In this document: piece after piece, positions 1-39,374 of the stretch
Position numbering within the stretch: position 1 is the first letter of the stretch
Layout of the letters: each line of letters starts with the position of its first letter
From: Gallionellaceae bacterium
GTDB lineage: Bacteria > Pseudomonadota > Gammaproteobacteria > Burkholderiales > Gallionellaceae
Length of the DNA stretch: 39,374 nt
Assembly: GCA_028713345.1 (NCBI GenBank)
Contig: JAQTOM010000002.1
Location: 1 to 39,374 of the forward strand
Direction: 5' to 3'
Made by a program: the position numbers and the translations under genes
Notes under the pieces: model-generated
Seen by the model: only the letters and a program-made list of their open reading frames with translations
Told to the model about the DNA's origin: nothing
The model's database searches: none

Positions 1-1774
1 AGGGCTGGCACAGGGCATGACATATTTTTTCGGCAACCACCATGGCATCCTGCTCCGTTTCGATGGTCGGCAGCAGCACGATGAATTCGTCGCCGCCTAT
101 GCGCGCGGCAGTATCCGATTCGCGCATACCTTCCTGCAAGCGCCTGGCCACTTCCTTAAGCAGCAGGTCGCCGATGTCGTGGCCGAATTTGTCGTTGACT
201 GGCTTGAAGTTGTCCAGGTCAACAAACATCAGCGCCATGCGCGTTCTATCGCGTCTGGCCTTGGCAAGCGCCTGTCGGATGCGGTCGGTGATCAGTATCC
301 GGTTGGGCAGGTCGGTGAGCACATCGTAGTGCGCCAGATAATGTGCTTGTTCCTCCGCCTGTTTGCGTCCGGTCACATCGTTGTAGATCGCCACGATCTC
401 GCCGCGGCGCAGCTTGAACACGTAATTTTCGCGCCAGCCGCTGATACGGCCGTCATGGTAAAAAGAAACCGGGCATTTTTCCGCCACGCCGCTTTGCCAG
501 ACGCGCCGGAATGTCTCGAGCATGCCCATTTCCGAGATGCCCGGAAAGGCCTCCGTCACGTCCCTGCCGATCACCTCCTCGCGGTTTACTTTTTCGATGT
601 GTTCCGCCGCAGGGTTGAAATCGGTAATGGTGAAATCACGTCCGTCCGGCGACGCGCGATACACCGCAACTCCGCTGTTCAGGTGCTCGAACATTTCCTT
701 CAATTTTGCCTCGTTTTCTGCCAGGGATTCTGCCGTTCGCAGGGTGCGTTGCTGGTCGCGCGCCAGCAGCCAGGCGAGCAGCGTCAGCAACAGGCTCACG
801 CCGCTGGCGGCATTCGCGACGATCTGCGGCTTTTCCCGGTCCAGCCGCGCCTCGAAGGCGGGCAGCGAGTGGAGCACCATCGTCCAGCGACGGTCGTCGA
901 CCTCGACAGGCCGCGTGGCGCGGAAGAGCGGGCGCAACTCGGCGGCATGGGAGTCGTGCAACAGGGTGCTGCCGGAGATCTCGCCGCCATCGTAGATCTC
1001 GATGTCGAATTCAGCGGCATGCTCCCCGAGCACCTCGTCTATCAGATCGTCCATGCGGAATACCGAACTGATCCAGCCGGTGAGGTTGGCGCGGCGCTCC
1101 TCGATCGTGTCGAGCGCCGCGCCGTTGCGGTAGATGGGCAGAAACATCACGAAGCCGGTCTGGGCATCCCGATCGTTCTCGAATACCAGCCTGATCTTGC
1201 CGGAGGAGGTACCCTCGCCCGAATCGCGCGCCTGCTCCATCGCGGCGCGACGCTCCCCGACGGAGCCTCCGGGCAGGGGAGATTCGCGGTCGGAGTACAT
1301 GTCATAGCCGAAGGCGCGCCGGTTGCGCATGTCGAACGGTTCGATGTAAGCCACCGGGGCGTAGGACTCGCGCCTGCCCTCCGGCCAGATGGTGTAGGAG
1401 GGAAAGCCCTGCTTGCGTATGGCGGCGATATGCCGCTCCTTCTCGGCCAGCGGCACGTACTGGACGAAACGCAGTGCCTGAATGCCCGGATAATTTTCTT
1501 CGAGGCGCAGCGCGTTGACATATTCACGGAACTCGCCGCGCTCGACGTCGCGCGAAGCGGCAAACAACCCCTTCGCTCCGCGCATCACCTGTTCGTAGGC
1601 CGCCATGCGCTGCTCGACGCGCATTCTTGCCCCCTCCACGTGGGAATCAAAATCGGCCTGCAGTTCGCGCAGGGCCGCCTGCCGCGCGTCCTTCCACAAC
1701 AGATAGGTGACGCCGAGGGAAACGGCAAGAACCAGGAGCGGCAGAAAACGGCTGAGGCGCAATCTCGTCAACAT
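1..1774 (-). CDS. CHASE-PAS-GGDEF diguanylate cyclase (C-terminus runs off the window)
   Basis: Absent from the ORF track because it is edge-truncated. My reverse-complement translation from ATG 1774 gives MLTRLRLSRFLPLLVLAVSLGVTYLLW (signal anchor). It continues with a CHASE-like periplasmic region (YPGIQALRFVQYVP, ERRAAMEQARDSG), a second TM (ASGVSLLLTLLAWLLA), and a PAS-like segment (MFEHLNSGVAVYRASPDGRDFTITDFNPAAE). The GGDEF domain follows (HYDVLTDLPNR, FVDLDNFKPVNDKFGH, RIGGDEFIVLL; GGDEF codons at 83-97). The listed + ORF 17..1894 is the antisense artefact. An in-frame ATG at 1825 is an alternative start. Confidence 0.85.
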   Translation of the reverse strand, partial: MLTRLRLSRFLPLLVLAVSLGVTYLLWKDARQAALRELQADFDSHVEGARMRVEQRMAAYEQVMRGAKGLFAASRDVERGEFREYVNALRLEENYPGIQALRFVQYVPLAEKERHIAAIRKQGFPSYTIWPEGRRESYAPVAYIEPFDMRNRRAFGYDMYSDRESPLPGGSVGERRAAMEQARDSGEGTSSGKIRLVFENDRDAQTGFVMFLPIYRNGAALDTIEERRANLTGWISSVFRMDDLIDEVLGEHAAEFDIEIYDGGEISGSTLLHDSHAAELRPLFRATRPVEVDDRRWTMVLHSLPAFEARLDREKPQIVANAASGVSLLLTLLAWLLARDQQRTLRTAESLAENEAKLKEMFEHLNSGVAVYRASPDGRDFTITDFNPAAEHIEKVNREEVIGRDVTEAFPGISEMGMLETFRRVWQSGVAEKCPVSFYHDGRISGWRENYVFKLRRGEIVAIYNDVTGRKQAEEQAHYLAHYDVLTDLPNRILITDRIRQALAKARRDRTRMALMFVDLDNFKPVNDKFGHDIGDLLLKEVARRLQEGMRESDTAARIGGDEFIVLLPTIETEQDAMVVAEKICHALCQP

Positions 1775-1804
1775 GCGCGCAAGGTGCTGCGGTACGGGGT
1801 TAGC

Positions 1805-1813
1805 GGGGGGGGG
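1805..1813. repeat. G9 (C9 on the coding strand) homopolymeric tract at the 5' end of the cyclase gene
   Basis: Direct read: tagc-ggggggggg-attagc. It lies 31-39 nt upstream of ATG 1774. It falls inside the reading frame (Pro-Pro-Pro) if translation starts at ATG 1825. Confidence 0.9.
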
Positions 1814-1890
1814 ATTAGCTGCCATTTACAGGAATGCGGTGCGCTGCATCGTTTTGGTTGGGCGGATTTTTGTACACTTGTCGTCAAGGG

Positions 1891-2130
1891 CTAATCGGGT
1901 GCAATATCCCTTACGTCCGGATTGCTGCAAAATTTCTGGCCAAGAAAAGTAATGGCCCATCGACAATCTTTTTCAACCAGACACTCCGCCTTACATCCGT
2001 CTCTCGATACCTTGCACTTGCTGATGTCTACAATGAAGTCCGCTTGCTGTGCGTTTATGATTTTTTCTTGTTTGTCATCAAACAAGTTATGGCCGTTCTG
2101 ATTCATGGCCCTGTCCGGTTTGCCTGGCAT
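1891..2130 (-). CDS. hypothetical small cysteine-rich protein (possibly starting at ATG 2106, MNQNGHN...)
   Basis: A 79-aa ORF in otherwise unassigned, lower-GC DNA, divergent from the Crp/Fnr gene. Five Cys in the pattern C-x7-C-x3-C-x6-C-x11-C (KCKVSRDGCKAECLVEKDCRWAITFLGQKFC), loosely PAN/Apple-like. No recognisable family and no clear SD. Confidence 0.3.
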   Translation of the reverse strand: MPGKPDRAMNQNGHNLFDDKQEKIINAQQADFIVDISKCKVSRDGCKAECLVEKDCRWAITFLGQKFCSNPDVRDIAPD

Positions 2131-2326
2131 ATTTCAGAAAAACGCCGATTAAAAACGCCTCGTTATGGAATTCGCCATTCCTCACCCGTGGCTGAGCGTA
2201 ACAGATAAGCTTATTGTGTTCTGTGCGCGTGCGCACAGTATTGATTACCCCAATTCATTAAGATGCGTCGCATATCAAGCTTTCTCCATAGCGACCGGAG
2301 CCATTATCAAAGACGAAAGATTTCAA

Positions 2327-3040
2327 GTGCCGCATAGAGAACATAAGCCTAAACAGAATCATTTATTAGCTGCGTTGCCACCAGATGAATTCAGAACCCT
2401 GTCTTCCAAGTTTGAAGTGGTTCTGCTCCAAGCCGGAGAGATACTTGCGAAACCTGGTGAACGCCTGAGCTATCTTTATTTCCCGATGAATTGCTCCATC
2501 TCGCTCTATTACCATATGGCAAATGGAGAATCGGCAGAGATTGGCATGATTGGGAATGATGGCATGTTCAGTATTACTTCTATAATGAGTGGGAGCACAT
2601 TGCCTTACCAAACCATTATTGAAACCACGGGACACGCAATTCGGATAAGTATAGAAGTACTAAAAGACGAGTCCAGTCATGCCGAAGCACTACGGCGCAT
2701 ATTATTGCTTTATGCACAGGCAAGGCTGACCCAAATGGCGCAAACCGCAGTTTGCGGCAAGAAACACACGCTCGAGCAACATCTTTGCTTTCATTTGCTG
2801 CTGGTGCATGACAATTCACTTTCAGATGATTTCATTCTTACCCATGAATCCCTTGCCCACATGCTCGGTGTACGTCGTGAGGGTGTAACCAAAGCTGCCG
2901 GAAAGTTGCGCAGCAGCGGGCTGATTGATTACCAATGGGGACATATCAGGATAATTGATCGTGCCGGGCTGGAGGCTCAGTGTTGTGAATGCTACAAAGT
3001 AGTTAAAGGGGAGTTCAGGCGGTTGCTCAGTTACAAGTAG
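2327..3040 (+). CDS. Crp/Fnr-family transcriptional regulator (cNMP-binding-like domain plus C-terminal HTH)
   Basis: NHLLAALPPDEFRTLSSKFEVVLLQAGEILAKPGERLSYLYFPMNC is a cNMP-like beta-barrel. THESLAHMLGVRREGVTKAAGKLRSSGLI is the HTH. The C-terminal CECY motif is typical of one Crp subfamily. The ORF track opens at ATG 2165. The in-frame GTG at 2327 gives the usual length of about 237 aa, so the start is uncertain. Confidence 0.8.
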   Translation: MPHREHKPKQNHLLAALPPDEFRTLSSKFEVVLLQAGEILAKPGERLSYLYFPMNCSISLYYHMANGESAEIGMIGNDGMFSITSIMSGSTLPYQTIIETTGHAIRISIEVLKDESSHAEALRRILLLYAQARLTQMAQTAVCGKKHTLEQHLCFHLLLVHDNSLSDDFILTHESLAHMLGVRREGVTKAAGKLRSSGLIDYQWGHIRIIDRAGLEAQCCECYKVVKGEFRRLLSYK

Positions 3041-3143
3041 CAGCAGAAGGGTGAGTATCTTTTTACCCATCGCCGAACCGTTATCCGGCAAACCATGCGT
3101 GCCGTTTATTCGCCCCATAAAAGCGAAAAGGAAAATTCCGTAG

Positions 3144-3173
3144 CCGTCGTTCCCGCGCAGGCGGGAACGACGG
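3144..3173. terminator. perfect 13-bp-stem GC-rich hairpin between the convergent crp-like and cobT genes (REP/dRS3-like unit, probable bidirectional terminator)
   Basis: ccgtcgttcccgc-gcag-gcgggaacgacgg. On the minus strand it is followed by a T-rich stretch (aattttcctttt). It lies 5 nt beyond the cobT stop. Confidence 0.55.
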
Positions 3174-3177
3174 AAAA

Positions 3178-4236
3178 TCAAATTTTCCCTTGCACCCCCG
3201 CCTCCGCAAACGTCGCCATGTCGTTATGCAAGGCGCACGCCAGCCGAAGGATGGCCACGGCTGTCGCCGCGCCACTCCCCTCCCCCAGGCGCATGCCCAG
3301 ATTCAGCAGCGGCTCGGCCTGCATTGCTTCCAGCATCAGGATGTGCCCCGGCTCCGCCGAGCGATGCGCAAACAGCAGCCAACTCGCTACGCCGGGCTGG
3401 ATGCGCACGGCAAGCAAGGCTGCGACGGTGGAGATGTAGCCATCCGCCAGCACCGGAATGCCGCGTTGCGCGCAACTGATGAATGCGCCGGTGAGCGCCG
3501 CAATTTCGAAGCCGCCGAGACGGCGCAGCGCTTCCAGCGGCTCGCCCAGATGCGCCGCGTGCAGCGCCAGCGCGCGCGCCACGACCTCTGCCTTGCGCTG
3601 CACCCCGGCCTGGTCGAGGCCGGTGCCGGGGCCGGCGAGTTGTTGCGGCGACTTCTGCAACAGGGCGCAGGCCAAGGCCGCGGCCGCAGTGGTGTTGGCG
3701 ATGCCCATCTCGCCGCCGATGTAGAGTTGCGCGCCGGTTTTTTGCGCCTGCACGGCGCTGTCGCAGCCGGCCTGCAAGGCCGCCGCCAACTGGCTTTGCG
3801 TCATGGCGGCTGCGCGCGCGAAGTTGGCCGTGCCCTTGCCCAGATTGCATTGCAGCACGCCCGGCAATTCGCCGGTGTCGAAGGCGGTGCCGAGGTTGAC
3901 CACTTGCAGCGTGGCGCCGAGCTGTTTCGCCAGCACGCTGATCGCCGCGCCGCCGCGCGCGAAATTTTTCACCATCTCGGCGGTCACCGCCTGCGGGAAG
4001 GCCGACACGCCTTCCTCCGCCACGCCGTGGTCGCCCGCGAATATGCTGATGAATACTTTTTCTGCCCGCGGTTTTTCGCAGCCTTGCAGGGCGGCGAGCT
4101 GGATCGCTATCGCCTCCAGTTTGCCCAGCGAGCCGGGCGGCTTGGTCAGTTGTCCCTGACGCGCCTGTGCTGCGCTGCGTGCAGTTTCATTCGGAGCCTT
4201 TGTGGCTTGTGTCAGCCAATGCAAATTCGCAGTCAT
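3178..4236 (-). CDS. cobT: nicotinate-nucleotide--dimethylbenzimidazole phosphoribosyltransferase
   Basis: 352 aa. Motifs: [45 protein letters not shown]. Confidence 0.93.
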
Positions 4237-4246
4237 GATGTTTCAT

Positions 4247-4759
4247 TCAACCTTTCAAGTTAAGCGGCAAACCCGCCACCGTTAAAATTACCCGCTCACA
4301 GCATTGCGCCACGGCCTGATGCAAACGCCCCGCCTCGTCGCAATAACGCCGCGTCAATTCGCCCAGCGGTACGACGCCCATGCCGGTTTCATTGCTCACC
4401 AGAATGATTTGTCCGGGCAGGCCGGGCAGCACCTCCAGCAGCGCCGCCACTTCCTGCTGCAGCCGCACCTCGTCTTGCGTACACAACAGATTGGTCAGCC
4501 ACAGCGTCAGGCAATCCACCAGCACGCAGTGATTTTCTGCGGCATGGCGCTGCAATGCCGAAGCCAGCGCCAGCGGCTCTTCCACCAGTTGCCAGTGGCC
4601 GGGGCGTTGCGCCTGATGGTGCGCGACGCGCGCGCGCATCTCGTCGTCCTGCACCGTGGCAGTGGCCAGATAGATGACCGGCAAGCCGCTGGCCTGCGCG
4701 TGCTGCTCGGCCAGGCGGCTCTTGCCGGAACGCATGCCGCCCAATATCAATTCCTTCAT
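4247..4759 (-). CDS. cobU: bifunctional adenosylcobinamide kinase / adenosylcobinamide-phosphate guanylyltransferase
   Basis: MKELILGGMRSGKSRLAE (P-loop) and VLVDCLTLWLTNLL. The track start (4774) is a TTG. ATG 4759 is preceded by GAGAGGTG, a good SD. Confidence 0.92.
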   Translation of the reverse strand: MKELILGGMRSGKSRLAEQHAQASGLPVIYLATATVQDDEMRARVAHHQAQRPGHWQLVEEPLALASALQRHAAENHCVLVDCLTLWLTNLLCTQDEVRLQQEVAALLEVLPGLPGQIILVSNETGMGVVPLGELTRRYCDEAGRLHQAVAQCCERVILTVAGLPLNLKG

Positions 4760-4882
4760 GCGGACACCTCTCAAAATTCAGATTTCATCCCAACTGCTGC
4801 GTTACGAAAAAAATTTCTTGCTTACATATCATCCATATGCGGCGCTGCGAAATTTTTTCCGCGCCTTGCATTTGGGCGAACT

Positions 4883-6490
4883 CTAAATTTTCAGAGGTGC
4901 CCGTGTCTCTACTCCCAGCAATTGCAGGATGCGCGGCATATCCAGATGCGCTTCCAGCGTGTCGGCCAGGCGCTCCAGGTTCTGCTCGCGCAGGGCGTGG
5001 TAATCGAAGGCCTGCGGCGCCTGCAATCCGGCCCATTCCAGCAGCGCGCCGCAGGTCTGCGGTGACTCGAATACGCCGTGCAGGTAAGTCGCGATAATCT
5101 GTCCATCGGCGGAAATCGCGCCGTCGCTACGGCCATCGTCGAGTTGCGCGAAGGGGCGCTGCAAGGCGCTGCCCGCACTGATTCCGGCGTGGATTTCGTA
5201 GCCGCCCAGCGGCGCATCCGCCAGATGCAACCGCCCCTGCACGTTGTGCAATTGTTTGTGCGGCTGCAAGGTGGTGGCAAGATCCAGGTAGCCGAAACCC
5301 GCGCTGCCGCCCGGCGCGCCTTCGATGCCGTGCGGGTCGTGGATGGCCGTGCCGAGCATTTGCAGCCCGCCGCAGATGCCCATCAACTTGCCGCCATAAC
5401 GCAGATGCCGCGCCAGATAATTCCCCCAACCCTGCGCGCGCAGCCACTCCAGATCGGCGCGCACATTTTTGCTGCCGGGCAGGATGACCAGATCGGCATA
5501 ACCAGCGACTTGGCTGGCGTAGTTTGACTGCCTAGTCGAATGGCTAGTAGTTTCATCAGCGGGAATATTCTCGCCTAGGGCGACAAAATGGAATTCCACC
5601 TGTGGATGCAGGCGCAGCGGGTCGAAGTCGGTGTGGTTGCTGATGTGTGGGAGGGCGGGGACGACGATGCGCAACTTACCCTCTCCCCCAGCCCCTCTGA
5701 TGGAACTACTAGCCATTCGACTAGGCGGAAAATCCGCCAAGTCGCTGGTTATCCCGCAGGCGGGGAAGGGGAGAGAATCTTCCGCCTCCAGATGCAGGCC
5801 GTGCAAGTGCGGCAGCACGCCCAGCACCGGCTTGCCGGTATGCGCCTCCAGCCAGTCCAGGCCGGACTGCAACAGGGCGAGGTCGCCGCGAAAACGGTTG
5901 ATGATGAAGCCGCGCACACGCGCCTGCTCGCTCTCGCTCAACAGGGCCAGCGTGCCGACCAGATGGGCGAATACGCCGCCACGGTCGATGTCGGCCACCA
6001 GCAGCACCGGGCAATCCACCGCTTCGGCGAAGCCCATGTTGGCGATGTCGTTCGCGCGCAGGTTGATCTCGGCGGGTGAACCGGCGCCTTCCACCACGAT
6101 GATCTCGTATTGCGCCGCCAGACGCCGGTGCGAAGCCAGCACCGCCTCGCGTGCCACGTTCTTGTAGTCGTGATAGGCCGCAGCTTCCATGTTGCCGATG
6201 GCGCGCCCGTGGATGATGACCTGCGCGCCGGTATCGCTGTTGGGCTTGAGCAGCACGGGATTCATGTCGGTGTGCGCGGCCAGCCCAGCCGCCTGCGCCT
6301 GCACCGCCTGCGCGCGCCCGATTTCGCCGCCGTCCGCGGTGACCGCACTGTTGAGCGCCATGTTCTGCGGCTTGAACGGCGCTACACTCACGCCACGCCG
6401 TTTGAGCGCGCGGCACAGCCCCGCCGTGACGGTGCTCTTGCCCGCATCCGAAGTCGTGCCCTGGATCATCAAGGTGGTCGCTGCCTTCAC
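4883..6490 (-). CDS. cobQ: cobyric acid synthase (CobQ/CbiP), carrying two in-frame repeat-element insertions
   Basis: Motifs: [70 protein letters not shown]. At 535 aa it is about 45-50 aa longer than the roughly 485-490 aa I recall for the family. The excess maps to the repeat elements at 5498-5559 and 5679-5775. Confidence 0.93.
5498..5559. repeat. hairpin repeat element, copy A (inverted relative to copy B), inside the cobQ frame
   Basis: ATAACCAGCGACTTGGC-n15-GCCTAGTCGAATGGCTAGTAGTT-tCATCAG. It contains an internal stem CGACTTGGC/GCCTAGTCG. It is translated on the minus strand as ...[23 protein letters not shown].... Confidence 0.85.
5679..5775. repeat. composite palindromic element, copy B: inner element (5697-5752) nested between GC-rich outer arms, inside the cobQ frame
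   Basis: The reverse complement of 5704-5726 equals 5530-5552 exactly (23/23). The reverse complement of 5736-5752 equals 5498-5514 exactly (17/17). The outer arms CCCTCTCCCCCAGCCCCTC (5679-5697) and GGCGGGGAAGGGGAGAG (5759-5775) are imperfectly complementary. It is translated as ...[31 protein letters not shown].... Confidence 0.85.
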
Positions 6491-7467
6491 AAAATTTCAC
6501 CCAGGGCTGCGCGCAGCCTGCCCCAATCCGCTTCACTGCCGGGCAGGCCGAAACGCAGGCTATGCGGCTGCGCAAAGTAGCGCGTGAGTATGCCGCGCTG
6601 TGCCAATTGTCGATGGACGGCTGCGGCCTGCTTCGTTGGCGCCCATTGAAACAGCCCGCAACCCCCGGCGGGCGGCAATCCTGCTTCGCACAGCAATTGC
6701 GCGAGACGCACACCATCCTGCATCAGACGTTTGCGTGCTGCCGCCTGCCATGCACGGTCGCGCAGCGCGGCTTGCGCCACGAAGCGCGATGGGCCGGCCA
6801 CGCTCCACGGCCCCAATACAGCGTGCATGCGCGCCAGCAATTCGGTATGCGCCAGCACGAAGCCGATACGCGCCCCGGCCAGCCCGAAAAATTTTCCCAG
6901 CGAACGCAGCACGATCAAACCCGGCGGCATCTGCGGCTGTACGCAACTCGCCTGCGTGCTGGCTTCGATGAAAGCCTCGTCCACGACCAGCCAGCCGCCG
7001 CGTGCCGTCAGGCGCGCATGCCACTCGTGCAAATCTGCCGCAGAGAATAATGTGCCCGTAGGGTTGTTCGGCTGCATCAGCACCAGCACTTCGAGGCTGT
7101 CCACAGCGCCGGCAATTTCTTCTGCCGGCAACTGCACTACTTCGTGTCCGGTGCTGCGCCAGGCATGGCCGTGTTCGGTATAACCCGGATGCAGCACGCC
7201 CGCGCGGCAACGGTCGCGCAAGCGCGGTAGCAGTTGCAGCGCGGCTTGCGAGCCTGCCACGGGCAGCACATCGGGCGTGCCGTAATAAGCCGCCGCAGCT
7301 TCCATCAATCCGTCCTGCTCCTGCGGCAGGTGCGCCCAGGCATCCGGCGGAATCGGCGGCGGCTCGAAGGCTATCGGGTTGATGCCGGTGGACAGGTCCA
7401 GCCAATCCTCCAGCGCAATGCCGTAGCGCGCTGCGGCTGCGCGAGTCTGTCCGCCGTGTTCAAGCAT
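6487..7467 (-). CDS. cobD: L-threonine-O-3-phosphate decarboxylase (class-II aminotransferase fold)
   Basis: [48 protein letters not shown] (PLP-lysine region). The track ORF is extended upstream to 7620. The MLEHGG start overlaps the cbiB stop by 8 nt. The stop overlaps the cobQ ATG (ATGA). Confidence 0.87.
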
Positions 7468-8458
7468 GCAACCACGCTCCAACCAGCAAAAGCAGCAGCG
7501 CCCATAGCCACGCACCGCGTTGCACCAGCGCCGTGGCGCGCGCGATGTCCGGTGCAGACGGCGCATTGCCTGCGCCCAGTGCCGGGCGTTGCTCGCATAC
7601 GCCGTGGTAGTTTGCCGCACCGCCCAGCCTGACCACGAGGCTGCCCGCGCCGCTCGCCATCACCGGCCCGGCATTCGGGCTATCCCAGGCACGCGCCTGT
7701 TGCCGCCAGCAGTGCAAGGCGACAGCCGTATTGCCGAGCAGGGCATAGGTCAGCGCGGTGAGCCGCGCCGGAATGAAGTTCAGCGCATCGTCCAGCCGCG
7801 CCGCCGCCCAGCCGAAGCAGCGATAGCGCGGCGTGCGGTAGCCCCACATCGCGTCCAGCGTATTCGCCAGGCGATACAGCAATGCGCCGGGCGCACCCGC
7901 CAGCACAAACCAGAACAGCGCGCCGAACACTGCGTCGCAACCGTTTTCCAGCACCGACTCGACCCCTGCGCGCGCCACGTCCTGCTCTTGCATCGCGGTC
8001 GTGTCGCGGCTGACGATCTCGCCCACGCGCAGCCGCGCCAGCGCCAGATCATCGGCCTGCAAGGCTTGTCGGATGCGGCGTGCATGTTCATTCAGGCTTT
8101 GCAGGCCAAGGGCAAAATACAAAACCACTACGTTGATCCACGGGCGCAACACTGGCTGTTGCCACAGGAAAATGATCAGGCACAGAAACGGAGCAATGGC
8201 CAGCAGCCATGCCAGCACGCCGCGCAGGCGCCTTGTTGTCCTGATACGCCATTGCAGAAAGACGCTGTTGTAGGAGCGCAACTTGTTGCGCGATGTTTGT
8301 TGAGATCGCGCAACAAGTTGCGCTCCTACGGAGTTTAGATGCTGTTCCAGCCACGCCGCAAGATTTCCGAAGCCCACCAGCGGATGCCAGCGGCGCGGCT
8401 CGCCCAGCAGGCAGTCGAGCAGCAGCGCACACGCCATCATCAGTGCGGTGTTCAGCAT
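7460..8458 (-). CDS. cbiB: adenosylcobinamide-phosphate synthase CbiB, carrying an in-frame 60-nt palindromic insertion
   Basis: LLDCLLGEPRRWHPLVGFG, SRDT, ENGCDAVFGALFW, DAMWGYR, NAGPVMASGAG. The track start 8473 is a GTG. ATG 8458 is preceded by AAGGAA. Confidence 0.9.
   Translation of the reverse strand: MLNTALMMACALLLDCLLGEPRRWHPLVGFGNLAAWLEQHLNSVGAQLVARSQQTSRNKLRSYNSVFLQWRIRTTRRLRGVLAWLLAIAPFLCLIIFLWQQPVLRPWINVVVLYFALGLQSLNEHARRIRQALQADDLALARLRVGEIVSRDTTAMQEQDVARAGVESVLENGCDAVFGALFWFVLAGAPGALLYRLANTLDAMWGYRTPRYRCFGWAAARLDDALNFIPARLTALTYALLGNTAVALHCWRQQARAWDSPNAGPVMASGAGSLVVRLGGAANYHGVCEQRPALGAGNAPSAPDIARATALVQRGAWLWALLLLLVGAWLHA
8270..8329. repeat. REPIN-like element: two perfectly inverted 25-nt REP-type arms and a 10-nt spacer, exactly 60 nt, within the cbiB frame
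   Basis: GTAGGAGCGCAACTTGTTGCGCGAT (8270-8294) is the exact reverse complement of 8305-8329. Each arm contains its own mini-hairpin GCGCAAC-TT-GTTGCGC. It is translated on the minus strand as VGAQLVARSQQTSRNKLRSY. Confidence 0.9.
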
Positions 8459-8553
8459 GTTGTTTCCTTGCACATGGAAATATGGGGTTCGTACCCGGAC
8501 ACGGGGAATTCGGCGAGGAAAAATGTCATGACTGCCACAGCAGGGTGCAGTAA

Positions 8554-9153
8554 TTAGAGCTCTACACCTTGCTGCGCTTTGACGCCCGCATGATAGGCGT
8601 GTTTGACGAGGTGCATGTCGGTGACGGTGTCGGCAAATTCGATCAGCGCATCGGGTGCGCCGCGCCCGGTAATGACTACATGCTGTGCGGCGGGCCGTTT
8701 GCGCAAGGCGGCGAGCACATCCCCCACTTGCACGTACTGCAGTTTCAGCGCGATATTCAGCTCATCCAGCAATACCACCGCATATCGCGCATCGCTCAAC
8801 AGTTCGCGCGCCTTGTTCCAGGCCGCAGCGGCGGCGGCGATGTCGCGTTCCTTATCCTGCGTTTCCCAGGTAAAGCCCTCGCCCATGACGTGATAACTGA
8901 CCTCTGGAAAGCGCCGGAAAAATTCCTCCTCCCCGGTGGAGGATGCACCCTTGATGAATTGCACCACGCCGACACGCATGCCGTGACCGAGCGCGCGCGC
9001 CAGCATGCCGAAACCCGCCGTGCTCTTGCCTTTGCCGTTGCCGGTGTTGACAATGACCACGCCGCGTTCGATGCTGGCTTCGGCAACATGCTGGTCGATC
9101 ACCGCCTTTTTGCGCGCCATGCGCGCGCGGTGTTGCGCCGGGCTATCCGCCAT
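8554..9153 (-). CDS. cobO: cob(I)yrinic acid a,c-diamide adenosyltransferase
   Basis: 199 aa. Motifs: VNTGNGKGKSTAGFG, VVQFIKG, LLDELN, VITGRGAP, DTVTDM. Confidence 0.93.
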   Translation of the reverse strand: MADSPAQHRARMARKKAVIDQHVAEASIERGVVIVNTGNGKGKSTAGFGMLARALGHGMRVGVVQFIKGASSTGEEEFFRRFPEVSYHVMGEGFTWETQDKERDIAAAAAAWNKARELLSDARYAVVLLDELNIALKLQYVQVGDVLAALRKRPAAQHVVITGRGAPDALIEFADTVTDMHLVKHAYHAGVKAQQGVEL

Positions 9154-9177
9154 GCCTAACGGACATGGCGGATAGCC
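9141..9177 (-). promoter_or_regulatory. perfect 14-bp hairpin enclosing the cobO start codon, with a 7-codon upstream mini-ORF
   Basis: GGCTATCCGCCATG (9141-9154) is the exact reverse complement of 9164-9177, with a 9-nt loop. In the mRNA the 3' arm is c-AUG-GCG-GAU-AGC-c, which is cobO codons 1-4. The 5' arm carries its own AUG (9166-9164) behind GGGUGG, opening atg tcc gtt agg cat ggc gga tag. Confidence 0.45.
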
Positions 9178-9216
9178 ACCCTTGAATAATGAAACGTTGA
9201 TTCTCCATGTCTGTTT

Positions 9217-9311
9217 CCCTCTCCCCAGCCCTCTCCCGCAGTGCGTGGTTGTTGCCGATTTATCGGCTTTACAACCATGGCCTACCCCTTGCGGGTGCGC
9301 GGGCGAGGGAG
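9217..9311. repeat. intergenic GC-rich imperfect palindromic element with an internal hairpin; its left arm is shared with the cobQ element B
   Basis: The left arm CCCTCTCCCCAGCCCTC-TCCCGCA (9217-9240) matches 5679-5697 except for two 1-nt indels. The right arm is TGCGGGTGCGCGGGCGAGGGAG (9290-9311). The inner hairpin is GGTTGT-t-GCCGAT-tt-ATCGGC-ttt-ACAACC (9247-9276). Confidence 0.7.
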
Positions 9312-9339
9312 ATAATGTCTCGCTTCGCGAGTTTTTATG

Positions 9340-9930
9340 TTAAATGCGCTCGGAAGAATGGGCGGTATTTTTTCCTGCATTAACCAGCAGCACGTGCAGC
9401 ATTGCGGCGCATGCGATATACAGCAGTGTGCAAGACAGGTATGGCGGGTAATATTTTGCGATGCCTGCCGCATATTGCACCAAACCCGGGCTTGAGATAT
9501 GTCCCGAAAGCAGGTAATAACTGGTGTTGGAAATCAGGAACGCAGCAGTAATCGAACCCCACGCCACGGCGGCCAGCAATCCCAGGCCTGTCCAGCTCAT
9601 TTGCTGGCGTGTGGCGAACCAGCGGCCGGCATACCACAGGCAGGCATAGGTGGGGATCAAAAACCAGTAGGCGGGTGAAATGCATGCGTCGCTCACGCCA
9701 CGAAAGGCAATCGCGTAATAATCCACGCCGCCCGCCGCCAGCAGCAGGAATATAAAGGCTGCGGCGGCAGGCCAAGCCATGCGTGCCAGATAAAATCCAG
9801 CCAGGAAGAACACCGCCAGGCTAGCATCAGGCAAAGACACCGCAGAACCAAAATGGCTGTAGAAGCGCGTAGCCGCCATCAGCAACACCAGCGCGGCAAA
9901 TATTCCAACTTGTCGATTTTGCAATTGCAT
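9340..9930 (-). CDS. six-TM membrane protein of the B12 operon; candidate BtuM-like solitary cobalamin transporter (function inferred)
   Basis: 196 aa from ATG 9930, which is preceded by AAAGGAG; the track start 9948 is a TTG. I count about six hydrophobic helices. It sits between btuB and cobO, downstream of the cobalamin riboswitch. It has a single Cys in ...GVSDACISPAYW... at about residue 83. Confidence 0.75.
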   Translation of the reverse strand: MQLQNRQVGIFAALVLLMAATRFYSHFGSAVSLPDASLAVFFLAGFYLARMAWPAAAAFIFLLLAAGGVDYYAIAFRGVSDACISPAYWFLIPTYACLWYAGRWFATRQQMSWTGLGLLAAVAWGSITAAFLISNTSYYLLSGHISSPGLVQYAAGIAKYYPPYLSCTLLYIACAAMLHVLLVNAGKNTAHSSERI

Positions 9931-10023
9931 TTGTATTACTCCTTTCAATTAAGCCACCTGAACAGGTGGCAACTTTAGCAGAAAAATGGTGAGCATCGAA
10001 GCGCGTCCCGCTCGCTGCCGCCT

Positions 10024-11889
10024 TTACTGCTGATAATTCAGTCCGACAAACAAGGTGCGTCCCAATGGGTTGTAGCCATACGCCGTGGCATCATTCTGGT
10101 TAGTCAAGTTATCCGCGCGCAATGACAACTTCAACTTTTTGTTAAGCGCATAGCCCGCATTGAGATTGAACACGTTATAACTTGATAGCGTAACGGGTGT
10201 ACCTGTCGTCAAATTCGCGTCTGGTCGTGTATCGCTATATTGCCACTCACCACCAATTTGCCATAACCCGAACTGTTGCGACAGGCCAATATTGCCATGC
10301 AGCTTGGCGCGGCGTGTCAGCACCGGGCCAGTACCAACGGTACGCGGATTCTGCGAAGTCAACGCAGCCTTTATACCCGTGTCGCCAAACTGCCCGGCAT
10401 AACTTAATTCAGTGCCATCGATACGCGCCTCGCCCAGATTGACCATCGCAAAGGCAGGCAGGTTATTGCCTGTAATTAACCCGCTAATCCGGTTGTCAAA
10501 ATATGCAGCATCGAAATGTTGCGTGCCATCCGTATAGTGCAATCCCAATTCACGGTTGCGCGAATGCTCAGGCTGCAAATTGGGGTTGCCTGCATAACTA
10601 AAGCCCCAGCCAAAATTCGTAAACGGATAAAACAAATCATTCAGCGTGGGCGCCTTGAATGCGGTGCTGATGCTTGCCGTTGCGCGCCATGCATCATTGA
10701 TGGCATAGCCATATCCAAGCAGGCCGGTATTCGACTGGCCAAAATCGGAATACCTGTCCTGACGCAAATTAGCCTGTACCTGATGCGAGCCGTAATAGCC
10801 TGTATAGCCGGCAAACAGGCTGTTCACCTTGCGGTTTTTTGTGGTGAAGGCAACATCGCTTGTTACTTGCTGCGTCAAATCTTCCGCGCCAAGGTTAAGC
10901 GCGTTATGCGCATCCAGTTGCAACGTGTTTTGCCAGGTGACCTGCTGGTTGGTTGTTTTGAATGCTGCGCCACCCGCCAAATCCAGTTGGCCGTTCAGAA
11001 AAGTTTGCGTGTCATCGGTGCCTTGGGCTAATTGCAAGTGACTCAGCCAGATATCGTTCAGGCGATTGTCCGATGCGAGAGAGAACTTGCTCACACTGTC
11101 CTTGTTGGTATTGATGTCTGATTTATTCAGGTTGTTAGTATTGTCATACTGGTTGTCTCCCCGGCTATTAAAAGCCGTAACCGACAGGCTGTTGTCCTTG
11201 TTAAACACATAGCGCACATTAGCTGACAGGCTGGTGTTGTCATAACCGTCTTTGTCTGGGTTGACATTGGCATTCAACGCAGGATTGAGGGCAGACACGC
11301 CATCGGTCTTGAACCGGGAGAATTGCATGTTGAAGTCCACACTCTCAACTGCGCCGCCAAATCCGGCAGACAAACGCCGGGTGCCTTGATTGCCCAAGCC
11401 GCCGCTCACATTGAGTGCAGGCGCATCATAACCACGCTTGGTGAAAATCTGGATGACGCCGCCGATAGCTTCCGATCCATACAGGCTGCTGACATTGCCA
11501 CGCACGATTTCAATACGCTCGATTTGATCCAGCATTAAATCCTGAATCGAAGTGGTACCCGATGTGGCAGAGTTGATCCGCACGCCATCCAGCAAAATCA
11601 AGGTATGGGTGGCATTGGATCCTCTGATGTACAAGTTGGTAGTTTTACCCATTCCGCCGCCCTGATTGATTTCCACCCCAGCCACGTTACGCAAGATGGT
11701 CGCCACATCGGCAGCCTGTGAATTCTGGATGTCCTGCCGGGTAATCACGGTAGTGCTGCTTAAAGATTGCCTTAATGGTTGTGCAATGCGCGTGGCCGTC
11801 ACCACGATTTCATCGAGAGTACCGGTTGTTGCATAAGACAAGGGAGTGACCGCACATAGAATGGCGGCAAGAAGTTTCTGCTGTTTCAT
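10024..11889 (-). CDS. btuB: TonB-dependent vitamin B12 outer-membrane receptor
   Basis: Signal peptide MKQQKLLAAILCAVTPLSYA, TonB box DEIVVTATR, plug motifs (IRGSNATHTLILLDGVRIN, IEIVRGNVSSLYGSEAIGGVI), and a C-terminal beta-barrel ending ...GRTLFVGLNYQQ. It lies immediately downstream of a cobalamin riboswitch. ATG 11889 follows AGGAAAA; the track ORF is extended to 11937. Confidence 0.92.
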   Translation of the reverse strand: MKQQKLLAAILCAVTPLSYATTGTLDEIVVTATRIAQPLRQSLSSTTVITRQDIQNSQAADVATILRNVAGVEINQGGGMGKTTNLYIRGSNATHTLILLDGVRINSATSGTTSIQDLMLDQIERIEIVRGNVSSLYGSEAIGGVIQIFTKRGYDAPALNVSGGLGNQGTRRLSAGFGGAVESVDFNMQFSRFKTDGVSALNPALNANVNPDKDGYDNTSLSANVRYVFNKDNSLSVTAFNSRGDNQYDNTNNLNKSDINTNKDSVSKFSLASDNRLNDIWLSHLQLAQGTDDTQTFLNGQLDLAGGAAFKTTNQQVTWQNTLQLDAHNALNLGAEDLTQQVTSDVAFTTKNRKVNSLFAGYTGYYGSHQVQANLRQDRYSDFGQSNTGLLGYGYAINDAWRATASISTAFKAPTLNDLFYPFTNFGWGFSYAGNPNLQPEHSRNRELGLHYTDGTQHFDAAYFDNRISGLITGNNLPAFAMVNLGEARIDGTELSYAGQFGDTGIKAALTSQNPRTVGTGPVLTRRAKLHGNIGLSQQFGLWQIGGEWQYSDTRPDANLTTGTPVTLSSYNVFNLNAGYALNKKLKLSLRADNLTNQNDATAYGYNPLGRTLFVGLNYQQ

Positions 11890-12054
11890 CGATATTTTCC
11901 TGAGTGAGTTCCAAAGCGACCCCGCTGGAACGTTCAATTACAGGAAATACCGCAGACAACAGGAAGGAAGTGCCAGCTAACCGGTACGGTCAACCAAACC
12001 GCCGTCCATGCGCCGCCCGCAGCATTTCCCGACCCGTGGAATCCTTGAAGGACT

Positions 12055-12230
12055 CCTGCACTCAAGGCCGATATACGGGCTCGCAAGACAAAACGCACCG
12101 CCTTCCCATGATTGCTCACAGTGGCATATTGATACGTCCACACTTGCTTACCGTTGCGGGGGCAGCACAGGTATTTCACCTGTTTCCCGTTTAACCGGAT
12201 AGCGCAAGCTATCCGGCACCTCAATGCGAC
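12055..12230 (-). promoter_or_regulatory. cobalamin (AdoCbl) riboswitch in the btuB leader
   Basis: The minus-strand read contains the conserved core: GGTGCC ... AAACGGGAAACAGGTGAAATACCTGTGCTGCCCCCGCAACGGTAAGC ... GCCACTG ... GGGAAGGC ... and a B12-box-like GAGCCCGTATATCGGCC (12066-12082). It lies about 170-340 nt upstream of the btuB ATG. Confidence 0.85.
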
Positions 12231-12441
12231 AAGAATTGTAACAAGACACTGGAAAATACGGAACAACAATTTCGCTGGCGCTAAAAACACTGTCCATTTG
12301 ATCCTGAATCTGACAGCCAAATCTGTTGTTGTGGTGCAATATTATGATTTTTAACAAAAATTAATTATGAACTAATTATCTTTGCCATGTTGTGCGCTAT
12401 GATCAATTTGCGCAACAATTCTGTGCCAAAAAGTATTCTGG

Positions 12442-13308
12442 TCAATCATCATTCCCACGCACACCCATTTTTGCAAGGATGTCATCGAGCTGATCGAGTG
12501 TTTTATATTCAATTACCAGTTTACCTGCACCCTTTTCGCTGTGGTGTATTACAACCTTTGCTCCAAGCCGGTTCGCAACTTTTTCTTGCAAGCAGAGAGT
12601 GTCACGGCTGGGCGCCGCTTTTTTTTCCCCATGTTTCGCAACAGGGCTCAAAATATTCTGCACCAATTTCTCTGCTTCGCGCACCGATAATCCGCTTGCT
12701 ACAATTTTGTTGGCGGTTGTAATCTGCCGGGCGCCATCCAGCGCCAGCAGTGCCCGGGCATGTCCCATGTCAAGGCCGCCTTCCATCAGCATGGCCTGTA
12801 CCGGCGACGGTAATTTGAGCAGGCGCAGCAGGTTGCTCGCCGCACTGCGCGAACGCCCCACCGCATCTGCGGCGGCCTGATGCGTCATCTTGAATTCATC
12901 TATCAGACGCTGAATACCCACCGCCTCTTCCAGCGGATTAAGATTTTCGCGCTGGATATTTTCGATCAACGCCATGGCCAGCGCAGCGTTATCCGCCACC
13001 TTGCGCACCAGCACTGGCACCTGGCTCAGGCCAGCCAGCTGTGCGGCACGCCAGCGCCGCTCCCCGGCAATGATTTCGTGGCTGCCATCCGGCAACACGC
13101 GCGCCAGGATTGGCTGCATCACGCCCTGTGTTTTGATCGAGACGGCCAACTCGTTGAGCGATGCTTCATCCATGCGGCTGCGCGGCTGGTATTTGCCGGG
13201 CTTGAGCTGGCCAATATTCATTTCGCTCAATACGTCTCCCTGTTCCTTACCGTTACCGGACAGCAGTGCATCCAGACCGCGTCCCAATCCCTTATTCGGT
13301 TTTGCCAT
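12442..13308 (-). CDS. parB: chromosome partitioning protein ParB (Spo0J)
   Basis: Motifs: GLGRGLDALL, QPRSRMDEASLNELAVSIKTQGVMQPIL, IIAGERRWRAAQLAG, and the HTH MTHQAAADAVGRSRSAASNLLRLL. Confidence 0.95.
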   Translation of the reverse strand: MAKPNKGLGRGLDALLSGNGKEQGDVLSEMNIGQLKPGKYQPRSRMDEASLNELAVSIKTQGVMQPILARVLPDGSHEIIAGERRWRAAQLAGLSQVPVLVRKVADNAALAMALIENIQRENLNPLEEAVGIQRLIDEFKMTHQAAADAVGRSRSAASNLLRLLKLPSPVQAMLMEGGLDMGHARALLALDGARQITTANKIVASGLSVREAEKLVQNILSPVAKHGEKKAAPSRDTLCLQEKVANRLGAKVVIHHSEKGAGKLVIEYKTLDQLDDILAKMGVRGNDD

Positions 13309-13323
13309 ATCGTTTCCCTTTTG

Positions 13324-14103
13324 TTAAACCTGTGCGGACTGCTTTGCGTTGTTGAGTAATTCGCCTGCCAAGGCCAAATAGGCCTGCGTACCTTTGGAAA
13401 GCTTGTCGTGATAAAGCGCTGGTACGCCGTAGCTGGGTGCTTCTGCCAACCGTACATTGCGCGGAATAACGGTGCGGTAAACCTTTTCACCAAAATGCTG
13501 CTGCAATTGTTCCGATACCTGCTGCGCCAATGTGTTGCGTGGATCAAACATGGTGCGCAACAAGCCCTCGATTTCAAGATCCGGGTTGAGGTGCGCACGC
13601 ACCTTGCGGATGGTGTTGACCAGGTCGCTCAGGCCTTCCAGCGCATAGTATTCACACTGCATCGGGATCATCACTGATCGCGCAGCACATAATCCGTTTA
13701 AGGTAAGCAGGTTCAATGCAGGTGGGCAATCAATCAATATGTAATCGTATTCCGCCGCCACGGTCTGCAAGGCATCCTTGAGCCGGGTTTCACGGTTTTG
13801 CAAGTCAACCATTTCTATCTCCGCCCCCGCCAGCTCACGGTTGGCGGGCAGCACGTCATATTTCCCGGCCTCAAAGTGAAAACGAGTCTCATGCAAGCTT
13901 TTGCTTCCCAACAGCACATGATAGATGGTTGCCGACAGGTTGCGTTTGTCAATACCGCTGCCCATGGTGGCATTGCCCTGCGGGTCGAGGTCAACCAGCA
14001 AGACCCGCTGTTTCATGGCCGCCAGGCTGGCGGCCAGGTTTACGGTTGTGGTGGTCTTGCCTACTCCACCTTTTTGATTGGTAATCGCTAGTATCTTGGC
14101 CAT
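13324..14103 (-). CDS. parA: chromosome partitioning ATPase ParA (Soj)
   Basis: MAKILAITNQKGGVGKTTTTVNLAASLA (deviant Walker A), LVDLDPQGNAT, ILIDCPP. Confidence 0.95.
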   Translation of the reverse strand: MAKILAITNQKGGVGKTTTTVNLAASLAAMKQRVLLVDLDPQGNATMGSGIDKRNLSATIYHVLLGSKSLHETRFHFEAGKYDVLPANRELAGAEIEMVDLQNRETRLKDALQTVAAEYDYILIDCPPALNLLTLNGLCAARSVMIPMQCEYYALEGLSDLVNTIRKVRAHLNPDLEIEGLLRTMFDPRNTLAQQVSEQLQQHFGEKVYRTVIPRNVRLAEAPSYGVPALYHDKLSKGTQAYLALAGELLNNAKQSAQV

Positions 14104-14104
14104 T

Positions 14105-14725
14105 TCAAATCGCTCTCAATATAACCAGACAACGTTCTGCATCCAGACCCGGTACTTGTAACGGGATAATTTTTTCTACCCTGATATTTGCTGGCAGTTC
14201 TTCCAGCTCCTGGCTTGGCGCACCCTTCATGGCGATCCAGCGTCCGTCTTGTGCCAACAAGTGGCGCGTAAGCGCAGTAAAATCCGCAACCTTGGCAAAT
14301 GCACGGGAAATAATCCCGTCGAACTTCTCTGCCGGCTGCCAGCCTTCCGCACGCTCACAGTAAACGCTCACATTATGTAAACCGAGTTCAATTGCCGCTT
14401 GTTGAACAAAGCTGGTTTTCTTGCTATTGCTATCCAGCATGGTAAACGTCCAATCAGGGCGCAAAAGCGCCAAAGCCAGCCCAGGTAACCCTGCGCCACA
14501 ACCCACATCCAGCCAGTGCCCTGGCCACAAATGCGGTAATACAGCAAGACTATCCAGTAAGTGATGACTTACCATCTGCTCTGGCTGGCGGATTGCGGTC
14601 AGGCTATAAACCTTGTTCCATTTTTGTAGCAGTTCTATGTAGCGTAGCAGCTTTTTCTGGGTTTCCGGTGCAGCGTCTATCCCTAATTGTGCGATGCCGG
14701 ATTCGAGTTCTTGCTCCAGTTTCAT
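14105..14725 (-). CDS. rsmG: 16S rRNA (guanine527-N7)-methyltransferase RsmG (GidB)
   Basis: 206 aa. [31 protein letters not shown]. It has the conserved position downstream of mnmG. Confidence 0.93.
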
Positions 14726-16659
14726 GCGCTTTGCTGTTCTTTCTCTCCACCCTGAGCCGTTATGGCGGGCAGCTTTGCCGCAGTACTTTGAAACCCGCGT
14801 TTCAGGTGCACCAGTAATAACGATATTGCTGCTGGTGTCATGCCGGAAATGCGCGTTGCCTGCCCTACCGTTTCTGGCATGTGCTGGTTGAGTTTTTGCT
14901 GCACTTCGATTGAGAGACCGCGCACTGTGCGATAGTCCATGGCTGGTGGTAACGCCATATTTTCGTAGTGTTCATTGCGTGCGATCTCATCGCGTTGACG
15001 TTCAATATAGCCATGGTATTTGGCCTGAATTTCTACCTGCTCTGCCACTTTTTCGTCGGCAACCGGGTCACCCGCGCCCGGCAACTTCATCAAATCGGCA
15101 TAACTCACATCCGGGCGGCGCAATAACTCGTGCAGCGCATATTCCCGTTCTATGTTTTTGCCCAGTACACGCTCAATATCTTCCTGCGCCAGCATCTTCG
15201 GGTTAACCCAGACGGATTTCAGCCGTTCCTGCTCACGTGCAATTGCCGTGCGCTTTTGCTCGAACGCCTGCCAACGGATCTCGTCTACCACGCCCAGACG
15301 ACGGCCAATTTCCGTTAGCCGCAAATCAGCATTATCTTCACGTAGCTGCAAGCGGTACTCGGCCCGGCTGGTAAACATGCGGTATGGCTCTGACACGCCA
15401 CGCGTAACCAGATCATCTACCATCACGCCCAGATAGGCTTCATCGCGGCCTGGGCACCAGCTTTCTTCCCCCCGTGCACGCAAACCAGCATTAATGCCTG
15501 CCAACAAACCTTGTGCAGCGGCTTCTTCGTAACCCGTGGTGCCGTTGATCTGTCCGGCAAAAAACAAACCTTCAATGGCCTTGGTTTCCAGCGAGCGTTT
15601 CAATCCACATGGATCAAAGTAATCATATTCAATGGCATAACCCGGGCGCGTAATATGTGCATTTTCCAGCCCCTTGATGGAGCGCACCAGCTCCAGTTGC
15701 ACATCAAATGGCAGGCTGGTGGAAATTCCATTAGGGTAAATTTCGTGGGTACTCAGCCCTTCCGGCTCCAGGAATATCTGGTGCGATGTTCTGTCGGCAA
15801 AACGCGTAATCTTGTCTTCGATGGACGGGCAATAGCGCGGCCCTACACCCTCAATTACGCCGGTAAACAGCGGTGAGCGATCCAGGCCGCTACGAATAAT
15901 GTCATGTGTGCGCGGGTTGGTGTGGGTAATCCAGCACGGCAATTGCTGCGGGTGTTGCTGTGCCTGCCCCAGAAAGGAAAATACCGGCACCGGTATGTCA
16001 CCAGGCTGCTCGACCATTACCGAATAATCCACACTACGGCCATCAATGCGGGGTGGGGTGCCTGTTTTCAGCCTGCCTGCCGGCAAATCAAGTTCACGCA
16101 ACCGGTGTGCCAGGCGAATCGACGGCGGGTCACCTGCCCGGCCAGCTTGATAATTGGCTTGACCGATATGGATCAAGCCAGACAAGAAAGTACCGGTAGT
16201 TAATACCACAGTTTTTGCGGAAAAATGCAAGCCAAGCTGGGTTACAGCCCCACATATCCGATTGCCATCAACCAGCAAGTCATCCACTGCCTGCTGGAAC
16301 AACCAGAGGTTGGGTTGGTTTTCCAATCGCTCCCGAATAGCTTGTTTGTATAAAGCACGGTCAGCCTGGGCGCGGGTCGCACGCACTGCATGCCCTTTGG
16401 AAGCGTTGAGAATACGGAACTGGATACCCGCAATATCGGTGGCCGCAGCCATGGCTCCACCCAAGGCGTCCACCTCCTTGACTAAATGCCCCTTACCAAT
16501 ACCGCCGATGGAGGGGTTGCACGACATGAGCCCGAGAGTTTCAATGTTGTGCGTAAGCAATAACGTGGTACAACCCATGCGCGCACTGGCAAGCGCCGCT
16601 TCCGTTCCCGCATGGCCGCCACCCACAACAATTACATCGAATTTTTCCGGGAAATTCAT
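14722..16659 (-). CDS. mnmG: tRNA uridine 5-carboxymethylaminomethyl modification enzyme MnmG (GidA)
   Basis: [70 protein letters not shown]. The track start 16689 adds 10 aa not seen in homologues. Confidence 0.95.
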
Positions 16660-16734
16660 TTGCCTGCTTGCTGAAACGAAGGGGCGCATAATACATCAAA
16701 ATGGAGCTGGCGCAGAAGGAGCAATTGCCCTGTA

Positions 16735-16750
16735 TGTTTCACGTGAAACA
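16735..16750. other. parS: parS centromere-like site (perfect match to TGTTNCACGTGAAACA)
   Basis: TGTTTCACGTGAAACA is a 16-bp perfect palindrome. It lies 5 nt past the mnmE stop and 76 nt upstream of the mnmG ATG. An identical copy is at 23284-23299. Confidence 0.88.
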
Positions 16751-16754
16751 TGAA

Positions 16755-18095
16755 TCATTTACCAATGCAGAATCGGCTGAATATCTCACCAAGCAAGTCG
16801 TCAGGGGTAAATTCACCGGTAATGGAATTGAGAAATTCTTGGGCGAGGCGCAATTCTTCGGCAAAAATTTCTGCCCTGCCCATTTCATTTGCAGCCAGTT
16901 GCAAATGCTCACGCGCTGCCAGCAATGCACGCACGTGGCGCTCACGCGCCATAAATACCCCAGCTTCCTGGTGCCAGCCAATCAATGCGAGCAGCTTATC
17001 GCGCAATATCTCCATCCCGGAGCCGGTTTTGGCGGATAGGTAGATATGGCACTCGCTTCCCTGCTGTTCCGCATACGCGGGTTGGCCGAGCAAATCAACT
17101 TTGTTAAAAACAAGTAACCGTGGGATGCCTGATGGCAAGTCGTCGAGGATTTTCCTGTCATCCAAACTCATGCCCTGAGTGGCGTCCAGCAAAATCAAGA
17201 TGGCGTCCGCCTTTTTCATTGCGCTATGCGTGCGTGCAATGCCCATCTGCTCCACTATATCCTGCGTTACGCGCAAGCCGGCTGTATCAATAATATGCAA
17301 CGGTACCCCGCCGATCTGGATAGCCTGGCGAATAGCGTCGCGCGTAGTGCCAGGAATTTCGCTGACCAATGCGATATCCTCGCCGCTTAACCGGTTGAGC
17401 AGGCTGGACTTGCCGACATTGGGTTGTCCAACCAGGACAATGTGTGCACCTTCGCGCAACAAGCTGCCTTGTTGTGCCAATTTCAGGATTTTTTCCAACC
17501 CTTTGCTCACCAAACCTAATTGAGCACTGCGCCGTACGTTATCCGGTACTTCGATTTCTTCCTCTGGGAAATCCAGCATGGCTTCTACTAACATGCGCAA
17601 CTGGATCAACTCTTTCACTAACTGGTGAATTTCCCGTGAAAACTCACCCTGTAATGAGCGCAAGGCACTGCGTGCGGCTTGACTGGTTGTGGCATCAATC
17701 AAATCGGCCACGCCTTCTGCCTGCGCTAGGTCAAGCTTGTCATTGAGGAATGCGCGTTGAGTAAATTCGCCTGGCTGTGCAATGCGGGCACCTAATTCGA
17801 AACAGCGTTGTAATACTAATTGCAAAACAGCCGTGCCGCCATGGCCTTGCAATTCCAACACGTCTTCGCCGGTATATGAATGCGGTGCCGGAAAGAACAG
17901 GGCAATGCCCTGGTCAATGGCCAGCCCTTGCGCATCAAGGAATGAGGAATAGGCTGCGCATCGCGGGGCGGGTGCTTTACCCAGCACCGCCACTGCCAGT
18001 GGAGCGAGTCCACGCCCAGATACCCGAACAACGCCGATACCTCCACGCCCGGGGGCGGTAGCGATTGCGGCTATGGTATCAAGCCTTGGCAACAC
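16755..18095 (-). CDS. mnmE: tRNA modification GTPase MnmE (TrmE)
   Basis: [45 protein letters not shown], and the C-terminal FCIGK. GTG start overlapping the yidC stop. Confidence 0.95.
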
Positions 18096-19713
18096 CTTTG
18101 GCTTCGGCCTCCAGGCCGCGCGTGATATACCACTGCTGCACTATGGAAAGCACATTATTTACGATGGAATACAGCACCAGTCCGGCTGGAAAGAAGAAAA
18201 ATACTATGCTGAATACAATGGGCATAATCTGCATAAGCTTGGCTTGCAAAGGGTCAGGAGGGGTAGGATTCAGCTTTCCTTGCAACACCATGCTGACACC
18301 CATAATTAACGGTAACACGTAGTATGGGTCGGCGGCTGACAAGTCACTAATCCAACCAAAGAATGGGGCATAGCGCAATTCAACGCTCGCTAAAATAGCC
18401 CAGTACAATGAAATGAATACAGGGATCTGGATCAACACCGGCAAACACCCACCGAGAGGATTGATTTTCTCTGTTTTGTACAGTTCCATCATGGCCTTGT
18501 GCAGGCGCTCACGATCATCACCATACTGTTGCTTTATTTTCTCCAGTTTGGGTGCCACCACACGCATTTTTCCCATGGAACGATAACTGGCTGCCGACAA
18601 CGGGAAAAAGGCCAGCTTGATCAGCACGGTCAACAGAATAATGGCAACTCCCCAGTTGTGCACCCACCCCTGCAAAAAGGAAAGTAACCAGAATAACGGG
18701 GTGGCAATTATGGTCAACCAGCCATAGTCAACCGTCAACCCCAGTCCTGGCGCGATTTTATCCAATGACACCTGTGCTGGCCCTGCATACAGAGGTACGC
18801 CAACCTTGGCACTTTGCCCCGGTACAATAGTAGCAACAGGTAAAATGACACCTGCTGCATAGAGATCATTTTCCAACTGCTTGGTATAAAATTCCCGCTG
18901 AACTTTACCCTTCGGCAGCCAAGCGGCAACAAAATAATGCTGCAGCATACCCACCCAACCATTATCTGCTCGTTGTGGATAGTTAATTTTTCCCTTATCA
19001 ATATCGGAAAAATCCACTTTCTGAAACTTTTCCTGCTCAGTGAAAATGGCTGGACCAGTGTAAGTGGGTACAAACTGCGAGCCGCCTTCAGGAGGAATTT
19101 TATCGCGCAAAAATTGAAAATATACCGAGGGAGAAAGTGGAGCCGTCCCGTTATTTTCGATTTCATAATTCACATCAACCAAATAGCTGCCACGGTGAAA
19201 CACATATATTTTGCTTATCTTTGCACCAGTTACTTCCGTTGCCAGCAAACGAACTTCCAGAAAGTCTTTACCGTCTTCCAGACTGAACTCATTGGCCTGC
19301 GCCGTAAATATTGAATTATGTGTAGGCAATCCAGCACCTAGCAAGCCGGTTTGTGCAATGTAAGTGTGTTTTTTCCCCTCCTGCAGCAACACAAAAGATT
19401 TGCTTTTATCTTGAGCATCATGGTGTTGTAGGAATTCCAAGCGACGCAGATCTGCGCCTACCGTGCTGATTTCTGCAATCAGTTGGTCTGTTTTTACCGT
19501 TATTTTGTGTCCTACCTGGTGTTTCTGCTGTGCCACAACCTCAGTTTGGGCAGTCTTGCCCGCACTTGCCGCTACAACAGCTGACACACCAACTGACGAA
19601 GTAGCAACAGGTATAGTTTGCATTTCTGGGTGTTGTGAACGTTGCCAGCCATCCCACAACAAAAAAACCGAGAAGGAAAAAATAAGAAACAGAAAGAGTC
19701 GTTGAAAATCCAT
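18079..19713 (-). CDS. yidC: membrane protein insertase YidC
   Basis: 544 aa. N-terminal TM ([15 protein letters not shown]), a large periplasmic domain, and the conserved C-terminal core ([43 protein letters not shown]). Confidence 0.95.
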
Positions 19714-19733
19714 GTCGTTTCGTCTAGTTAAAT

Positions 19734-19943
19734 CTAAGGGGCGGGGTCATAGCCGCCCGGATTCCAAGGATTGCAGCGCATTATTCGCTTAATACCCAAC
19801 CATGTACCGTACCACGCACCATGCTTGGCGATAACCTCGCAAGCATAGTGGGAACACGTTGGAGTAAAACGACAAGTAGACGGCTTGAGCGGACTAAACA
19901 AGTATTGGTACACACTTATCAACCCAATTAAAATCTGCCGCAT
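19734..19943 (-). CDS. yidD: membrane protein insertion efficiency factor YidD
   Basis: [31 protein letters not shown]...HG, 69 aa. Its ATG overlaps the rnpA TGA (TGATG). The track ORF is over-extended to 20069. Confidence 0.9.
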
Positions 19944-20305
19944 CACCTCTGTACAACAGCCTGTAATAGTTGTGCCAAAGCCAGCCGTCCTTCTCTTGAA
20001 GTGCATGGGTTTAATTGTCGCTTTGCCCGGACTACCACGTCCAAAGCGCAGTTTTCTGGCAAACTGCACCTGAATACCTCTCTAACCAAGCGCTTGGCAA
20101 AGTTTCTAGATACGGCTTTGGGCATGATTTTCTTGCTGGCTATTACCCCAAGACGAGCGATACTACCTTCGTTTTTATGCACATAAACTGCAAACCATTT
20201 ATTGGTCAAGCAGTTGGCACGAAGCGCCCGTTCAAATTCTGAGCGTTGTCTTAATCGGCTATGAGAAGATAAAGTTTGCTTTGGCCTAGACAGCAAGACG
20301 CGCAC
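19943..20305 (-). CDS. rnpA: ribonuclease P protein component
   Basis: [34 protein letters not shown], and the conserved position between rpmH and yidD. ATG 20305 would overlap rpmH by 20 nt, so the true start may be a downstream non-ATG codon. Confidence 0.85.
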
Positions 20306-20420
20306 GGCCCTTGGCTCTACGAGCCTTAATCACAGCTCTTCCGCCTTGAGTTTTCATGCGAACCAGAAATCCATGTGTACGTTTTCTTTTGGTAACGGAA
20401 GGTTGATAAGTGCGTTTCAT
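20286..20420 (-). CDS. rpmH: 50S ribosomal protein L34
   Basis: Not in the ORF track (44 aa). Reverse-complement translation: [44 protein letters not shown]. Confidence 0.95.
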
Positions 20421-20502
20421 AATTAATGCCCCTAGTAATTTAGAACTTGAAAACCCGCGATTACAATATGTACCGAGCCTTATGTCAAGCTTAATTTTCT
20501 CC

Positions 20503-20533
20503 TGTGGATAACTTTTTGCCTTGCAGGTAGAAT
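20503..20533 (+). promoter_or_regulatory. perfect DnaA box (TGTGGATAA, 20503-20511) overlapping a candidate dnaA promoter (TGGATA-n17-TAGAAT)
   Basis: Direct read of cc-TGTGGATAA-ctttttgccttgcagg-TAGAAT. The -35-like hexamer is at 20505-20510 and the -10 at 20528-20533. This is the classical autoregulatory arrangement. Confidence 0.6.
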
Positions 20534-20571
20534 GTGCTCATAGCTAACCTTTGCATTTTGCCAAGAAAATT

Positions 20572-21924
20572 ATGCTGGATAAAACCTTGTGGGATTCATG
20601 CCTTCATTTCTTTGAAGGTAGTTTACCGCCGCAACAATTCAATTCCTGGATCAAACCGCTAATTTTTGAAATCAACGGTAATCTGATTACACTAACCGCA
20701 CCCAACAGCTTTACACTAAAGCTTGTCCAAGAACGTTTTTTACCAGAAATTATTAAACACGCGGAATCCTTTCTTTCAGGCACACCCTGCTTTGATTTTC
20801 GTATTAAAAAAAAATCTCCTTCTTCCCCATCTACAAAATCACAAACATTTGCAACTGAAGTTATTCAGCCAGAAATTCCGCCTTTACCCAAAACACATAA
20901 AAACCAAAATAAACTCAATCCACAACTTTCCTTTGAAAATTTTGTTATTGGCAAAGCAAATCAATTGGCACATGCCGCAGCAATACAAGTTGCCGAATCC
21001 CCAGGGTTAATATACAACCCATTGTTTATTTACGGCGGAGTTGGATTGGGGAAAACACATTTAATCCAGTCAATCGGTAATTACATGAAAAATAAGAATG
21101 TGCATGCAAAAGTTTGCTATGTACACGCGACTAATTATGTTTCGGATGTTGTACGTGCTGTTCAAACAAAAAAATTTGATGAATTTAAACAGTTTTACAA
21201 TACATTGGATTTGCTATTAATCGATGATATCCAATTTATTGCCGATAAGCCGGGTACACAACAAGAATTTTTCTATACGCTCAACTCATTGATTGACAAC
21301 CATAAACAAGTCGTTATTACCTGTGATACATTTCCAAAAGAAATATCTGGAATGACGCCCCGGTTAACCACGCGATTTAGCTGGGGATTGACAGTAGCTG
21401 TAGAACCGCCCGGTTTAGAAATGAGGGTAGCAATTTTATTACAAAAATCTTCCTGTTCAAACAATCCGATAGACGAAGATGTTGCCTTTTTTATCGCTAA
21501 ACATATTCGTTCCAATATCCGTGAATTGGAAGGCGCATTAAAACGCATAGAGGCTTATTCTAAATTTCATAAGCGTACTATTACGGTAGAACTTGCCAAA
21601 GAAGCGCTAAAAGATTTGTTAGCCTCTCAAAATAAACAAGTCTCTATAGAAAATATTCAAAAAACGGTAGCTGATTTTTACCGCATAAAAGTAGTTGATC
21701 TACTTTCAAAAAAACGCTCTCGTATAATTGCCCGGCCCCGGCAAATTGCTATGTGTTTAGCAAGAGAATTAACCCAATTAAGCTTACCTGAAATTGGAGC
21801 TGCTTTTGGGGATCGCGACCATACAACGGTTATGTATGCTTGTAAAACAATAGAAAATTTACGGAACCAAGATACTGTACTCAACACAAATTTTAACTTA
21901 CTTAACCAAACCTTACGAAATTAA
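20572..21924 (+). CDS. dnaA: chromosomal replication initiator protein DnaA
   Basis: LWDSCLHFFEGSLPPQQFNSWIKPL (domain I), NPLFIYGGVGLGKTHL (Walker A), LLLIDDIQF, RSNIRELEGAL, IARPRQIAMCLARELT..SLPEIGAAFGDRDHTTVMYA (domain IV). The track start 20551 is a TTG; ATG 20572 is preferred. Confidence 0.95.
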   Translation: MLDKTLWDSCLHFFEGSLPPQQFNSWIKPLIFEINGNLITLTAPNSFTLKLVQERFLPEIIKHAESFLSGTPCFDFRIKKKSPSSPSTKSQTFATEVIQPEIPPLPKTHKNQNKLNPQLSFENFVIGKANQLAHAAAIQVAESPGLIYNPLFIYGGVGLGKTHLIQSIGNYMKNKNVHAKVCYVHATNYVSDVVRAVQTKKFDEFKQFYNTLDLLLIDDIQFIADKPGTQQEFFYTLNSLIDNHKQVVITCDTFPKEISGMTPRLTTRFSWGLTVAVEPPGLEMRVAILLQKSSCSNNPIDEDVAFFIAKHIRSNIRELEGALKRIEAYSKFHKRTITVELAKEALKDLLASQNKQVSIENIQKTVADFYRIKVVDLLSKKRSRIIARPRQIAMCLARELTQLSLPEIGAAFGDRDHTTVMYACKTIENLRNQDTVLNTNFNLLNQTLRN

Positions 21925-22154
21925 TATTACCTGGATAATTATAAATTTATATGATTCATATTGGTATATACATATCATTTGTGAATATCTATTAAAAATA
22001 TTTTTTTTACAAAGTTATATACATATTGTTTCTCTTAAAAAATAATCTAAATCCACAATTTTTACACATGATAACTTGTTAAAGTTAAAGAAAAATATAG
22101 TGTTATTAACCGCATAACACCCAATTATTATTATTGTTTAAGGATATATAAAGA
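21925..22154. other. oriC: candidate oriC / DNA-unwinding region in the dnaA-dnaN spacer
   Basis: A 230-bp, extremely AT-rich spacer. Four DnaA-box-like 9-mers each have 2 mismatches: cCTGGATAA 21930-38, TGTGaATAt 21980-88, TTATatACA 22015-23, aaATCCACA 22049-57. There are A/T runs such as attaaaaatatttttttta. Confidence 0.4.
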
Positions 22155-23261
22155 ATGTTTATTGAAAAGATTGATAGGGATGTATTACTAAAACCACTTC
22201 AAATAGTAATTGGCATTGTTGAGCGTAAACAACCACTTCCTATTTTATCTAATGTATTGATAGAAAAAACGGGACCAACTTTACGCTTTGTGGCAACTGA
22301 TCTAGAAATTCAAATTACAACACAGATTGAGTGTACTGATCAGACAGAATCAGATGCGGCAATTACTGTAGCCGCAAAAAAACTACAAGAGATACTCAGA
22401 GTACTGCCAGAAGGAAGTAAAGTCACTTTGGATATTCAGGATAATCGTCTTCAAGTAAAAGCAAATAAAAGTAAATTCAATTTACAAACTTTACCGGCAC
22501 AGGATTTCCCGAAAGTAGGGGAACAATTAGAGCAAGTAGAAAAGGTACAAATTGAACAAAGGCAATTAAAAAAATTGTTAAGTATGGTTCAGTATGCCAT
22601 GGCTCAGCAAGATATTCGTTATTATTTGAATGGGATTCTTTTAGTAGTTGATGGCAATTTTTTAAAACTTATAGCAACAGACGGACATCGTCTTGCTTTT
22701 ACTAGCATTAAAACAGATATAACTTACACAAAACATGAAGTTATTCTTCCTCGTAAAACAGTTACTGAACTAGGTAAATTGCTGGCTGATACAGAAGAAA
22801 AAATAACATTTGAACTAGCAGAAAATAAAGTCAGGATTACATTTTCAGATATTATTCTAACTACTAAAGTAATTGATGGTAAATTTCCAGATTATGAACG
22901 TGTCATCCCGAATTACACTAATCATCTTGCATTGGATAGGCTAACCATATTACAAGCATTGCAGCGTGCGGCAATACTTTCTAATGAAAAATTCAGAGGG
23001 GTACGTTTTGTTCTTACAGAGAAAAATTTACGCATAATAAGCAGTAATAGCGAACAAGAAGAAGCACAAGAAGACTTGGAAACCGATTACCATGGGGTTG
23101 CACTGGATATTGGATTTAACGTTAATTACTTGATGGATGGATTAAATAACTCACCTGAACAAACAGTAATATTTTCATTTGGTGATCCTAATAGTAGTAT
23201 TTTAATAACCGTACCAAATAATAATGAATTTAAGTACGTTGTCATGCCAATGCGAATATAA
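22155..23261 (+). CDS. dnaN: DNA polymerase III beta sliding clamp
   Basis: 368 aa. LLKPLQIVIGIVERKQPLPILSNVLIE, ATDGHRLA, DGKFPDYERVIP, YVVMPMRI C-terminus. Confidence 0.95.
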   Translation: MFIEKIDRDVLLKPLQIVIGIVERKQPLPILSNVLIEKTGPTLRFVATDLEIQITTQIECTDQTESDAAITVAAKKLQEILRVLPEGSKVTLDIQDNRLQVKANKSKFNLQTLPAQDFPKVGEQLEQVEKVQIEQRQLKKLLSMVQYAMAQQDIRYYLNGILLVVDGNFLKLIATDGHRLAFTSIKTDITYTKHEVILPRKTVTELGKLLADTEEKITFELAENKVRITFSDIILTTKVIDGKFPDYERVIPNYTNHLALDRLTILQALQRAAILSNEKFRGVRFVLTEKNLRIISSNSEQEEAQEDLETDYHGVALDIGFNVNYLMDGLNNSPEQTVIFSFGDPNSSILITVPNNNEFKYVVMPMRI

Positions 23262-23283
23262 ATTACCCCGGCATTAATTTAGT

Positions 23284-23299
23284 TGTTTCACGTGAAACA
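23284..23299. other. parS: parS centromere-like site (perfect)
   Basis: TGTTTCACGTGAAACA in the dnaN-gyrB spacer, 27 nt upstream of the gyrB ATG. Identical to 16735-16750. Confidence 0.88.
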
Positions 23300-23319
23300 A
23301 AATTAAAAAATTATAGTGA

Positions 23320-25707
<2,388 letters not shown>

Positions 25708-25797
25708 CCGGTTTAGTGCAGATTTCCAATCCTGTTCGGCATTGTCTATTTCTTGCTGATTACATTTCAAACGACTTTCATAAGTTATCGTTACCGT

Positions 25798-25827
25798 TTG
25801 ACTTAACAAGCTTTTTTAATTTATAGT
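25798..25827 (+). promoter_or_regulatory. candidate sigma70 promoter TTGACT-n18-TATAGT, placed so the transcript would start at or near ATG 25835 (leaderless)
   Basis: Direct read. The -10 ends 7 nt before the ATG. No SD is present upstream of ATG 25835 or GTG 25826. Confidence 0.35.
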
Positions 25828-25834
25828 GCGTCTC

Positions 25835-26035
25835 ATGCAAACAGAATTGGACGCGTTAGAAGGTAAGTTGGCTCAACTAGTACAGTTAAGCCAGCGTCTA
25901 CGTGCAGAAAATCACCAATTGCGCCAAGAGTTGGCAACAGCCTTAAGCCAAGGGCGCCTATCCAACGACAAAATGGAAAGCGCGCGCAAGCACTTGGAAA
26001 ATTTGCTGGCTCAACTCCCCGAAGATATTGCATGA
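25835..26035 (+). CDS. small coiled-coil protein upstream of zapA (ZapB-like / conserved zapA-associated family)
   Basis: MQTELDALEGKLAQLVQLSQRLRAENHQLRQELATAL... has a heptad-like pattern. Its stop overlaps the zapA ATG (ATGA). As I recall, a small coiled-coil gene precedes zapA in many beta- and gammaproteobacteria. Confidence 0.7.
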   Translation: MQTELDALEGKLAQLVQLSQRLRAENHQLRQELATALSQGRLSNDKMESARKHLENLLAQLPEDIA

Positions 26036-26346
26036 GCACCGACAAAATTAAAACGCTGGATGTCTTTATTCTCGATCGTGAATTTCGTGTCACTTGCCCG
26101 GAAGATGAGCGGGCTGAATTGCTTGAAGCTGTTTCCTATCTCGACAAAAAAATGCGTGAGATACGGGATACTGGAAAGGTTACCTCAGTAGAGCGCATTG
26201 CCATCATGGCCGCCTTGAATATTACCCATGAGTTATTAACCACGCGCCTTGGAACCGGTTTTGACATGGGTGAATTTAAGCATAAAATAAATCTTATGCA
26301 GGCGACCATCGATGCGACACTCGCAGAACAGGATGAGTTATTTTAG
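26032..26346 (+). CDS. zapA: cell division protein ZapA
   Basis: 104 aa. LDVFILDREFRVTCPEDERAELLEAVSYLDKKMREIRD..KVTSVERIAIMAALNITHELL. Confidence 0.9.
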   Translation: MSTDKIKTLDVFILDREFRVTCPEDERAELLEAVSYLDKKMREIRDTGKVTSVERIAIMAALNITHELLTTRLGTGFDMGEFKHKINLMQATIDATLAEQDELF

Positions 26347-26408
26347 GTTTACCCATGTAATATTTGTGAAGTCAACTCTGTTTTGTGAGAAGTTCGACTA
26401 AAAATTAT

Positions 26409-27266
26409 CTACACCAACTTTCCTCCACTTACCCGTTCTATTCCTGCTAGATCGCATACCGAGAATATCTCGCCAAAACCATTTTGTTGAAGTAACTCAC
26501 GTGCCAGCACAGCTTGATCATAGCCATGTTCGAGCAGTAGCCATCCTCCGCAATCAAGGTATGGCTTGGCATGGATGATGATATGGCGAATATCGCGCAG
26601 GCCATCGTCGCCTGAAGCCAGCGCGAAAGGTGGCTCAAAGCGCACATCACCATATTGCAAATGTGGATCACCCTCCTTAACATAAGGCGGATTGGATACA
26701 ATAAGATCAAAAAGTTGTGCGTCGAGTGCGCCAAACCAATCGCTTTGCATAAAAAATACGTTGTCGATACCCAACCGCTGCGCATTCATGCGTGCCACAT
26801 CCAGTGCCGCAACAGACACGTCACAAGCCAGTATTTTGACAGCAGGGCGATTGTGCGCCATAGCCAAGGCTATGGCGCCACTGCCTGTGCCTAGGTCCAG
26901 CACCCGGCACTTGTCATGCGGCAAGATGCGCTGCAATGCCAGTTCGACCAGCAATTCAGTTTCGGGGCGCGGGATTAGCGTGGCAGGTGATACCTTGAAT
27001 TTCAGTCCAAAGAATTCGCGCTCGCCGAGCAGATAAGCGATGGGTTCGCCATGCAGGCGACGTTGCATTAATGCGTCATGATCAGCTTGCTGGGTCTCAC
27101 TGAGAACAGCCTCGGGATGTGCCAGTAGCCAGGCACGTGAAGTCTTCAGCACATGCTGCAACAGATATTGCACTTCGAGGCGTGCACTGGCAACATCGAG
27201 CAACAAAGCTTCTGCCAGCTTTGCAGCATCCCATAGCAGAATTTGCTGAATAGTATTTGATGGCAT
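26409..27266 (-). CDS. prmC: peptide chain release factor N5-glutamine methyltransferase PrmC (HemK)
   Basis: EPIAYLLGEREFFGL.F.VSPATLIPRPETELLVE, VLDLGTGSGAIALA, LIVSNPPYV (NPPY motif). Confidence 0.92.
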   Translation of the reverse strand: MPSNTIQQILLWDAAKLAEALLLDVASARLEVQYLLQHVLKTSRAWLLAHPEAVLSETQQADHDALMQRRLHGEPIAYLLGEREFFGLKFKVSPATLIPRPETELLVELALQRILPHDKCRVLDLGTGSGAIALAMAHNRPAVKILACDVSVAALDVARMNAQRLGIDNVFFMQSDWFGALDAQLFDLIVSNPPYVKEGDPHLQYGDVRFEPPFALASGDDGLRDIRHIIIHAKPYLDCGGWLLLEHGYDQAVLARELLQQNGFGEIFSVCDLAGIERVSGGKLV

Positions 27267-27465
27267 GGCCTGTTTAAATATGTGTAAATCTGGGGGTTGG
27301 GTTTTGACCCATTTCCAGTGTAAGCTGGATCAATTCGCAAGACAAATTGCTTTTCGAATTTAAGCAGTGTGCTGGGATTCAGGACGCCATTTAAGGTACC
27401 CTTCTGAAACAAAGGTGCGAAGTACCGGTATCTATTAGTTGTTGCACTTCGGGTTTAAATCCGCC

Positions 27466-28836
27466 ATGCCTTACAAAATATCCATTCACTACCTTGACGA
27501 TGCCGCACCTTATTATGCCGCTATTGCTGACCTGCCTTGGGCGGTGTGGCTGGATAGCGCAGGGATGGGACGTTATGACATCCTTTGTGCGCAGCCTGTA
27601 GCGACTTTTGTCACACGCGCCGCATCCACCGCGATTACCGATACAACCGGAACACGATATTCAACCGATGATCCTTTTGATTTGCTGCGCGCGCAATTGG
27701 GTAAACATGCCGTAGCCATACCCGGTATCCCGTTTGCAGGAGGCGCCTTGGGCTACTGGGGTTATGACCTGGCGCGCCGCATCATGCTGTTGCCTGCGCA
27801 AGCACAGGACACAGAATGTTTGCCAGACATGGCGATGGGCATCTATGACTGGGCTATTGTGCTGGATCACGATGAAAAAGCTGCCTATCTTGTTTCACAG
27901 CAACACGAGCGAGTAACGGCGCAGGTATTGCCCCAAATCCTCGAACGGCTGCAAGGCAACTTCAGCATGCCTCGTGAAACGTTCAAGGTACATGGAAGCG
28001 CCCAGTCAAACCTAACCCGTACTGAATATGAATCTGCATTCAATACGGTGCAACGGTATTTGTATGCAGGTGACTGCTATCAGGTCAATTTGGCGCAACG
28101 CTATGTGGCGCGCGCTTCCGGCGATCCGTTTGATGCCTATCTCGAACTGCGCCGCCTGAGTCCCGCACCTTATTCTGCTTATTTAAATTTGCCGCAAGCC
28201 AAAATTTTATGCGCTTCGCCGGAACGGTTTTTACGCGTGCTTGAAGGAAAAGTGGAAACCAAGCCGATCAAAGGCACGCGCCCACGCATGGCAGACGCGC
28301 AGCTCGATGTGCAGGCAGCGCACGAATTGCAATCCAGCGGCAAAGACCGTACAGAAAATTTGATGATCGTTGACTTGCTGCGCAACGACTTGGGCAAAAG
28401 CTGTGTGCCCGGCTCGGTTCAGGTGCCCAATCTGTTCGGGGTGGAAAGCTTTGCCCACGTGCATCATCTGGTTAGCACGGTTACCGGAGAATTGGCGGAC
28501 GGGCAGGATGCGTTGATGTTGCTGCGCAACTGTTTTCCTGGCGGTTCTGTCACTGGCGCACCCAAGCAGCGTGCAATGGAAATCATTGAGCAAATTGAGC
28601 CCCAGCGGCGCGGTGTGTATTGCGGTGCAATAGGCTACGTTAGTTTTGATGGCAATATGGACAGCAATATCGCCATCCGCACTTTGGTCTATTCGGATGG
28701 TGAAATCCGCTTCTGGGCAGGTGGTGGTATCGTTGCAGATTCTGATGCGGCGGCGGAATATCAGGAAACGCTGGATAAGGCGGTGGGGATGTTGAAATTG
28801 CTGCGGCATTTTGGCAAAAACACCTCTCCATTTTAG
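27466..28836 (+). CDS. pabB: aminodeoxychorismate synthase component I (chorismate-utilising enzyme; PabB most likely)
   Basis: GDCYQVNLAQR, SPERFLRV..GKVETKPIKGTRPR, ENLMIVDLLRNDLG, GGSVTGAPKQRAMEIIEQIEPQRRGVYCGAIGY. The track start is a TTG at 27439; ATG 27466 is preferred. PabB versus TrpE cannot be settled without a phylogeny. Confidence 0.8.
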   Translation: MPYKISIHYLDDAAPYYAAIADLPWAVWLDSAGMGRYDILCAQPVATFVTRAASTAITDTTGTRYSTDDPFDLLRAQLGKHAVAIPGIPFAGGALGYWGYDLARRIMLLPAQAQDTECLPDMAMGIYDWAIVLDHDEKAAYLVSQQHERVTAQVLPQILERLQGNFSMPRETFKVHGSAQSNLTRTEYESAFNTVQRYLYAGDCYQVNLAQRYVARASGDPFDAYLELRRLSPAPYSAYLNLPQAKILCASPERFLRVLEGKVETKPIKGTRPRMADAQLDVQAAHELQSSGKDRTENLMIVDLLRNDLGKSCVPGSVQVPNLFGVESFAHVHHLVSTVTGELADGQDALMLLRNCFPGGSVTGAPKQRAMEIIEQIEPQRRGVYCGAIGYVSFDGNMDSNIAIRTLVYSDGEIRFWAGGGIVADSDAAAEYQETLDKAVGMLKLLRHFGKNTSPF

Positions 28837-28982
28837 TGGAGTTAAAACCACCACTACTTTGGCACTCAGATACCGTTAGGGGAAGTGGGCGTCCGTTCCA
28901 TTACCTGATGGTGTCCTGAAAGCCTCTGTGGCGGACGGCACGTCTGCTGTGGCATAATTGCACGCTCAATCAGGTAATCGCA

Positions 28983-30386
28983 ATGAGCGCAAAAACGTTA
29001 TACGACAAACTCTGGGATAGTCACGTAGTCCGGCAGGAAGCTGACGGCACGGCACAGATCTATATCGACCGCCATCTGGTGCATGAAGTCACCAGCCCGC
29101 AGGCATTCGAGGGTTTGAGACTGGCGCACCGCAAGCCATGGCGCATTGCTTCCATGCTGGCGGTGGCGGATCACAACGTACCGACCACGGGGCGTGACAA
29201 GGGCATCGCCGACCCGATTTCGCGTTTGCAGGTGGAGACGCTGGATCAGAACTGCGAGGAACTGGGCATCACCGAATTCAGGATGGCCGATTTGCGTCAG
29301 GGTATCGTGCATGTGATCGGCCCGGAACAGGGTGCGACCTTGCCCGGCATGACGGTGGTGTGCGGCGATTCGCATACCAGCACGCATGGTGCGTTTGCCG
29401 CGCTGGCGTTCGGTATCGGCACCTCCGAGGTCGAGCATGTGATGGCGACGCAGTGCCTGTTGATGAAGCAGGCCAAGGCGATGCAGGTGCTGGTCGAAGG
29501 GGTGCTGGGCAAAGGCGTCACCGCAAAAGACATCGCGCTGGCGGTGATCGGCAAGATCGGTACCGCAGGCGGCACCGGCTACGCCATCGAATTTGCGGGC
29601 AGCGCCATCCGTGCGCTTTCGATGGAGGGACGCATGACACTGTGCAACATGGCCATCGAAGCCGGTGCGCGCGCGGGTATGATCGCGGCGGATGACACGA
29701 CGATCAGTTACCTCAAGGGTCGTCCGTTCGCGCCGCAGGGCGAGTCGTGGGATAAGGCCGTGGCTTACTGGCGCACGTTGCACAGCGATGATGGCGCGCA
29801 GTTCGACAAGGTGGTGCGCCTCGCTGCCGCTGAAATCAAGCCGCAAGTGACTTGGGGCACTTCGCCGGAGATGGTGGTGGCGGTGGATGGGCGTGTGCCT
29901 GACCCTGCCTCCGCACCCGACGAGGTGAAGCGCCAGGACTGGGCGCGCGCCTTGCAGTATATGGGTTTGACTGCCAATACGCCGATCAGCGAAATCAAGA
30001 TCGACAAAGTGTTCATCGGCTCCTGCACCAATGCCCGCATCGAGGATTTGCGCGCGGCGGCGGCAGTGGCGCGCGGCAAGCATGTCGCCGCCAACGTGAA
30101 GCTGGCGATGGTGGTGCCAGGCTCCGGGCTGGTGAAGCAGCAGGCCGAGCACGAGGGGCTGGACAAGATGTTCGTCGCGGCAGGTTTCGAGTGGCGCGAT
30201 CCGGGCTGTTCCATGTGCCTGGCGATGAATGATGACAGGCTTGCGCCAGGCGAACGTTGCGCCTCGACCTCCAACCGCAACTTCGAGGGGCGGCAGGGGC
30301 CGGGCGGGCGCACGCATCTGGTGAGTCCGGAAATGGCAGCTGCCGCCGCGATTGCCGGGCATTTTGTTGATGTAAGCAAATTGTGA
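28983..30386 (+). CDS. leuC: 3-isopropylmalate dehydratase large subunit
   Basis: [55 protein letters not shown]-type motif, [22 protein letters not shown]. Confidence 0.96.
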
Positions 30387-30397
30387 AAGGAGCGAAC

Positions 30398-30517
30398 ATG
30401 AAGAAAATATTGGCTTTGTTGATGGCGCTGAGCGTGTTGACCGCATGCAACACGATGGAAGGCTTGGGCAAGGACATCAAGAAGGGTGGCGAAAAACTGG
30501 AGAAAACAGCGAAATAA
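30398..30517 (+). CDS. entericidin (EcnA/B)-family small lipoprotein
   Basis: Not in the ORF track (39 aa): [17 protein letters not shown]|[22 protein letters not shown]. It has a lipobox (LTAC) and an SD (AAAGGAG) 6 nt upstream. Its stop overlaps the leuD ATG (TAATG). Confidence 0.8.
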
Positions 30518-31155
30518 TGCGTAAGTTTACCGTGCTGGACGGGCTGGTTACGCCATTGGATCGAGCCAATGTGGATACCGATGCGATCATCCCCAAACAA
30601 TTCCTGAAATCCATCAAGCGTTCCGGTTTCGGCCCCAACGCGTTCGACGAGTGGCGCTATCTCGACCACGGCGAGCCGGGCATGGACAACAGCAAGCGTC
30701 CCTTGAACAAGGATTTTGTACTGAACCAGCCGCGCTACCAAGGCGCGCAGGTTTTGCTGGCGCGCGAAAATTTCGGCTGCGGTTCGTCGCGCGAACACGC
30801 GCCGTGGGCGCTGGAAGACTACGGCTTGCGCGCCATCATCGCGCCGAGCTTCGCCGACATCTTTTTCAACAACTGTTTCAAGAACGGCCTGCTGCCCATC
30901 CGTCTGGATGCGGCCAGCGTGGATGCACTGTTCAAGGCGGTGGAAGCCACGCCGGGCTACCGTCTGAGAATCGACTTGGAGCAACAAACCATCACCGCGC
31001 CGGATGGCACGGTGTATCGTTTCGAGGTGGAGGCTTTCCGCAAGCATTGTTTGCTGAATGGACTGGATGACATCGGGCTGACCTTGCAGCATGTGGATGA
31101 GATCAAGGTCTATGAACAGAAGCGGCGCGAACAGCAGCCATGGTTGTTTGCCTGA
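30517..31155 (+). CDS. leuD: 3-isopropylmalate dehydratase small subunit
   Basis: [50 protein letters not shown]. The track ORF is over-extended to 30445. Confidence 0.95.
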
Positions 31156-31233
31156 ATCCCCCATAGCCTGTTGCCAAATAGGGCGGCGTAGCGGGAGATT
31201 AGGATTTTTGATTTATGAGAATAGGAATTTGAA

Positions 31234-32298
31234 ATGAAAATCGCAGTATTGCCGGGTGACGGTATCGGACCGGAAATCGTGGCGCAGGCGGCAAGGGTGC
31301 TGGAAGCATTGCGCAGTGACGGCCTGAAAATCGAACTGGAATACGCGCACATCGGCGGGGCAGGTTACGATGCGGCGGGCGATCCATTTCCTGCGGCGAC
31401 CGAAAAGCTGGTTCTTGCCTCCGATGCGGCCTTGCTCGGCGCAGTGGGCGGTTATCAATACGACACGCTGCCGCGCGAATTGCGCCCGGAAAAAGGTTTA
31501 TTGCGCATCCGCAAGGCGCTGAACGCCTTTGCCAACCTGCGTCCGGCCATGGTGTATCCAGAGCTGGTCAACGCCTCTACGCTCAAGCCGGAGCTGGTGT
31601 CGGGTCTGGACATCATAATTTTGCGCGAACTCACCGGCGACATTTATTTCGGCCAGCCGCGCGGCATCCGCACGCTGGACAACGGTGAGCGCGAAGGCTT
31701 CGACACCATGAGATACAGCGAATCGGAAATCCGCCGCGTGGCGCATGTCGGTTTCCAGATCGCAATGAAGCGCAACAAGAAAGTGTGCTCGGTGGACAAG
31801 GCCAACGTGCTGGACACCAGCATGTTCTGGCGCGAGATTGTGACTGCCGTGGCGAAGGAATATCCGCAGGTCGAACTGTCGCATATGTATGTGGACAACG
31901 CCGCGATGCAGCTGGTGCGCGCGCCCAAGCAGTTTGACGTGATCCTCACCGGCAACATTTTCGGCGACATTTTGTCCGATGAAGCATCCATGCTGACCGG
32001 CTCCATCGGCATGCTGCCGTCCGCCTCGCTGGATGCGAACAACAAGGGCTTGTATGAGCCATGCCACGGCTCAGCGCCCGACATCGCGGGCAAGAATATC
32101 GCCAATCCGCTGGCGACGATTTTGTCGGTGGCGATGATGATGCGCTATACCTTCGCGCGCGAAGACATTGCGCAGCGCATCGAAAGCGCGGTGCGCAAGG
32201 TGTTACAGCAGGGCTTGCGCACCGGGGATATTTACGAAGACGGGATGCGGAAGGTCGGCACCGGTGCGATGGGCGACGCGGTGGTCGCGGCACTATAA
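31234..32298 (+). CDS. leuB: 3-isopropylmalate dehydrogenase
   Basis: [65 protein letters not shown]. Confidence 0.96.
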
Positions 32299-32328
32299 AG
32301 AATTTGGCCAATCAGGAAAGTTGAGAGC

Positions 32329-33354
32329 ATGAGCAAGAAGTACGATGTGTGCATATTGGGTGCGACCGGCGCAGTGGGCGAGGCGATGCTGGCCATACTG
32401 GAGCAGCGCAAATTTCCGGTGGGTAATCTTTACCCGCTGGCATCCAGCCGTTCCGCCGGTTCCAAGGTGACGTTCCATGGCGAGGAAATCACCGTGCTGG
32501 ATGTGGAGGGGTTTGACTTCTCCAAGACCCAGATCGGGCTGTTCTCCGCAGGCGGCAGCGTGTCGGCAAAATACGCGCCCATCGCGGCGGCGGCGGGCTG
32601 CGTGGTGATCGACAATACCGCGCATTTCCGCTATGACGACGATATTCCGCTGGTAGTGCCGGAGGTGAATCCGCATGCTATCGCGCAATACAAGAATCGC
32701 GGCATCATCGCCAATCCGAACTGTTCCACCATCCAGATGCTGGTGGCGCTGAAGCCGATACATGACGCGGTGGGCATCGAGCGCATCAATGTCGCCACCT
32801 ATCAGGCGGTATCCGGCACCGGCAAGGAGGCCATCGATGAACTGGCCGACCAGACGCGCGCTTTGTTCAATCAGCAAGATGTGAAGGTCGAGGTATACCC
32901 GAAACGCATCGCGTTCAACGTGCTGCCGCAAATTGACGTATTCATGGACAACGGCTACACCAAGGAAGAAATGAAGATGGTGTGGGAGACGCGCAAGATC
33001 ATGGAAGACGACAGCATCATGGTGAATCCCACTGCGGTACGGGTGCCGGTATTTTACGGTCACTCCGAGGCGGTGCATATGGAGACGCGCAAGAAGATTA
33101 CCGCCGATGAGGCGCGTGCCTTGCTGGAAAAAGCGCCAGGCGTGCAGGTGCTGGACAAACGCGAGCCGGGCGGTTATCCCACTGCCATCGAAGCGGCGGG
33201 GCAGGATGCGACTTTTGTCGGACGCATCCGTGAAGACGTGTCACACCCGCGCGGCTTGAATTTGTGGGTGGTAAGCGATAATGTGCGCAAGGGGGCGGCG
33301 CTCAACAGTATTCAGATCGCCGAAATTTTGATTGAAAAGTACTTGGGATTTTGA
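32329..33354 (+). CDS. asd: aspartate-semialdehyde dehydrogenase (short, 340-aa type)
   Basis: ILGATGAVGEAML, ANPNCSTIQMLVALKPI (active-site Cys), YQAVSGTGKEAIDEL, RVPVFYGHSEAV, SDNVRKGAALNSIQIAE. Confidence 0.9.
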   Translation: MSKKYDVCILGATGAVGEAMLAILEQRKFPVGNLYPLASSRSAGSKVTFHGEEITVLDVEGFDFSKTQIGLFSAGGSVSAKYAPIAAAAGCVVIDNTAHFRYDDDIPLVVPEVNPHAIAQYKNRGIIANPNCSTIQMLVALKPIHDAVGIERINVATYQAVSGTGKEAIDELADQTRALFNQQDVKVEVYPKRIAFNVLPQIDVFMDNGYTKEEMKMVWETRKIMEDDSIMVNPTAVRVPVFYGHSEAVHMETRKKITADEARALLEKAPGVQVLDKREPGGYPTAIEAAGQDATFVGRIREDVSHPRGLNLWVVSDNVRKGAALNSIQIAEILIEKYLGF

Positions 33355-33423
33355 TTGTAAACACGTGTATTAGCACATCATATGGAATTCATTTTTAGCT
33401 TGTGCTGTTAACTCTATGATGTT

Positions 33424-36204
33424 ATGTTATTTGTCCAAAATAATGCATTTAAAGGTGGCAGCGTGCTGAAATTACTCATCAAAACGTTAGGATTTATTGC
33501 CTGTTTAACCTTGTCTGGCGTTGCTTGTGCCGTGGGTATGGGCGGCATTAACGTGATTTCCGCATTAGGTGAGCCCTTGAAAGCGGAGATTGAACTGGTC
33601 GCCGTTGGCAAGGCTGAAAAAAACAGCCTGTCCGCGCACCTGGCTTCGCCCGATGTATTCAAGGGTGCAGGCATAGACTTTCCCAGCGCGCTGCCCAAGT
33701 TAAAATTCCAGATTGATACGCGTGACAACGGTGACTTCTACCTTAAGATGACATCGGTGCAACCGGTGAATGAGCCGTTCGTCAGCTTGCTGGTGGAATT
33801 GAGCTGGTCTTCCGGCAGGCTGTTGCGCGAATACACTTTCCTGCTGGATCCTCCAGGTTATAGGCCGGAGCTGCCCAAGGCGGTGGAAGTACAGCCTGTC
33901 CCGAGTAAAGTTGAGGCGCAGGTTGAGCCAAGTACCGCAGCCCCGGTGCATACCACCGAGTTGCCGCGAACCGCCGCGCCGGTGACTGAAAAAATACCCG
34001 TTGCATCCACACCAGCTGTTGTCAGTGAACACGCCGAAAGCAGCAATGTCGCTATGGGTGTCATCAAGGTTAAACGCGGCGACACCTTGAGCAAAATAGC
34101 GAGAGAAGCCAAACCTTCTGAAATAAGTCTGGAACGTATGCTGGTCGCGTTGTATCGCGCCAACGCCGATGCATTTGACGGCAAAAACATGAACCGCCTG
34201 AAGACCGGCAAGATACTGCACATGCCCGAACAGTCCGATCTGGACAAGTTGGCGCAGGTGGATGCCGTGAAAGAAATTCGTGTGCAAGTTGCCGATTGGC
34301 ATGCCTATCGCCAGAAACTTGCAGCAGCCAGTACGGCTGTAACGGAACATGCTCCCAAGCAGGAAGCATCCGGCAAGATCAGTACTACCGTAGCCGAGAA
34401 AGCGCCTGCCGCAAAAGAACCTGCCAGGGAAGTGGTGAGGCTGTCCAAGGGTGAGGCTCCTGGTGACAAGGCCGGTGCAGGCGGAAATGCAAAATCCCTG
34501 CAGGAAAAAGCTCACGCAATGGAAGAAGAAGCCATTGCCAAGAAAAAGGCGCTCAAGGAAGGCAATGAGCGTATTGCACTGCTGGAAAAGAATGCCAAGG
34601 ATATGCAGCGCCTGATCGAGTTGAAGAGCAAGCCTGTAGCGCCGTCAGCCAAACCAGAACCTGCCAAGGTTGAGGCCAAGCCGCCAATGCCTGTTACAGT
34701 ATCATCTGTTGCCGCTACCGCGAGTGGCGTGGCGCCTGCCAGTGCGGTAAAGCCTGCCAAGCCTGCCGCCAAGCCAGTAGTGGCACCCAAGGTAGTCGCT
34801 CCCCCGCCTTCATTGCTGGATGAACCGCTCTATCTGGCGGGAGGCGCTGCTGCGCTGCTGGCTATGGGAGGTCTTGGTTTTGTGCTGGTTAAACGCAGAA
34901 GAGGCGGCAAGGCCAGCGATAAGAAATCGGGTGACAAGGAACCAAAGGAAGTAAAAGAAGATATGGGTAGCAAAACCAGCACCCGTATTTCTGCGCCGGT
35001 TGCATCCTCGCCGGAAACCGGTGATTTCACGCATGCCGCAGCAGCCACTACTAGCCAAATGCCGCCCGAGGATGTTGATCCGATCAGCGAAGCCGACCTG
35101 TTCCTGAACTTTGGGCGTGATGCACAAGCAGAAGATATCCTGAAAGATGCGCTGGAGAAGAATCCTGCAAATAATCAGGTCCGTCTCAAGTTGCTGTCCA
35201 TCTATGCGAACCGCAAGGATACCAAGCAGTTTTCCTCTATTGCGCGCCAGGTTCAGGATTCCGGAGATGCAGCGGCATGGGTACAAGCTGCTGAAATGGG
35301 TCGCGGCATGGAGCCTAACAACCCGATGTATGGAGGTGCGGGTGACGAGTCGACTGCACCAGTTATGGAGCAAGTAAAGAGCGAGCAACAACCTGCCGCT
35401 GGTTTGGATTTTGACTTGGGTTTTGTCGCGCCAGAGACAGCCGCAACGCCTGAAGGTGAGGGTACAGTGGCGCTTGCACCGTCATTGAATACCTCTGCTG
35501 CCGCACCGTTGGATTTTGATCTGGGTTTCTCTGCACCAGAAGCAGCGGCCATACCTGAAAATGAAGGCACTGTAATATCAAGTGCGCCACTGGGTGATGA
35601 ATTCATGGCCACGCCAGCAGCGGAGGCTTTGCAAGAAACCCAGATGGATTTTGACATAACATCCACACACCCATCATTGGCTGCCATTGAGCCAGGGCAG
35701 GATGCAGCAATAGATTTTGACGTGACAGCCTCGCGTCCATCTTTTGCCGCAACGGAGCCGGAACAGGCGGCAGCGGCAACACCAAACTTGGATGATTTGG
35801 TATTTGATATAACCTCTACCCATCCTTCATTGACGGCGGTAACGGAGGAAAATGCTGACTTCACTCCGTCGGGCAATGATGGTGCCATGGAATTCACGCT
35901 GGATTTTCCCACTGCCGACAAACCTGAGGCCGTTCCTGCGCAAGCTGCCGCCAAGGAGGCGAGCGGTGCTGACTTGGGTAGTATCAGCCTGAATTTTGAT
36001 GAGCCAGCCGCACCTGCTTCTGCTCCAGCGGCGGCTAAAGATGCGCATTGGCACGATATCGCCACCAAGCTTGACCTCGCCAAGGCCTACCAGGAAATGG
36101 GGGATAACGCCGGTGCGCGTGAAATTCTGGGAGAAGTGCAGGCCGAGGGCGATGAACAACAACGCGCTGCGGCTGATGCCATACTGCAACAACTGCTTGC
36201 TTAA
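33424..36204 (+). CDS. fimV: FimV/HubP-family polar landmark protein (LysM domain, TM, acidic repeats, C-terminal TPR-like motif)
   Basis: Signal peptide LKLLIKTLGFIACLTLSGVACA, N-terminal SALGEPLKAEIEL, LysM (VKRGDTLSKIARE...LVALYRANADAF), TM LAGGAAALLAMGGLGFVLV-KRRRGG, and C-terminal KLDLAKAYQEMGDNAGAREILGEV. It has the conserved position between asd and truA. An alternative GTG start is at 33463. Confidence 0.88.
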   Translation: MLFVQNNAFKGGSVLKLLIKTLGFIACLTLSGVACAVGMGGINVISALGEPLKAEIELVAVGKAEKNSLSAHLASPDVFKGAGIDFPSALPKLKFQIDTRDNGDFYLKMTSVQPVNEPFVSLLVELSWSSGRLLREYTFLLDPPGYRPELPKAVEVQPVPSKVEAQVEPSTAAPVHTTELPRTAAPVTEKIPVASTPAVVSEHAESSNVAMGVIKVKRGDTLSKIAREAKPSEISLERMLVALYRANADAFDGKNMNRLKTGKILHMPEQSDLDKLAQVDAVKEIRVQVADWHAYRQKLAAASTAVTEHAPKQEASGKISTTVAEKAPAAKEPAREVVRLSKGEAPGDKAGAGGNAKSLQEKAHAMEEEAIAKKKALKEGNERIALLEKNAKDMQRLIELKSKPVAPSAKPEPAKVEAKPPMPVTVSSVAATASGVAPASAVKPAKPAAKPVVAPKVVAPPPSLLDEPLYLAGGAAALLAMGGLGFVLVKRRRGGKASDKKSGDKEPKEVKEDMGSKTSTRISAPVASSPETGDFTHAAAATTSQMPPEDVDPISEADLFLNFGRDAQAEDILKDALEKNPANNQVRLKLLSIYANRKDTKQFSSIARQVQDSGDAAAWVQAAEMGRGMEPNNPMYGGAGDESTAPVMEQVKSEQQPAAGLDFDLGFVAPETAATPEGEGTVALAPSLNTSAAAPLDFDLGFSAPEAAAIPENEGTVISSAPLGDEFMATPAAEALQETQMDFDITSTHPSLAAIEPGQDAAIDFDVTASRPSFAATEPEQAAAATPNLDDLVFDITSTHPSLTAVTEENADFTPSGNDGAMEFTLDFPTADKPEAVPAQAAAKEASGADLGSISLNFDEPAAPASAPAAAKDAHWHDIATKLDLAKAYQEMGDNAGAREILGEVQAEGDEQQRAAADAILQQLLA
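35398..36010 (+). repeat. degenerate acidic tandem repeats inside fimV
   Basis: GLDFDLGFVAPETAATPEGEGTV pairs with LDFDLGFSAPEAAAIPENEGTV. MDFDITSTHPSLAAIEP, IDFDVTASRPSFAATEP and LVFDITSTHPSLTAV form a second set. Then MEFTLDFP and ISLNFDEP follow. Confidence 0.8.
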
Positions 36205-36223
36205 CCCGCACGATGTAAACTGA

Positions 36224-36259
36224 ACGGCAGCCGTGAGTCACAGGCTGCCGTTTTTATTT
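36224..36259 (+). terminator. rho-independent terminator after fimV
   Basis: ACGGCAGCC-gtgagtcaca-GGCTGCCGT followed by TTTTATTTG. Confidence 0.8.
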
Positions 36260-36286
36260 GAGCCAATCTTGCTCCTGAACAATTCG

Positions 36287-36955
36287 ATGCCGCATCCCGC
36301 CGCACTGATTTTCCTTTGGGCCTGCATCACCGTCGCCATGCAATCGCTGCAAGCGACCGCCCTGATGCTTGCCGGCCTGCCGCTGCTGATCGCGGCTTAC
36401 GCGATCTCTGCCGCACGCCTGCTTACACTGCTGCGCCGCACACGCTGGATCATGCTGTCGCTGCTGCTCATTTATGCCTATGCCACCCCGGGCGAAGCGG
36501 TATGGACATCGCTGGCCCAGTTCAGCCCGACCCATGAAGGACTGGTTGATGGCCTGCTGCAATTGTGCCGCCTGCTTTTCGCGCTGGCCGGTTTGTCCAT
36601 CCTGCTGAGCTTGCTGCCGCAACAAAAACTCATCAGCGGCCTCTATACCCTGTGCTATCCCTTGCGCTATATTGGCCTGTCACGCGAGCGCGTTGCAGTG
36701 CGCCTGGCGTTGACGCTGCATTATGCCGAATCCGCCATGCTGGATACCGCCGCCAATTGGCGCGGCAGTATCGAACAAGCGCTGGCTGCGGAAGGGTCGC
36801 CGCGTAACGGCGGGAACCCCACCGGCGTCCCTCTTGCGGGGGCTGCGGGTGAAATGAAACAAGGCAGTATTGAGTTGCACTCATCCCACTTCACGCTGCG
36901 TGATGCCCTGCTGCTGGTCGCGGGCTGTGCTTCACTCATGCTGATGCTGTTATGA
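36287..36955 (+). CDS. polytopic membrane protein, EcfT/CbiQ-like (energy-coupling-factor transmembrane component family), orphan
   Basis: 222 aa from ATG 36287. The track start 36233 lies inside the fimV terminator loop. Hydrophobic helices are followed by ...[44 protein letters not shown], resembling the EcfT coupling-helix / A-x-x-x-RG region. Its stop overlaps the truA ATG (ATGA). Confidence 0.6.
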
Positions 36956-37716
36956 GAATCGCATTGGGGGTGGAATACGACGGTTGCCAGTTTTTCGGCT
37001 GGCAGAGCCAGGCAGATGGACACACCGTGCAGGATACGCTGCAAGTTGCCTTGAACTCCATTGCCAGCAAACCCGTTACCCTTATTGCCGCCGGGCGCAC
37101 CGACACCGGCGTACACGCGCTGGAGCAGGTGGTACATTTCGATATTAATATCGAGCGACCTCTCTCTGCCTGGGTGCGCGGCGTCAATGCCTTGCTGCCG
37201 AAAAACATTGCCGTGCTGTGGGCGCAACCTGTGCCGGACGAATTCCATGCGCGCTTTTCCGCGCAGGCGCGCAGCTACCGCTACCTGCTCATCAACCGCC
37301 CGGTGCGCAGCGCCGTGCAGCATGGCAGGGCGGGCTGGTTCCATACGCCGCTGGATGTGGAGCAGATGCGCGAGGCCGCGCAGTATCTGTTGGGCGAACA
37401 CGATTTCAGCGCCTTCCGTGCTTCCGAATGCCAGGCGAAGACACCCATCAAGAATCTCGCGCAACTCGACATCCAGAAACAGGGCGATACCATCATCTTT
37501 GATTTAACCGCCAATGCCTTCCTGCACCACATGGTGCGAAATATTATCGGCTGCCTGGTGTATGTCGGCAAAGGCAAGCACCCGCCGCAGTGGATGAAAG
37601 AGGTGCTGGAAAGCCGCGTGCGCAGCCTTGCGGCACCGACCTTCGCGCCGGATGGTTTGTATCTGCGCCGCATCACTTATGATGCGAAGTGGGGATTGCC
37701 ACAAATTGCTGTGTAA
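36952..37716 (+). CDS. truA: tRNA pseudouridine(38-40) synthase
   Basis: [39 protein letters not shown] (catalytic Asp), [20 protein letters not shown]. Confidence 0.95.
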
Positions 37717-37793
37717 ACTTCCCGCATTTGGACTCCCGCCCGAATGTTTTACAATGCGGCCTCGTTAATTGCGTCTTATCGCTTGGAACCGAC

Positions 37794-38426
37794 ATGACCC
37801 GAACCAAGATTTGCGGCATCACGCGCGTGCAAGACGTGCTGGCCGCCGCCGCAAATGGTGCGGATGCGCTCGGGCTGGTGTTTTATGACAAAAGCCCGCG
37901 CCATGTGACGCTGCAACTGGCTGCGCAACTGGCTGCGGCGATCCCGCCGTTCGTGACGCTGGTGGGATTGTTCGTGAACCCTTCCGCTGATGAGGTGCGC
38001 GAGGTATTGCGCCAAGTGCCGCTGGATGTGTTGCAGTTCCACGGCGAGGAAGAGCCGGAGTTCTGCGCCCAGTTCGGACGGCCTTATCTGAAGGCGATAC
38101 GGGTCAAGGCAGGAGTAGATTTGGTACAATGCGCGGCGCGTTATCAGGGCGCACAGGGTTTGCTGCTGGATGCGTTCATCGCCGGCACGCATGGCGGTAC
38201 TGGGGCATCGTTCGACTGGGCACTGATCCCGCATGCTTTGCCGCTGCCGATGATCCTGTCCGGCGGACTGCATGCGGGCAATGTGGCGCAGGCGATCAAA
38301 CAGGTGCGGCCCTACGCGGTAGACGTTTCCAGCGGTGTGGAAGCGGCCAAGGGGATCAAGGATGCGGCGAAGATCGCGGCATTCATCAAAGAGGTTAAGG
38401 ACATTGACTTACAACTATCCAGATAA
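37794..38426 (+). CDS. trpF: N-(5'-phosphoribosyl)anthranilate isomerase
   Basis: [50 protein letters not shown]...[14 protein letters not shown]. The track ORF is over-extended to 37689. Confidence 0.93.
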
Positions 38427-39374
38427 CACCGGCCACTTCGGCCCTTACGGCGGCATCTACGTCGCCGAGACCCTGATGGGCGCGCTGGAAGAGTTGCGCG
38501 CGGCCTACGAGCACTATCGAAACGACCCAGAATTCATCGCCGAATTTGCCTACGAGCTGAAGCATTTCGTCGGCCGCCCCAGCCCGATTTACCATGCGAA
38601 ACGCTGGTCGGAGCATCTCGGCGGGGCGCAGATTTATTTGAAGCGCGAAGACCTGAATCATACCGGCGCGCACAAGGTGAATAACACCGTTGGGCAGGCG
38701 TTGCTGGCCAAGCGCATGGGCAAGCCGCGCGTGATCGCGGAGACCGGCGCCGGACAGCACGGCGTGGCGACCGCCACGGTGGCCGCGCGCTACGGCATGG
38801 AATGCGTGGTGTATATGGGCGCGGAAGACGTGCAGCGCCAGTCGCCCAACGTGTTCCGCATGAAACTCTTGGGCGCGACGGTGGTGCCGGTGGAGAGCGG
38901 CTCGAAGACACTCAAGGATGCGCTGAACGAGGCGATGCGCGACTGGGTGACCAACATCGAGAACACTTTTTACATCATCGGCACGGTGGCGGGGCCGCAT
39001 CCGTATCCGATGATGGTGCGCGACTTCAATTCCATCGTGAGCAAGGAAGCCGTGGTGCAGATGCCGGAGCTGGCCGGGCGCCAGCCGGATGCGGTGATCG
39101 CCTGTGTCGGCGGCGGCTCCAACGCGATGGGCGTGTTCTACCATTACCTGGATATTCCCGGCGTGCGCCTGATCGGCGTGGAAGCGGGCGGGCACGGCAT
39201 TGCCAGCGGAGCGCATGCCGCGCCGCTGACTGCGAACAGTGCGGTCGGGGTGCTGCACGGCAACAAAACCTATCTGGTACAGGATGCCAACGGGCAGATC
39301 ATCGAGACGCATTCGATTTCCGCCGGCCTGGATTATCCCGGCGTCGGCCCCGAACACGCGTGGCTGAAGGACAG
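38404..39374 (+). CDS. trpB: tryptophan synthase beta chain (3' end runs off the window)
   Basis: Not in the ORF track (edge-truncated). My translation: ...[53 protein letters not shown] (PLP Lys), [22 protein letters not shown]. The start is either TTG 38404 (AGAGG about 10 nt upstream) or ATG 38362. The listed 38395..39357 minus ORF is the antisense artefact. Confidence 0.9.

Follow-up and report, generated by a model that had tools for sequence, protein, structure and literature searches.

An undescribed hairpin repeat of the Gallionellaceae and its two inverted, in-frame copies in cobQ

The cobQ gene of a Gallionellaceae bacterium carries one hairpin-forming sequence twice, in opposite orientations and both times in frame, which raises the question of what this sequence is and how it came to lie within a gene whose reading frame is intact. 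The gene is part of a 39,374-nucleotide stretch of contig JAQTOM010000002.1, referred to here as the window. As set out below, the repeats are very probably a small, nonautonomous, selfish palindromic DNA element that is dispersed in Gallionellaceae and neighboring Nitrosomonadales. The features under discussion are as follows.

4883 to 6490, minus strand: cobQ/cbiP (cobyric acid synthase), an intact 535-aa ORF that hosts copies A and B (ORF list, Pfam)
5498 to 5559, plus strand: copy A, the 60-nt element (covariance model, 85 bits; empty-site alignment)
5560 to 5696, minus strand: cobQ coding segment between the copies, ordinary conserved CobQ sequence that lies outside any element and aligns to all orthologues
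5679 to 5698, minus strand: 3' arm of an outer REP-like palindrome, AGAGGGGCTGGGGGAGAGGG (sequence, alignment to locus L123, fold)
5697 to 5752, minus strand: copy B, the short 54-nt variant (covariance model, 77 bits; alignment to L123)
5753 to 5775, minus strand: 5' arm of the outer REP-like palindrome, CTCTCCCCTTCCCCGCCTGCGGG (sequence, alignment to L123, fold)

The two copies and their host gene

The initial annotation had placed two inverted copies, sharing exact blocks of 17 and 23 nt, at 5498 to 5559 and 5697 to 5752, and we verified both the positions and their uniqueness in the window. The 23-mer lies at 5530 to 5552 (plus strand) and 5704 to 5726 (minus strand), the 17-mer lies at 5498 to 5514 (plus) and 5736 to 5752 (minus), and neither occurs anywhere else in the window; shuffled sequences lead one to expect about 0 chance matches for the former and 0.1 for the latter. 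These pairs make up the longest inverted repeat of the window in the repeat listing, and a covariance model of the element family has copies A and B as its sole matches there. The 60 nt inserted as copy A are 5498 to 5557 (ATAACC...CATC), followed by AG; the forward strand of this copy is the plus strand of the window, so that it runs antisense to cobQ, and it encodes CobQ residues 312 to 331. The 54 nt inserted as copy B run from 5752 down to 5699, with the forward strand on the coding strand of cobQ, and encode residues 247 to 264. The cobQ frame reads through both copies, and their translations match the peptides first quoted exactly. Each also folds into a hairpin as DNA, copy B at −14.3 kcal/mol (z = −6.0) and copy A at −10.6 kcal/mol (z = −2.8), the fold of copy A being weaker because its apical stem is degraded, with two substitutions that disrupt pairing. 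The first observation on the cobQ copies was thus confirmed as correct in all details.

At the protein level, Pfam assigns CbiA/AAA_26 to residues 6 to 232 and GATase_3 to residues 274 to 477, so that the inserts do flank the start of the glutamine amidotransferase domain, as had been proposed. CobQ keeps every family-invariant residue in the orthologue alignment, including C373, the cysteine of the GICGG motif, and H471, and the protein with its inserts probably stays functional. The length of 535 aa had been set against roughly 485 to 490 aa for the family and attributed to the inserts; the most common length among orthologues is 487 aa, and the inserts (20 aa from copy A, 18 aa from the core of copy B, and ~11 aa from the outer REP) explain the excess. 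Because of such repeats, CobQ orthologues range from ~485 to 535 aa. A search for a sequence homologue of CobQ in the PDB found none. In a predicted structure, which was of medium quality only (mean pLDDT, 66.5), both inserts are segments with pLDDT below 50 between confident strands (residues 312 to 329 in the case of copy A), and they are extra, probably disordered loops.

The inverted arrangement prompts the question of whether the two copies act on each other. Long-range RNA pairing between them, raised in the initial annotation, is predicted in silico for the cobQ mRNA: the inverted pair could form a perfect duplex of 23 plus 17 bp, which might affect cobQ expression. The perfect inverted repeats of 23 and 17 bp, 129 to 221 nt apart, could likewise serve as the arms of a DNA switch by which the intervening 137 bp would be flipped. 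Flipping on either arm pair, however, would produce a stop at codon 256 or 271, and close relatives have just one of the two copies; moreover, homologous recombination usually needs arms at least as long as these, and the initial annotation noted no recombinase in the window. Inversion, already judged unlikely at the outset, is unlikely because it would create stop codons, and we assign the switch practically no probability.

Dispersal, structure, and insertion of the element

The core blocks also occur outside cobQ. A 20-mer of the element recurs letter for letter in more than 120 genome blocks among the matches listed, a lower bound, and nearly all of these blocks come from Gallionellaceae or Nitrosomonadales assemblies. 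These matches bear on the notion that the two blocks in cobQ are ancestral coding sequence, that is, lineage-specific CobQ loops rather than inserted DNA, with which their being in frame in a gene that looks intact would agree. Against it, the same sequence is found in this large number of unrelated places and in unrelated genes, and it is absent from most CobQ orthologues, whose modal length is 487 aa. The dispersed 20-mer and the orthologues with empty sites refute ancestral coding sequence, to which we give next to no credence.

Alignment of CobQ orthologues, proposed initially as a means of delimiting the inserts, did so, since close orthologues lack one or both of them. An alignment with L121 and L123, where the site is empty, makes copy A an insertion of exactly 60 nt; across orthologues with empty sites the inserted length is exactly 60 or 54 nt. 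Comparison of empty with filled sites reveals no target duplication beyond one ambiguous A, and no direct repeat was seen in the flanks of 118 copies. The P0012 genome has the element elsewhere (L063 and L120) and an empty cobQ. Directly downstream of the insert, 114 of the 118 copies have A, and 104 have G as the second base, while the base before the insert is G or C, with positions −1 to −5 enriched in G/C without a fixed motif. Flanks are complementary over at least 6 nt at 33% of sites versus 6.8% of random positions. Other palindromic repeats, among them further copies of the element, are shown to be favored as insertion sites; L120, for example, has self-nested copies.

The 60-nt core consists of ATAACCAGCGACTTGGC, a variable stem-loop, and then CCTAGTCGAATGGCTAGTAGTTnCATC, and the 54-nt variant differs in having a shorter apical stem. 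The whole is one long imperfect hairpin whose basal blocks and 3' tail hardly vary, although the conservation of the 20-mer block is partly ascertained because all seed copies were picked by the exact 20-mer. The covariance model gave 125 matches in 736 kb (the first 100 loci), ~22 of them beyond the seed copies. In the element alignment, 96% of cells are paired, and cells changed on both sides number 120, versus 36 ± 4 in shuffles and 6 to 38 in slid controls; by this comparison, the apical stem is shown to be maintained by compensatory substitutions. Diverged copies have compensatory changes in the basal stem, too. Folded as DNA, the element consensus reaches −16.4 kcal/mol (z = −6).

Searches for a known counterpart gave little. 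Rfam 15 contained no match at gathering score in the window and five loci, and window positions 5400 to 5850 yielded only chance-level matches at E values up to 10. No occurrence of the sequence strings of the element was found in the literature searched, and neither viral contigs nor plasmids had a match to it. A concatenated 43-aa peptide query for host proteins returned no candidates, and a 33-aa window peptide compared with 1.84 billion representatives had a single significant match, P0121, a result that carries no information, the query being too short for a database of that size. A hammerhead ribozyme was considered, as the reverse strand starts with CUGAUG, and was rejected by eye on the alignment, where the essential A9 position is variable and no GAAA/stem II layout fits. 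An integron attC site, which would share the AAC...GTT ends and a variable terminal structure, was rejected because every copy includes the conserved ends and copies lie outside cassette arrays. One group of copies with shared flanks (ctcccgcaa...taacgtgtcgc) was tried as orthologous insertions in one gene; this too was rejected, the flanks beyond ~60 nt being unrelated, and the group is therefore a larger composite repeat.

Coding tolerance, sequence constraint, and the origin of copy B

The initial annotation had suggested an RPE-like class of coding-tolerant elements, and the sampled copies bear this out. Long ORFs contain 43 of 125 copies, or 47 of 123 in a second count (about 35 to 38%). 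Three of the six reading frames of the element are stop-free, its length is a multiple of three, and all three open frames are used, with F0 accounting for 26 of the 43 ORF copies, R2 for 12, and R0 for 5. All nine host ORFs tested with Pfam were real genes, and Pfam domains flank the insert on both sides in AcrB, HrpA, Mfd, MutS, IleRS, NuoG, CobQ, and others. We infer that selection would remove most genic insertions, the survivors being those whose phase is free of stops and whose site is a permissive surface loop or linker. By eye, two of the stop-free frames look hydrophilic.

A different explanation of the conservation of the element is that it is a sequence-constrained motif with a function for the host, whether a site bound by a conserved host protein or a structured RNA module, kept by selection in situ. 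Several genera share invariant basal blocks and an invariant tail, with an apical stem that covaries, and the core peptide is well conserved within an otherwise hypervariable CobQ linker. Furthermore, copy A occupies one and the same site in the window and L122, where the two copies are 93% identical, against 66% identity at the third codon positions of cobQ between the same two sequences. An old neutral insertion would hardly be so similar still, and either recurrent insertion, gene conversion, or sequence constraint is implied. A host function is nevertheless hard to reconcile with copies that are nested in other repeats and in one another, with the lack of an Rfam match, and with the existence of degraded copies, such as copy A of the window and the low-scoring covariance-model matches. 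Orientation relative to transcription is unbiased as well (19 sense versus 14 antisense), genic copies use either orientation and each of the three open frames, and copies are found in convergent (11) and divergent (9) spacers; these counts speak against a transcript-level role. Selection for transposition competence can explain the covariation, and we consider a host-functional motif very unlikely. Copies may still be under in situ sequence constraint or adapted to coding regions; pointers in this direction are that both variant lengths are multiples of three, that two stop-free frames look hydrophilic, and that conservation of the copies at an orthologous site is far above that of synonymous sites.

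The selfish element that we favor raises the question of whether both cobQ copies arrived in the same way. Copy B had been described as nested in GC-rich outer arms, and these were located at 5775 to 5753 and 5698 to 5679 of the minus strand; together, the outer REP and copy B form a 97-nt unit that folds at −27 kcal/mol. The outer REP occurs without the core, as SPACGRGAGGEG, in the CobQ linker of P0007, P0015, P0018, and P0024, and alignment at site B finds it present and the core absent in the cobQ gene of L123. Judging from these sequences, the REP that hosts copy B is the older of the two, and many CobQ orthologues carry it alone in the inter-domain linker. The claim that the hairpin landed twice in cobQ stands for copy A, a bare 60-nt insertion, whereas copy B is perhaps not an independent bare landing: the 54-nt variant is found mostly in the outer-REP context, so that copy B may be a composite arrival or the result of conversion.

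On that account, copy B came, or was gene-converted, as a composite of the outer CCCTCTCCC...GGGAGAGGG REP and the core, and only copy A was independent. Within the outer REP, the 54-nt variant always has the same position and relative orientation; in orthologues, the outer REP sits at this point of the linker as well; and a second composite of ~150 nt, with its own apical-stem signature, moves as a unit into unrelated genes. Yet the REP-only orthologues (L123) show that the REP preexisted at the linker site, and the closely related P0004 and P0005 have the 60-nt rather than the 54-nt variant in the same REP, which speaks for separate entries of the core into a REP already in place. We entertain a composite origin as a possibility, tentatively. 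In the explanation that we favor, the history of cobQ probably began with a REP-type palindrome settling in the inter-domain linker, after which either the core entered this REP or a composite replaced it, giving copy B. A separate insertion of the bare core into a loop of the amidotransferase domain gave copy A, whose apical stem is now decaying.

Known repeat families and a possible route of mobilization

The hairpin repeat is previously undescribed and of the RPE-like or REP-like selfish palindrome kind, the comparison with RPEs being one by description. Rickettsia palindromic elements (RPEs) were reportedly described by Ogata et al. in 2000. Like the element, they are small selfish palindromes of which a large share lies in frame within housekeeping genes that are unrelated to each other; a conserved peptide is encoded in several open frames, and the insertions seem compatible with protein fold and function (RPEs are summarized in PMC10969869). 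In-frame insertion in functional genes with several open frames, the mark of an RPE, is thus also seen in the element. Compared by description, RPEs measure ~100 to 150 bp and belong to Rickettsia (Alphaproteobacteria), whereas the element measures 60 or 54 nt, belongs to Gallionellaceae/Nitrosomonadales, and, unlike RPEs, is habitually nested in other REPs.

With the GTAG- and CGTC-tagged REPs and REPINs, which are mobilized by RAYT tyrosine transposases (Y1 HUH enzymes), the element shares short imperfect hairpins, many dispersed copies, and the absence of target duplication. Some REPs sit inside genes, notably replication and repair genes (PMC3733652), and the hosts of the element similarly include MutS, Mfd, HrpA, and an AddB-like protein. 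A canonical REP, however, carries a conserved GTAG (or CGTC) at the base of its stem on the 5' side (PMC3733652), whereas the element has GTAG only at alignment columns 51 to 54, 3' of the hairpin on the G·T-wobble strand, the reverse of the canonical arrangement; its other strand has CTAC 5' of the hairpin. The element is also longer (60 nt versus 20 to 40 nt), and ~35 to 38% of its copies are intragenic, whereas REPs are predominantly extragenic. A tblastn search of all loci with Escherichia coli RayT found two homologues, in L075 and L074, which are flanked by other REP types, with the element 2.6 to 3.8 kb away; across the ~0.9 Mb of sampled loci, the element was not found flanking RAYT, unlike the arrangement in a REPtron.

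Bacterial MITEs (Correia/NEMIS, ERIC, Nezha, and the Coxiella QMITE [PMC5896051, PMC10969869]) resemble the element in being nonautonomous, structured, and dispersed, with occasional in-frame gene fusions. The element is shorter than typical MITEs, has a target-site duplication of not more than 1 nt, and has hairpin arms that are imperfect inverted repeats, without discrete terminal inverted repeats beyond them. Nor was a parent IS found for it: a search through orphan left and right blocks recovered only diverged, truncated, or interrupted copies and no longer element with the same ends.

IS200/IS605-type single-stranded DNA transposons and their miniature derivatives (PATEs) depend on hairpins for recognition and cause no target duplication, and certain IS elements that target REPs (IS1397/ISKpn1 and the IS110/IS1111 family) prefer palindromic repeats. 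The element shares hairpin dependence and absent target duplication with the former, and its preference for insertion into palindromes with IS1397 and IS1111-type elements. It differs from IS200/IS605-type transposons in encoding nothing itself and in being a single hairpin, where they have separate left-end and right-end hairpins, and from IS200/IS605 and PATEs in having no conserved 4- to 5-nt target directly 5' of it. Lagging-strand single-stranded DNA transposition of the IS200/IS605 type also predicts a strand bias, whereas the element showed none against the local GC skew of the 8-kb block (59 versus 58 copies), a noisy proxy.

We infer a mechanism in which a trans-acting transposase or recombinase would recognize the conserved hairpin and tail and move or copy the element. 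Proliferation would then be restricted to copies whose hairpin and blocks are intact, and because of this the stem could covary without any host function. We looked for an ORF recurring between inverted copies or in the copy clusters of L039, L056, L049, and L095, and only housekeeping genes were present there. A bolder proposal, which we think unlikely, is that the core represents, instead of just a further REP family, a new class of hairpin-targeting mobile DNA with its own enzyme, its copies possibly constrained and its inverted pair possibly affecting cobQ; what would set such a class apart is exact integration without target duplication, the A/AG junction, and preferential entry into palindromes. 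The strict blocks and covarying apical stem, taken with the lack of target duplication and the preference for palindromes, suggest an uncharacterized mobilization system.

Small selfish palindromes that frequently colonize essential genes in frame, usually exemplified by the RPEs of Rickettsia, thus also occur in free-living, environmentally important iron-oxidizing Betaproteobacteria. For annotation and phylogenetics, it matters that the element makes protein loops and linkers longer and more diverse, and the element could serve as a high-resolution strain-typing marker for Gallionellaceae metagenomes.

Two inverted copies of a hairpin element in cobQ

The initial annotation described two inverted copies of a hairpin element inside cobQ, and a rereading of region 5300-5950 bore this description out:

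4883-6490, minus strand: cobQ host ORF, 535 aa
5498-5559, plus strand: copy A, antisense to cobQ, ATAACCAGCGACTTGGC TGGCGTAGTTTGACT GCCTAGTCGAATGGCTAGTAGTT TCATCAG
5752 down to 5697, minus strand: copy B, sense, ATAACCAGCGACTTGGC GGATTTTCC GCCTAGTCGAATGGCTAGTAGTT CCATCAG

The shared 23-mer and 17-mer blocks each occur in the window only in copies A and B, with up to 3 mismatches allowed (0.00 and 0.10 chance matches expected, respectively, from shuffles), and a repeat search found them to form the longest inverted repeat of the window. Pfam identified the host ORF as CobQ/CbiP, with CbiA/AAA_26 at residues 6-232 and GATase_3 at residues 274-477. Insert A comprises 20 residues (312-331) and insert B comprises 18 (247-264), the latter lying in the linker that joins the two domains. 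All family-invariant residues are kept in the orthologue alignment, so there is no sign that cobQ is a pseudogene. In an AlphaFold model made from a 27-sequence alignment (mean pLDDT, 66.5), both inserts match segments with a pLDDT of <50 (236-270 and 312-329) flanked by confident strands; the model, other regions of which are also weak, modestly favors placement of the inserts in unstructured segments.

In mRNA 5480-5790, copy B is predicted to pair with copy A through perfect 23-bp and 17-bp helices (−147 kcal/mol, versus −101 ± 6 for shuffles), in silico agreement with the earlier suggestion that long-range RNA pairing is possible. Were the arms to recombine by inversion, CobQ would end prematurely at codon 256 or 271, in keeping with the original judgment that inversion is unlikely.

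The minus-strand cob operon containing cobQ has a cobalamin riboswitch aptamer upstream (12049-12238, minus strand; RF00174, 108 bits). Within its CbiB/CobD ORF (7460-8473) lies a perfect GTAG-type REP doublet of exactly 60 nt (8270-8329, minus strand), composed of GTAGGAGCGCAACTTGTTGCGCGAT, a 10-nt spacer, and its reverse complement, and read in frame as VGAQLVARSQQTSRNKLRSY. A second cob-operon gene thus hosts a palindromic repeat, of a family other than that of the cobQ element; the fetched loci held no copy of the doublet. Elsewhere in the window, a 76-nt unit occurs twice at 35393-35573, as direct copies that have diverged to 71% identity and lie at a distance of 105 nt.

A dispersed family with in-frame genic copies

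The exact 20-mer CCTAGTCGAATGGCTAGTAG was present in >120 blocks (8 kb each) of a species-representative genome collection, a lower bound counted among the matches listed. Almost all of these listed matches are labeled Gallionella, Sideroxydans, Ferrigenium, Gallionellaceae, Nitrosomonadales, or "beta proteobacterium"; the few outlier labels among them (Sulfuricella, Thiobacillus, Azonexus, and Nitrosospira) could stem from binning errors, since most of the genomes are MAGs. The element was found in neither viral contigs nor plasmids. A covariance model seeded with 113 distinct copies recovered 125 copies in 736 kb (the first 100 loci), ~22 of them beyond the seed copies picked by the 20-mer, and gave 28 matches in the remaining loci. 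Rough extrapolation from these loci, which were picked for at least one copy, suggests tens to ~100 copies per genome. Rfam holds no family for the element, and a search of the searchable literature for its sequence strings gave only matches to single 12-mers, in papers on unrelated topics.

The alignment divides the element into an invariant 5′ block (ATAACCAGCGACTTGG), a variable stem-loop, the invariant 20-mer block, whose invariance is ascertained by its use as the search key, and a tail, TTnCATC. The inserted unit is 60 nt long in 97 of 118 copies, 54 nt in 13, and of other lengths in 8. It forms a single long, imperfect hairpin whose mismatches (a T·T pair, a G/AA internal loop, and an A·C pair) are fixed, and the consensus folds as single-stranded DNA at −16.4 kcal/mol, versus −5.8 ± 1.8 for shuffles. 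Pair counts in the alignment showed 96% of cells to be paired and 120 to be changed on both sides (versus 36 ± 4 for column shuffles and 6 to 38 for slid partners), this covariation being confined to five apical pairs. Compensatory basal-stem changes were also seen in diverged copies lacking the exact 20-mer: GCGAC/GTCG to GCCAC/GTGG (L082 and L095), C-G to T-A (L061 and L095), and A-T to G-C (L120). The forward strand (the ATAACC...CATC direction) is rich in G·T pairs (73/113 at the last apical pair), implying that it is the strand whose fold is preserved.

Three of the six reading frames are stop free: F0 (ITSDLAxVVxQPSRMASSxI), R2 (20 residues), and R0 (LMxLLAIRLGxQxTPAKSLVI). Long ORFs, taken as stop to stop with at least 200 codons and at least 40 on either side of the element, contained 43 of 125 seed copies (F0, 26; R2, 12; R0, 5), and a cruder gene call placed 47/123 copies in genes. 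In nine cases, Pfam domains flanking the insert on both sides showed the host ORF to be a real gene, encoding an AcrB-family transporter, HrpA, Mfd, MutS (with the insert within domain III), IleRS, an AddB-like nuclease, another CobQ, a FAD-linked oxidase, or NuoG. By eye, the R0 peptide seems the most hydrophobic of the three; selection favoring loops tolerant of hydrophilic inserts would be consistent with how rarely the R0 frame is used. REPs in genes, notably repair genes, have already been reported (PMC3733652), and RPEs are the classic case of high-frequency insertion within genes (PMC10969869).

Empty sites, filled sites, and nesting

The nearest CobQ homologues (67 to 89% identical; modal length, 487 aa) come from Gallionella, Ferrigenium, Gallionellaceae, and Nitrosomonadales assemblies, and in the CobQ alignment, insert A is common to window CobQ and orthologue P0003 only. 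DNA alignment showed site A to be empty in two cobQ loci, L121 and L123, where ...CCACC and ...CCCCC, respectively, run directly into CGCCGCCGAC. The filled site has exactly 60 nt more, ATAACC...CATC on the element's forward strand; 1 nt (A) at the junction is ambiguous between element and target, and comparison of empty and filled alleles revealed no longer target duplication. The genome of orthologue P0012 (JAHFRA01), in which cobQ is empty, carries the element elsewhere (loci L063 and L120), so the empty cobQ does not reflect absence of the family. The empty orthologue sites, the dispersed family, and the in-frame genic copies support the initial reading of a mobile, coding-tolerant element.

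Copy A occupies the identical cobQ site in the window and locus L122, with 56/60 positions (93%) identical; identity is 82% over the remaining cobQ and 66% at its third codon positions. A neutral passenger as old as the split would be expected to retain ~40/60. This likeness may reflect recurrent insertion at the site, homogenization of the blocks by gene conversion from other copies, or sequence constraint; the last of these, constraint of the motif in place, is a minority reading. P0006, the closest CobQ relative, has a different repeat-derived insert of ~40 aa near site A (...SPHPNPLPQAGEGANESL..., alignment columns 349 to 387), marking the loop as one that recurrently admits palindromic repeats.

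At site B, in the interdomain linker, many orthologues (P0007, P0015, P0018, and P0024) have a repeat other than the core, a GC-rich REP-like palindrome translated as SPACGRGAGGEG. That REP is unbroken in L123 (...CCCGTTTACGGG followed directly by CGAGGGGCCGGGGGAGAGGG), whereas in the window, its GCGGG and AGAGGGG flank the 54-nt core. A 60-nt variant of the core is present at this same position in P0004, P0005, P0090, P0092, and P0098, and a 54-nt variant is present in P0008, P0009, and P0011 within another outer REP (PLPCRERVE). The linker is thus a hot spot, and the unlikeness of copy B to the variant of the closest relatives argues for separate core events.

Across 118 copies, the base 3′ of ...CATC is A in 114, followed by G in 104, and the base 5′ of ATAACC is G or C in 108; the flanks showed no longer target motif. 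Many copies are nested, in fixed position and orientation, within other repeat families:

CCCTCTCCCGC..GCGGG/AGAGGGG REP
TTCGAC/AAGCTCAGGACGAACGG repeat
GTTCCCAC...GTGGGAAC
ATTCCCGC...GCGGGAAT

In L120 (298-417), a diverged copy carries a second copy within its apical loop. Flanks perfectly complementary over at least 6 nt within 20 nt were found at 33% of element sites, versus 6.8% of random positions in those loci and 14% with re-paired flanks. A composite of ~150 nt, with structured outer arms and a core with a CGAGYG apical stem, recurs in frame in unrelated genes (L066 1020-1160; L016, L073, L065, L120, and others), encoding a 38-residue stretch; the translated flanks look by eye like YhdH-like, QueE-like, and ABC ATPase genes, and flank homology ends beyond ~60 nt. 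Composites can thus be propagated as units.

Function, mobilization, and classification

Orientation showed no bias relative to transcription in codirectional spacers (19 sense, 14 antisense) or in genes (same strand, 25; opposite strand, 22); convergent and divergent spacers held 11 and 9 copies, respectively. A terminator-like or stabilizer-like RNA role is therefore disfavored. Nor was there bias relative to local GC skew (59 versus 58), a noisy proxy, so lagging-strand single-stranded DNA transposition is not supported.

No transposase-like ORF was bracketed by element copies in the loci examined. RAYT homologues in L075 and L074 are each flanked by their own REPs (GTAGGATGCGC... doublets and GTTCCCACGCTCCGCGTGGGAAC; L075 4200-4300, beside a RAYT-like Y1 transposase gene, and likewise L074 4330-4530 and 5100-5200), pointing to several independent REP systems in these genomes. 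Only two DUF559 (Vsr-like endonuclease) genes occur in ~0.9 Mb of loci (L060 1480-1980 and L039 1280-1780), both within ~130 nt of an element copy and between REP-like palindromes. In L060, the cassette apparently entered a host gene at its 5′ end, where ~50 nt of host sequence is imperfectly duplicated; in L039, the DUF559 gene is frameshifted. With two cases to go on, this cassette may represent a selfish unit of its own that is associated with REPs.

In behavior, the element is like an RPE, a selfish palindrome tolerated in frame, and in appearance it broadly resembles a REP. It differs from RAYT-type REPs in lacking the features tested, namely, their tag arrangement, REPtron association, and extragenic location; from MITEs in lacking their target site duplication; and from IS200/IS605 miniatures in lacking their 5′ target motif and strand bias. 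It is best classed as a new family among the small nonautonomous palindromic repeats capable of in-frame residence, one with a noteworthy habit of nesting within other palindromes.

Follow-up and report, generated by a model that had tools for sequence, protein, structure and literature searches.

GTAG-1-type REPs, REPINs and RAYTs (REP-associated tyrosine transposases) are reportedly known from Pseudomonas and Xanthomonas (Bertels and Rainey 2011). In published examples, such as TGTAGGAGCGGATTCATCCGCGAT of P. entomophila and GTAGGAGCGCACCtGGGCGCGAC of X. axonopodis (Nunvar 2010, Table 1, PMC2817692), GTAG and GA are followed by a short GC-rich stem, a 2-4-nt loop and the tail GCGA(T/A). The same layout recurs in the locus described here, as the original prediction had proposed from resemblance. 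REPs of this type are also found as inverted doublets, show compensatory stem variants and flank RAYT genes, and all three features are shared by the Gallionellaceae family presented below. For GTAG-1 and GTAG-2 REPs, the extra bases GW and a 3-bp tail are listed, with REP palindromes measuring 20-40 nt (Di Nocera 2013, Table 1, PMC3733652). In the REP/BIME system of E. coli, recognition by TnpAREP (PDB 4ER8) requires the GTAG motif and the hairpin, and in vitro the enzyme cuts its cognate single-stranded REPs and joins the ends again; how REPs spread is nevertheless described as poorly understood (PMC3479197, PMC8266576). Unlike the bulged, imperfect stems of E. coli REPs, those of the Gallionellaceae family are short and perfect, and a second REP group with perfect palindromes has also been described (Corneloup 2021).

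REPs "entirely located within ORFs" have been described as well, with more than half of them being dimers or groups that encode 20-30 residues (Di Nocera 2013, PMC3733652). The original prediction, which held that REPs or REPINs were not known to enter ORFs while leaving them open, is therefore mistaken, since both GTAG- and CGTC-tagged intragenic REPs have been catalogued. For instance, GTAG-1 dimers inside P. putida genes are read as VGAG..., and it has been argued that such inserts possibly sit in flexible loops; GTAG ends often provide TAG stop codons, and REP dimers nested in longer palindromes, together with the distinction between homodimers and heterodimers, are discussed in the same study (PMC3733652). 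A term search of its supplementary files, including Additional file 3, returned no CbiB or CobD, the sole cobalamin entry being the "cobalamin synthesis protein P47K" of O. terrae, and Gallionella is not mentioned in its main text.

Rickettsia palindromic elements (RPEs) are likewise in-frame palindromic repeats within conserved, presumably still functional proteins; they (Ogata 2000, as cited in PMC3733652) have no sequence relationship to the element studied here, and RPE-1 is longer. RPE-4 and RPE-6 are CGTC-tagged and lack a dedicated transposase (PMC3733652), whereas our element is GTAG-tagged, RAYT-associated and carried by a free-living host. It is thus not a member of the RPE families, and the likeness is confined to its in-frame behavior. 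Bacterial MITEs (Correia/NEMIS, ERIC, Nezha) offer a further comparison for the outer repeat that encloses many copies of the family (see below): it has terminal inverted repeats and a palindromic interior, and a target duplication rich in AT may accompany it.

The REP doublet within cbiB

The sequence that we analyzed, hereafter the window, is a 39-kb stretch of DNA (39,374 nt) whose named CbiB and DnaN homologues point to the Gallionellaceae or Nitrosomonadales (Gallionella, Ferrigenium, Ca. Nitrotoga). The closest DnaN relative, 98% identical, lies on a 2.2-kb contig that ends short of cbiB. The minus strand carries a B12 operon comprising a cobalamin riboswitch, btuB, a gene for a 202-aa membrane protein, cobO, cbiB, a CobD aminotransferase gene and cobQ, in the gene order of contig L122, home of the closest CbiB homologue. 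This syntenic relative (21 kb) contains no copy of the REP. The window also includes the replication origin region. The coordinates of the features discussed are collected in Table 1.

Table 1. Features of the window and RAYT genes on contigs of related genomes
Feature	Position	Strand	Remarks
cbiB/cobD (adenosylcobinamide-phosphate synthase) ORF	7460..8473	-	Pfam PF03186; hosts the insert
One-sided flank arriving with the doublet	8236..8269	.	translated NSVFLQWRIRT(T)
REP arm 1	8270..8294	.	GTAGGA + stem GCGCAAC + loop TT + stem GTTGCGC + tail GAT; GTAG tag outward
Spacer	8295..8304	.	10 nt, GTTTGTTGAG, between the arms
REP arm 2	8305..8329	.	exact reverse complement of arm 1
Cobalamin riboswitch	12049-12238		108 bits
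RAYT gene, L099	1680-2159	-	bounded directly by family REPs
RAYT gene, L025	2345-2782		bounded directly by family REPs
RAYT gene, L108	6918-7391		bounded directly by family REPs

The perfect 60-nt palindrome that had been proposed within cbiB was confirmed by an inverted-repeat search, which returned two 25-nt arms, 100% complementary, on either side of a 10-nt spacer. The palindrome exceeds every other inverted repeat of the window in length and alone among them is perfect. Each arm also holds the small hairpin predicted for it (GCGCAAC-TT-GTTGCGC) and has the features of a REP as tabulated by Di Nocera, namely an unpaired GTAG tag, GA, a palindrome and the 3-nt tail GAT. The pair forms a homodimer with its GTAG ends outward ("HH" in Di Nocera's terms) and has the architecture of a REPIN: two inverted REPs, divided by a short gap, that can fold into one long hairpin. 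This arm layout, the inverted pairing and the repetition of the family in related genomes support the initial identification of a REP doublet. With up to three mismatches allowed, the arm was matched in the window at these two places only, and 100 dinucleotide-preserving shuffles gave no match. Folded as mRNA-sense RNA, the element forms a single 25-bp stem (-48.3 kcal/mol, z = -10.4), and the single-stranded DNA of the region also folds stably (-33.1 kcal/mol, z = -12.0). No Rfam family covers the palindrome.

As originally described, the 60 nt are open in the frame of cbiB, where they are read as VGAQLVARSQQTSRNKLRSY between ...EQHLNS and NSVFLQWRI.... In either orientation, two of the three frames of the doublet are open, and the third meets the TAG inside GTAG. 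The host ORF encodes 337 aa from a GTG start, or 332 aa from an alternative ATG at 8458, and matches the Pfam family CobD_Cbib (E = 3e-91) in one unbroken stretch across the insert, covering profile positions 2-281 of 282. In a 121-sequence alignment, of which the window protein is one row, it keeps the shared residue in all 70 invariant columns. The intragenic REPs of Di Nocera are similar in that they are dimers lying wholly within ORFs of known proteins, contribute 20-30 residues and often use the GTA-GGx frame ("VGA..."). Since intragenic GTAG REP dimers are already described, the cbiB case is a further example; what is new here is the taxon, the gene that hosts the doublet and the repeated occupation of a single loop.

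The REP family and its RAYT genes

To place the arm in a wider context, we scanned a genome collection (one genome per species, 596 Gb) with the 17-base pattern GGAGCGCAACNNGTTGCGC. Chance alone should yield about 70 matches in a collection of this size, and unrelated coding sequence indeed makes up the majority of the 119 loci among the matches listed; family members were picked out by the presence of the full arm and a partner arm. Among the matches listed, the arm occurs in at least 19 assemblies, at least 16 of them Gallionellaceae-like and three from Halomonadaceae, and the identical 25-mer is present in at least 15 assemblies other than that of the window. The carriers include Gallionella, Sideroxydans, Ca. 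Ferrigenium straubiae and MAGs labeled Gallionellaceae, Nitrosomonadales or "beta proteobacterium," as well as one Methylophilaceae MAG and one Burkholderiales MAG. One of the Halomonadaceae carriers, Halomonas koreensis (L093), bears the arm in a BIME-like tandem array. A full-text literature search with GTAGGAGC returned primer sequences only.

The arms of the family follow the formula GTAGGAGC-stem-loop-stem-GCGAT, within the general layout GTAG-GA-[stem]-loop-[stem']-GAT. Their usual form is an inverted doublet with a spacer of 3-21 nt, in which the full arm GTAGGAGCGCAACTTGTTGCGCGAT is mostly paired, a few bases off, with an inverted arm of the same layout and a different inner stem, for example GTAGGAGCCCGACTTGTCGGGCGAT. 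Compensatory changes occur at four of the seven stem pairs, and 99% of cells are paired, compared with 25-48% when the partner is slid (14 distinct units); the 99% is inflated and partly circular, as many of these units were chosen for a perfect stem. A second perfect homodimer was recovered from a scan of metagenome contigs (L125, 2286-2343), with an 8-nt spacer and a position between two M16 peptidase genes. Perfect homodimers thus exist elsewhere but are uncommon, the heterodimer being the usual form. The spacer of the window copy resembles those of other copies, such as GTCTCTGA in L026, TGCTCTGG in L125 and GGCTCTGG in L079. What distinguishes this family from the Pseudomonas and Xanthomonas REPs is its Gallionellaceae-like betaproteobacterial host, the stem GCGCAAC, the perfect intragenic homodimer and the additional outer inverted repeat in which many copies are wrapped.

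Doublets with homologous arms and spacers are found at non-orthologous sites, namely the window cbiB, L007, L026, L079 and L125, with similarity limited to the element and its outer repeat, as expected of a doublet that replicates as one unit. L026 and L125 were considered as orthologous loci and rejected, as their similarity spans only about 89 nt of element and outer repeat. Consistent with the statement that REPs are normally extragenic, the other copies examined lie in gaps between long ORFs, the exceptions being the window copy and L120. Candidate in-gene copies at L037 (730 aa; 767 aa from stop to stop), L038 (579 aa) and L026 (253 aa) were dismissed because the spanning ORFs are antisense shadows or have no Pfam match, and these elements lie between real genes.

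RAYT genes, for which a search had been suggested, accompany the REP in related genomes; the window, the 39 kb of its genome covered here, contains one doublet and no RAYT gene. Contigs L099, L025 and L108, fetched solely because they contain the REP, each carry a RAYT gene (Table 1). The products, of 150-155 residues, score 131-138 bits (cut-off 80) against NCBIfam NF047646 "REP-associated tyrosine transposase"; that of L099 also matches Pfam Y1_Tnp and E. coli TnpAREP (PDB 4ER8, E = 2.7e-8). These putative transposases are homologous to TnpAREP. The REP abutting the stop codon of the L099 gene, GTAGGAGCGCAACTTGTTGCGCGAA, agrees with the window arm in 24 of its 25 bases, and in both L099 and L025 the RAYT stop codon is the TAG of GTAG. 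These two contigs have the order cysS, RAYT and a pilin-like gene in common, which suggests that the RAYT is resident and vertically inherited.

Extent of the insert and variability of the CbiB loop

The element was originally delimited as exactly 60 nt, which proves too short. The adjoining segment of about 34 nt is also derived from the element and is homologous to the flank of other copies: its local alignment with the L007 flank scores 22, a value reached in none of 2000 shuffles, and that with the L026 flank gives p of about 0.004. It corresponds to a degenerate half of an outer inverted repeat, which we call the shell, with a consensus of approximately TTTATCCCRRATAATCCATTAG and a linker ending in GAAACGCTGTT. 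The shell flanks the REP doublet on both sides in L007, L026 and L108; from position 8330 onward, the window shows no shell similarity and continues as ordinary conserved cbiB. No further copies of the REP, the shell or the GGGGAGG-type core described below were detected in the window. Asn-Ser does appear on both sides of the palindrome in the translation, as had been pointed out. However, the second AAC AGC belongs to the conserved flank of the element (consensus AACGCTGTT, the complement of AACAGCGTC in the mRNA), and a target duplication was rejected on this ground.

The longer insert fits the arithmetic of the loop, since removal of the 20 REP residues and NSVFLQWRI leaves S + RTTRRLR, the common 8-residue loop. 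The junctions of the insert are not clean, the loop being too divergent for its boundaries to be fixed. The combination of perfect REP arms with a single degenerate shell half points to a history that was probably not a single step.

The site is the loop that joins the first amphipathic helix of CbiB to its second transmembrane helix, immediately after conserved Leu-Asn codons, and it is the most length-variable loop of the protein. Alignment with orthologues identifies the insert as lineage-specific and in frame, with an empty site in the closest relatives: CbiB proteins that are 80-85% identical have a 12-aa loop encoded by DNA without the palindrome. Counted from Asn42, which is nearly invariant, to Gly80, which is fully so, the loop has 7, 8 or 12 residues in 110 of the 120 closest homologues and 37 in the window protein, so that the 20 REP residues account for most of the extra length, as had been claimed, and not for all of it. 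Across 104 diverse CbiB representatives, the stretch from E38 to G80 measures 10-40 residues with a median of 16, making the 41 of the window the longest, and none of these distant proteins carries a segment resembling the insert. Similarly, in a phmmer search of 1.8 billion representatives, most matches break at the insert and resume at about query residue 75.

The AlphaFold2 model of the window CbiB has a mean pLDDT of 93 and a pTM of 0.89. Residues 44-63, which form the insert, are modeled as prolonging two helices, 26-56 and 64-99, joined by a turn at residues 57-63; their pLDDT of 75-83 is the lowest within this half of the chain, and their shape is tentative because no homologue informs them. 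The loop contains nine Arg/Lys against two acidic residues, and the insert brings four more Arg/Lys and no acidic residue. Taken by itself, the positive-inside rule suggests a cytoplasmic location.

Other Gallionellaceae CbiB proteins also carry inserts in this loop, of 15-57 extra residues, in an otherwise conserved sequence. In P0012 (L120), the loop contains a different GTAG REP doublet, GTAGGAGCATGCCCTGC...GCAGGGCATGCTCCTAC, read as VGACPACESHAGHAPT, and only GCTCCTAC is left at the corresponding place in P0009 and P0010. The loops of P0011, P0018 and P0109 hold a palindromic core of the GGGGAGG type, which is enclosed by the same shell in L124 (P0018) and L127 (P0011); no match to the shell motif was obtained in L126 (P0109). 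In all three contigs, the insert starts after TTRAAC and ends in TTAAAT. A core of the GGGGAGG type is also present in frame in the cysS gene of L099, at a position where its L025 orthologue carries an unrelated sequence that is much shorter. The recurrence at the CbiB loop may reflect independent hits on a preferred target or rearranged older inserts. We tentatively propose, while holding it to be less probable than the opposite, that the loop after the Leu-Asn codons (TTRAAC/CTAAAC) could be where composite palindromic elements of Gallionellaceae land repeatedly, perhaps through recognition of the sequence. Such elements would share an outer shell around an exchangeable core, which is a RAYT-type REP doublet in some and a GGGGAGG-type hairpin in others, and would be inserted in frame and translated. 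Taken with the cysS core, this would mean that conserved proteins of free-living iron-oxidising betaproteobacteria undergo an RPE-like "decoration," as opposed to a single chance event.

Origin and fate of the insert

In our assessment, it is likely that a RAYT-family REP doublet, together with part of its usual flank, became fixed in frame in a tolerant loop of CbiB and is translated as a neutral passenger. The two identical inverted GTAG-type REPs constitute a REPIN, and the hairpins of the family would be substrates of RAYT, an HUH/Y1 transposase related to IS200/IS605. A copy of the doublet would have entered cbiB just after the conserved Leu-Asn codons, bringing about 34 nt of flank. It would have survived because the added length preserves the frame, the GTA-GGA-GCG frame is free of stops and the loop tolerates large changes in length. 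The insert would be transcribed with the operon controlled by the B12 riboswitch and would give, on translation, a basic segment of about 29-31 residues, with an effect on the enzyme that is most likely neutral, as befits a passenger rather than an adaptation.

The main choice concerns the mover, which would be either a RAYT or a transposase that acted on the shell, and we regard the latter as possible but rather unlikely. With the same reserve, the whole insert could be read as a composite MITE, in which the shell is the terminal inverted repeat moved by a classical target-duplicating transposase, the REP doublet is merely its palindromic core, RAYT had no part in this insertion and the missing shell half was lost later. 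Shell ends on both sides of the REP doublets in L007, L026 and L108 and, in the cbiB loop of L124 and L127, on both sides of an unrelated core of the GGGGAGG type are consistent with this, as is the shell half retained beside the window doublet; TTRAAC and TTAAAT at the inserts of L124, L126 and L127 may be a 6-bp target duplication. However, these AT-rich bases may just as well belong to the inverted repeat, no shell transposase was found, and REP doublets without a shell exist in L037, L046 and L115 and beside the RAYT genes. Unlike Correia/NEMIS, ERIC and Nezha, the core is a RAYT-type REP doublet, and the window copy, with a single degenerate shell half and no visible target duplication, does not show the two terminal inverted repeats and target-site duplication that characterize a MITE.

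The stability of the RNA hairpin (-48 kcal/mol) raises the question of whether the insert has been co-opted, either as a structure in the polycistronic B12 mRNA, which might block 3'-5' exonucleases, attract RNase III or slow ribosomes and thereby set the ratio of upstream to downstream products, or as a functional peptide extension of CbiB. Stabilisation of upstream mRNA by REPs is established (Newbury 1987), the operon is under a cobalamin riboswitch, and the arms have remained perfect although the adjoining shell half has decayed. A recent event would explain perfect arms equally well, though, and the closest relatives keep the same operon without the insert. On the mRNA strand, the hairpin lacks a subsequent T-run such as terminators have, and the unrelated sequences found at the same place in other lineages fit tolerance better than function, which makes co-option improbable. 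The apparent youth suggested by the perfect arms would also suit a young pseudogene, inactivated by an insert of 29-31 residues adjoining a transmembrane helix and yet to decay. This is still less probable, given that the ORF is intact and in frame, that every residue common to the 120 homologues is kept, that the AlphaFold2 model is confident outside the insert, and that the loop measures 10-40 residues in other CbiB proteins, with 15-57 extra residues in other Gallionellaceae. Finally, chimeric reads can create perfect palindromes and the locus is represented by a single assembly, but an assembly or sequencing artefact would hardly copy, base for base and in frame, a REP arm shared by many other genomes along with the element's own flank. 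Fold-back artefacts, moreover, invert the flanking sequence, whereas here the gene continues on both flanks, and we give this explanation almost no weight.

These results extend the GTAG/RAYT REP system to Gallionellaceae-like betaproteobacteria and provide a clean, easily tested case of a REP doublet that is apparently read through in a conserved membrane enzyme. The "VGA..." peptides and the 25-bp mRNA hairpin could mislead the annotation, alignment and structure prediction of CbiB. If the recurrence at this loop does reflect targeting rather than tolerance, the family would offer a tractable system for studying how such elements choose their sites and how proteins absorb the inserts.

Repeat sequences shared with other loci

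The 25-nt arm of the cbiB element in the window also occurs, with identical sequence, in Halomonadaceae (Gammaproteobacteria; loci L093, L050 and L054), and one REP sequence type is therefore common to two proteobacterial classes. In Halomonas koreensis (L093), this arm recurs in tandem about every 155 nt and alternates with a REP of GCGCAGC stem in the opposite orientation, an arrangement of opposed REPs that is BIME-like. In L025 and L099, where a REP adjoins the gene for the REP-associated tyrosine transposase (RAYT), the TAG within the GTAG tag of the REP is itself the RAYT stop codon (...TGG CTG TAG GAGC), and thus no spacer separates the gene from the REP.

A second family of palindromic repeats, referred to here as GGGGAGG-type, was also observed; its layout is AACCCCTCCC..CCTCCCCTTGTCAGGGGAGG..CCCCCCTGACAAGGGGGG..GGGGGTT. 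One copy lies in frame within cysS of contig L099, where it encodes the peptide PPGLPLSGEVAGSPLTRGAGGV; the orthologous cysS of L025 has just a short unrelated stretch at this site. The CbiB loop of three further Gallionellaceae proteins likewise holds a repeat of this family in frame. An outer inverted repeat, or shell (approximately TTTATCCCRRATAATCCATTAG), surrounds either REP doublets or a GGGGAGG-type core, which suggests that the shell and either core make up a composite element whose palindromic cores are interchangeable.

Coordinates of repeats and associated features in the window and at other loci
Feature	Location	Strand	Remark
Alternating REP array	L093 7350-7998		
RAYT stop codon within REP	L025 2776-2790; L099 1680-1683		
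Shell copies	L007 5290-5430; L026 2380-2560; L108 2140-2370; L124 and L127 cbiB loops		
GGGGAGG-type copies	L099 ~2606-2680; L124 3150-3340; L126 and L127 cbiB loops; L007 ~3540-3625		L099 copy in cysS
Terminator-like site	window 8276-8291	plus	antisense to cbiB
Cobalamin riboswitch RF00174	window 12049-12238	minus	108 bits; upstream of btuB
parB, parA, rsmG/gidB, mnmG/gidA, mnmE, yidC, rnpA	within window 12442-25707	minus	
dnaA, then dnaN, gyrB	window, dnaA at 20551-21924	plus	
8-nt REP end in cbiB	L123 3127-3134		
Antisense ORF	L037 589-2781	minus	730 aa

Genomic setting of the cbiB hairpin

With this riboswitch upstream of btuB, cbiB and its hairpin fall within a polycistronic operon under B12 regulation. 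A consensus scan called a terminator-like site composed of the inner REP hairpin and the T-rich spacer, and the same scan called no comparable site on the cbiB mRNA strand.

The window also contains the chromosomal origin region (12442-25707), and the minimum of the cumulative GC skew falls at about 21-22.5 kb. dnaA-dnaN lies at the centre of a wide AT-rich trough (19500-27000): GC content is 33-37% at 21-24 kb, whereas the cob genes (3-9 kb) have 62-66%, and GC3 is 0.21-0.36 in the trough versus 0.72-0.79 in the cob genes. A chimeric contig is not indicated as the reading of this trough, because the homologues of DnaN are Nitrosomonadales/Gallionellaceae-like (98% for the best, then about 85%).

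Scoring repeats as intragenic

In the cbiB gene of homologue P0009 (L123), only an 8-nt REP end (GCTCCTAC) is left at the position where the related P0012 gene carries the full doublet; these 8 nt represent either the footprint of a deletion or the site as it was before insertion. At locus L037, an antisense “shadow” ORF extends over two genuine genes on the plus strand, together with the REP doublet that separates these genes. Shadow ORFs of this kind represent a trap in calling repeats intragenic.
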